From Chara braunii (lineage: Eukaryota > Plantae > Charophyceae): a DNA stretch of 64,000 nucleotides. A program made the translations under genes and the position numbers. Positions 1-64,000 of the stretch are shown piece after piece (position 1 is the stretch's first letter; every line of letters starts with the position of its first letter). The stretch spans positions 4,113,449-4,177,448 of the forward strand of contig BFEA01000033.1 of the NCBI GenBank assembly GCA_003427395.1. Reading direction: 5' to 3'. The notes beneath the pieces are model-generated. The model did no database searches, was not told where the DNA came from, and saw nothing but the letters and a program-made list of their open reading frames with translations.

Positions 1-1055
1 ACCGTCTTCCCGCATGTCACCACATGCGCTCTCGTAACCTCCTTTCCCCTCCACGTCCTTCTCTTCAGCGTGGCATGGCGCGAATATAATAATATAGAGG
101 TCTATTGCATAATCGCAGGTACCATCCCCTCATGCGAAGATTATGAGAACTTCAACGCCGCGATCCCCCGCACCCTCTGCACCCTCTACCCTAATTACCT
201 TGCCTCGCTCCCCCACCAAGACCATCGTTTCCCCCGCATCCACCGCACCGTCCACTACACTCGACTCCCCACTGGAGATCGAGAACTTCGTCGCTTTTTG
301 CCACCTCTTCCGCAAAATCACCCTCCTCCCCCACCTCCTGTCATAACATTACCCTTCCCCGGTAACCTGTAGATCCGGGGCCGACTCGTGCATGCCATAA
401 GGAAGACTTCCACACTCGTTCACACGGTAATTGGCATGAGCAGGATCGACACCGTGAGAATGCTGGACGGCGAGAAAGCAAGCAGGACCTTGCTCAAGAT
501 AGGAATCCCATGGGCGTCACATATGTGACGACCTGTTTTCCGCAACCGTGCGACTTTCTGCGCAAGGCTACTTCGAGGGTGGATTGAGAGGGGCCCACCG
601 AATTGCATGTATGCTATCGCCTTTTGGGAATTGTAATTTTCTCCTTCTTGATATCTTTGTGCGCATATTCTTCCCAATCCTATTGGCCTAAGCGATGCAT
701 GACCGGATCAATGTGTAGAGAGTGGTTACGTCCCCCGCACCGCAGCCCGGCCATGCAGTCGTAGGCACTACCTTCCTGCTTCTTCCCTCCCACTCAGATG
801 CAATCTCGGGTATCTTGCGCAAACGCTCACGCTATAAATTTTGCAAGTGCAATTAACTAGCTCTCTATGAATTTTGGAGTTCATGCGGTCGAGAGGATCG
901 ACTAACGAGCAAGCATCGGAAGGTGAGTAGAGAGTTGGTGCTGGGTATGCGGGGTTGACGTGGGGCCGCGATGGACTTGCTTGCATCCTCGGACTAAGCG
1001 GGTGACAACTCTGTGTGGGTGCGAGGCGACAGACTGCCCACATCGGGATACTGGG

Positions 1056-1110
<55 letters not shown>

Positions 1111-3314
1111 GGGATGTGGAGTGGTGCCTTTCCTCAATTTTGCTGAGTAATTTTGATGTTGGACGCAAGTCGTCCTCGTTTTTGGATCAACCACTCTCGG
1201 ATTTTTTTTTCTCGTGAATTGATATGTGATTCCCTTCCCCTCCTCCCTTTCCTTCCTTGGTTGGAGTCGTTGATTTGGGCTGGCTGATTCTCTACGTTAG
1301 TCCATGTATGTTTCCGGGTCGACGGGACGTCACGGTGTGGAGATCGATGCATATATGGTTTGACGGTTTTCTTTTCGTTTTGAACATGAATTGGATAGGC
1401 ATGCTAGTTAGTCAGACACCTGTTTCACCCAACAATCACCTATCTGCGGGCCATTGTCCAAGACCAGCCTGATCGACGGACACATCGGGTGCACATGGCG
1501 CAAGCGATTCTTGTTATCGGTTCGATCACTCTCGGATTTTTCTTCTCTTTGTAAAAGTAATGTGTGACTTTCACCCTCGCCTCACTCTTTCCTTGCTCGA
1601 ATTGTTTGGTTGATTACCTAGTCCGTATATGTCCTCTGATCTTCAAAACCGCTTAGTCAAATGCGTGGATGTTTGATGTTTCCTTTAATGTAGATTAGAG
1701 GCATGTCTCGTTTTGTGATCATCCTTCTTCGGGCTTGTGTGTAAAGATTGAGGACTGGCAGCCAATACCAACCTGACCGCAAGACAGCTCTCGTGCACGC
1801 ACGTGTAAGCCCGACCGAGAAAGGTCGTAACTTACACGCGTGTCTGGAAGATCTACCCCCGATCTGTCCCCGACTAAACACCCCAATGCCTGGACTCCCG
1901 CCCCAGCCCGCAAGATGAATATCGAGATTCCCTTCTGCATCACCGACCTCGAATGCATGAGGGATCGTGAATTCCGAGAGTATTGGGAGCACGTGTGTCT
2001 GTCTGCATGACCGAGGGAAGGACTTCCAGAATTTCCATACGCAACGGGAAACTAACGTATCTGCGAGTGGGATATTGATCGGGCCCTAGATTGTATTCCC
2101 CACCACCCCGAGTTTCCCAGCTCATACACATGTTACCTCGTCGTGGAACCCATAATAATTATTCTGGAAAAAGACTTCCCTCCCTATCACTGCATACTAC
2201 CCTTTCACTCTTTGACCATCGCCCCTTGACGAGCGCTCGCCCCCTACTGGCCCCAACCCCCGTGCTCAGAGAGCCTGCAGGACCACACTTACCGAGCGTC
2301 GGGCTTCGTCCGACGAACCCGCTCGGATGCCAAACGAAGCGAGCACATCCTTCGGCTGAGACCGTCTGCGCTTGATTCCGAAACCTGCGATACTCGTCGG
2401 CGAGAAATTGTGAACCAGCAAGATAGCCATAGCGTACCGGCGGTGCATAACATACGAATCCGACCCAGACGATGGGACTAACGGAGTTGATGGCTCCGCT
2501 CCCCGAAACGCAAAACAGGATCCCGACCCACGCCTACCTACTTACATACGTATTCCTGAGACTTGGCATAGGAGATCTCAGTTCTGACTTGGGACTCCAC
2601 CCCCACTTTCCTAAAATCCTTGGCACACCCCCTTTTTCACACTTTCAGGCGCGCTCTCACTCTGATCAGGAACTGACAGGAAGTCTCGTTGGGCGTGAGG
2701 TTGGGCATCACAGGGCAGTGTTGTCACATATTTAAGGGAATGGGTTCAACTCTGGCTAGAGACTTTGAGGGGGTTCTTGTATAGATAGGTCCACCATTCA
2801 CATGACAGTACAACTCTAGAATTTGGAATCATGGCATATACACATATACGACTGGGGTGGGCTGGGGTTCTCAAGGCTTCGCGCTTGTCCTTACCCGACC
2901 TTGCTATCCAGAACCATGGAAACATAGATAGCACACAGATAGCACAAAACACAGGATTCGTGAAAACTAGAGAAACAAAATGTTAGGTTTTCACGAAATT
3001 TCTCTAGAGTTCAAGAAGTGTGTGTTTCAAGCGCAATTGGAGCATCGTCATTCCACACGATCGAAAACGAAGCAAAAATGCAAGGCAAAAATACGTTCAC
3101 GAGAACTCCGTTATGAGGCGAGCGCGAAGCGGGTCTTTTTAACCACATTACCAGCCATCAAATGCACGTCGATTTTTAAGAACCAAAACGTCACAAAATT
3201 TACACATTTTTTCCCCCTTAGGAAAAAAAAATTCTTTTATTTGGCGGAAGTAGTTAAAAACACATGCTTAAACATTACACCAGAGAGTCGTAAATCATTT
3301 GGTGTTCAGATCAT

Positions 3315-4250
3315 AGATCTTTACGCATACTGACTTCAGTCCCAAATTGTCGTGTCAAGACTTATAATCTTATCTCACTGATGTTGAGATGATAGATCTT
3401 AAGGCATTCTGACTGTCAAGACTTGTAGCCCTTCACCACCGATGTCGAGATAACAGATCTTTAGGCATCTGACTACCAAGACTTATAGTCCTATATCGTT
3501 GATGTTGAGATGACAGATCTTAAGGCACGTTGACTAGCAAGACTTATAGTTCGATATCACTGATGTTTAGATGACAGATCTTAAGGCACACTGATAAGCA
3601 AGACTTATAGTCCTATATCGTTGATGTTGAGATGACAGATCTTAAGGCACGTTGACTAGCAAGACTTATAGTTCGATATCACTGATGTTTAGATGACAGA
3701 TCTTAAGGCATGCCGACTAACAAGACTTATAGTCCTATATCGTTGATGTTGAGATGACAGATCTTAAGGCACACTGATAAGCAAGACTTATAGTCCTATA
3801 TCGCTGATGTTGAGATGACAGATTCTAAGGCACGCCGACTAACAAGACTTGCAGCCTTATATTACTGATGTTGAGATGGCTGATCTTAAGGCATGCTGGT
3901 TGTCAGGACTTTTAGCCCTTTATGACTAATGTTGAGATGACAGATCTTTAGGCATGCTGACCATCAAGACTTAAACCCCAATATCACTGATGTTGAGATC
4001 ACAGATCTTTAGGCACACTGACCATCAAGACTTAATAGAGGATTCGTGAAAACTCATTAATAGAAAATGTTAGGTTTGAACGAATGTTTTTGCAATTTTC
4101 GGAATTCTTGCTGACTAACAAGACTTACAACCCTTTATCACTGATGCTGAGATAGCAGATCTTAAGGCATGCTGGTTGTCAAGACTTGTAGCTCTCTACC
4201 ATTGATATTGAGATGACAAATTTTTGGGGCATGCTGACCGTCAAGACTTG
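3315..4250 (+). repeat. Subterminal tandem array, ~61-bp unit x ~15
   Basis: Unit CAAGACTTATAGTCCTATATCRYTGATGTTGAGATGACAGATCTTAAGGCA.... Interrupted at ~4037 by a second TIR-like copy (GGATTCGTGAAAACT). Confidence 0.95.
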
Positions 4251-6768
4251 AACGAGTCCAAAAGGTTCAAAATTTTGAGACGTTTACAAGAAATCTGTCA
4301 AGTCTCATTTGCATAAAATTAAAGAATTCTTAAAAATGATTAAAGTATCAAATAATAAATGAAAATAAAGTCAGAGAAATTGTTATTTTAAAGATTTGTT
4401 GCACATAATTCATTAATATATTGTATTAATAATTACAGCAGTAGATATATATCTAGATTTAAATACATATACTAATTAAATTAGAATGCAGTTTATGAAC
4501 AATATGGAAACGAAGATGTCAGCAGGTGGTGGGTAAGATTATGATGACTAGTGTGGAAGCCAAGGCAATTTTATATAGACTGCTTGAGACAGAGATCAGG
4601 GCGTTATCGAGAAGCAGTGGCGGCAATATTTTTGCACTTACTACATAAAGCGGTGGTTGGACATTGGTGCAGGGAAGGTGCCGCTAAAGTGGTAGTGCGT
4701 TTTGAAGTGACGTTACCGTGGTGCTGCAGTGACGCCGTGACATTGGAGGCGAGTGACGGCGGCATTAAGACGATGTCGAGTTGTTGGAAGTGAATGTGTG
4801 TTGAGAGCGTCATGTGACAGGTGGTCGTCACAAGGGACTCGGAGTGGTGTGAATCACTTTGCTGACGACTTGTTGTGACGACCTTCTCATCTAAGGGCAT
4901 GATTCTGTACGATATTCTTGAGTGGGTCATTTTTTACAACTTCACCCAAGGTCAGTAAGTTAGTTTATTGACTCAGATTTCCTTTTATACCTGTGTGAAC
5001 CCACACTTTGCTTGACCCTGTTAATTGAATGTTCGTTGGAAAGGTAAAAGAAAGTTGTGTGAGTCATGCATGTGAATGAAGAAATCTGACTTGAGTATGG
5101 GAATGCACTGGTTTTCTCTTGAACTTGTCGTTTTTGCGTGTTGTGCAGGTAGGTAGAAGGGTGTTTGCAAAGGAGATTTATTATGTCTGTTGGAGAAAAA
5201 AGAAAAGGATTGTATTTTTTTTACTTCTCACCCGCCCGCATGCCAAAAATGATTCGATGTTTTGAAAAACTCTAATTCTGTATGCACCTCATAATGAATT
5301 CAATTGAAATAAAGCAGATAAGGTCAAACGAATTTAACTTTCTCCCCATGATGAATTTTTTTTATCCCGAATGGCCTTATCTATCTATGTCTGTCTAAAT
5401 AATACTCATTGTCTATCTTCTTCAGTTTCTTTTTCATCCAAGTTACCCAAAATTTATGAGTAATGAGAATAAAAGAAACCTACTTGTGGCGAACACGGTC
5501 TTTCTCTCTAGGAAGCATCTGAGGCGGGGGTTCGTATGCTTTCGGAGTCGACCCAGTTATCGACTTGGAGTGGACCCGATTCGTCGGGGATGGTGCTTTG
5601 CCGACTCGGTGGTGACGGCCCAACCTCTGAGATCCGAGTCTTCAGGCTCGGGCGAGGGGAATGAGTATCCACAAGACCACTTCCTAGAGGGATAGGTGCG
5701 TGTCGGAGACAAAAGAAGCTCAAGCCCGTAACAAGAAGTAGGTAATGAAGGTAATGATTTTCTTGGCACAGAGAAACGACTGGGGGTTTGTTGTTGATAT
5801 CCTAATGATGAAGGTGGATACTTCATCATTCAAGGAACGAGAAGAGTAATTATTGCCCAGGAGGACAAAACGACCAACACAAATTTTATTCGCTAAATAA
5901 TACTTTCCTCCGAGCAAGTTGCATATGGTATAGAGGTGTGGTCGAACCGAGAGTTCAAACTTCGGCCAGGAACCAAGTCACTTGTTGATCTGCATAGTAG
6001 CAGTGAAATTTACTTGCAGAAGTCATTCCTGGCAGGGTTTAATAAGCGTCAACAGACCCAACCGTAAGTTAAAGGTTAAGTTGTCCTTCCTAATCTTTCG
6101 TCAATATCGAGCCTCCGCTTTAGAAGCGGCGGAATAATAGTATCTTCAGTCATATAGGTTGGGAATAATAACTTTGGCAAATCATCTGATCAAGTCAAAA
6201 TTCTATCTTTTGTGATTGGATATAAAGTGTATTCATTTTATTTAGTTTGATCAGAGATTTTTAAAGGGACTAGGATTATTTTATGGGTTTCACATTTGGT
6301 TGAGAACGTCCTAGTCGACCGACATTCGTTCGAACCTAGGAGATCAGCGCTCTAGGGGACAAACAACGTTCGGGTCCACTTTGCGTTAACCAAGCTTACC
6401 TATACTCCAGCGAACGAGCAAACGTCCTCGGCTGGCCTACCTCTGCAAGTGCATGTAAAAGTTTTCGCACGTGGGTCAGTAGCTCAGTAGGGATACGCCC
6501 CTGAGGGTGGTGACAGCCCCTTAGGGAAGGCAAGATGTGCCCCGCGAAACCTATCATGTCGTAGGGGATCGTGGGATGTACAGCGGGCGCACCCGACTAA
6601 AGTGGCGACGGGACGACACCACCACGCCTGTCTCGACGGTTCACGGAGACGTCATGCGTCATTCCTGAGTTGTCTTTTGATTTCCTTTATTTTGTTTAAC
6701 TCCTGCGTGACATAGTTGGTAGGGCTCCCGAGCCTTGCAAAAAGGCGGGAGCCGATGCGCTTGACAGG

Positions 6769-6786
6769 TGGCGTCGTTGCCGGAGA
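6769..6786 (+). promoter_or_regulatory. Primer binding site, tRNA-Asp type
   Basis: TGGCGTCGTTGCCGGAGA versus the Athila-type PBS TGGCGCCGTTGCCGGGGA, two bases after the LTR end CA. Confidence 0.85.
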
Positions 6787-7051
6787 CAGCGACTATCTAC
6801 CGTTGTCTCTAGCGGAACGACACTCGTGTAATATTATTGAATAACATTTTGAAAAATATGATTGAATGTTGTTTACAACTTGGAATAGTCTAACCACTCA
6901 TTGTTTTGTTTGAAGAAGTGAGTGGTACGAATAATTCTTTTATCAGCCAATTAGAATTGATGTCCCTTGAGGTTATAAACTTTTCAAACTAACTTTTATA
7001 GTTATTTCTCCTATTTATTAACAAAAATTTTGCCTCTTGCAGGATATTATA

Positions 7052-7408
7052 ATGGCGAAAGGAACATTTGCTTATATGAGTCCTCTCTTTGAAAACAGCG
7101 AGGTCACCGAATTCTTATAAGCGTTTTAGAGTTTGGCAATGCGGATGAATTGGGAAGAGCACCATAAGTTTCTTTTCGTCTTGAATTTGATCACCGAAAG
7201 GTTAAAGTCTGATATTGAGCTTCTTCCGTGAGCGTCTGGGACTTGGGTTGAATTTGAGAGACAAATGTGAGTCAAGTTCTCGAAATCCCCTGAAGATAAG
7301 ATGTTGAAAGGTAAAAGGAAGTTAGATAACAAGTTTTATCAGTTAGAGCGACCTCGCAAGCTTACTAAAGTTGAAAGGGCTACACGAAATTTGGCTCGAG
7401 GAGGTTAA
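7052..7408 (+). pseudogene. Decayed gag-like ORF
   Basis: Hand translation MAKGTFAYMSPLFENSEVTEFL*AF*SLAMRMNWEEHHK...IELLP*ASGTWVEFERQM*VKF fits the Ty3/Gypsy capsid pattern (V..FL..F...A....W / W.EF). It follows the PBS and a pyrimidine tract with a CAG acceptor. Confidence 0.6.
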
Positions 7409-10400
7409 GGGACTTGTAAGAAAGCGAAGCAAGCTATAGGCCAACATGAGTCGCAGGAAAACATTCGCACTGATTCAGATGAGAATCTGAACCAGGATGA
7501 GTGTCCAACTCAAGGATTCAAGGCAAGCAAAACTTTTAGGATTCCCAAGCTTTGGAAATGCATATATTGTGGTTTTTGGGATCATAAAATAAGATTTTGC
7601 AGACGCCTTGATTACGATATTAGAGAGGGAATAGTAAGCAGGCGAGAAGGTGGAGTCTTCAAAGATTGGAACCATATACCCGTCTTCCCTATTAAAAAAG
7701 AAGACAAATTTATTAAGGACGTTTTGGTTTTACTGCATGTGATGGAGATTGAAAAATTAGAGTAAATATCATATTTCATCTTCATCCTTCGGTCGGTCGT
7801 CATTACTACTTGAGTCCGGGGTACTTTTAGGCACTATTGAAAGGTCGTTGATCTTATCATTTGGATGCCTCGGTTATCTTGGTCTTTGGTATAAAAGTTT
7901 CTAGATATTGGGAGGAAAGCACGACATGGGGAACTGACTTTGATCAAATATACTTGTGTATATTAATTGGATTTCTACGAGTGTTAATTTGAATTTTTTG
8001 GGTATTATGGAGTGAACATCGAGGGAGCTCTTACGTGACTTCAACTATGGGTTCACTATATTTTAGTTAATCAAGCGAACTCGTATCATTAATAATTGAC
8101 AATTCTTGTGAGATGGATGAACCTTTATATCGATAAAGGAAATGATTGAATCAGACTATTATGAAATTGCATGTGAAAACATTTATTCTGAATTGTCGTT
8201 AATTGTATTTTTGATGATTTGAATGTAATGGTTAATTGTTCGTTGTCATGTTATGATATCTTTTTTATGTAATTGTGAGCTCTGTAGGTGGTGGTGAGGC
8301 TCGCGTCGGAGCTGTACTCCTGGTTCATAGCGAGATGTTGTCTTCCGATCCTATGTGGTTTAAGAAAGGGAGGTTACACTATCATTTAAAGGGAGGATTG
8401 TGTTGTAGCCTTGTTAAAACACTGCTTATAGTAGAGGAGGCGATTACTGCTGGGTACGAGAGAAGGAGTAATTACCTAATCTCATATCAAGCAGGATCAC
8501 TTCACCTCCATGGCCAAGGTCTAACCAACCTGGGTTGTGTGGGGTGAAGATGTCTAGCTCTATAGAGAGTGGAATGATGAGGTCACGATGCTGTAATCGA
8601 AGGGAATGTGGAGAGGCTTGAATCTTAAGCGGTGTTCGATGTCGAGATGTTATCCTTAGAGAAGGTTAATAATAGTCGTATTTTTCATCACCACTTTACG
8701 ACACCCTATTACTTCAGGATGCAGCCTGCCTAAACTAGTGGTTTTCAGGGTCTTCGGACCTTTCACTACTTCAGGATCATTCAGGTCTGAAAATCCTTAA
8801 TGGTCTTGAAGTGGTGAAAGCTCCGAAGACCCTGAAAACCATCTGTTTAGGCAGGCTGCATCCTCAAGTGGTGAAGGGTGATTTTTATGGTCTTCGGACC
8901 TTTCACCACTTCAGGATCATTCAAGATTTTCAGACCGCCCAAAACTCTCACTTCACCACTTCAGGACACTCTTCACCACTTCAGGATGCAGCCTGCCTAA
9001 ACAGGTGGTTTTCAATGTCTTCGGACCTTTCACCACTTCAGGACCATTCATGATTTTCAGACTGCCCAAATTTCTCACTTCATAATTTTCATTCCTGAAT
9101 TTTCAGCTACCCGATAACCGCTTGTGGTTATCCTATGGAAAGGATTACACCACTCCTCGACGCATATCATAAGAGTTGAGAAACATCGGGCATAATAGCT
9201 ATGTGAGTTGTTTTCTCTCTGAAGTTGGAATAGGAAGAAATCATCGGCGAGGACTTTGAATGAACAGTTGCTCTCTGCATGGTTCGTTCAGACTGTGTCT
9301 GGACAACTTCTGACAGGTTGATCTATTGTGATATCAACCTGAAGGTTGTCGATTTTAGGTTTACCAGGGGCGGAATCTGGTAACCATTCAGAGAGACAAA
9401 ATTGTTGGTCGTAAGTGGGATGATGCTGGGACCATTCTGAAAATAATCCTCTATATTTTAGGCTTCCAGGGGCTGAATCTGGGTCCAAGTTTTCATTTTT
9501 AGGCTAGCCAGGGGTGAAATCTAGTACTATTTCAATAAATGAGTAGGAAACTGTTAAGTTTTAGGCTTCTAGAGGCTGAATCCAGTTTTATTTTGTTAAT
9601 ATTTAGGCTTTTGGAGGCTGAATCCAGTTTTGTTGTATTTATGTTGAGGTTGCTGGAGTCAAATCCAGTTTTATTGTTGTATTATATTAAGGCTTCCGGA
9701 GGCTGAATTCAAGTTGTTGGTGAAAGTTTCGGCTTTGTTCCGGACAATTGTTTTAGATTGTTGTGTGTTGTAATCGTTGTTTTCACATGAAAATGTCATA
9801 AGAGTCCTGACTTTGTATTTTTGATGGTGAACGACGGGGTCGTCGTTCAATGGGGTTTGGGAATGTTGTCAGGGCAAATACTACCCTAACAAGGTTAGGG
9901 TATTTGTCGGGGATTTTGAACGCTGGATACATTCATTGAATTGAAGGACTTGATGAGATTGACGTTCACGAAAAATCTTTTTAGGCTAACCTATGACTGA
10001 GAGACTAAGATGTTCTTTGGACTTTAGACTGGTCGCCTGCATCGCCCGAAAATAATGACGGAAGTTGACGGGTTCTGTTGAGGCCGCAGGGGCACGCGGA
10101 CCTAGAAAAACTATGGTTAGATCTATCCTACCTAAAATAATGTTGCTCGACCAATAAGCCGCACGATTCAGAGTCTACGAGGCTAATAGAGATCTCCAAG
10201 TTGAAGGCACCATGGTGGCCGAGAGGCGAGCGGCATGCTCTGTTAAAAGCTGAAGATCACCGTGGTTGATACATGCGGCCAACTTGATGGGGCAAGCAGG
10301 GCCGGCAAGGCCTCAAGCTGGCAAGGCAGCAGGGCCACAGGCACGCAGGGCCTGCAAGGCCACTGCAGAGGGGAATAGAGATTGGGCAGCCCTTCATATG

Positions 10401-10610
10401 GAAGAGCATGTCCCAACACATTCGTGATAGGAGTTAGCCTTGTAGGTTACAGTACAGGATTGTCACCCGGCAGATACTAGGATCGAATCGGAGGAACCGC
10501 ATCTCTTGGCTAGCTCCGTTTGGAGCTGCCCACCATGATTGCTGCCGGCGGAGTTGATTCCGAACGTTCGATCATGGAGATCGTGCGACCGAGAATCAGT
10601 CGCGCGGGGT

Positions 10611-10670
10611 AGATTAGCATGACCCCTGCGCAAGGATGACACGCATAAATCGAAAAAAAATGACCCAAAA
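10611..10670 (+). pseudogene. U6: U6 snRNA 3' half fragment inside the LTR
   Basis: AGATTAGCATGACCCCTGCGCAAGGATGACACGCATAAATCGA is nearly identical to the plant U6 ISL/3' region. The 5' stem and ACAGAG box are absent. Confidence 0.9.
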
Positions 10671-13339
10671 TGAATTTTGAGTCCATCAGGACTCGAACTT
10701 GGGTCTGTACCTCAGCAGATCGTGGGTACACCACGATGTGAAGTGACCGTTGGCAGAGCCAACGAGGTAAACGAAAAAAAAAAAAAAAATCGAAGTGTCA
10801 TTTGGCACGTCTAGAAGTGATTGGGGCGTTTTAAGCCCGAGTACTCTGACAGTGCTCGTAAAAAGGGCCACTATTTCGTCACGAGGTAAGTTTTTTTTTT
10901 TTNNNNNNNNNNNNNNNNNNNNNNNNNNNNNNNNNNNNNNNNNNNNNNNNNNNNNNNNNNNNNNNNNNNNNNNNNNNNNNNNNNNNNNNNNNNNNNNNNN
11001 NNNNNNNNNNNNNNNNNNNNNNNNNNNNNNNNNNNNNNNNNNNNNNNNNNNNNNNNNNNNNNNNNNNNNNNNNNNNNNNNNNNNNNNNNNNNNNNNNNNN
11101 NNNNNNNNNNNNNNNNNNNNNNNNNNNNNNNNNNNNNNNNNNNNNNNNNNNNNNNNNNNNNNNNNNNNNNNNNNNNNNNNNNNNNNNNNNNNNNNNNNNN
11201 NNNNNNNNNNAAAAAAAAAAAACAAACAAACTAAAACTAAAACGAGAACGTGAGGCGCCACATGGCGCCGCTAGAAGAAACTAGGGCGTTTTAGCCCCAA
11301 CAATTGCTGATTGCTCCCTGAAGAACGGGCGACAGTGGCAGAGGAAGCGGCTCCTTCCCCCAAAAAAAAAAAAAAAAAAAAGCGGTTCGTTTTTTTTTTC
11401 TTTCTTAGATTTTCGTTAGATTTTTGTTAGACTCTTTTTTTTTCCAATTAAAAAAAGAAAGTTCTTCTTCTTGGTGCACTGTGAACCCGTTCGTTATGAA
11501 CGAATGGGCAAAATTTTGACTGTCCCAGGCTGTTTCGTCGGACTTACACCGGCTCATCAAGGGGCTATGCCCCCACAACCCATCTTTGAATGGGCAAAAT
11601 GAGTGGGCTGCTGGGCGATGCCTGTACCCAGCGCTGTTTGCATCCGGGTAAAGGGGCGTTGAGTACGAACGAAGGGGGGGGAAAGGGGAATAAAGCCCTG
11701 ATAAGCTTAACTCCAGTGCGCCCCTGCAAATAAAGGGGCGGCCGCTCATTTCAAACGGCGAGCTGCCCCTGCATAGATAAACAAGGGGTAGGTAGGAAAA
11801 GATGGGAAAAAAAAAGGGGGGCGTCGCGAATCTAATTGCGACGCAGGGTCAGATGCAGGGGTAGAAGCATCTGGACTCTCAGTTGACAGCAGACTGTTGA
11901 AGTTGCTCTACTTGGCTCTATCTGGTCGGGGGTAGCGGCCAGATGCATTACCAAGGCCTGGAACTTGGTTCCCCTAGGGGAACATCAAGTTTCCCAGCCC
12001 TTGATCGCGTTTGAGATTGAGGGTCAGGCCTCACTCCGAATTTTGGCTTGGGGGGTAAGGCAGCTGCCCTCAGCCTCCAGCCAGCTATAAAACAATCAGC
12101 ACCCAGCCAGCCAGCATTCATTTGTGGCTGGTGCTGCTAGCGTTTCGTTTGGGTGAATGTTGGTTGTTGGAGGAGAAGCTTCTAGTTGGAGTGGAGAATT
12201 AAAAGAGGTGGAGGGTGGAGATCTGCAGGAGGATTGAAGTTCGAGCAGCCATAGCCACCACTTCACTTTGTGAAGTGCTGGGGTTATGTTGCACATGGCA
12301 GCCATAATTGGAGAAGTGCTGAGGAGATGCTGCGCGGTTGCGGCAATGACAATTTTTTGTTGACGTACTGCGGGAGTGCTGCCGAAATTTTTCGGCGGCA
12401 ACTGTGATTTTTTTGGCAGTGGCGTTGAAGCGCTGCCGGATTTTGCGGCAGTGAGACCGGTTTTAAAGGCAGTAGTGCGGAAGCGCAGCCGGTTTTTCAC
12501 GGTAGTGGCCGCATTATTTTTGCACTGACTACATAAAGCGGTGGTTGGGCATTGGCGCAGGGAAGGTCCCGTTGAAGTGGTAGTGCGTTGTGAAGTGACA
12601 TAAACGGCGTCGCAATGACGCTCTGACATTGGAGGCGAGTGACAGCGGCATCGAGACGTTGTCCAGTTGTTGGACGTGAATGTGTGTTGAGAGAGTAATA
12701 TGGCAGGTTGTCGTCACAAAGGAGTGGTGTGAATCACTTTGCTGACGACTTGTTGTGACGACCTTCTCATCTAAGGGCGAGATTCCATACGGTTTTTTTT
12801 AGTGGGCCATTTTTTACAACTTCACCTAAGGTCAGTCAGTTAATTTATTGACTCAGATTTCCCTTCACATCTGTGTGAACCCACACTTTGCTTCACCTTG
12901 TTCATTGAATGTTCATTGGGAAGGCAAAGGAAAGTTGTGTAAGTCATGCTTGTGAATGAAGAAGTCTGACTTAAGTATGGGAATGCACTGGTTTTCTCTT
13001 GAACTTATCGTTTTTACGTGTTGTGCAGATAGGTAGAAGAATGTTTGCAAAGGGGATTGATTATGCTTGTTGGAGAAAAGAGAAAAGGATTGTCTTTTCT
13101 TTACTTCTCACCCGCCTGCATGCCAAAAATGGTTCGATGTTTTGAAAGACTTTAATTTCGTGCGCACCGCAGAATGAATTCAATTCAAATAAAGCAGATA
13201 AGGTCAAACGGATTTAGCTTTCTCCCCATGATTGACTTTTTCTATCCCGAATGACCTTATCTACCTATGTCTGCCCAAATGATCCTCGTTGTCTATCTTC
13301 TTCAGTTTCTTTTTCATCCAAGTTACCCAAAACTTATGA

Positions 13340-16300
13340 GTGTCAAGTTTTCTTAAAGGATTTCCTTCTCATTCGCACTTTTTGAACATTTGGCGGAAGC
13401 ACTGCCCAAAGGTTGTCATTCCCACGTCGAAGAGATTCTCAGTTTTTGCACAATTTCTAAGATTCAATATTCGACGCTCGCAGGCAACAAATCGCGTAGA
13501 ACGAGGTGAACAACTTTCTTTCATGCTCCGTCTTCTCTACACTACATTTAGAGACATTAAATAGACTTATTTTGCAAAATTGGTGTCACCCATGTAAAAG
13601 AGGATTGATTAAATTGTAAAATTGCAATGCATCTTCTTTAACAGCGAGGTCAATATAGTCCTATAATGCAAAATTGCAGGGACAGATTAGCCAAAGAGTT
13701 CTATCAAGTACTAATGACAGTGAAATCAACATAGTCTTATAATGCAAAATTGCAGGGACAGTGAGGTCAATATAATCTTGTAATGCAAAATTGCAAAATT
13801 GCAAAATTGCAATGCGTCTTCTTTAACAGTGAGGTCAATTTAGTCCTTTAATGCAAAATTGCAGGGACAGATTAGCCAAAGAGATGTGTCAAGTACTAAT
13901 GATAGTGAAGTCATAAGATAAGAATTTAAGTCATACGACTTTAAAGCTAGGTTACCAGTTGTCCGATGGCTGGACGTCTCGGTCGGACAACTCCCCCAAC
14001 CGTCCGGTAGGGGGGTTGTCCGGGATCCCGGACAACCACTTTTTGGCATTAAAAAAAAAATAAAAAAAAAAATGACAGTGTTGCGCATGCCATAGAGACC
14101 CCCCATAAAAAAATTCAGAGTTTTCTGAGCATTTGGTGATAGGGTGCTATTTGGGGTGGGAGGGGGGGTACGAGGGGTTTTGCTGGGGATAGGAGGGGTA
14201 TAGGTGGGGATTAGAAACTTTGAAGATTTTTATATTTTTTTCTACTTGCCCAAATGAACCAAAATTTTGGTGGCATACACCTTATGCAATGTAGAAGCCA
14301 CATGATTTTTTTCATTTTTTTTTTTATTTTATTTTTTTTATTATTTTTCGCTAGGTCGGACAACCCAGGGATCCCGGACGTCCGGTAAAACAACGTTGTT
14401 TTAAAGTCAAATAATGAGTTTTTATGAGTCGTACAATTTGTGTTGAGGCTAGCTAGTCCTGAGATGAATCATAATCTACGTCTTAATGAGGTCAATGTCA
14501 TCTTAAAATTCATCCTTGTTGAGACAATTTAGTCAAATAGGTCTGTCATACACTTTTAAAAGAAGTCATAAAATAAGAATCTTATTCTTAGGACTTATAG
14601 TCTTATAATGAGTCCTTATTAGTCGTCCAGTGTGTGTTGAGAATAGTTAGTCATGAAATGAATTATGATCTTCGTCTTCATGAGGTCAGTGTAGTCCTAA
14701 AATGCATCCTTGCTGGGACATTTAAGTCAAAGAGGTGTGTCATGTACTGAAAATAGTGAAGTCGTCAAATAAGAATCTTTGTCATATGACTTTATAGTCC
14801 TATAATGAGTATTTATTAGTCGTACAGTATATGCAGAGGCTAGTTAATCCTTAAATGAATCATGATCTTCGTTTTTTTGGCATGTCGCACTAACATTTAA
14901 AGAGCATTGGGAAAAACATCGCTTGGGTGTAATGTGAAAGAAAATTAATTAACGAGGGGATTCAGGGTCGTGCAATCCTCTAATGTGCATCTTCCTTAAA
15001 TTAATTTGTGTCCTCCTTTACCGTCGAGGGGTTCGAAGATCATTTTCCGGAAGGACAACCAAAGTCTGACCTCTTTGTCCATGTAATCCTAAAATGCATA
15101 CTTGCTGGGACAACTTAGTATCAGAGTTGTATCATATGCTAACGACAGTGAAGTCTTAGAATAAGAATCATTGTCATTTGACATTTTAGTACTATAATGA
15201 GTCTTTAGCAGTCGGACAGTATGTGTTAAGGAGAATGAATCATGATCATCGTTTTTTTTAATATCGCAGAAACATTTGAAATGACGTTAGAAAAGCATCG
15301 CCTGATGCAAGGAGAGGAAAGACAAAAGTTCAACAAGCATCGCCACAAAGCTTCGAACAGACCTTCAAAATATGTCACAATTATTATCGATGGAATGGAT
15401 CAAAGCAAAATAATATTGCCTCACTTTAAAAGATGTCTGAAAGACTCAAAACTCAAGGAAGAAAACTTCATAAAGATTCATGTGGTTGAGGCGACGATCG
15501 TAGGTCTCAGTCCAAGTGCTCTTGCAACTTTATTTTTGGATAACTTCAAGTCTGACTTCAATTGTATGTTGACCATCCTTCACCGTCGAATTTGTCAGCT
15601 TCCAATACCACTTCCAAGACTTCTTTATTTGACATTAGACAACACGACAAAGGAGAACAAAAATAAGTACGTCTTAGCGTATCTCGTCTTTTTTGTGAAG
15701 ATTAACGTTTTCAGTAAGGTCATGTTAAATTTTATTCTCATATGTCACAAATCACGAGGATATAGACCAGATGTTCAGTTGTTTCTCTAGAAAATTAGCG
15801 ATGTAGAATGCGTTCGACCTTCCCGAGCTAGAACATATCATCAAAGAGTCATACAGGACTGAACAAGAGCACAATGTCGTTCTCGAAGAAATGACAGAGA
15901 CGATAAATTCGAAGTTTTATGTAAAGGAGCATTTGCGAAATGTGAACGATCTTACTTTCAATCAACACTTTCGCAAACATAATAACGCAGGAGAAGTCAT
16001 AATTTGGAGCAAGCAATATCACAGCTCGTCTTGGCAACCCAATAACAGAGAAGGTCTTTATATTTTCAAGTTTGAGCCAAGAGGAGAAGTTTGATCCTCA
16101 CCGAAACATACAAATTCAATCCTTTGAAGTTAGGTTCAGGTTGAACTATGTTGGCGACGATAAAAGTGGTGACAATGATGCACACGCTGGTAATAATGAT
16201 GTGCGCGACAAAGATACTTTGCCTCGTCGTGCGTCAGTCGACTCTCAGGAGGAAAAGAAAAAAGACTGCGCTGTTTCAATTGTTGCTCTGAAGGCAAACA

Positions 16301-16875
16301 TCGATGTTTTGGAGAATTATATTCAACCACACAATGTTCTGTTGTGGAGACAGTTCACGCAGTCGCAGAAATTGCTCGACCTGGAGGACACAAACCTCAA
16401 AGTGCCTTTTGAATAGCCAGTAACGGCAACCAAGAAGACAGAGGCAGAGGATACTACCATACCAGTTGCCGATGAGGTTGGTCTTCGCCTAAATAACCTA
16501 TTCCCGCCTGAAAGACCATTCTACATAGGCGAGCGAAAGAGCAGGCAATACAGAGAAGAAAGAGATGAGAAATATGAATACCTTGTGATTGACAAATTTA
16601 TCGCACTACGAGCAGCACCTGGGCAGGAAGCGAGAGGTAAACCCTACCACCTCGGTAAGGTTATCGAGTTACTGCCACGAAGATGCTTCAAGGTGGTCTG
16701 GTTTGTTCAACGTGAGAAAAGAGAAGGGTATTACCCTTATTATAAAAAGAAGTCCACCAAGGAACATTTGATGACATCTTTGATTGGAGTTGCGGTCTTA
16801 TTTGTTACAACTTTGAGTTCAAGACAGACAAGACCCTCTTTTCTTCGACTAGAAAGAAAATTTATGAAATGTTAG
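13340..16875 (+). pseudogene. Degenerate DDE transposase (Sola1-like) with frameshifts and a repeat-filled intron
   Basis: 15242-15790 encodes IIIDGMDQSK..LPHF and LYLTLDNTTKENKNKYVLAYL, followed after a frameshift by HEDIDQMFS. An upstream piece at 13340-13560 (FLNIWRKHCPKVVIPTSKRFS) resembles the region before the CxxC motif. The superfamily call comes from recalled motifs plus the 4-bp TSD of the related MITE. Confidence 0.75.
13947..14398. mobile_element. hAT-like MITE
   Basis: 8-bp flanking duplication CTTTAAAG/TTTTAAAG that interrupts a host repeat unit. Imperfect termini (CTAGGTT / AACGTTG) and clustered GTCCG/CGGAC subterminal motifs. Confidence 0.65.
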
Positions 16876-18736
16876 AATCAACAAATGTCGAAGAAGATGA
16901 AGACGATAATATGGTGAGATCTCCGTCAAATGACTATTAGACTTTTATCGAGCACCAGATCGAAGTCGAGTTTGTGGTAGGTGAGAATAACATTTCCGTC
17001 GAACATCAGTTGACTCTGCCCTGAAGATCTACTTATGCTAGCCTCAGTTTCCGGGCTGAAATATGAGACTTATTCTTGAGAAGAATTGTGACCTCTGTTG
17101 AGGTTATCAAATTCTAACAGTCCGGATCATGTAGACGTAGCTGTTTAGTATTCTAATTGATAAGACTATAATTCCTTTGTTTCATTTCCTGTTTTCGTAA
17201 TATATTGTCTTAAGACTAAATGTTTGTCGCTCACATTTTTGTTTTACTTGGGAAATCCTCAAAATCTTATATAAGACTATAAGGGCTTCGTTACATTTCA
17301 TGTTTACCACAACACTTTTGTGCAAGAGAAGTCGATCCACCTCATTTATTCGGTTTTGGGGAACCATTATTATAATCTAATTGTGATGCGTTATAAAACT
17401 ATAAATTATTTGCTACATTTTTGTTTTCGTAGTATTTTGTCATAGGACTAAATATTTATCGCTCACATTTTTATTTTATTTATGAAATCCTCAAAGTGAA
17501 AGTAACCGGATCATGTTATTTCACAATGTTTACAGTGTCTCATATAAGACTATAAGTTTTTCGCTATAGTTCATATTTACTAGAGCACTCCTGTGCAGAA
17601 GAAGTCGATCCACCATATTTCTTTGGTTTTTGGGGTGTCATCTCAATGTCATGCGTTATAGGACTACTATATATTCGTTTGTCGCATTTTTGTGTTAGGT
17701 GAAAAATCTTCTAAGATAACTCATTCTGCTTTTCAAATCAATAGGGTCCTGTTATTATCAAAATGTCAGTAGTTCGTCATATAGGACTATAAATTCTTTG
17801 TGACATTTTCGGTTAATATAGAGTTGTCGCGCATGAAAAATCGATCCGCCTTATTTCTACCGTTTCTACTGCTTTTCTCTTCTTTTTTTTTCATGCCTAC
17901 ATGCTTTTCGCTTTTCCTTTTCGAATTTTTGCTTATTCGGGTTATTTTTGGATAACCTTATCTAACTGGAATCGATTCTTTCCAAAATGTTGTGAAATTG
18001 TGATTTTGTTTTTATCAACTCACCAGGTTAACCACTTTTAAAAAATATATATTTTTCTCGTCTATTTAGGGACAACTATGATGTGTTTTCGCATTGATTC
18101 CGAACAATTTGACTAAAGGAATTGCATTTTTTTAAGTCGGAAACGTTCTTTCGATTTTTGTTCTCTTTGTCTATACGTTTTGCTAGGTTTTCATCATTTG
18201 TTGGATTTTCACGAATCCGGTGTTACATATACATGATTGCGGCTGGTTGGAGCTTTCGAGGTTTTGCACTTGACCTTGTCCCGCCGGGTATCTGACATTT
18301 GTAGAAAGGAAGGAAATGACAGAGTAAGGATACATAAATAACATACAGATAACGAAAAATAACATACAAGAATAGGGATTGGTAGGTGAAATAGACGTAA
18401 TGCTTGAGCCTAGTGCTCGATGTACCCAAGTAACGTGGCTTGCTTGATTGTGCCTCAACTGGGGCTGGGTGAGCCTTTCAAGGCTTCTCACTTGGCCCTG
18501 CCTAGCCCCAGTGCCTAGAACTATTGCCTGGTTCAAGTCGTCCTCTGTAATAGCATGGTGATAGTCCTGAGTACTCAATACTGAGGTAGGATAGTAGGAT
18601 AGGGGTGCGCTGGGAGAATTGCCGAGAGGATGGGTAAGGAAAATGGTCTTACGGAGCATAAGGGAGTGTCTGGACTGCCAATAGTTGTGTGAGTAACCCC
18701 ATGTGTCTGGAGTCCGGTTTCTACAAAAACCTTGGG

Positions 18737-18784
<48 letters not shown>

Positions 18785-19261
18785 GTCCGCCATCAGAGGG
18801 GCATGCTGCAAATAAATCAAACTTTTAGGGGAATATTGAAAACTTTTCCACCTTTCTTTCGCTTTCGTTGTGATTTTAGAGAGGGTAGGTCAGAACCTTA
18901 TTGTAGCCATCTGAGGGCGAACTCACACTAGGACTTCTACTACTTGACTTGATATGATTGATTTAACTTGTACTTGATTTGATTTGATTGATTTGATTGA
19001 TTTGATTGATTTGATTTGCTTGAACTGGATTGGATTTGATTCCTTTTCAATTTCTCTGACAGGAGTTATTTGATTTGACCGACTCTTATCTGATTTGACG
19101 ACTCGAGCTCGGATTAGATACGAATCGGTGAGATTTGACTTTAGGGGTATTTTGGATTGCACAATGACTTTTCCCTTCCCGCTAAGGAGCATGGTTTTCC
19201 GCGACGTGGCGGAGCGGGGAACACCTTAATCGCAGGGGATTAGGGGCAGTGGCTTGGTAGG

Positions 19262-19652
19262 GCACCCATCTTTGGGTCTTGATGAGCAGTTGATCCCCTC
19301 GCACGAGGGCAATCAATGTTGCTCATCATTAACGATTGTTCATACAATGTACAGGGATGTTGGATCCACTTTTCACCAGGTGTTGCTCCCCACAAATAGA
19401 TGGACCCTCCCCGGGTGTGATAGTGGTGCCTGCTGGATGACCCATAATTTATTGATTCACCCATCCTTGGGTTTTGATGAGCAGTTGATCCCCTCGCACG
19501 AGGGCAATCAATGTTGCTCATCATTAACGATTGTTCATACAATGTACAGGGATGTTGGACCCGCTTTTCAGCAGGTGTTGCTCCCCACAAATAGATGGAG
19601 CCTCCCCGGGTGTGATAGTGGTGCCTGCTGGATTGCCCAAAATTTATTGATT
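19262..19652 (+). repeat. ~196-bp tandem duplication with a strong hairpin
   Basis: Two near-identical units. A partial third copy lies at ~20255-20312. Confidence 0.9.
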
Positions 19653-21949
19653 CTATTAAACAGCAGATACAAACAACAATTACTTCTAATTGGGATTAAG
19701 TCACAAACAAAATATTACACCTTTCAACCAAAAAATAAATCTTACAGCACATTCAACAATTCAATCAAAGTTGGCTTGGGGGGATCCAAGAAGGAAGAAT
19801 GGGGGAGGTAGAATGGGAGGGAGGACAAACAGCTGATAGCAACGACCAAGATGACCAAGACATTCGAGATAAGCTGCAAAGGAATTATCGATTGGTTTTT
19901 AAAGATTAGACTTTTGTTGATCCTTTAATCCCCTTTAGACCTTTGACATACTTCCTAGATCTCTTTGCTTCAAACCATCCTTGTTTAGTCTCCAGGTCTT
20001 GGTATGGTTATGATTGAATAAGGGGAGGAATGTTAGATATTAACCTGACCAACCTAAATGGAAGAGGAGGGACTAGTGCTAGTGCTAGGGTGTCACACCT
20101 TCTGGCGCCTACACAAGGTGAAGAGGCACACGCAGCCCCCTTACCCAAATTGTCTCCTAGGAATTGACTGGATCAACGAATCAGAAGGCTTCAAAAGAAA
20201 TACTGAACTCGGTTCTCAGCATGTGTTGTTGTATCATCTTATAATTGTATCTCAAGGGACGTTGGACCCGCTTTCCAGCAGGTGATGCTTCCCACCAATA
20301 GACTGGAGCCCCCAGCAAGATAGATAGGAGTGCATGCTTTTATCATCATTTCTATTTGTTGTTGCAAGGGATTTAAAAAAAAAAAAAAAAATCCCCACCA
20401 TCCACTTGCGTTGTTCTCTTGAAAAAAAAAAAAAAAAAAAAAAAAAAAAGACTTCCGCTACTTGATTGTGGAAGTGATTGTAGTCAGATTCATCTAGTTC
20501 TGGTTGTAATTGCAGCTAGATACATTTAGAAAAGTCCTCGTGATGGCCTCTGCTATTTGGTTGTGGAAGTGATTGCAGTCATATTCATCCTGTTCTGGCC
20601 GTAATTGCAGTTAGATACATTTATAAAAGTCCTTGTGTGAGTATGGCCTCATTCAAGCAGAGAGTCAAACTTCATGCATCTTATGTTTTTTTGTTTATTT
20701 TTCTGTTTGGGTTAAGAAGATAAAGAGAGGGTAATTTCGTTTTTTTCTCTGTTATGATCCTGGCCAATTTCAAAGTACACATTCATCGTGAAGTACAATT
20801 CCGTCCATTTGCAAAAAAAAAGGAATGAACTTGAGAGGAGAGAGAGGGTAAGAAGAAAAAGATGATGTACACCAGCATAAACAGCAATAATGCTTTCTTC
20901 TTCGCCAACCACTCTCCTCTTCCTTATCTCCTCCTCTCTTATTCACACAAGAATAATAATGAATGGTTGAACCAGAATCAATGTATGAATCCCTCTTGTA
21001 CTGCAGGTATCACATGAGGTCCACCATAGCCATGGTCACCCTTCTTCCTCCTTCGTCCAAGGCCAAGGCTATGGCGAACTACTAGGGCATCGCCCGGATG
21101 TCCAAAGGACAACACAAAGCAACTATGGCTGCTTTAGCTCAGGCCGCCATGTCCGACTCTGCCTCGAAGCTTCCTGGTGTAAACCTACCCCAACTGGGGC
21201 CTTGTTGTTGTGGCGTCCACCAAGGTAATGAAGATGGCAACCACCATAGCCAGATAAGTACCTCTAGCGCTCCTCCCTCTTAGTCCTGGTCTTCTTCCTC
21301 CTCCTATCCTTGCTCCTCCCCAGCTGTGTTGCTCCTTGCTAGCGCTGCTCTAGCCAGCGCTCCAACCAGTTTGTCGCCAAACTTGCACACCGAAAATGAG
21401 GAGGAGCGAGCAACAGACTCCTCCTTGAGATATAGTGGTCTGCTTGCCTCTTGGCGAGTGACTTCCCAGGCCACACGGCCTCCAAGCAATTTGTACCACC
21501 TCCCTTTCGGAGGGAAACATCATTGCAGATTTTGATATTGCCATACAGGCCCTAGACTCAGATTGGTTGTACTGGTACCCACCTAGACCTAGACTACAAC
21601 TACTGGGCCTATGAACGCACTACTTGAGTGTTTTCCGCTGCTTCAAGTGTCGTGGGCCTCTTTCCCCGCCACTTGAGTGTTTTCCCCCACTGTGATCCTC
21701 AATGTCACGACCACAGGTAAGTACGGGCCCTTCGGGCCCACCGAATGAACAAGTGCCCTTGTGGATCACACACACACTCAAGCCGACAAGCACTCAAACA
21801 AACATGCAGACCAGCAAGTGTGCACACACACAGACTTGGAGAACTCGGTAACAAGCGGGAAACTCAACAAGGCATTCAGGTCATGAGCAAATCTTAGAAA
21901 TCAGTTGTGTGTCTCAGTCCGTGCTTGGTGAGGTTATTACAGCTCGATA

Positions 21950-24900
21950 TTTTGAATTGTGGAAATTTTTGACTTGATGAGACTAACGCGTTTGCCAAAA
22001 GTTATTCATACATGACCTATGATTGAGAAGCTAAAACTCTTTTTAAACTTAAATTTGGATGTGTGCTGACGTTCAGGATAAACGGTGTGGGCGATTGTAT
22101 TCCGCTTTCAACAGGGTCGCAGAGGCTTGCAGACGTGGGAATGCTAAAGCTAGACCTATTTGCTTAAAATAGTGGCGGGCGACTGCTAAGCCGTGCGATT
22201 TAGAGCCTAAGCAGCTGACAAGGACCACCGTGCCTGGTTGTGTGGTCGTGATCGAGCAAGGAAAAGCCAACCCTATGGCAAAAAGGGGCGGTGGGGCCTG
22301 TCAAGCCACGAAAGGGCGGCCCTCTGAGACAAAAAGCTCTTCATAAAGAAGAGGAGGTAGCCCGGTCGGTCACGTGCTAACCTCATATACTGTGGGTTTG
22401 GGGATTGTGGCCATAGGCCCAGAACGTTGTTGGGTTCACTCCTTTGGTCGAGCAGTCACTAAGCCTGGGGCAGTTGGCGCGGCCCGTTTCGGTCGTGTGA
22501 TCACCACGACCGCGCGACCGAGATCCGTCGCGCGAACTGACATGACACCTCACAAGGAAGACTCGTTAATAAAAAAGTAAAACAATTATTGAATCCATAT
22601 GGGTTCGAACTTGGGTCTGTATTTCAGGAGTTCTTGGGTGGACCACGACTATGACATGACCGTTGGCATAAGTCAACGAGAAAAAATAAATAGAAAAATA
22701 TAAAGAAACGAAAGTGAGGCGACAAGTGGCCAGTCACGAACCTACCCACCACACAAAAGAGCAACAGGCGCCCGTTTTCACGGCAACCTCACAGTTTGCC
22801 TCCCGGTAAGTGGTTCATTTTTTATTTTATTTTTTTTCTCCTCTTATAGATTTGTTTTATATTTTCTAGTTTTTTGTTTTCTTCCTTTTCTTTAGAGACC
22901 TAGTGCTCCCGTTCGTTTGAAAACGGGCAGCAGCCGCCTCAAGTAAGTATTTTTTTCCTTTTTTGTTCTTCCTTAGTAGATGTTGGTTCTTCTTAGAGAC
23001 CCCCTTTCGTGCCCATTCGCTCAGAACAGGTTGTGAACGGGCGTCTGAATCTGGCGCCAGGTGCAGGCGTGCGGGGTAGGGGAAGAGAATAATATGTTGA
23101 GCTTGACTCTAATTCGGCGTTGTGAAATGACGAGGGGGCACGAGCTGATAGTTCATCTCAAATGACGAGTTGTCCCCTACAGGGAAAACAAGCGGGGTTG
23201 GGAAAAAAAAGGAAGGAAAAAAAAAAAAAAAAAAACACGACCAAGTATGTAGTCGTTGTTGTGATTAGGTGCATGTGTGTGTGTGCATATGGCTAAGGGA
23301 GTGACAACACCCCTTCAATTAGTGACAGGGTTGTGATTTAAAATTTTAAAAAAAAAGGAAAAGGTGCTCGAAGGGCTCGACTGTTCCTGGCCCCAGATTG
23401 AGATCAATGGCTCTGGATGAGTCCGAGTCTTGGAGCAAACCTTCGTCCACAGTATAAAGGCAACTCTTCCCCCAACTGCTTCATTCATTCGATTAGCCGG
23501 AGGAAGTGCTACATGGCGAAGCAGTACTGGTGGAGGTGCTGCTTGGTGGAGCGGTGTTGGAGGTTTGTTGGGTATCGGAGATGAATGAGCTGGCAGTCTG
23601 CAGGAAGATAGAGTGAGGGGCGAAGGCAGCCATAGCCAACGTTCAAGTTGGGATCACTCCGCCTTGGCATTAGGCTGGTGCGGCGCTAATAGGGCCTTTT
23701 TATGGGACCAAGGTTCTGCCCTAAGCTGGTTGCGGCGGTGGGGCAGGTTGACCATCCATTTCAGTGGGGTTGTGCTGCGGGAGTTCAACGACATCGACGA
23801 TGTTTTTTTTTTATGGGGAAATGTTGTCGGATTGTCAGCACGACAAACAGCAAGGACGCAATGCTGTGAGAGGAGATGTTGCCTGATTGCCAACACAGGA
23901 TCTGCGAGGATTTGAAGGAGGAGTTGTTGTCCGATCAGTGGCATAGCACGTCCGGTATATCAAATCACGGTAGGACCATGCTGTTGAAGTTTTTTGTGTA
24001 TTGGCGACAATATTTTGAGGGACCCTTCTTTGTTGAGTACGATCGGGTGGTGATGTTAAGTGACAGTGGTACTGGTTTTGACGGCGCAACGAGCGGTAGA
24101 CCCATATTTTTCTTTTTTTAGGTGTGCGGCGGTGTTGGAGTATTCTAGCATGATCCGGAGGTAGTAGGGGTGTTGGCGCCCGTTTTGAACCCAGTTCGGA
24201 GCGTCGGCTTTGCGAAAACAGTGCGGGATTATTTTTCTTATTTTGGTACAGTAGGTGTCATTCACATCTAAGACAAATAGAACGAATAGCACCTGCTCCA
24301 TTTTTTGCAGGCACCATGAGGTTATTTGGGACTATGCGGCACAACATTTAGACACGTGAAAGTACTTGGAGAGTGTGTGCATGGAGCAGAGTAGTCATTT
24401 GGGCTTGGGGCATATGCGGTTTTCCCCAGGGGCCACCTTTATTTTTTTTGCGGCGCACGTTGCCGGCAGTGTTGGTATCTAGGACCATCGGTGTTGAGGG
24501 CGGGCGTGTGGGATCACCTAGAATCATTTTGGGACTAGGCGGGACCAATTAAGGATCGTGACTTTAGGTCTGAGCCGCTTATATTTTGGGTTATCAGTAG
24601 CCACTTCGAAAAGGGTGATGTAGATCTCACCGAATGAATAATATTTGGATTGTCCTGATAATCTCACTATCATGCTTTGACACTGAGTGGTAATTGTACG
24701 TGGAAAACGTAAACTAAGCGCAAGTTGATTGAGGCAGGAAATATTCCACCGGGAAAGGTGGAAGTCTGCTACAAACAAAAAGTAGACGGAATGTTAGACG
24801 CTTGGGCATGCATTGGGCATTTGCGTTACCTGACATGAAAAGGATATCCTCTTTGCACGAGAAGATGTCATTTCTTCGAATTGTGCGGAGGCAGTACGAT

Positions 24901-25912
24901 CAAAATAGAGAGCAATAAGAGAAAGATGGAGTACACCTTTGAGTCATACATCATTGATGATTAGCCATCATACATCACACAATAACATTTTGGAGTTGCA
25001 CAAAGAGGAGTGTGACGACTATGCTGAGTTTCCTATGGAACCGTCAGGGGCACAACTCAGGGATCTAACATATAGGTTTTGTCTATATATTTCAATTAGT
25101 GTAACTGCAATAGACTCGAAGTCAACAGAACATGTCGATGGGCGTACTCATTCATTAAGTATGAGGCTGTCATTTTTTAAAATCATTTCGTCGATAAAGG
25201 GTCTTCGCCTTGAAAATGGCAATATATAAATCTTTTCAGTCACGTATACTGGGAAAAATAACTTTGGCAGATCATCTCATCAAGTCAAAAACCGATTAGG
25301 GTCGGCTTCCACGTCGGTTTGGCGTTCTTCTCGACGTGACCTGAATTGAACTTGTGTGATTAAGTAAAAGGTGTGTTGAATTTGTTTGTTTTATCTTTAG
25401 AGAGTTGTCAAGGAACTAGGATAATTTTGTGGTTTTCACGACTAGTTGAGGCCGACCTAGTCGATCGACGTTCGTTTCGTACCTAGGAGATCAGCGTCCT
25501 AGGGAACGGACGACGTTTGAGATCACTTGGTGTTTAACTAAGTGTACGTATACATCAGGAAACGAGCAAACACCCTCGGTTGACCTTTCTTTGCGACTAC
25601 ATCTAACATTTTTCGCATGCGGGTCAGTAGGTCAGTAGGGATACGCCCCTAAGGGTGGTGATAGCCCCTTAGGGATGGAAAGTTGTGCCCTGCGGAAACC
25701 TAGCTTGTCGTAGGGGACTGCGAGAAGTACGTTTGCCGCACCCGGTTAGAGGGGTGAAGGGACGACGCGACCACACCCGTCACTGCAATTTGCGGGGTTA
25801 TTTCTGGTTATCCCCAAGTTGTCTCTGGTTTCTGTTTTGTTAAACTTCTGCATCATATGGTGGAGAAGGTTCTCGCCTTTCGCGAGAAAAGTGGGAGCCA
25901 GTGCGCTCGGCA
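21950..25912 (+). mobile_element. Long LTR of the same Gypsy-type family (solo or 3' LTR, 5'-truncated)
   Basis: Colinear with 9940-12260 and 6150-6766. Degenerate U6 piece at ~22535-22572, TATAAA at 23453. Ends ...CTCGGCA with no PBS after it. Confidence 0.65.
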
Positions 25913-25939
25913 ATGGGTACCGTGAAAGAAACTCGTCAA

Positions 25940-27999
25940 TAATATGAAGACGAAGTTAACTAAACTTTGTCTTTTCTCGATGTTGACCCTTTCTATCCCG
26001 ATTGACCTCATCTTCCTATACTTGTCCTAATCATTCTCGTTCTCTATCTCTTGTGTCTCCTCTCGTCTAACTTACGTTGAGGTTAGGGAAAATGAGAGCA
26101 ATTAAAATATGCTCGTGGTGGATATATTTGCTTTCTCTATAAAGTATTTGGGGCGGACGTTTGTTGCTTTAGGAGTTGGCCATGTTATCGACCCTGAGTG
26201 GACCGTTCTACGGAGGAGTACTTTGTCGATTCCATGGAGACGGCCGAACTTCCGAAATCCGAATCTTGTGCTTGAGCGAGGAGGAGGAGTACCTAGACCA
26301 CTTCCTCGAGGGCGGGACATGCAACACTTCAAGTAATGCACCTGATCAAGAATCATCCACAAAGCAGTCTGTCATTAAAGAAGTCTAAAACATATGAAGA
26401 GGAGTGATGACAGGAGTGTATAGCTAATCTTAGGTTGGCGGTAAGGTGGAATGGATAATTTGTTTTGACGCATTTCATCAAGTCAAAATAGAGGTAGTCC
26501 GACCACCCGATCTTTTGCATCGATATTATTATTAAAGCCAACTCCCACTTTACTATTCAGTATACTTTTTTCGAGTTCAACTTGAGGTGGGTGATTTTTA
26601 TTTTATGTTATTGACTTTATCATATGATATTCATGCATTCAGTTATTGTTTCAACTCATGTTAAATTCAGATGAACATTTCTATCGACTACTATTGTTTC
26701 GTTTTGATGTACTAATTATATTTTATCATTGTAACTTTTTTTTCCAGTTATATGTCTAAGGAACTAAGGTTGAGTTGTGGGTTTCACGCTTGGCTGAGGC
26801 CGTCCTAGTTGACCGACGTTCGCTTCGTACTTAGGAAATCAATTTCCTAAGAGACAGACAATGTTCGGGTCTACTTTATGTTTAACTAAACGTTTCCTAT
26901 ATTGCAGCGAATCGAGCAAACGTCATCAGTTTACTTACCTTTGCGACTACATTTAAAAGTTTCCGCATGTGAGTCAGTAGTTTGGAAGGAATACGCCCCT
27001 AAGATAGTGACAGCCCCTTAGGGAAGGTAAGTTGTATCCCGGGGGAACCCAACTTGTCTTAGAAAACCACAGGAAGTACGGTTGGCGCACCTGGTTAGAG
27101 CGGCAAGGTGGCAATGCAACCACGTCCGTCTCAGCGGTTTGCAGGGTTATTTCGCATTGTCCCCAAGTTGTCTATCGTTTTGTTTATTATTTAACTCCTG
27201 CATGACATGGTCAGGAGGGTTCTCGCCTTTTAGTAAGAAAACAGAAGTCGTGCACTCGATAGGTGGCGTCGTTGCCTGGGATAACAACTACCAACCATTG
27301 TCCCTGGTGGAACGACACTCGAGTATTTTATTTTTTGATGATGGATTAATTAACTGCATTCTGATTTATGAAAGTTAATTATTTTATCATCATTGATTGA
27401 TTTTTCATTGTTTCATAACTCTAGGAACTATGTGTTGATTTTATTCTGAAGATTATTTTGTTTATTCTGGGCGTTTCAGTTGGATGTAAGTTTTTAATAT
27501 TGTAATGTTAATTGAATCGTAATCTGTTATTATTTTGATACTTAATATTTATCGATACAAGTGAAACCGTTGTGGCGATGCTGCGGCCGCAAGAGTAGGA
27601 GGCATGAAGGAGGTTGGAGGAACGGGAGAATAGTCAAAATCGTTAGGGAATTTCGAAAGCACAAAAAAACGGAAACATCTTTTGTATGTGTTAGAGAGAG
27701 AAAGAGAGAGAGAGAAAGATGAGCAAAATCGAATGACTCCAACCCTGCAGCTACCCCCACGCAACTTCCATCGATAGGATGAATAAAATCGATTGATTTT
27801 TTTTTTTTTTTTTTTTTAGAGAGAGAGAAAAACAAAAACGATTTTCATCGTGGCTGCCCTCATGGTACTTTCATCGATAGGATGAGCAAAATCGAATGAC
27901 TCCAACCCCGCGGATGCCCCGATGCAACTTTCATCGATAGGATTAACAAAATTGAATGATTTTTTTTTTTTTTCTTGTGAGAGAGAGAGTGTATGTGTG

Positions 28000-28051
<52 letters not shown>

Positions 28052-30830
28052 GACGAGCCTTTCCATCAGCAGGATGAGCAACACACCGGCCAACAGGTAA
28101 GTCTCCAACCCCTCGACTGCCCGACGCAACTTTTATCGATAGAATGAGCAAAATCTATTGAATTTTCCGCTAGAATATGGAAAGCAACTCGTCGATTCCG
28201 CTTTGCGGCCTCCCCATCCTGCGTCGGTTCGTTGGCCCGACGGTCGGCAGACCTTCCCATGTCGCGCATGTTCGTAGGGCCGACGACCAGAATTTTCATG
28301 TCTTCTATCTTTTTCGTCCTGGGTCCGATACTCGGGGTCCCAAACCTCGACACCGGGTTTCTCGCCAGCGTCACGCGAGACCCAACTTTTCCTTTAGTAG
28401 TATCGAGATTATCTATAAATTCTGAGTTATTATGTTGAGAATTACCGTCTTTCATGTGTAATATTTTAATCAGATACTTTATCATGAACTTGGAGTATTC
28501 TTTTAGTTATTATCTTATTCTATCGGTTTTTTGTGACATCTATGATTGTTCTGGAGCTATTTGGAACGTTGTCTATCAAAGGTTAACTTTTTTTCCATAT
28601 TGTTTTGCTAAGTTAAGCATTTTATTTATGTAATTGGATTGAGGCATATTTCAATTGATCAGTTTCGCCAAACTCCTATTTATTTTGATATGCTGTAGTT
28701 TATATTTATGTGATGCAGAAAAGCATTTATTTTATTGTTGGAAATTATTTAGCTCGGATTATGAAATTTCACGTGAAAACTCTTGTTTTAAATTGTTATC
28801 ATTGTATCGTTATTAATGAGCATTTTTTATTGAACTTGGTTGTGAGTTTGTTATCATGTTTCAATAAATTTCTGATAAAATTTTGAGTTTCGTATGTGGT
28901 TGTGAGGCTTGCGCGGAGCTATGCTCCTGGTCCATAGTGAAATGTTGTATTATGAATCTTATGTGGTTTCATGAAGAAGGACTACTTTATCACTGAAAGG
29001 AAGGAAGGTGTTGATGTCTCGTTAGAATGTTGTATGTAGGGTAGGTGACTATCATTTTTCGTAAGGAAAGAAGTGACTAGCTAACCTCGTATCAAGCATA
29101 TTCACCGTACCTCTATGGTGGGGGTCTAGCCAACCTTGGTCATGTGAGGTGGGGTTGTTTTACTCTAAATGCAGAGGAGTGACGGGGTCGAAAGCACTGG
29201 AATCGGAGGGAATGTGGTGGGGCTCGAATCTAAAGCGGTGCTTGATATCGAGATATTATCCCATGAAGTGGGTTACACCACCCCTCGACGCATACACAAA
29301 CTGGGATCGAGATATTATCCCATGAAGCGGTGTTTGATATCGAGATATTATCCCATGAAGTGAGTTTCAAACTTGGACGAGGAATTTTGATGAATGGTTT
29401 TTTTCATGAATGATTAGTTCAAATTTTGTCCAATCTACTCCAGGAGGTTACCTTTTTTGAAAGATCTTCCGGGCTAGGCTACCAGAGTGGGTCGGGGGCA
29501 CTTGCCCGACCGGGTCAAAAAAAATAAAAATAAGAAACTTATTTTAGTGAAGAAGTTAGATGTCACCATGAGGCAAACGTTGTTCAATTATTTTCTCTGC
29601 ATATTGGATGTTTTGGATTTTTTCTTTTTTTTTGGGGGGGGGGACCTTCCCTGGTCCTTGCACAGACTGGCGGCCCGGCTGATAGCCTAGCTATCAGGGG
29701 GTTAATCATGCCTTTTTTTTTATATTGTATGGATGTATCAACCAAATCGATTTTATTTTGGGATTAGCCTAAGGGTTTCCGGTACCATTATCATAGACAA
29801 ATGTGGTTTTTTGATTGACGGTCAATGGGATGATGTTGGGACCATTTTTATCCCCAAATAGAAGGCCTCCAGAGGCTAGACATGGGTCCAAGTTTGATTT
29901 AGGCTTGCCAGAGGCGGAATCTGATACCATTTCATCCATTTAAGTGCTTATATTGATTGTAAGCCTTCTGGACGCCAAATCCAGTTTATTGTTATTGCTA
30001 TTATGAATATGTTGGTGGAAAATTTTCGGCTCAGTTCCAGATGGTTGTTTGAATTGTTGTGTATTGTAATTGTGGCTTTCATATAAGAATTTTTTATAAG
30101 GACATTGATTTTGTTCAAGTTGTTCGTTTGTTGTGAACGGCAAAGACGTCGTTCAATGGGGTCCGAGAATGTTGTTAGAGCGGAAACCCTTAGTAATACA
30201 AGGGTATCTGCTTAGTATTTTTTATGTTAAACGTTGTCCGACATTTGTGGAATTTTTTAACTTGATGAGACAGACGCGTTTGGCGGAAGTTATTCAGACC
30301 TGCCCTATAACTAAGAGACGAAAACTCTTTTTGAACTTAAATCTGGATGGATGTCGACGTTCAGGATAAACGATGTAGCCGGTTGTATTTCACTTTCAGT
30401 AGGGTCGCAGAGACACGCGAACATGAAAATGCTAAAGTTATACCTATCTACTAAAAATAGTGACGGGTGCGTGCTAAGCCGCATGATTTAGAGTCTAAGC
30501 GGCTGACAACCGTGTCAGGGTGCATGGCAGTTGCCGACCAAGGAAAAAACAACCCTATGGCAAAAGGGGGCTAGTGGGGCCTGCCAAGCCACAAAAGGGC
30601 GACACCGTAACACAATTTTTTTTTCATAAAGAAGAGTGTTTCTCCTTCTTTCGAAATAGAATATAACCTAATCGATAACATGTTAACCTAATACAGTACG
30701 ATTTTGGGGATTAAGGTCAGGACGTTGTTGGGTTTGCTCCTTTGGTAGAGTAGCAACTAAGCCTTAAGCAGTTGGTGCGACCGATTTCAGTCGCATTGTT
30801 GGGCATGACGGTCCCACACCCTGCAACAAG
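25940..30830 (+). mobile_element. Non-autonomous Gypsy-type LTR retrotransposon, copy 2
   Basis: 25940-27261 is homologous to 5320-6766. PBS TGGCGTCGTTGCCTGGGA at 27264-27281. Internal 28750-30170 is homologous to 8150-9863, and 30245-30790 is homologous to 21955-22495. Confidence 0.7.
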
Positions 30831-31180
30831 TGTCGAACCTCACGGGTGTGTCACGCAGGAGTAAGCACTTTGCCTTGAGTCAACGTAGACACCACTCTGA
30901 CCGTGTGCACCAGTTATACCTCTCACGGCTCCCTGCGACGGGACGGATCTCCACGACGTACAACTTACATTTACCTGAGGGGATGTCACCACCCTTAGGT
31001 AGGCGTATCCCTATTGAGCTACTAACCTACGTGTGAAGACTTTTACTTGCAATCACAGAGGTAAGTCAACCAAGGGTGTTTGCTCGATCGTCGTAGCATA
31101 GGCATATGAGCGGTAAAACGTCTAAGACTAACTCGTACACACGTCGGGCATCGGGGCGCTGATCTCCCGGACCGACTTAC
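30831..31180 (-). mobile_element. Inverted LTR end of a related, more diverged element
   Basis: The reverse complement aligns with the LTR 3' module (GGAGATCAGCG...GAGCAAAC...TAGGGATACGCC...ACTCCTGCGTGACA) and ends ...GTTCGACA. Confidence 0.7.
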
Positions 31181-32209
31181 AATTTAGACTGACTTGACTG
31201 ACAAACTTTCACGTTTACAAAGTTTAAATCTATTTGCCCTTAACCCATAAAGTATATATGTTGTACAAACCTCTTCTAGTTAATATACTTGTAATGAATA
31301 TACTTCAAGGATTGAGACTTAAAAGCAGGGAGATGTCTTTACATTTTCACAGAGGTAAAGACAAACATCAGAATGCATGAAGCTTTGACTTTAGGAAGAG
31401 AAACCAACATAGTTTTTGTTTTTTTAATTATGTATCAAAAATAAGATAGGCTCGTGGTCTTTTAATGAAATATGAAATGTATAAGGCTCTTGGTTTTGCC
31501 AATGATCTTAATCCGCTTAACATCAAGAAATATAAAAGTCGGATATCCAAACCAAATGTTCAAAGTTTACGCGTCAATGAAGTGTCTGAGTTAAGGCTCA
31601 GATGAGCATAAGTTAATCAACGTGAGTTATAAAATGAATCACGCATGGATGGTCGTTTAACTGACCTGCAAATAAAACCAAACGCATTACACAATTTTGA
31701 TAATATCAATCATTTGTTCACTTTCACACTTACGCTCTCGAACCTCTCACAACCAGACATTTTTTTTTCGACTTAGTCATTCAGTCTCATCTAACTTTAG
31801 TCATTCAAAGACCATTTTTGACCAAACACAGACTCTTTAGACAGTGACCTGAAAATCGAAAATGTCTTTTAGTGTAGGGTTCGATGCAAAGTGTGGGTGT
31901 CCATGGTGAGTGAGGATTGAGTCGGCAAACTGACCTGTTACTGTGAAACAACAACATGTGGTATTGTATAGACTGATGATGAGTCTTCTTGGTTGAGATG
32001 ACTTATAATCACACACAGGGTAACACGGTCCTAACACCCATTTGTTATGGTTATAACCCTATCTGAAGTTTTGTAATCCGAACTTCAAATTTAACAAAGG
32101 ACAATTCTTTTTAAAGAAGTAGTCCATTGGATTTTATATCCGATCGTATATGAGAGATAACTACTCGATCAAAGTAATATAAGGATCTTTTATGTCTAAT
32201 CAGACTAAA

Positions 32210-34225
32210 AGTAAGTAGGTAGACCCTCACTTACGCCATCATCCTACCACTTCTTCTAAAACCAATCAATTTGAACTAAGTCGAGCAGTAAAACGACTCA
32301 TACTAGAGTATCATGTCATTTTGATTAATATAAACTCAGACAATCAACATGAAATTCACACTAGAGTATCTCTCTTTTCTTTTCTCTGTTCTTTTTAGTT
32401 TGAGCACACGCAAGTAGTAGATTGATTCGCACTGGAGTCTTCTGCCACTTGTTCAATATTAGACAATTCATATCAAAATAAGTAGTCAGATAAATCACAT
32501 TGGAGGGTTTAACTGCCCTTTTAATATCGTTTAACCTGCATATACCCAAACATTCAAAACGAGTAGTATGATAATTCATACTTAAGTACCCCACTACCCT
32601 TCAATATTAACAAATAGTAGGATAACTCATACTGGAGCATCCCACTATTTGTTTAGCGTCCAACAGTCAAATCACATCACATTACAGTTCAACATAAGTT
32701 AGTGTACAATTCAAATTAGTAACAAAATGACCCTCACTAAAGACCCCTACTACCTTTTTAATCTTCAAACGGGTAATATGATGATTCTCACTGGAGTATC
32801 CTACTACCCGCTCGAATATAACGCATACTATGACCCTCAGTGGAGTATCCTATTACCCGTTCGAGCAGATGGCATGTTAACAAGTAGACAACAAATAGTA
32901 GGATGACTCACACTGAAGTATCCTACCACTTTCACTGTTGGTTAGTTTAGATTCAAGTTGGTGATAGGTTTACCCTCACTAGAGTCACCTACTATCTGAA
33001 TTTTGCGTAGTCTGACTTCAAACAAGGAATAGGATGACCCTCACTGAAGTATCCTACTACCGTTGTAATGTTTAACAAGCAGATTGTATGTAAGCATTTT
33101 GAAACAACCAGTAGGATGACTCACACTGAAGTATTCTACCACTTTTTCACTACCAGTTAGTTTGGATTCAGAAAGGTAATAATCGAAATTATTACCGAAG
33201 CTCCCTATTACTGCTTCAATGAAAGTGGAGTCTAATCCTTTGAACAAGCAATAGAACCCTGCCCCTTATTACAAATTCACTATAAAATCATCAAGTTGTT
33301 AGTAATTATTCATGCCTTTCAATAGTCATACGTTAAACAAGCACTAAGACCACTCGCACTAGAGTATCCCACTATCATTCGTCCATATGCATTTTATACG
33401 ACCCGTAATGTCAATCAACCTGGGTCAAACAAGTATTAAAATAAACTGCATAGAAGTCTCCTACTACCAGCACGACATGTAGGTTTGCAGTAGAATGACT
33501 CACACTAGAGACATTCTACTATTCACCTACCATAAGGTCATCGGTATATACAATACTAAAACACTTATGCGCAAACGATGTGCACATAGACAAGTGTCAT
33601 AATAAGTCCAATACAATGCAATGCACTTATAACTTTATGTCACACGAGTAGTAGGGTAGTATTCACTGAAGCATCCCACTACTATTTCAATATCAGGCAA
33701 ACAATCGGTTCAAGTACGTAGTGAGGTAACTCACACTGAAGCACCCCACCACCCTTCAATATTTAGTCATCCTAATCTCGAATGGGAAATAGAGCGACTC
33801 TCACTGAAGTACTCGACTACCCTTCAAGACTGATCATACTAAGATTAAACCAGTAATAGGATGACCTTCACTAGAGCTTTCTACTGTCGGTTTGATATCC
33901 AACAAACAATATTTACTAACAACTTACATGTGGATAATTAGTAGGATAATGCGCACTTTATCCAGTATTGATCAATTTATATATATAAGCATATACATGC
34001 GAGTGGTACAACAACTTGCACTGGAGCGTCCACCCTGTCACTTTTTCAAACAGCCTATGTCAAAACAAGTAGTAGAACTACCCTTACTAGAGCCGCTTAC
34101 TACTTACAAGAAGGATTCAACAAGCGATTGAGTGACTCATTCTTGAACTTTCTATTGCTTGTTTAGTCCAAATGATATAGACTTAGATAGTCATTAGGAT
34201 GACCCACACTGAGGTATCTTATTGT
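32210..34225. repeat. Array of ~25 palindromic ~35-bp repeats with variable spacers
   Basis: Consensus GTAGTAGGATGACTCACACTGAAGTATCCTACTAC recurs about every 50-100 bp (e.g. 32620, 32782, 32898, 33031, 33111, 33490, 33651, 33721, 33857, 34194). Confidence 0.85.
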
Positions 34226-34533
34226 TTGTCTCTTGGGGAAGGGCGACCTTGCACCATGGCTTAATTCTTCTTTCTTATTCTTATTTTTTCAGTTTTCGGT
34301 TGCCCTTATATTGTTCCCCATCAATCAACTTACATATCCTGCAAGGGTATGTTAGATGTAAGTCAGTATATGCGGCCTGCATGTCTGCTTGGTGCCTTCA
34401 ACTTAATACATCTGACCAAAATCCCAACCAGGTTTGAATTAGTGTACCGCGCAAGACTGTGGTTTCAATTAGAATAACTAATGTCAACTTGAATAATAAT
34501 GAAACGAAAAAAAACAACGACAATAATGACGAT

Positions 34534-34534
34534 G

Positions 34535-34586
<52 letters not shown>
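34534..34586. repeat. (AAT)n microsatellite
   Basis: Read directly from the sequence. Confidence 0.95.
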
Positions 34587-35413
34587 GGGATGTTGACAGT
34601 CTATCTTCCTAGTTTGGTACAGTTGAAGTCGAGCCGCATTATGTTTGAGGGAAATTGATAACCGATTACCGAACCCGAGCCCTTGTCTTCTCCCTCTCTC
34701 TACCTTGTGGCCTTTCTTTTCCCTTCACATCAACTTTCTTCTTCTTCTTTTTCTTCTTGGGTGCACGTATGGATAGGTAAGTCGTGTGAACTCACAGAAC
34801 CTGCCGTACGTGTCTGCCTTGGGTGCACGGACCAGATCAGCACGAGGAAAGATAGTTGTTGGGATGAGTTAGTAGGAAATGGACGAGTGGGAGGTACGAA
34901 CCAAAGGGTTGGCTACTGGAAGTTTCACAGTAGGTAGCTAGGAAGGAAGGCAGCTGGAGCGTTGAACGATCCGTTGGTGGAAGGCCGAAGATGGGTGAGA
35001 CAAGACTTGTTAAGCATCAGCTGGTGGAAGGCTGAAGACGGGTGAGACGAGATTTACTAAGCATGGTGGTGGAAAGCCGGTGAGGTGAGGGAGTTTACGG
35101 AACCGGCAGTGCACAACTGCTGTACGGGGACCAGACTAGTGCGAAGAGAGGTAGTGAGTGGTCGACGACGGGTGATGGAAGTCTGTTGTGGAAGTGAGCC
35201 AGGAGTATGAGCTACTAAACGCACCACCACATAGGGATCGAGGAATATGAATGACGGTTCCCACTACGAGTGATAAGCAGGAGGAGCTAATTAGAAGGGG
35301 GGAGGCTCCTAAAGGTACTAGTTGAGAGATCGTGGCCTGGAGAATAACGGAAGCTGGAGATACGCACCTGTCGAGAGCCGGAAGGGGATAGTGGTCTGAA
35401 GTGCCTAGTGTGA

Positions 35414-36433
35414 GTGTGTGACAGTAGAGGGAACATCTACCTGTCCCTAGGGAGGAGGTCTGTTGAATACGACGAGGTGTTGCAGGTTGATAGTACCATT
35501 TTTATGTATCCCCCGCAGACTACACCTGGTTTGTATACCGTTAGTTATGGCGGAGCGGCTCATACGCAGAATGGGAGGAGCTGGCAGAGCCAAGGCCGGG
35601 GGAACTACGGATCAGTCAGTATAGGACAGGGTGCCTACAACCAGCCAAGGAGGAATGATGAAGAGGATCGGTTGAATAGGCTGCTCTCATTTGTAGAGAA
35701 TCAGCAGTTGGAAACAACGAAGAAGAAGAAGGCTGAGCAAAAGAAGAAGAGGCTGGAAGAAAAAAAGTAGAGGTTGGAAGAAGCTAAACAAAGGGAGGAA
35801 GCAGAGAGGCGGAGGGCGCAAGCGAGAATGGAAGCTACTGCGGCACAAGCATTTGTTATACAGATGGCGGCGTTAGAGGAGAAAATTAAGGATCATGTGC
35901 ACTCGACACTCACAGCGTCCGAAGAGAAGACTCGGAGTGCGAAGCTGCATGATAGCCTGTTGCGGTTCCTGGAACGTACGGAAGGGGAGGTGCAGAAGAG
36001 ACCCAGAGGTGAACCTTACCTGAACCCGATGAGGAGGCTTGACCTGAATGATTGTGAACGTGGAGTAAATGTCGTTGGGAGGAGTGAGGGTATGCCCACC
36101 ACTAGGAGGAGGACTGCAGTCACAAGGAAGGGTAAAGAGCCAGCCAGCGCAGAAGGGAGGAGGAAAGGGGCAGTTGCTTCATGTTCTAAGCAAGGGGTGA
36201 TCGATTTCGTCCTGGAGTTGCGTGAGAGCATGCAAGCGAAGCAAGCACCGAAACTCAAGCAGTTATGCAGGCTGAAGAATATGAGGTGGGTACCAAAAGG
36301 GCAGGCGATCAAGGACCTGGTAGCAGCGGAAACAAGAGAGGCGTATGACGGTTGGCTGACCGGAGCGGATAGCGATGAAAGCAAGAGGGAAAACGGAGGT
36401 TTGGGGGAAGATACTGCCCCACTCGCAGATTGA
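35414..36433 (+). pseudogene. Upstream coiled-coil ORF of the Penelope-like element (one internal TAG)
   Basis: ORFs 35414-35770 and 35774-36433 share a frame. E/K/R-rich coiled coil plus a possible SAP-like helix motif (KLKQLCRLKNM...KGQAIKDL). Confidence 0.55.
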
Positions 36434-37008
36434 CGGTGCGCCCCTCCAGCACGTTACCTTTGGGGCAAACTTCTGTTGTACTTGGAGCTCCGAGATAACG
36501 TCTGGGGGAAGTTTGGGATTACGAATTTCAGGATGAGTATTGAGCAAGTGATCATTGTTGTGTTCCTATTGCTGGTGGTGAGTGGAGTGGCCCCGTGGGA
36601 CAAGTTGATACTCATGGTGGCCCCTGCAGGACATGACTATTTTGATCTCAAGAGCCCGGCGGTATATTGCCTGGTGTCACCATGGTGTAAGAGGATGTAT
36701 ATCGGGCAGACAGTGCGTGGGGCAGGCGAGAGATGGTGGGAGCACATTCGGTGTACGGAGACTGGTAACTACGGACATGCCCCCAAGCTGTATTCCTTCC
36801 TGAAGGTCTTTGGATGGAAGAAATACCTTGTCCTCCTGATAACAGGTGGGACTGAAGAAGGTCTGCAGGCGCTGGAGAAGGCCCTTATCTGCAGATTCTC
36901 TCTAGCGCTAAATGTGGTTGGCCGCGGTGCAGGGACGAAGCAGAAAGCTAGGCCGGGTAAAAATGAGAGAAAAAAGACGAGAGCGACCATGCCAACACAT
37001 CGAAGAGT

Positions 37009-37955
37009 AACATAGGATTCGTGAAAACCAACAAAACAAATTGTTAGGTTTGCACGAAAATTTTCAAAGATTCTTATAGCACGTTTTTCAGGCCTCCTAC
37101 ATCAACAAAATTCTAGGTGAAGTTAAAGATCCACAAAAAATGAAATAAAAAACTACTTTTTCAAAACCACTCGAAGTGGTGAGAAGAAAAGCAGTTTTTT
37201 TTACAGAAAATCACTACCTTCCAAAACACTGTTTCTTCATGAACCAAAATATTATATTTTTTTCTTTATCTAAAGAAATCATATTTATAGTTTTATAAGG
37301 TATGCAACACGATGAACGTATTGGAGGGTCTCCCAAACACGCCATATGTTGTCCTTTTCACGAATACGTTTACTTGAATATATTCTCTCATACATGGACG
37401 AATATATTATTTTTTATTAAAATATTTTATCATTTTTTTATTTTAGATCGTGGTTGGTTAAGAATTTGAAGATGTTTCCGAGGCAAAAGTTGTTTGAATT
37501 CGTCTTTTACGTAACATATATTTTTTGACAAGGGTTTTACAGTAGGCTCAAAAAATGACTTATATGATTTATAAATTTATAAATGAGTTTTCACAGATTT
37601 TGGTTTTTACCAAGTACTCAAAATGACTTATAGTTTTATAAATGAGTATTCACTAAAATTGTTTTTTTTTTGTACATATTTCGAGTTTTTAAAGATTGTC
37701 TTGTTTACGCTCTGTTTTTTGTTAATCTGCTAAGAACAATTTATAGTCTTATAACACGCTCTTTGCTAAAAATAATTTTCTTGCATATTTTAAGAATTGC
37801 TAGACTTTTTGCCCGTTTTTTTGCATCCTTTCTTGGGACACAGTTAAAAATATTATTTTTTATGCGTCAAAAGTAACAGTTTGATGTTGTACTTTTTCAT
37901 TCTATAAAAAATGTTAGGTTTTGTCGTTTTGTTAGGTTTTCATGAATTCGGTGTT
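37009..37955. mobile_element. 947-bp MITE of the Sola-like family
   Basis: TIRs AACATAGGATTCGTGAAAACC / GGTTTTCATGAATTCGGTGTT with a perfect 4-bp TSD GAGT (37005-08, 37956-59). Removing it restores the host reading frame. Confidence 0.92.
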
Positions 37956-39261
37956 GAGTGGTCTTGTGCTTCACACTTGTGAGACAAGGGAAGCAATATT
38001 TCAGCTTAGCGGAGCTCTTGGAGGACACGTTCGTAGCAAAGGAGAAGGCGGTGGAAATAGTGTCATCCGACGGTGAGGTGTGGGGAGAAAAATGGTCCGT
38101 CATCCGAAGGAAGTTCGGGACGTCGACTGTTGTTGGTGAAGAGGTGAAGGTACCACTAGTGAGAGCCAAGCAGCTCCTGGAAAGAGGAGGCACATTCAGA
38201 GTGGCACCGGTAGTAAGAACGGAGAGCGCAAGGAGTAGGGGGAAGGGATATCTGAGACTGTTGCTGGAGATCTCGAGGAAACAGGGGGAACTGAAGTTCT
38301 TCGATGTCACTAAGCTGATCTTCCTGTACGGGTGCGCCAGAGAGTTCAAGACCAAGGCTGCACGGAGAACTCTGAAGGAGAAGATAGCTGCAGTGATTAG
38401 GAAGAAGACCGGGGTGAATATCAGACTGAAAGTCAATGTAGGTGTGAAGTATAGCCACCAGTTGAGGAAGAAGAAGATCCATGACACGGTGGTACTATGT
38501 GTGGAAAATAGTAAAGTTCATCCGGTACTAAAGACCGTGCTGCGTCGCAGGGTGAAAGCTGAGTGGTGTGGAAGAAGAACAGTACGGTCGAACAGGTCTT
38601 AACCAATCATCGGAAGACCGCAAGGGAGACTTCAACGGAATGCACTTCTAGCAAGGATCGACTGCCGAGGGTGGACGGGCATGTGTTAGCACGTGTCGCG
38701 CAGTGCCCGATGGTCCCAGGTCTCCTGCACAACGGGAAGAATGTCTTGCAAAACAGTGTCGGTACCGGGTCGACTGAAGTGCAGCGAGTTGTTGTAAGGT
38801 CTCTAGAAGCCGTCATGAGGAGGGATCTGGTCTATGTAGCGGACCCGAGTATGTTCCAGGAGAAAGTATCGAGCCGTGCAGAGACTAGACCGGCCTGCTC
38901 AGAGGAGCAGGCGAGAGAGATAGCAGCAAGGGTGAGCCACCTGGTTGTGGTCCCAATAGACAGGAACCCGAGAGACCTTGTGGTGATGTGCCCGTCGACG
39001 TACCACCATGGCCTCTAGATGATGTTCAATCTCAATATCGCCCACCAACAAGTTTTGGAGAAGTCCGAGAAAGAAGTGTTAACTGAAGTGAAGACGGAGT
39101 TCAGGAAGCAAACCCTTGACAAGGTCGGAGCTTGGAACCCAGGAGCTAGACTAGGGCAGGCGTACGTCCTACCGAAACATAAGGACCTGACGAGGTGAAG
39201 GCCTATAGCACCGGCGACAACGGAGGGGTCCAAGACTGCGGGGAGGAGACTAGCACGAGCA

Positions 39262-40473
39262 TTGAACTTCCTACTTGAGAAGGTCCCAAAAGCCAAGCAC
39301 TTCAATTTGAAAGCCACGACGATGCTAAAGCAGAACTTAAAAACGGCGGGAAAGAGGCTGAATATTTTTGGCGACAACACGATGGCCCTGATGGCTAGCT
39401 ACGACATCAAGGAGATGTTCACTTCGCTGCCACATGAGGCAATTCGGTGTGTTGTAGATTGGCTGCTGCAGCAGTGGGAGCTCAGAGGAGTGTTCAAATT
39501 GAGTCTGAATAGACGTGGACGAGTGGTAACCCTTAGTCAGAAAAGCCTGGGCCCAGGCTATGTGAAGGATAAGTTCTCTCAGATTCGGCAGATGGTCAGC
39601 TATGAATTAAAAAACACGTATATTATGTGTAGGAAGGTGATATTTAAACAAGTAGTGGGTATCCCTATGGGGAAGAGCTCTCGCCCTTCGCTGGCCTGTG
39701 TGCTGTGTGCAAAGCATGAGGTGGACTTCATTAACTCCCTGGGAGCTGACCAGAGACTGGTACATGGGGTTAGGCTAGTTGATGATGTCACTTTGGGGGT
39801 TGCCTGTGACATGAGAGACCATCGGAGTATATCAACAACGAAGTACATATGTCAGAAATTTGCGAAGGCGTATGGAGAACAACTGGTACTAGTGAGAACA
39901 GACGACGGTACCAACTCTTGGGATTTTTTGGGGATCCGAGCCGCAGTGCTGCCCGGACCTATCAAGTTTGTCCTTCGCCCCAAGCATAAGAATGAGGGAG
40001 CGATGGCAGATGACCCACTAGACTTCAGATGTTTCCAAGATTTTGCCTCATACTCAGACAAGCGGGCGAAGGTGGGCACAGTGATAGCAACACTTTACAG
40101 GATCAAGCAGCACGCTAGTGATTCGGAGACAGGCGTACAAGCGACACTATCCGTCAGCATCGAGTTGGGGTGCTGGGGGTATCCCCCGACGCTCTTTTCC
40201 AATGCTCTGCCAGTATTTGCCAGATCCACCGGCCCGTTTGGAGCAGCATTGAAGACGCTGGCCGAACAGCCGGTTAAACTGATGCAAGGAGGACCCCTAT
40301 GGGAGGAAGGAAGGGAGGATGAAGTGAAAAAGCCCGTACACATGGACGGCGGCTCATTGAGAGAGAGCGGGGGAGGTATACCGTATAATGGGGCTCGATA
40401 CCGGGGCCCGAAATGTACACATGACAGAACAGTAGGCAGGTGCGGTGGAGGCAGGGACAACGCAGTAGGTTAG
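39262..40473 (+). CDS. Penelope-like reverse transcriptase core (fragment of the disrupted ORF)
   Basis: RT motifs YDIKEMFT, GIPMG, LVDD and FLG. Confidence 0.85.
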   Translation: MNFLLEKVPKAKHFNLKATTMLKQNLKTAGKRLNIFGDNTMALMASYDIKEMFTSLPHEAIRCVVDWLLQQWELRGVFKLSLNRRGRVVTLSQKSLGPGYVKDKFSQIRQMVSYELKNTYIMCRKVIFKQVVGIPMGKSSRPSLACVLCAKHEVDFINSLGADQRLVHGVRLVDDVTLGVACDMRDHRSISTTKYICQKFAKAYGEQLVLVRTDDGTNSWDFLGIRAAVLPGPIKFVLRPKHKNEGAMADDPLDFRCFQDFASYSDKRAKVGTVIATLYRIKQHASDSETGVQATLSVSIELGCWGYPPTLFSNALPVFARSTGPFGAALKTLAEQPVKLMQGGPLWEEGREDEVKKPVHMDGGSLRESGGGIPYNGARYRGPKCTHDRTVGRCGGGRDNAVG

Positions 40474-41225
40474 GAATATGGGAGGAAGGGGGCCTGGGTA
40501 GAGCCAGGTTGTACATTAGGCAAGTGAAAGGAATACCCCGGCAATGACTAGGAACGGGGTTGAAAGGGTGAGTGGCAGAGCAGTATTACAGGTAGTGAAA
40601 GTGACGAGGCCTGGATGAGTAGGTTGTACACTACTAGTAGTTAGCGAGGGAGGAGGGTTCCCAGCTTATAGAGCCGCAGACTGGGTTGTACAATAGAGTC
40701 TATCGGGACGGAACAGGAACTGGTAGTAGAAGTGGCCGCAGGTAGTTGTAACTGGTAGCAGTGGGGAGGCCAGGAGAAGGGTAGGCACGGGGAAAGGAAG
40801 CAGGCCAACCAGGGGAGTGCTAGCGGAAGTAGGGAGGGTAGGGTCGAAGCAACTGGTACTAAGGCCAGTAGTCGGAGCCAGTTAACAGGAGGGCCGTTTC
40901 AGACTGGATAATATCTAACGGGAGATATTGACCCGGTACAGAGGAAGACTAAGGCCCAGAAGGCCGACTACGCAGCGTCAAGTCCCTACCACCGACCGGT
41001 GCACGTGCAGTACGAGGTTCTGACGCACGCAGGGCGCACACGTGAGGTAGGCGGGAAGAAGGGACGAGCGTGAGTGCACGCCGAGTCAGTTGCAAGCGAG
41101 ACAAGCCGTGACCCAACCAGTCAGTTACAGTCAGTCTCCTGTATATCTCGGGAGGACAAGGCCAGAAAGGTCCTCTTTGCTCAGGGTGGATTGCTTCAGT
41201 GGATGCGGGAGCCTAGGTGTGGTTG

Positions 41226-41270
41226 CCCCTTGATAAGTCCTGGTGCGCAGCCAGGCGAAACGCGTCGGGG
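41226..41270 (+). ncRNA. Type I hammerhead ribozyme (PLE-type, U3-A8 core variant)
   Basis: CCCC-TTGATAAG-T-CCTGG(tgcgcag)CCAGG-CGAAACGCGTC-GGGG: stem I, core, stem II and a minimal palindromic stem III. Confidence 0.75.
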
Positions 41271-41959
41271 AATGTGCGCGTTTGAGCACAATCCATGTAG
41301 GAACTTCATCGCTTATCGTTGAAAGCATGGACGCATAGCGATTGGCCTCGCTATTTCAATTCAATTCTTCTTCTTCTTCTTCTTTCTCTAACTATTTTTT
41401 GTTTGTCACTTCTCCTATCCTTTCCTTCTCGGAGACATCGAATGCAATCATAAAAAACTCGCGATTTATTTGCATGTACGTGGCCGCAATAGTGGATGCA
41501 TGAAACAAAACTAAATAAAATAAAACAAACTAAAAGAGGATTTTGAAGTAGTGTTTGTCGTTAAAAAGGATTGCGTGGTGAATCGAAGACAGAGAGGGAG
41601 AAGAGGACAATAAGCGGAAGGTCGCACTGCTAGCAACCATGACTCAACTTCGTTCGTGATTGCAACACCAGCTCAGTGCGGTTTGTAATTCGGTCCATTC
41701 TGCATTGTCACACAACCTACCAGGATGCAGTGCCCATGGCATACACTTCGTTATCCCTCTACCAATCATTGTCGCCATTATTACCTCTTATTCTTCCACA
41801 TTCTCTCCTATCTACCACGTACAGCTCATTCGGCCATCCAAAGTTATTATTTTCTCATATGAAGAATTTGAAGATCCCCAACGCAATCTTCTATTCACCG
41901 GAGAATGTAATCTTATTTACACCAAAGTATTGGCCAGATGCTACACTACGTTGATGAAG

Positions 41960-42500
41960 TGCTGCTTGGAGGTGTTGGTGCCAGAGGGTGAGAGGGTGGT
42001 CTGTAGGAGAGTGGAGTGAGGAGCGAGGCAACCATAGCCGACGCTGGGGGCACTCTGGCTCAGCGTTAGGGTGGTGATGCGCATGTGGGATTGCCCCAGG
42101 GACTACCTTGTGGAACCGGGGCTTTGCCCTAGGCTGGTTGCAGCGGTGCGACAGACTAAAACCTCCCTTTGAGTGGTTCCTTTGAGTGGGGTTATGCTAT
42201 CGGATTTACCTCGTGGTGTCAACATTTCGTATATTTGGGGAGATGCTGCCAGGGTGACGGTATGATGACGGCGACATTTTCAGTGGGGTCATGCTGCAAA
42301 ATTTTGGGCGCATCGGTGACTTTATTTTTGAGGGGAAGTGTTGCCGAATTTTTGCGGTATAGTGGGCCCTTATGTTATGGTGTGTGAGCAGCTGGTGCTG
42401 CTGCTGCACAATTGTGGTACTAGTTTTGACGGCGCGGCGAGCGGTAGTCCCACATTTATTTTTTTTAGATGTGCGATGGTGGTGGAGCATTCTAGCGGAC
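41960..42500 (+). mobile_element. Fragment of the Gypsy-type LTR
   Basis: Homologous to 23520-24150 (e.g. GTGGTACTRGTTTTGACGGCGC...ATTCTAGC). Confidence 0.7.
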
Positions 42501-42635
42501 AACAATGGCTGTTAGCGTCAGCCAAAAAAAGAAAGAAGTACGCTGTTGACGTCACAAAAAAAGAAAAAAGTATACCGTTGACGTGCCCAAAAAGAAAAAA
42601 GTACGCCGTTAGCGCCACCGAAAAAGAAAAAAGTA

Positions 42636-43911
42636 GGGCATACTCACACTAGCGTTTTTTTTTTGCTAAATTGCAAAATCTGCTATGCTGTTATAGTCAC
42701 ACTAGGGGTTTCCGACCACCAAAATTGCAATCGGGGTAACATTTGTCAGCGCCCTGGGGCCTGGACCCACACTAGCAAAGTATTCTACCATGTGCGACGC
42801 AATTTTATGGCTTTTTGAAAAAGACAAAGTGGTTTTTTATTTTCATGAATGGATCATTTTCTAATTTAAAATGAATTGAAATGGAACATTGAACAAAGAA
42901 GAACAGCTGTGCACCCAAATTCATGGGTTGGTACGATCTCCTTCACGTAAGTCTTCATAGTGATGTACCGTGGCAATAAAATGTGTCCACGAACACAGCC
43001 ACGAGGATGAACAAGTAACGGGTATGGGGTCACCATGTATCTCATGAGGCCTCTAACCTGTCTCTTATACACATCTAGATGTGTATAAGAGACAGGAGGC
43101 GTTCCTGTCAGATCCACCACAATATTTGAATTTCACATTTCAAGTTCGATTTCTCAGAGCCAAAAAAAAAAAAGAAACGAAGTCTGGAAATCAACCCCGC
43201 CCTTTCGGGTCCATACAGGAGGCGTTCCTATCAGATCCACCACAATATTTGAATTTCACATTTCAAGTTCCATTTCTCAGAGCCCCCCTCCAAAAAAAAC
43301 GAAGTCTGGAAATCAACCCCCCCCTTTCGGGTCCATAAAATCCAGGCTTCCCGCCCACGCAAAGCCACAAGCTATCATGTCCAAGTTTGTTTTTCTTTTT
43401 TTCTTGACGCATCTCATTGGACGGAGGTGGGCATCTTTACAGTCCCTGCTCGGAAACTACCAGGCCGTCGACGGCCGTACTGCGTCACTCGAGGCCACAC
43501 GCGATCGAAATCCTGAACGGAGTGGTAGAATACTTCGCTAATGGGTCCAGGTCCCTGGGGGGCCGCGGGGATGGGCATTTTGCTACCACCTCCAGAGGTG
43601 GTGCCAAATTCTCTTTCGCCTTTTGGGAATCGGTAAAAGTCGCCGCGCTTTGTGACCATGCGAGGCACCAACTTTTGCACTTGCCAGAGAGTCCCGCTCG
43701 TGTCCTTTCTGATTTGCAACCTGTGTGACGGGGGGCAAGGTCCCACTTGCGCAAATTAGGAGATTTCGGCCGTTGATATTTGCTATCTACGGTCAGTATC
43801 TCTTAATTCGTGCAAGTGGGACCTAGCCCCGTTCGGGGTCTGATTTCAGCAAACATGGGAAAGAAAATTCAGCAGATTTTGCTAGACTGCCACCGCTGTG
43901 TGAGTACGCCC
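42636..43911. mobile_element. TIR element with TA target duplication
   Basis: GGGCATACTCACACTAGCG / CGCTGTGTGAGTACGCCC termini plus an inner GCAAAATCTGCT inverted match. TA on both sides. Interrupts a ~31-bp repeat (AAAAAAGTA|CGCCGTT). Confidence 0.75.
43058..43095. other. Nextera mate-pair junction adapter (Tn5 mosaic-end palindrome), assembly artefact
   Basis: Exact CTGTCTCTTATACACATCT+AGATGTGTATAAGAGACAG. Confidence 0.98.
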
Positions 43912-44738
43912 TACGCCGTTGGCACCGCCAAACAAGAAAAAAGTACACCGCCGCTGGAGGTTCGGCAAAGCTTGGCGCGCAGTGCTGTGGCACCAAGCTC
44001 TGGTAGGGGAAGGAGAAGGCCCTGGTTCGGTTGTTTCACGTCGCTCTGTAAAAGGTTCCAACCGGCCGGAGAGGACCGTAAATAGGTCTGTCAATTAGGG
44101 AGCAGGAATATATGGGTATAATTTTTGGTATTGTGAGGGGGTAGAAGAAGCTGAAGGGTAGATAGGGAAGTAAAATAGACTGCAGTGATTGAATAGGTAA
44201 CTGGGACAAGCAAATTTGGAATGAATATACCGAGATACCGCGGGTAGTTTCTGTTGTCGGACAGGGGGGAAAAAGCGCCAAGTTTCTTCACCGATCATAC
44301 ACGCGTCATCCAGCCGGCAAAATTGACGTGGCAGCGGCAGACGCGCGAGAATTGGCGGGCGATGGAATGCAGATCGTGCTGAAGCGCAGAACCTTCAGCA
44401 GCACGTGTCTGCCATGTGCAGCGGGAAGGGAAGCTTGGCCGGGCGCAGCGGTTCTGTCCAGGGGATGGTTTGCGTCTGACGCCGGGGTGGAGCTGGTGTT
44501 GGCAGTGCTACCGGTAGTGCGCTTTTCATCGGGGGCATGAGGTAGGCAACGAGCATGCTTCACCCTCTTCTGCAGGCTGGCTGCTTCTTCGCCTGGTGGG
44601 TCAATTTCAATCCGTCTTCGCTCTCCCTCTTCCCTTAGTCCCCTTCTTGTACTCTTAAGATGCTCTCCCCATCTCTCCACTCCTGGCCGACATAACAGGC
44701 ACCCGTACCGTCACTAGGATGATTCGTGTCGTTTGCAT

Positions 44739-44742
<4 letters not shown>

Positions 44743-44824
<82 letters not shown>

Positions 44825-46114
44825 CTGAAGGGTTAATACGCCTCCCTCCCTCCGTCCCTCTCTCGCGGTGTTGTGCGTGAAGAGGTGCAGAGTTCTTTCA
44901 CACTCGGCCCAGAAACGAAATAGATGGTTCGCCTGGCGTGCGCGAAGTGCACCCCCTCTTTCCCTCTCCCTCTCTCCCTACGTCCCTCCTTCCCTCGTCC
45001 ATCCATCCGGGCTTAGGGCTGCAATTCCATTTTTGTGGGGGAGGCAGAGGGAGAGTGAACACTAGGGGGGGTTCAAGTGCCTGCAGGAGAAGGACGAAAG
45101 GGAGGGTGAGGAAGCGGGATCGGGAGGATGATAGACTGGGGATTGACCGAGGAGAATGGGATGCGACGACAGAGGAAGCAAAAGGAGAGTCAACGCAATA
45201 GGGTGAAGCATGCAGGATAAGTTTGCCGCCGTTAAGGAGGCTGTGGAGGAGGAAGACGTGGAGGAGGGTCCTAAAGTAAATGAGAGGAGGAGGGCATAGA
45301 TCGGGGACTCAATTTGCGAAGAAGGGGGTGGGGAGCGCGGATTGGGAGGGGCCGGATCAGGATGTGGAATAGAGAGGAGGAGAAGGTCGAAATGCATTGG
45401 GTGCTAATCAGGGCGAGGGGGTAGGAACCGATGAAGTTTCAGGGAAAGTACGGGCCGGATCAGGATGTGGGATAGAGAGGAGGAGAAGGTCGAAATGCAT
45501 GGGGTGCAAATCAGGGTGAGGGGGTAGGAACCGATGAAGTTTCAGGGGAAGATCGCCAACGCAATAGGGTAAGGAATGTGCAGCTTTAGGGTAGAAGGAT
45601 CCGGAGAAGGTGGGGGTAGAAGGATCCGGAGAAGGTGGGGGGAAGAGGAGATTGGAAGGCAGGAAGAGGGGGTCAGAGCGCAGGGAGGGGAACAGATTGT
45701 AAGGAAAAGAGAGAGTAGCTTAGTGACGGAGGGCCTGAAGGACGAGAGGGATAGGGTGGTGTGGATATGCTGGTGATGAAGAGAAAGAAATGAAGAAAGT
45801 AAGAGCGACAGACAGAGGAGGGAGGAGAGGAAAAGACGTACCAGATACGCAGGGCCCATATCGAGTATTGGAGAGCAGGACGTCCAAGAGGATCCCAGCG
45901 GAGAGGAGTGGAGAAAGACGGGAGAATAGAGGCGAAAGACACAGGGCAAGGGGAGAAGAGGATGGGGAAAACTGGATTGGTTGGAGGGGGAAGAGATCGG
46001 GAGGGGGGATGGAGGGCGCAAGTTGAGAGATGGAATCGGCCAGGCCCAAGGGAGGCAATGGAGAAGGAAGAAAAGGACAACGGCGAGGGGGTAGGGAAGA
46101 GTGTGTGTGTGTGT

Positions 46115-46167
<53 letters not shown>
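44743..46167 (-). repeat. (GA)n-bounded dispersed repeat, copy 1
   Basis: Inverted homologue of 58780-60357 (e.g. ATAGGGTGAAGCATGC vs GCATGCTTCACCCTAT). (GA)n at both ends. Confidence 0.7.
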
Positions 46168-47149
46168 NNNNNNNNNNNNNNNNNNNNNNNNNNNNNNNNN
46201 NNNNNNNNNNNNNNNNNNNNNNNNNNNNNNNNNNNNNNNNNNNNNNNNNNNNNNNNNNNNNNNNNNNNNNNNNNNNNNNNNNNNNNNNNNNNNNNNNNNN
46301 NNNNNNNNNNNNNNNNNNNNNNNNNNNNNNNNNNNNNNNNNNNNNNNNNNNNNNNNNNNNNNNNNNNNNNNNNNNNNNNNNNNNNNNNNNNNNNNNNNNN
46401 NNNNNNNNNNNNNNNNNNNNNNNNNNNNNNNNNNNNNNNNNNNNNNNNNNNNNNNNNNNNNNNNNNNNNNNNNNNNNNNNNNNNNNNNNNNNNNNNNNNN
46501 NNNNNNNNNNNNNNNNNNNNNNNNNNNNNNNNNNNNNNNNNNNNNNNNNNNNNNNNNNNNNNNNNNNNNNNNNNNNNNNNNNNNNNNNNNNNNNNNNNNN
46601 NNNNNNNNNNNNNNNNNNNNNNNNNNNNNNNNNNNNNNNNNNNNNNNNNNNNNNNNNNNNNNNNNNNNNNNNNNNNNNNNNNNNNNNNNNNNNNNNNNNN
46701 NNNNNNNNNNNNNNNNNNNNNNNNNNNNNNNNNNNNNNNNNNNNNNNNNNNNNNNNNNNNNNNNNNNNNNNNNNNNNNNNNNNNNNNNNNNNNNNNNNNN
46801 NNNNNNNNNNNNNNNNNNNNNNNNNNNNNNNNNNNNNNNNNNNNNNNNNNNNNNNNNNNNNNNNNNNNNNNNNNNNNNNNNNNNNNNNNNNNNNNNNNNN
46901 NNNNNNNNNNNNNNNNNNNNNNNNNNNNNNNNNNNNNNNNNNNNNNNNNNNNNNNNNNNNNNNNNNNNNNNNNNNNNNNNNNNNNNNNNNNNNNNNNNNN
47001 NNNNNNNNNNNNNNNNNNNNNNNNNNNNNNNNNNNNNNNNNNNNNNNNNNNNNNNNNNNNNNNNNNNNNNNNNNNNNNNNNNNNNNNNNNNNNNNNNNNN
47101 NNNTAGGTGTTTGCCTGACAAGCCGTAGGTTGTGTTCGATTCGTGGATT

Positions 47150-47345
47150 GGACATGCATCCTCCATACACCAATTCATTCATGCAGCCGTCCTCCATACA
47201 CCCATTCCCCCATTCACCCCCCATTCACCCATGGAGCCATCCTCAATACCCCAATCCATTTTGATGCAGCCATCCTCAATACCCCAATTCATATTGATGC
47301 AGCCATCCTCCCTACTCTAATTCAGTCATGCAGCCATCCATATGC
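47150..47345 (+). repeat. ~33-bp degenerate minisatellite (ATGCAGCCATCCTC...)
   Basis: About 5-6 copies upstream of the first visible XPB exon. Confidence 0.8.
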
Positions 47346-47442
47346 ACTGCTTGCAGATCATATCGATTTCGTGGTTGAAGGAGAGGCAACGGTTGAGATG
47401 GTTTTTGCTGACGCTGTGCTGTATGTCGGTTTGTGGGTATGT

Positions 47443-47483
<41 letters not shown>

Positions 47484-47489
47484 GGTTAG

Positions 47490-47712
47490 GCCAGAGCTGA
47501 TTCATGAGTATAATCTCACTCCGCACTCTCTGTACGCTGCGGTATCCATTGGGCTGGAGACCAACACCATCATCTCCGTTCTTGACCGACTCTCCAAGGC
47601 AAAGCTTCCTCATGATATCGTGGAGTTCATCCGGCAATCAACAACGAATTATGGCAAAGTGAAGCTGGTGCTGCAGAAGAACCGCTTCTTTGTGGAGTCT
47701 CAGATTCCACAT
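47490..47712 (+). CDS. XPB: TFIIH helicase XPB, internal exon (RPELIHEYNLTPHSLYAAVSIGLET...YGKVKLVLQKNRFFVESQIPH)
   Basis: Peptide matches the conserved XPB/ERCC3/RAD25 N-terminal domain. Poly-T tract and AG acceptor at 47488-89, GTGAGT donor at 47713. Confidence 0.95.
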
Positions 47713-48454
47713 GTGAGTTCTTTTGTGTTTTGGTGTTCCCCCCTCCCCCCCCCCCTCCTCCCCCCCCTTACCCCCCAATTTCTCGATTGAAACAACTACT
47801 TCTCAGTGAAGGTTTGAGTTTAAAATAGGCCAAAGAAAACACTAAATGCAGTTTTGTGGGGGCGGGAGTTTGGAATTCGCAAAAAAAGCCGAAGTAAGGG
47901 TAATGCGTTTTTACCGTTTTTGAACTCAGGCCCTCTGCACACCACGGGCGGCTTCCCTGCCTCTGTAGTTAACCACATCCACACTGATTAGAAAGTGCCA
48001 CGCCCACATCCGCGCGCGCTTATTAGGAGGTGCCGCGCCCACATCCGCGCGCATTAGAAAGTGCCGCACCGCTTTTTTTATTGCCTTTTCGAACATAGCG
48101 CATGAGGTTCTGGGTTGAATTGTGAGGTCCCCGGCCTCTCCTATGCATTTTGAAATTAAAAGTTCCCATCTTTCCAAAAAAAAGAAACAAAAAAAAAACA
48201 TAGCGCATGAGTGACCTGCCGGTAGTCGGAAGACTCGGAACCCATTTTCGTTTCGTTTGCGATGTAGTTCATTAACCAAAAAATAAAAAATAAAAATAGT
48301 GCATGGGGAATATCACTTGTAGCATCATTGGCTACATAACACGCATGAGGCTCCTCTCTTCTCGATTCATGCGTGTCATGTAACCAATGATGCTACAAGT
48401 GATATTTGATATTCCCCACCTTAACTTAACTCCAGACGTGATTAAGGATCAAAA

Positions 48455-50700
48455 GACTGCCTGACAACTGATGCCCTGCAATGACTGAATTCTAGATCCA
48501 GCAGCCAGGCCCGCTATGTTCTCTCCTAAAGAGAAAGAATGACAAAAGTCAAAGCATATTATCACAGTGTCATGTAACCCATGATACTATAANNNNNNNN
48601 NNNNNNNNNNNNNNNNNNNNNNNNNNNNNNNNNNNNNNNNNNNNNNNNNNNNNNNNNNNNNNNNNNNNNNNNNNNNNNNNNNNNNNNNNNNNNNNNNNNN
48701 NNNNNNNNNNNNNNNNNNNNNNNNNNNNNNNNNNNNNNNNNNNNNNNNNNNNNNNNNNNNNNNNNNNNNNNNNNNNNNNNNNNNNNNNNNNNNNNNNNNN
48801 NNNNNNNNNNNNNNNNNNNNNNNNNNNNNNNNNNNNNNNNNNNNNNNNNNNNNNNNNNNNNNNNNNNNNNNNNNNNNNNNNNNNNNNNNNNNNNNNNNNN
48901 NNNNNNNNNNNNNNNNNNNNNNNNNNNNNNNNNNNNNNNNNNNNNNNNNNNNNNNNNNNNNNNNNNNNNNNNNNNNNGCAACTGATATAACCTGCAAGGA
49001 CTGAATTCCAGAACCAGCAGCCAGGCCCGCTATGTTCTCTCCTAAAGAGAAAGAATGACAAAAGTCAAAGCAGACTATCACTCAGGCTCACTAGACGGAA
49101 AATTCTACAGCCTGCAGGTTCACACCCCATCATGAGCCATCAAATCCCCCACCAAACAGGAAAGGTCTGTCACAGCCAGAAAATACACTCCCGACATGAC
49201 ATGCGGCCGGCACTAGAGGCACAACATGGCCGTGTAATGACAGTCCCGGCCACTGCTGTTCAACCTGACTGGAAAAAACTGCGGCAGGGAGGTAGCCAAG
49301 TAGTGGTATATATTGTCAATGGAGAACTGCCCGGGAAGCATAGGCAGAGCGGTGAAAGAGGACAGCAAACGAGGGGCTGTGATGCATATATGCTACACCG
49401 TATACATCGTCACACAGAGCTGCCTGGTAAACCGTAGGCAGAGAGGGAGAAACGGACAACAAATAAGCGGCTGTGACACACTGCTTCATTGGAGTTTCAC
49501 TGAGTCATCAGGAGGCTGAACCCTCTACAGTCTGCAGAATCCCCTAACTGATTACACTGTAACCGATAGTCCATTTGAACCCCGCTTGTGTTCAAGCATG
49601 AANNNNNNNNNNNNNNNNNNNNNNNNNNNNNNNNNNNNNNNNNNNNNNNNNNNNNNNNNNNNNNNNNNNNNNNNNNNNNNNNNNNNNNNNNNNNNNNNNN
49701 NNNNNNNNNNNNNNNNNNNNNNNNNNNNNNNNNNNNNNNNNNNNNNNNNNNNNNNNNNNNNNNNNNNNNNNNNNNNNNNNNNNNNNNNNNNNNNNNNNNN
49801 NNNNNNNNNNNNNNNNNNNNNNNNNNNNNNNNNNNNNNNNNNNNNNNNNNNNNNNNNNNNNNNNNNNNNNNNNNNNNNNNNNNNNNNNNNNNNNNNNNNN
49901 NNNNNNNNNNNNNNNNNNNNNNNNNNNNNNNNNNNNNNNNNNNNNNNNNNNNNNNNNNNNNNNNNNNNNNNNNNNNNNNNNNNNNNNNNNNNNNNNNNNN
50001 NNNNNNNNNNNNNNNNNNNNNNNNNNNNNNNNNNNNNNNNNNNNNNNNNNNNNNNNNNNNNNNNNNNNNNNNNNNNNNNNNNNNNNNNNNNNNNNNNNNN
50101 NNNNNNNNNNNNNNNNNAACGATTGCCCGAAAACCAATGAGGGGCTGTGGCACACTGTTAAATTGCAGTTTCACTAGCTCGTCAGGAGGCTGAACCCTCT
50201 ACAGTCTGCAGAGTTTCGTCACTGATTACAGTGTAATTGATAGTCCATTTTAACCCCGCTTGTGGTTAAGCATCAACGACTGCCCGGCAACTGATACCAT
50301 GAGGTGGGCACTTCCACTGCCCTCAAGAACCTGTGACGGAGATCAAAGCAGACTATCATGCATCCACACCAGATGGAAAACTCTATGCAGGTTCACAGCC
50401 CCATGCGAAACCAGTAAAACACCCTTGAAACAAAGAAAGGTCTGTCACAGCCAGAAACTACACTCCAGACATGCCGCTGGCACTAGAGGCACAACATGGC
50501 TGTCAGAGAGGGAGAAGAGGACAACAAACAATGGGCTGTAACAGATTGTTTCGTCAGAGTTTCACGGACTCATCAGGAGTCTGTATAGATGTATATTGTC
50601 ATAGAGGACTGCCCGGCCCGGTGGACCGGAGGCAGAGTGGGAGAAGAGGACAACAAACGAGGTGGGGGTGCGATAGACTGTTTCGTTGAAGTTTCTGTAT
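48455..50700 (-). repeat. Tandem array of hammerhead-bearing units (degenerate; two N-gaps)
   Basis: Repeated blocks 48465-48556/48979-49072, 49070-49230/50348-50500 and 49505-49600/50180-50273. Hammerhead remnants on the minus strand at ~49480-49534, 50152-50207, 50543-50579 and ~50674-50695. Confidence 0.75.
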
Positions 50701-51259
50701 CAAGCCAACTTTGTACTCACACATCCGAATTGGAAATAGAAAGCTTGAATGAATCAGTGTAAACTTGTAAATGCAACTCATGCTACGATGACTTGTTTCT
50801 GCTGTGCCAACTGCACAACCTTGCCTCTGACATGTCAGCTACGCCACCTTGTCTCTGACGTGACAACTATGCCGTTGGCGTTTCTCTATCAGGCAAACTG
50901 TCTCCTCAACCTCTAACAGCGCCCGATGGGAGGTAGAGAAAGAGGTCACTCTCCGCTTGAGAAATCTTATCCCTACCTCATTAAGTAATGATTGAGCTGG
51001 TGTTGTAGACAGACCTGACCAGCTAGCGGAAAAAGCAAAGGCCATAAGTAGACAGACCTGACCAGCTAGCGGACAGCGAAAAAAGCAAAGGCCATAAGCT
51101 CCCTGTAGTGGTCTTACCTGTTTGTCTACCTCCACTAATGCGTTGTCGTTGAGCATAGCCTNNNNNNNNNNNNNNNNNNNNNNNNNNNNNNNNNNNNNNN
51201 NNNNNNNNNNNNNNNNNNNNNNNNNNNNNNNNNNNNNNNNNNNNNNNNNNNNNNNNACT

Positions 51260-51355
<96 letters not shown>

Positions 51356-51777
51356 CTTGTTATGGCTGTGGTTAGTTTCTGCTTGTTGCCACTAGGGCAC
51401 ACGATCAGGCATGTGCATCATCCGGCATGACTTTGTATCCCTTTGCATCATTCGGCATTGTTTCGCATTTTACGTACGTTGTTACTTTTTGTATCATTTT
51501 GCATCATCTTGCGTCAATCTGCAACGTTTTGCATGTACGTATATTTGGCATAATTTTGCATTGCTTTTTCAAGTCTGAAAAACCCTGTTTAAAGGGTATG
51601 AATCCGTATGATCGAGGAGAGCATTGGGAATCCCGATGCATTGCTCTGTTGAAGCTGGGAAGCCAAGGCCACGCTCATGTTCAAGCAGAGATGAGACTTG
51701 TTTTTCTGGATATAGAAAGGTGAAGAGAAGTAGGACACAGAGGATCTTACATTCCACTTGCGTTGTTTGTTTGGCAG

Positions 51778-51837
51778 ATTTTGAAAAGACTGCTTCAGGA
51801 TGATGTTATTGCAAAAGCTCGAATTATCAGAGAAGAG
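51778..51837 (+). CDS. XPB: XPB exon (ILKRLLQDDVIAKARIIREE)
   Basis: CAG acceptor, GT donor, 60 nt in phase 0. Resembles plant XPB 'VLKRLLSDDVINRAR'. Confidence 0.9.
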
Positions 51838-52319
51838 GTGTGTGAGGTTGCCTTTTTCTTCCCCCCCCCCCCTCCCCCACTTTCCTTCACCCCTTCCCCC
51901 CCTCTCTTTCTTCTCATGATTTCTGTTTTCCCTTTTTTTTTCTTTTCTTTTTGGTCCTCAAACGGTTTCCCTTCCTTGACTCAATTTGTCCACATCAGCA
52001 AAATTCAATCCTTGGCTGATGTCTCTTTCTTGTTCTTCTTCTGCATTCTGGCAGGCAGGTTATAATCTTATAGAGTGCTACTGTATCTGAGGAGGCAAAA
52101 CATTGAGAAATGTGCTTTTGTTTTGCTAGTTTCCTTCTGTAGGAGCAGGTTTGGCACTAGTAAGCTGTGCATTGCTCTCCTTCATTTTTTTTTAATCTCT
52201 GTCACAAAAGACTCTCCACCGGCGTATGTTTATTCTTTTTTTTCCTTTTTCGAAGTAAAACAGGTCCTTATGGTTGTATGCTTATTCCACGTTTCGTCCT
52301 TGGTGTACTGTTGTCTCAG

Positions 52320-52475
52320 CCATTACCAGTGGCAATGGGGGTTGATGACGAGGGTTTGAACGTAGGAATTGCGCCAGCGGAGATGCCAGGTCCGGATCGG
52401 GAACTTCTGGGAGAGGACAATCTTGCTGATCCACTCGACAAAGAGATTCATTCCTTTGAAGTGGACCCTGATCAG
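52320..52475 (+). CDS. XPB: XPB exon (PLPVAMG...DKEIHSFEVDPDQ)
   Basis: CAG acceptor, GTTAGT donor, 156 nt. Ends in the conserved HSFE(I/V)DP motif. Confidence 0.88.
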
Positions 52476-53013
52476 GTTAGTAGTGTGTTTGTCCTTAGTG
52501 GAGGGCCTCTCTTTTTTTTCCAAACCTGCTGCTTGATCGCACAATTAAACATAGTTAGTTTTTGGTTATTATTAGTACTTATTACCAGTTTTTGGTTATT
52601 ACCACCATCATTATTATTGATCAGGTTAGTAGTGTGTTTGTCCGTAGATGGAGAAGCTCTCTTATTTTTCCAAACTTCCTGCTTGATCGAATGATTAAAC
52701 ACTGTCAGTGTTTGGTTATCAGTACACTTTACGACCATCGTTATTATTTCTTCTAAGTTCTGCTTTCGTGGAAGTAGAAGAAAATTGAAGACTGGCAAAT
52801 GAAATGGGAGAAATGAAAACAAAACCAATTCTAACTTCCTAAGTGAAAAAACAGCAAATCAATCGAGGTAAGTAGATAAAACGAAAGTGGAAATGAACTA
52901 TAGATAAAACAAAAGTGGAAATGAACTATAGATAAAGCAAAAGTGGAAATGAGTTGTGACAAATTGACGAGGTATAAAGCAAGTGAATGAGACAAAAGTG
53001 CAAACACACACAT

Positions 53014-53091
<78 letters not shown>

Positions 53092-53269
53092 AGTTTTTGG
53101 TATGTTTGTTTTTCTGCCTCCCCCCTATTCTTTTCTAAGTATTTTTGTATCCCCAACTGAGCACCTTTAAGTAGTGCCAAACAGTCGGTGGTTCCTCGTT
53201 TGGAGTGCCTACTGCACTCTTATGGGGGCCGCTCAGTTGGGGATGTCTGTGTTGCCTGTAGGTGATGAC

Positions 53270-53523
53270 GGATGCTCGTCTGCTCTTCGAGCCTTGTTAT
53301 ATTCACGGATAGTTGTTTCTATAAAGTGGTCGAGTTCATTAAGGTATATATTTGATAGTAGGGGACTAAGGCCGAAGGGCCGCCGCCTGGCGGCGCCTAT
53401 GGTCGCCTCTTCAATCTCTCCGTGTGGCATATGAAAAAAAGCTTGTAGTCCAGAGCGGATTAGTTTGAGAATCCGTTTATCTCGGATTGTTCGCCGGATG
53501 ATCTTATACAGAGTTCCATGATT
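53270..53523 (-). pseudogene. Group II intron reverse transcriptase/maturase fragment
   Basis: NHGTLYKIIRRTIRDKRILKLIRSGLQA, a frameshift, then LSPLLSNIYLNELDHFIE: RT domains 3-4 of group II intron-encoded proteins. Confidence 0.8.
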
Positions 53524-54169
53524 TACGGCTCCAGGGCCTTCGGCCTCCAGGGATCCTTCAATCTCCCTGGCTCAGTGGGTGGTGGGAACCAACAGTCTGT
53601 GGGGTTCACCTGTGATGTGAGTAGGTGATGTGCTGCTTTGCTTCGTGTTGGATGTGTGGACGGCCTCGTCTGCGCTCCGCCACTGCCTTGCTGCCCGTCC
53701 CGCTTGCCTCGCAGGTAGTTCTTGGCAAGCTGCTGTCTTCGCTGTGTGGTGTGGCCGAGTTGTGGTGTTGTCTTGCGCTTCGCTGCTCCGCTGCCTCGCC
53801 GCCCTTCCACGGGTCGTGCCTTCCGTGTCCTTTGCTTGCGCGCCGTGTAGTTCGGTTGCCGTGTTGGTGTTTCCTTGTGCTTCACAGCATGGTTGCTCTG
53901 CTGCGTGTCCGCTCGCCCTGTCGTCCCTTGCAGTGTGGTTGTCTTGGTGGTGTTGCCTGGTGCTTCACTGCTTGGTTGCTGTGCTGCAAGTCCTGCGTGC
54001 CATGTTTTTCCTTGCAGTCGTCTTTGGCGTTGTGCAGCAGTGTTGCCTCTACTGCGTTGCCTGGTGCTTCGCAGGGTTGCTGCCCGCTGCTATGTTCCAC
54101 TTGGGGACAGTCTGCCTTCAGGAAGGGTCAAAGGGTGCATGACCCAAACCATCAATACGGGCATTCCGC

Positions 54170-54225
54170 AGATTGTCGAGGGTTCAGCCTCCTGATGAGT
54201 CGGTGCAACTCCGACGAAACAATCT
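54170..54225 (+). ncRNA. Type III hammerhead ribozyme, intact
   Basis: AGATTGT-C-GAGG(gttcag)CCTC-CTGATGA-GTCGG(tgcaact)CCGAC-GAA-ACAATCT. All three stems pair and the core is canonical. Predicted cleavage after GUC at 54177. Confidence 0.93.
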
Positions 54226-54648
54226 TTCATCACCAGCTTTTTTATTTTTTTATTTTTTTTGGTCCTTTGATTGTCTTGGGACTTGTGTTTTTTTTGGTAT
54301 GTCTGTTGGGTGTGTTTGTATGGCGTTTGTCCTTCTGCCTCCCCCGTGCCCTCCAGCTTCAGTCCTTCGTTGTCCTCTGTGCTTATGTATTGTCTGCCCT
54401 CCCACCTCCCCCTTACCCTCCAACCTATATGTTCCTCATACTTTTCATTCACACTGTATGGCAACCGCTCCATTTACACGGCTACGACACACTCTAAAGC
54501 GCCTCGGCTCCAGTGGTACCGCATAACTCGTTCCATTGTTGACAGACTTCAGCATCCCTGCTAGGATTTCGTAGTGTGCCGGCCATTATACCGGAGCTTG
54601 ACCATCCACAGTTAAAGCATGGTATGGCGTGCGTATGAGCACACACCC

Positions 54649-54704
<56 letters not shown>

Positions 54705-56052
54705 ACCATAATTTCCGACTATCTCGATTGGGAATGAAAAAAGCGTGCTGTGCTGGTGACTGGCTTACAGCACACCGTGAAGAGGGCGTGCAACCTGTGC
54801 CGCTGGCCAGGTGGTGGAAATATCCAGGAGGCACGCAGTGTTGGTCCATTACCTCCATCAGCAGGATGTTGCAGCAATTTTTCTCTCTTTTTTGCTGCTA
54901 TACACATGCACACATGCATACGCATGCACATACACAATGTCACATACGCACAAGGTCAGATCGGCAACATGTGAACCACCAGTCTCCCGCAGCCCATTTT
55001 GTCAAACCAGAAAGTTTTCCATACTGTAGGTGTTGAACCAGCTGCAGCGGGCTGATACATCGAAAGATTCGAAAGCAAGCCACTGTTTACATCCGCGCAA
55101 AGTTTGGTAGAAGGGTGCCGACACTGGTGGTTATAAAGGCGCAATAATGTTGGCCATCGCAGACAGCCCACTCTAGAACCATGATAAGAGTAGCAATCAT
55201 TTTTTTTGTTTCTTGAAGTAGGTAAAGGCACACATCAAGTAGGATTACCAAAACCGATTCGCGCTCACCTCTTTTCTCCCTCGTGCTCAGCACTACCGCC
55301 AACACCAACTGTTTTTGACCTTGTGTACCTATCCTCCGTGGGGTTCCCTTTTCCCCGTTTTCGCACAGTTTTCGTAGAAAAGCTGAAACTGACATGTTTT
55401 TTTTTTTTTCGCCATCCATTTTTCTATACGCCATCCGTTTCCGCATATTAGTCACCAGGCATCCGGGTTGATGGCTGCAATGATTCAGTTAATTGCGGGG
55501 TGTTAATTGCGGGGTGCGTATCAAGTGAACATGCTGTTCGGATACTTTGGCAAACTGGTGAAGTCCAAAAGAAGCCCACTGAGGTTGGCGAGAGGCACAA
55601 AATGCCCGGTGAGTGGGTACGGGGTCCCTATCATGGACTCGGCAGTGCAGAGGGACTATGCGTTATGAATTATGTCTGGGCTATTTTTTTCTCTTGCCTA
55701 TGGAATCTGGCTGTTTCCATGCGTATCGCTTGGGGAAAAAAAGTGTTCATTGAACTTCATTCTGATGATGAGATTCTGATGATTAGATTCTGATGATGAG
55801 AGTCCTTGGCTGGGATTTTGCTGCCGCTGCTACGTGTGGAACTCGTGTCGTTGCTAAGGCTGGGACATGCCTTTTGGCTTGTGTTACAAGTGGTTGTGCA
55901 TGCTGACTTCTTTTTCTGTTTTTTATTTTATTTTATTTCATTTTATTTTATTATTTTATTATTTTTATTTTTCAGCTGAGTCCCTCAGTGCATGAGATGA
56001 TGTTGGAACGTCTCAGATTGTTGCATTGAAATGATGGGGCTACACGTTACAG

Positions 56053-56133
56053 GTTGAGCACGTCAAACAAAGGTGCCTTCCCAACGAGCTCAATTTCCCA
56101 ATGCTGGAGGAGTACGACTTCAAAAATGACACT
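56053..56133 (+). CDS. XPB: XPB exon ([27 protein letters not shown])
   Basis: Translated by hand; not in the ORF track. CAG acceptor, GTGAGT donor, 81 nt, conserved PMLEEYDF motif. Confidence 0.95.
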
Positions 56134-56302
56134 GTGAGTTTCTTCATCTTTTGAATCATCTCCGTGGTTCTCCAATGTCTCGTCCTGCTGCTGGTCCCCT
56201 CTCCCCCTCTCCCCCTCTCCCCCCCCCCTTCCCCCCTCTCTCCCCCCCCTCCCCCCCCCCCCCTTATCTGTCCTTCTCAACCCTGTATATACCCGAGTGA
56301 TT

Positions 56303-56482
56303 ACTTTTTTTCTTTTTTTTTCTTTTTTTGAAAGGGTGACGACATTGAGATATCATCATTGAACTGACCGGCCCCGGATAATTCAGAGTGATTTTATTGT
56401 GGTCATCTGATTGTATCTGGATTCGAACTTGGGTCTCTATTTCAACAGTTTGTGGGTGTACCAACTGAGCTAGGGCCGTTGG
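56303..56482 (-). mobile_element. tRNA-derived SINE-like element
   Basis: The minus strand has A-box TAGCTCAGTTGG and B-box GTTCGAATCC at tRNA spacing, followed by a short body and an A-rich tail. Confidence 0.65.
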
Positions 56483-56914
56483 TACCCCAGTGATGACTAG
56501 TCTCTGTCATTTTTCAAATTATTGAACGTCGTATCAAATTCTGTAATAAGTTCTTAAACAACTGGATGGTGACGACTTGCGTCCCTACAGACAACCCAAA
56601 ACAGATTGATCGCAGGGGAAGAAGAACACCAGAGCACCCTGCTTAGTTGATGACTCAGCTGATGAGGTGGATGGTGCAGGCAATGGAATGGGAGTTCATT
56701 TTGCACTTGTGAACATTGTTGATGGTGGTCACCGGCCAAAAACAGGAAAAAAAAAAGGACTGACACACAATGATTTGTGTCAATGAAACAAAGTCATTTG
56801 CTCGTGCGTAGAATTTTACAAGTAAAGCAAGTGTGGCTGCACATGCATGCATGCAAATATCAATGAGATATTCGGGGTCCACATAAGTATCCATCTACAG
56901 ATCTCATGCTCTTT

Positions 56915-56988
<74 letters not shown>

Positions 56989-57251
56989 CACACACACACA
57001 CACACATGTGCGTGCGTGCACGCGAATGTAGACCTAGTTCTCCAGTAAGCAACCAATTGCTGACGGATGCAGAAGGCAGGAAAATGATGCCACCTAGCCC
57101 ACTCCCAAATGAAAAAGATCAGACTTCTATTTTCATTCTCTTTTTTTCCCCCCTCAGAACAGCAAACGTTTTTAAAGAAGGCACCAATGTTACAGCTATG
57201 GCAAAAAGACTTCCAATACAGAAAGAAAAACTGAACCTCCTTCCCTCCCCC

Positions 57252-57325
<74 letters not shown>

Positions 57326-57987
57326 GGGGGATTGAATCTCTCTTTTGTCTTTTCTCTTGTCAATGGACGTAACTATTCTTGATGCAAGGGGTTGAATCTT
57401 TTGCTTTTTTTTTGAAGGCTTCGTTAAATGGATATCGCATATTCAGTTAAAATGACCAGCTGGTGAGACTGACTCTCCCACGGCTATCTCGCAACAGTGA
57501 AGGCAAGTGAGAACACCTGAAGCGATGTTTTTGAATGACGTCTATTGGCTGGAAAACCTGGAAAAGCTGTTTTGAGGAAGATTGTGAAATCTTTGAAATG
57601 CGGTAAAACTCTGATGATGTGTGTAGCATGTCGATGGATTAATTAAATTCGTACTTGATCATGGCCATGAGTAAAGCTCAGTAAACAGTAGCGGAAAGTC
57701 AACCAATGAAACTTACAAAGTTATGACCACTTGTTATTCACTGAGTTTAATCAGTCCACTCACTGATGTTACTCAATACGTTCACCATCTTGACGAGTGG
57801 AAGAAGGCTTGACTGAGAGGATTGGTTGCACGGTGGACAAACATCGTGACTTGATGAAAATCATTCCGATACGATCATCAATTCTGCGGTTGATTACGAC
57901 ACAGAGCCAATCATCATTTGGTGTTGGCATCACCAATGACGGCACGCGCGAGATATGAGAGAGGAGAGATGCAACCGGTCTGGCAAC

Positions 57988-58306
57988 TTTTTTTTTTTTT
58001 TTTTTTTCCCCAACACAGGCCCAGTGCCCAAGGCTTATATTTCCAATAAGAATCTTGAGGCCGGGGTCCTCACAGTCTACCCGGGAAAGGAACAGGCTGG
58101 GAGCATTACCCAGTTTCGCTTACGGGGCATTGCCCCGCAGGGGACCAACCCCCTCGACTCATTTGGAGGACAGTCACTCTGTCACAGTTATCCAGCTTCC
58201 TTGCCTTGAGGTTAGGATCTGCAATCCAACATCTGCCCCTAAAGAAGGGGGTGGAACTCTTCAGTTCCCTATAATCTATTTGGCACTCCCTCCAACCCCA
58301 CCTGTC
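57988..58306 (-). mobile_element. 5'-truncated retroposed insertion with poly(A) tail and 14-bp TSD
   Basis: ACCGGTCTGGCAAC at 57974-87 and 58307-20 flanks a 319-bp insert that begins with a ~19-nt poly-T run. Confidence 0.85.
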
Positions 58307-58774
58307 ACCGGTCTGGCAACATCCCCACCAGTTGAATTGAGATTGGAATTGAAAAAAAAAAGAAAAAGTGATAAGATAGCAGTTGAGTGATGGGAGGAGC
58401 TCCAGACTTGAAGAGACAACAAACAGCATAACAGCACACAAAAGGGGAAAAAAAAAGGTACATGATAGAGAAGGGGCGCTCAAAAGGATGTAGTAGTCAT
58501 TATCTCGTTGCCTTTTTTCCTCTCTTTCCCTTTCGTCTTTCAATGTTGAGAATCATCCAGCGCAGGACTTGGAGTGGAGACAGGCATGCCTCCATGAAGG
58601 GAAGGCCATGGCCCGAAGATTACTACCCACTGGGATCTATATCTGCCCTGGCCCTCTTGCCATGCCTCCCTCCCTCATTCTCCCGTTCTCTTGCTATTCT
58701 CCCCTCTCTCCATCCTGTCTCTCGTTCTAGGAGGTGCTTCCGGTTGTCAACAATTGTCAAATGCCCTCCCTCAT

Positions 58775-58779
<5 letters not shown>

Positions 58780-58809
<30 letters not shown>

Positions 58810-59858
58810 CGTCCCTGCCCGCCCGCCTTTCCCCCCTTCTTCCTTCTCCATTGCCTCCTTTCAGACTGTTCTATCCCATCTTTCAACTCGTGCCCTCCAT
58901 CCCCACTCACGATCTTCCCCCTCACCAATCCACTTGTCCTCATCCTCTTCTCTTCGTGCCGTGTGCCTATCGCCTCTCTCTTCTTGTCTGTTTTTTGTCT
59001 CCTCCGTTGGGATCCTCGTTGAGTGCCTGCTCCCCTAACACTCGATGTGGCCCCTGCTGATCACGCATATTCTTTCCTCTCTTCCACGGTCTGTAGCTCT
59101 TTCTCTCTTCATTGCTCTCTCTCAATCACCTGCACATCGACGTTTGCCCTATCCCTCTCGTGATTCCAGGCCCTTCGTCATTATCGTGCTCTCTCCTTTT
59201 GCTTACCTGTTCCCCTCCATCCGCACTTAGCCCCTCTTCCCACCTTGCAATCTCTTCTTCCCCACCTTGTCCGGATACCCATACACATTCCTTACCCTGT
59301 TGTGCGGTCGTCCTTTCCCCTGGGCTTGTATCCTCACCCTGATCGACTGGCATTCAGACCTTCTCCTCCTGTCGATCCCATGTCCTAATCGCCCCTCATC
59401 CCCTTTCTCACGAATTGCGTCCCTGAACTACATTCTCCTCCCATGTACCTTAGGACCCTCCTCGACGTCTTCCTTCTCCACAACCTCCGTAATGCTGGCA
59501 AACTTGCCCAGCATGCTTCACCCTATCCGAGTGACTCTGCTCCTGCTTCCTCTGTTGTCGCAATCCCATCCTGACGGCAACCAAATTCAAAGCATCTTAT
59601 CCTCCTGATCCCACATCCTCAACTTCCCTCTTCATCCTTCTCCTGCTACTCCAGCCTCTCAAGATTTCAATGGCAACCTTCTCCTGCCTGCCTGACCAGG
59701 CACTTGACCTCCGCCTAGTGTTCCTTCTCCCCCTTCCTCTCTGCGTTCACGGCATGATCTGCACCTACTCCTTAGTGGCCGTTCACAAATCCTGTCCCAC
59801 CTATACATGGCACCCCCACAGAAAATGGAGTCACAGCCCTAAACGTGGAGGGAAGGAG

Positions 59859-59941
<83 letters not shown>

Positions 59942-60290
59942 ACCTCGTTCATGTGGCAAAACCCACCTGTTTTGAACGGAACTCGCCACCGCTTCAACAC
60001 CACTGAGAGAGGGAGGGAGGGAGGGAGGGAGGGAGGGAGGGAGGGGGGGTGGACTTTATCACACCACACAAACTCACCTAGTCCCTTTCACGGCCGAGTG
60101 AATGGCTCTCCCCCTGACCAGGCACTTTACCTCCGCCTAGTGTTGCTTCTCTCACTGCCTTTCTGCATTCACGGCATGATCTCCACCTACTCCTTAGCGG
60201 CCGTGCACAAATCCTGTCCCACCTGCACATGGCATCCCCACAAAAAAATAGAATCTCGCCCCGAAACGTGGAGGGAAGGAGGGATGTAGG

Positions 60291-60357
<67 letters not shown>
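58780..60357 (+). repeat. Microsatellite-bounded dispersed repeat, copy 2 (XPB intron)
   Basis: Homologous to the reverse complement of 44743-46167. Internal duplication at 59690-59860 / 60110-60285. Confidence 0.7.
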
Positions 60358-60360
<3 letters not shown>

Positions 60361-61705
60361 ACAATACAGTACTGCCATAGTCTGGTTACAGCTGTCTTCA
60401 TGCGATCAACACACGTGTGATGCAGTTAAGTGGAGTTCTTCACTACAGTTAGACCTGGTCTTCTTTCTGGTAACTGTATTCCCAAACTCCTTGGAATAAT
60501 CTTGAAAATATTTAAATATTGTATTTGCAATCTTGACTGCGAGTGACATTCTCACATTACAATGTGCAGCCTGTCTGGGACACATGAGATGTGTAACTTG
60601 TTGGTCCCGAAGTTCCCAAAGAACCTAACCCCCATATCCTGTTTAGAACTTTAGGTGGCATATTTGACGTATCGTTCTCCTAAGACCTGAACCCTGGAAT
60701 TTGGCATTTGAAGGGGACTGCATCCAACAGTCAATAATGGCATGCGTGGGAGCTCAGTTATCATACAACACAGGAGATGAGGAAACGTTGCACAATCACA
60801 CCTCTTCTCTTAAACCACCACTACCTTTCAGGGAAATGCATGGGAAAGGTAGTGGTGGTTTATTTTTTATTTTTTATTTTTTTGCCATAAAGTTGGAGAA
60901 CCAAGTACAACATTTGCAATCGGAACTAGCTTGTGCGGAAAGGAATTGTTGCACTAGGGGAAAGCTAGGACATGGGATAATGTGCACAAGTCTACCGCTC
61001 ATCTTGTATGTTTTCTTTTCAGTATATGGTAGAATTGCGGCTGATGGTGCACAGCAGGCCAATTCATTGTTTGCGATGTGTTTGAACTACCGTCTTGACC
61101 CGAATAGAACACCGGGTCATTCCAGCTGTATTTGGGTCACATGTCTCTGTCTAGAGACAGTGATCTAGCTACAGTGATAATGACCGGGCATTCTATTTGG
61201 GTGAAGACAGACGGTGCCTTGTTTGCATGGAAGGGAATTGTGCATGAGGGGGCGGTCAGTTGTCATGCGGCATAGGGACGGGGAAAAGCTGCGAGTCACA
61301 CTGGGATCGGCCACGCTCTGTTAACAAGCTTTAAGAAGAATCAAAGTCAACAACAAAAAGTTTTGCAGATTTCAGAATCGCTGTCAAAAGCGCATCGGAC
61401 AAGCTTGTTGCTTGCAGTTTGAACTGTGGAGATTGCTTGTGCTGCAGATTTGCTGCAAACAGATGTCAGTGTGCATGCAGTAACATTCTACTGCCTATGG
61501 CAGATATGGTGTGGAAACCGGTGCGGGTGTGAGTCCCAATGACGCCACGCTGTCATGAAAACATGCTCATCTGTCTTTGTGAGCGGCGGGGAGGAGAATG
61601 GGAGGGTGAGATGGAGAGAGAAAAGTGCAGCAAGGTCATGGCAGGGATTAGGTGCGTTCATGAGAACCAACTCCCGTGCCTTGTTTGCCTGCCATGTCCC
61701 CCCAG

Positions 61706-61793
61706 ATTAATCCTGATTTGGATATGGAGATCAAACCAATGACGACTGTGCGCCCATATCAGGAGAAAAGCCTCTGCAAGATGTTTGGGAATG
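61706..61793 (+). CDS. XPB: XPB exon ([30 protein letters not shown])
   Basis: CAG acceptor, GTAAGC donor. Contains the Q-motif RPYQEKSL, and its phase-1 end matches the next exon. Confidence 0.95.
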
Positions 61794-63252
61794 GTAAGCG
61801 TGGCCGCCCTCTTCCGCTGATCACAACGTGAAAACGATAAGGGAAATGTAATAATTTTATAGAAAGCGATTGGCATTGTGATTCCGATTTCGATATCGAT
61901 AAGGAGACCAAAGCAATGACATCCATGGAGCCACATCAAGGCAGAGAACCCTGCATGATGATTGAGGATGGCAGCCATGGTATCCTCTTCTTGTGGCTGA
62001 ATGGTGCACACGTATGTAGCTGTTGATAAATAGGTGATGAGTTCGAATACTGTGGGCTGCAAGACTATTAGGGGGAACTTGGTTTAGGGAAAAAGGAATG
62101 GTAGAAAGAGAGAACAGGGATTGTCAAAGGAATCCTGATCTGAATGTACAGTGCTGATGCAATGCCTCCGCAAGATGTGTGCAAATGGTAGGCACAGCTG
62201 ACCCTTTTTGCAGGGCATATAAATGAGGTCGGGTAAAAAGGATAGCTAGCCCTGTCGATGAAAATTTATGAATTGAAGAGGTAAAGAGGGGATTTGATAG
62301 GATATGACTGCACTGCGGCATTTCTGTGCAACACACGCGGAATTGGAGCTGATGATCTGAGATGAAAACGACGGTTTGGTAGAGGGAGGGAGCGGGGTCG
62401 CGGTGGTCTGCAAAAATGTTGTGTAGAATTGCAATACAGACTACTTTTGGCTGAGGGTCACATCAGGATTCCTCATCGAATAGAAGATAAAAAAGAAGAC
62501 AACAGAATCAGACTAAGGTATCCCCCTTCAAAGTTTAAAGTTTAAACCCCTTTAGCCCGTGAAAACCAGTTTATACCCGTCTTCCCCTGCTTGACAGCCA
62601 ACACTCGAAAAAAGAAAGGAGCCTTGGGCTCCTCTGGCCATGCACAGAAAACCTCTACCCAAAAAAGAAAGGAAAAAAGCAGAGGGCTGATTTTTGCCTG
62701 CACGGGGTGACCCCGTGCAGGTGAGCCCCAGGTGACATGCCCAGGTTGCGCAGCCGGGCTGCCGGGCGATCCAAGTGGCCTAGCTTTTAAAGGCTGAAGT
62801 GCTTCCGGTGGAATCCCAGAGATGGGGTAACATGGGACTGAAATATTGCGTCCTGGAAAGCTTTAGAGTCTTGACCGTCTTTTTTTTTCGGCTTTCCATG
62901 TGTGTGTGGCACAGAGAGAGAGAGAGAGAGAGAGATGGCTATGTATAAGTAAAAATAACCGGCATTGAGGCCCCTTTCACAAACCCGGGAATTCAGTGTG
63001 TACACTAAAGGTTTCATTTTGTTTGGTGTACATGCCAGTAGACGTCTGACCACATCAAGTTTTATCTTTGTTGATTGTATATTTTTACCAGTGATGACAT
63101 AAAACACCGCTGGCACCCTATTCCTTCTCTATTGGCTGCGAACACACTGAGAGATGCTGAGGTACTGTTGACTGTACATGAGAACTGCAGTGATCCTTAG
63201 CAGCTGGAATTGAATGTTGTCGTTGATGATCTGTCCTGTCTTGTGCGCGCAG

Positions 63253-63590
63253 GCAGAGCACGGTCAGGTATCATTGTGCTTCCTTGTGGTGCTGGAAAGT
63301 CTCTTGTGGGCGTGTCGGCAGCAGCCCGAGTTAAGAAAAGCTGCCTTTGTCTGGCCACAAACTCTGTGTCAGTTGATCAGTGGAGGCTGCAGTTCAAACT
63401 GTGGTCAACGATCAAAGATGAGCAGATCATTCGTTTCACATCTGAAAGCAAGGAAAAACTCCCCTCTGGGCCTGTGGTAGTGGTGACCACCTTCAACATG
63501 ATTGCATTTGGAGGTCATCGATCTGAAGACTCGGAGAAGATCATTGAGGAGATTCGCCAGCGTGAATGGGGCTTGCTACTGATGGACGAG
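63253..63590 (+). CDS. XPB: XPB exon with Walker A (SGIIVLPCGAGKS) through the start of Walker B (LLLMDE)
   Basis: Canonical XPB helicase motifs I, Ia and II. CAG acceptor and GTCAGT donor. The gene continues beyond the window. Confidence 0.97.
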
Positions 63591-63945
63591 GTCAGTAAAG
63601 ACTTGAACGTGATTGTTGACTCTCCCAAGTCCTAATCAAACGTGATGTAATTGTCAGAGGTCGACTGTGCCAGCTATACCCCGGTGGCCGGACATTCTGC
63701 TCCTGGTGTCGAATATCACAGTGCACACTACCTGCCCTATGTATTCAGAGTTTGAATTGTGCAAGTCAGTTCATCAACCGTATAACTGTACCACTGCAGA
63801 TGTGCATGCTGCTGTGGTGTTGGAGAACACATAGGGTGGTGCTATGTATGATGTCAGAATTTCCACAGCCCTCCGGAAATGCTGTAAACAAGCACCCTGA
63901 CTGAATTCGACTGTTGTGCTGCCTTTATTAGTCTGACTTCATCTG

Positions 63946-64000
<55 letters not shown>

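Follow-up and report, generated by a model that had tools for sequence, protein, structure and literature searches.

The XPB intron and its ribozyme

The stretch of Chara braunii DNA analyzed here, referred to below as the window, comprises 64,000 nt of contig BFEA01000033.1 (assembly GCA_003427395.1) and carries the essential gene XPB on its + strand. Using the XPB exons singly as queries in protein searches, we found that the helicase exon at 63249-63599 resembles human XPB (E = 3.5e-38) and that the 27-codon exon at 56053-56133 resembles the Ssl2/XPB segment preceding the helicase domain (E = 0.002). Immediately upstream of the latter is an intron of 3577 nt (52476-56052, + strand): its first nucleotides, directly after the exon that ends at 52475, are GT (from 52476), and its last, directly before 56053, are AG (56051-56052). 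The initial annotation had located a hammerhead ribozyme on the sense strand of XPB between these two exons, a placement with which both the splice sites and the exon matches agree.

The ribozyme, an intact type III hammerhead, occupies 54170-54225 (+). By direct reading, stem III is made of seven Watson-Crick pairs (AGAUUGU, 54170-54176, with ACAAUCU, 54219-54225) and is open toward the flanks, and helices I and II are closed by loops, which is the type III topology. Stem I has 4 bp (GAGG/CCUC, 54178-54181 with 54188-54191) and a 6-nt loop, GUUCAG; stem II has 5 bp (GUCGG/CCGAC, 54199-54203 with 54211-54215) and a 7-nt loop, UGCAACU. Between the stems lie the core segments CUGAUGA (54192-54198) and GAAA (54216-54219), so that the conserved type III core is complete: C3, U4, G5, A6, N7, G8 and A9, then G12, A13 and A14, the A15.1-U16.1 pair (A54219-U54176) and a nucleotide other than G at position 17, which is C54177. 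The last is the cut-site nucleotide, in the context GUC|G. All that catalysis requires is present, and helix III has sufficient length for one motif on its own to work in cis. If the motif folds, the GUC|G site and the full core predict cleavage between C54177 and G54178, the position already proposed for it, which is separated from the 5' splice site by 1702 nt and from the 3' splice site by 1875 nt.

The Rfam Hammerhead_3 model (RF00008) aligned to the motif over its full length (model positions 1-54) with 46.0 bits. This is 2.5 bits under the gathering score of 48.5, and a scan at that threshold was blank; the E-value was 2.7e-8 in a search of 2.5 kb and 6.9e-7 when all families were run over both strands of the complete window. 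For an isolated RNA of 66 nt, the minimum free energy and centroid structures are both predicted to be the exact three-stem hammerhead, with a folding energy that is not unusual for the base composition (z = -0.87). A 29-nt pattern consisting of the core and stem II occurred three times within three mismatches, against 0.00 expected in shuffled sequence. Direct reading, RF00008 and the isolated fold therefore all bear out the original description of the motif, with its canonical core, three perfect stems and loops of 6 and 7 nt.

Two further matches to structured RNA families lie in the window, both under the gathering score. A U6 snRNA-like fragment at 10605-10671 (+) scored 39.5 bits with RF00026 (gathering score 44, E = 2e-6). 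On the minus strand at 60737-60866, within a eukaryotic intron, the plasmid pseudoknot PK-repZ scored 38.5 against 44 bits; despite its low E-value (1e-4) this match is probably spurious.

The insert and its microsatellite flanks

The sense ribozyme is contained in an insert of ~1.56 kb (about 53090-54651) that has (CA)n on the same strand on either side. The left tract occupies 53003-53089 (+) and the right tract, with the same strand and motif, 54652-54702 (+); both were read directly and belong to one repeat family (D4). The arrangement looks like an insertion that split a (CA)n microsatellite. Upstream of the ribozyme, the element body (53852-54169, +) is G+T-rich and A-poor, with an internal duplication of ~83 nt at 53843-54048. 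The part downstream (54226-54651, +) runs into the right (CA)n tract. Its homology to the antisense copies described below extends ~20 nt past the ribozyme, and the rest of it had no match elsewhere within the window.

A 290-codon open frame at 53625-54497 (+) runs through the ribozyme. It is spurious: the A-poor composition, most marked in the stretch 53625-54140 (AT skew about -0.7), leaves few stop codons. Word searches of the protein collection with this 290-aa ORF and with a 127-aa antisense ORF that also spans the motif returned no relatives. Nor was a close paralogue of the flanks of the sense copy found in the window, in 185 kb of sampled C. braunii loci or by the ORF word searches. 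A possible second, decayed ribozyme at 53593-53627 was rejected, since its score of 29 was matched by the window background of 28-34.

The same insert also holds, on the strand opposite to the ribozyme, a decayed fragment of ~340 nt from a group II intron reverse transcriptase/maturase (53236-53571, -). It corresponds to positions 136-215 of TIGR04416 (E = 1e-11), including a degraded YADD region, and matched group II and retron-type reverse transcriptases (RTs) in the PDB (5hhj, 6ar1) with E-values of about 5e-7 to 1e-7. Most probably the fragment was captured or came from an organelle; it may stem from organelle DNA, from template switching that captured it or from an older insertion. Because the insert holds this unrelated antisense fragment, it may be composite rather than a single insertion.

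Relatives of the ribozyme

Five relatives of the ribozyme were found in the window, all on the minus strand: four in the neighboring XPB intron (at ~49.5, 50.17, 50.56 and 50.70 kb), where they are antisense to the gene, and one at 11.55 kb. The initial annotation had described the antisense relatives as decayed, and all five are indeed disabled, either by core substitutions or by 5' truncation. The copy at 49478-49533, which was recognized by alignment and BLAST, has a broken stem II and carries G10.1->C, C11.1->U and A15.1->G. At 50152-50207, stem II is also broken, and the copy reads UUUAAC instead of CGAAAC, so that it lacks G12 and C11.1. The copy at 50543-50583 is 5'-truncated and starts in loop 1; its core and GAAA are intact, but the cut site and the 5' strands of stems I and III are missing. 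Another copy is represented at 50675-50704 by its 3' half, which is truncated and decayed and is followed by the post-ribozyme tail of the family. Outside XPB, the copy at 11527-11581 has C3->U and a G at cut-site position 17. This leaves 54170-54225 as the one copy in the window that is intact.

The closest of these alignments pairs 54151-54246 with 49552-49458 (78% over 96 nt, E = 2e-15 by BLAST) and covers the ribozyme with ~20 nt on either side. Farther upstream, about 300 nt of the body are weakly collinear with the body of the antisense unit; under lenient scoring, the alignment scored 66, whereas shuffled sequences averaged 39.7 (sd 7.1) and 0 of 300 did as well. The antisense copies form an array (48455-50760, -) of head-to-tail units, ~390 nt from ribozyme to ribozyme, with a repeated post-ribozyme tail module; the array is interrupted by assembly gaps, seen as N runs at 48593-48977 and 49603-50117. 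Copies in it are 5'-truncated inside the ribozyme. The family is not confined to this contig: the array sequence recurs on C. braunii contig BFEA01000231.1 (locus L123) with 76% identity over 346 nt (E = 1e-63), and short stacked units that begin inside the ribozyme abut TA-repeat stretches there (L123:1640-2110). In 185 kb of other C. braunii DNA, taken from eight loci, this was the only copy of the related family.

Among the four copies that retain both strands of every helix, four stem pairs differ on both sides yet stay paired, a number reached by 8 of 500 shuffles; with only four sequences, this evidence for compensatory change is modest. At a single stem III pair, for example, C-G, U-G and U-A are all found. 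From this comparison of copies, the compensatory changes point to selection for the fold during the spread of the family, that is, selection acting on the element and not on XPB.

Predicted folding in the XPB transcript

In its natural context, the ribozyme has a competitor. The 10-nt segment GACAGUCUGC at 54106-54115 (+), hereafter the upstream arm, is complementary at 10 of 10 positions (one of them G-U) to 54168-54177, which comprises the 5' strand of stem III and the cut-site C, 61 nt downstream of the arm. The predicted duplex energy is -14.6 kcal/mol with the arm and -5.7 kcal/mol for stem III. For 54100-54240, an alternative fold is predicted at -44.7 kcal/mol against -37.1 kcal/mol when the hammerhead is imposed as a constraint, a gap of 7.6 kcal/mol, and the modeled probability of helix III in that context is close to zero. 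Similarly, in ensembles predicted for 140-260 nt of real context, the cut-site strand pairs with the arm and not within stem III. Both strands of the competing duplex are transcribed earlier than the 3' strand of helix III.

When the 150 nt upstream were shuffled, 50 of 5000 shuffles (1%) contained a 10/10 complement. Low predicted probability of stem III was also seen in 30-59% of controls with shuffled upstream sequence, and since these controls suppress stem III as well, the evidence for a state locked by the arm is weak. Part of the arm aligns to GGGCAGTC, a conserved stretch of the family body, and for this reason the arm was probably inherited from the element. The initial annotation had expected the ribozyme to cut XPB pre-mRNA co-transcriptionally; judged from the predicted folds, such cutting is uncertain.

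Comparison with retrozymes

Retrozymes are non-autonomous retroelements with hammerheads, and include the LTR retrozymes of plants and the non-LTR retrozymes of metazoans (Cervera et al. 2016, PMC4918200; Cervera and de la Pena 2020, PMC7229834). Their repeats do not code for protein and every unit contains a hammerhead; in this the Chara family resembles them, its antisense array being arranged head to tail in ~390-nt units. With the plant LTR retrozymes it shares a type III ribozyme with a stable helix III, whereas the ribozymes of the animal elements are of type I. With the metazoan non-LTR elements, on the other hand, it shares the lack of an LTR, a primer-binding site and a polypurine tract. 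The Chara copies differ from retrozymes in being 5'-truncated inside the ribozyme and in lying within (CA)n or TA-repeat stretches.

Plant retrozymes have LTRs of 300-400 bp, a tRNA-Met primer-binding site and 4-bp target duplications (PMC5680766, PMC7761336). None of the three was found at the Chara motif, and we rejected an assignment to the plant LTR class. The window contains no second sense-strand copy of the ribozyme, and no direct repeat surrounds the motif. The best candidate for an LTR pair, 53093-53234 with 54312-54470, scored 57.5 against 46 +/- 6 in shuffles, the highest of which reached 66, and was discarded. Four matches to the tRNA-Met primer-binding site within two mismatches occur in the window, no more than expected by chance, and all are far from the motif; a search for tRNA genes found none. 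Plant retrozymes also give rise to circular RNAs of 600-1000 nt that fold compactly and stably. The predicted folds of the RNA on either side of the cut site, 53600-54177 (z = -0.6) and 54178-54648 (z = +1.25), are no more stable than those of shuffled sequence.

Comparison with Penelope-like and other RT-bearing elements

Craig et al. (2021, PMC8557442) described Chlamys Penelope-like elements in C. braunii, of which two types have canonical hammerheads, with an insertion bias toward (CA)n. The insert family occurs in the same species, prefers the same (CA)n for landing, includes 5'-truncated and partially tandem copies, and likewise has its hammerhead close to the end of the element. Such traits are present at our loci as (CA)n on both sides of the insert and as truncated and tandem copies in the antisense array and on L123. 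Chlamys elements differ in having an RT/endonuclease ORF, none of which is present in the Chara insert; this comparison is with their published description. Kinship of the type III family with one of the Chlamys types is possible.

RT genes of C. braunii were sampled starting from an ORF in the window at 39262-40470 (+), which has 403 codons and RT-like motifs but no Pfam match. Its only relatives in a collection of 5.8 billion proteins were eight C. braunii proteins with 37-89% identity, the nearest at 79-89%. The genes of these relatives lie on contigs of GCA_003427395.1, some of them inside the repeat-flanked elements described below. The eight related loci (185 kb) contained no type III hammerhead, and the idea that the ribozyme is the tail of such RT elements was dropped; in the window no hammerhead of type I or type III adjoins the ORF.

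Two of the loci, L120 and L123, have direct repeats of 380-900 bp, 89-94% identical and ~5.2 kb apart, which flank RT genes and end near (CA)n. A putative type I hammerhead was seen at L120:7658 and 12895, L121:12253, and L123:9465 and 14655 (contigs BFEA01000002, BFEA01001020 and BFEA01000231, respectively). Its stem I is CCUC/GAGG; helix II has 6 bp, the closing pair being G-U, and helix III is a single pair with a CAUG or CG loop. Stem II differs from that of the ribozyme at 54170-54225, and helix III is short and palindromic. Rfam did not detect this motif even at E = 10, and the proteins of the L120 and L123 RT elements gave only weak Pfam matches to RVT_1. Read by eye, the RT-flanking repeats look like Penelope-like elements with pseudo-LTRs, and both the type I and the Penelope-like labels derive from that reading; the hammerheads published for Penelope-like elements are of type I, with a shape as in the L120/L123 motif (PMC4209133). 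We considered and rejected the idea that the type III ribozyme is part of the terminal repeats of such elements: the L120 and L123 repeats, which represent one sampled RT family, carry the different motif and have no similarity to the insert. Beside transposon genes on one of these contigs is a fragment resembling eukaryotic SSU rRNA (L121:24248-24374, +; RF01960, 49 against 50 bits).

Comparison with other hammerheads and intronic ribozymes

Scanning metagenomes with the core and stem II pattern returned 116 contigs (L001-L116), nearly all of them with prokaryotic or viral type II hammerheads. These have the same stem II and loop 2 consensus, GYCNG-UGNAANU-CNGAC, between identical core halves as the XPB ribozyme. 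They differ from it in that, in nearly all, helix III is closed by a hairpin and helix II or I is open, and their flanks are unrelated. Many of them occur in a conserved context that starts with GGATCCC and ends with GTCGGCC. The shared stem II and loop 2 are a recurrent ribozyme module and not evidence of kinship.

A parallel in position is provided by the intronic HH9/HH10 and CPEB3 ribozymes. Like the XPB copy, these self-cleaving ribozymes are found in introns of protein-coding genes, in sense orientation, and could in principle sever the pre-mRNA. Each occurs as a single copy whose orthologous position is conserved, and the CPEB3 ribozyme has been shown to affect the expression of its host gene; the XPB copy, by contrast, is a member of a repeat family. 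It is not single-copy, with its five relatives in the window and a further copy of the antisense-array family on another contig. According to the account of Fong et al. (2009) given in PMC10919898, slow ribozymes in introns leave splicing undisturbed and fast ones abort it, and the CPEB3 ribozyme is apparently tuned between the two (PMC10919898).

Origin of the ribozyme

We consider it probable, with good confidence, that 54170-54225 is the self-cleaving module carried by a single copy of a retroelement-like repeat family that is non-coding and bears hammerheads, a passenger in the XPB intron that has been kept intact by selection on the element and not on the host. Under this explanation, which accommodates all the observations, the insert with this copy would occupy a (CA)n microsatellite located by chance in an XPB intron, the copy having the same orientation as the gene. 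Its ribozyme would serve to process the element's own multimeric or read-through RNA; its intactness would have been kept by selection on the element, with the host taking no part in maintaining it, and the sense copy would be intact through being younger or luckier than its neighbors. We infer that the family moved through RNA, that the sense copy was inserted recently and that it has no host role. The initial annotation had offered recent insertion or selection as reasons for the intactness of the motif. A comparatively recent insertion fits the sole intact copy; selection for a role in XPB is not supported, the motif being one copy of a dispersed family in an insert that splits (CA)n, with compensatory changes that point to the element.

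An alternative is that the host has taken the ribozyme over, such that tuned cutting of nascent XPB pre-mRNA sets XPB output in the manner of CPEB3, perhaps with the arm as an on/off switch. In its favor, an intact motif stands on the sense strand with 1875 nt between it and the 3' splice site; modulation of a host mRNA by an intronic ribozyme has a precedent (PMC10919898); and the 10-bp upstream complement is rarer than expected by chance. We nevertheless regard a takeover as very unlikely, given that the motif belongs to a mobile repeat family in a microsatellite-bounded insert and that the arm was probably supplied by the element. The suggestion that the ribozyme tunes XPB output accordingly finds no support here. 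The fuller version, in which XPB output has become dependent on a switch donated by a retroelement and gated by the 10-bp arm, as a plant-lineage counterpart of CPEB3, is slightly more improbable still. Coincidence is a further option, namely that 54170-54225 matches the hammerhead consensus without any ribozyme history. The Rfam score under the curated cut-off and the ordinary folding energy in isolation would be in keeping with this, but the window-wide E-value and the enrichment of the 29-nt pattern are not, and the family relatives, homologous copies with compensatory stem changes, refute it; its probability is negligible.

Less remote than these, though still improbable, is membership in a known class of element, with the motif belonging either to an LTR of a plant-type retrozyme or to a Chlamys Penelope-like element, as part of its pseudo-LTR or of its 3' tail. 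Plant LTR retrozymes typically have type III hammerheads (PMC5680766, PMC7761336), Chlamys elements of this very species combine canonical hammerheads with a (CA)n preference, and the 5'-truncated and tandem copies in the antisense array are a Penelope-like habit. Against this stand the absence of an LTR-like direct repeat around the motif, of a tRNA-Met primer-binding site within two mismatches near it and of a predicted compact, rod-like fold in the RNA flanking it. The RT-bearing elements sampled here, at ~5.2 kb, have a motif of type I topology and share no sequence with the insert, and type I is also what has been published for Penelope-like elements.

As for the consequences to the host, we put the chances at about even that a minor fraction of XPB transcripts is cut. 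Little consequence of any cutting is expected for XPB, because the cut-site strand has a stronger partner that is transcribed earlier and because splicing copes with a severed intron as long as the ribozyme is not fast. Since slow intronic ribozymes spare splicing and fast ones abort it, an intact sense ribozyme in an essential gene is no paradox.

As a single locus, the XPB ribozyme is of little weight, given that the literature already describes both hammerheads in introns and C. braunii retroelements that bear them. It is, however, a natural test case for the tolerance of severed introns in streptophytes, with an intact sense ribozyme and a defined cut site in an essential single gene. The family to which it belongs targets microsatellites, has no LTR and carries a type III ribozyme of viroid-like kind, and it shares its genome with RT elements that bear a putative type I motif. 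It therefore bears on the source of the ribozymes of plant retrozymes and, possibly, of viroid-like RNAs.
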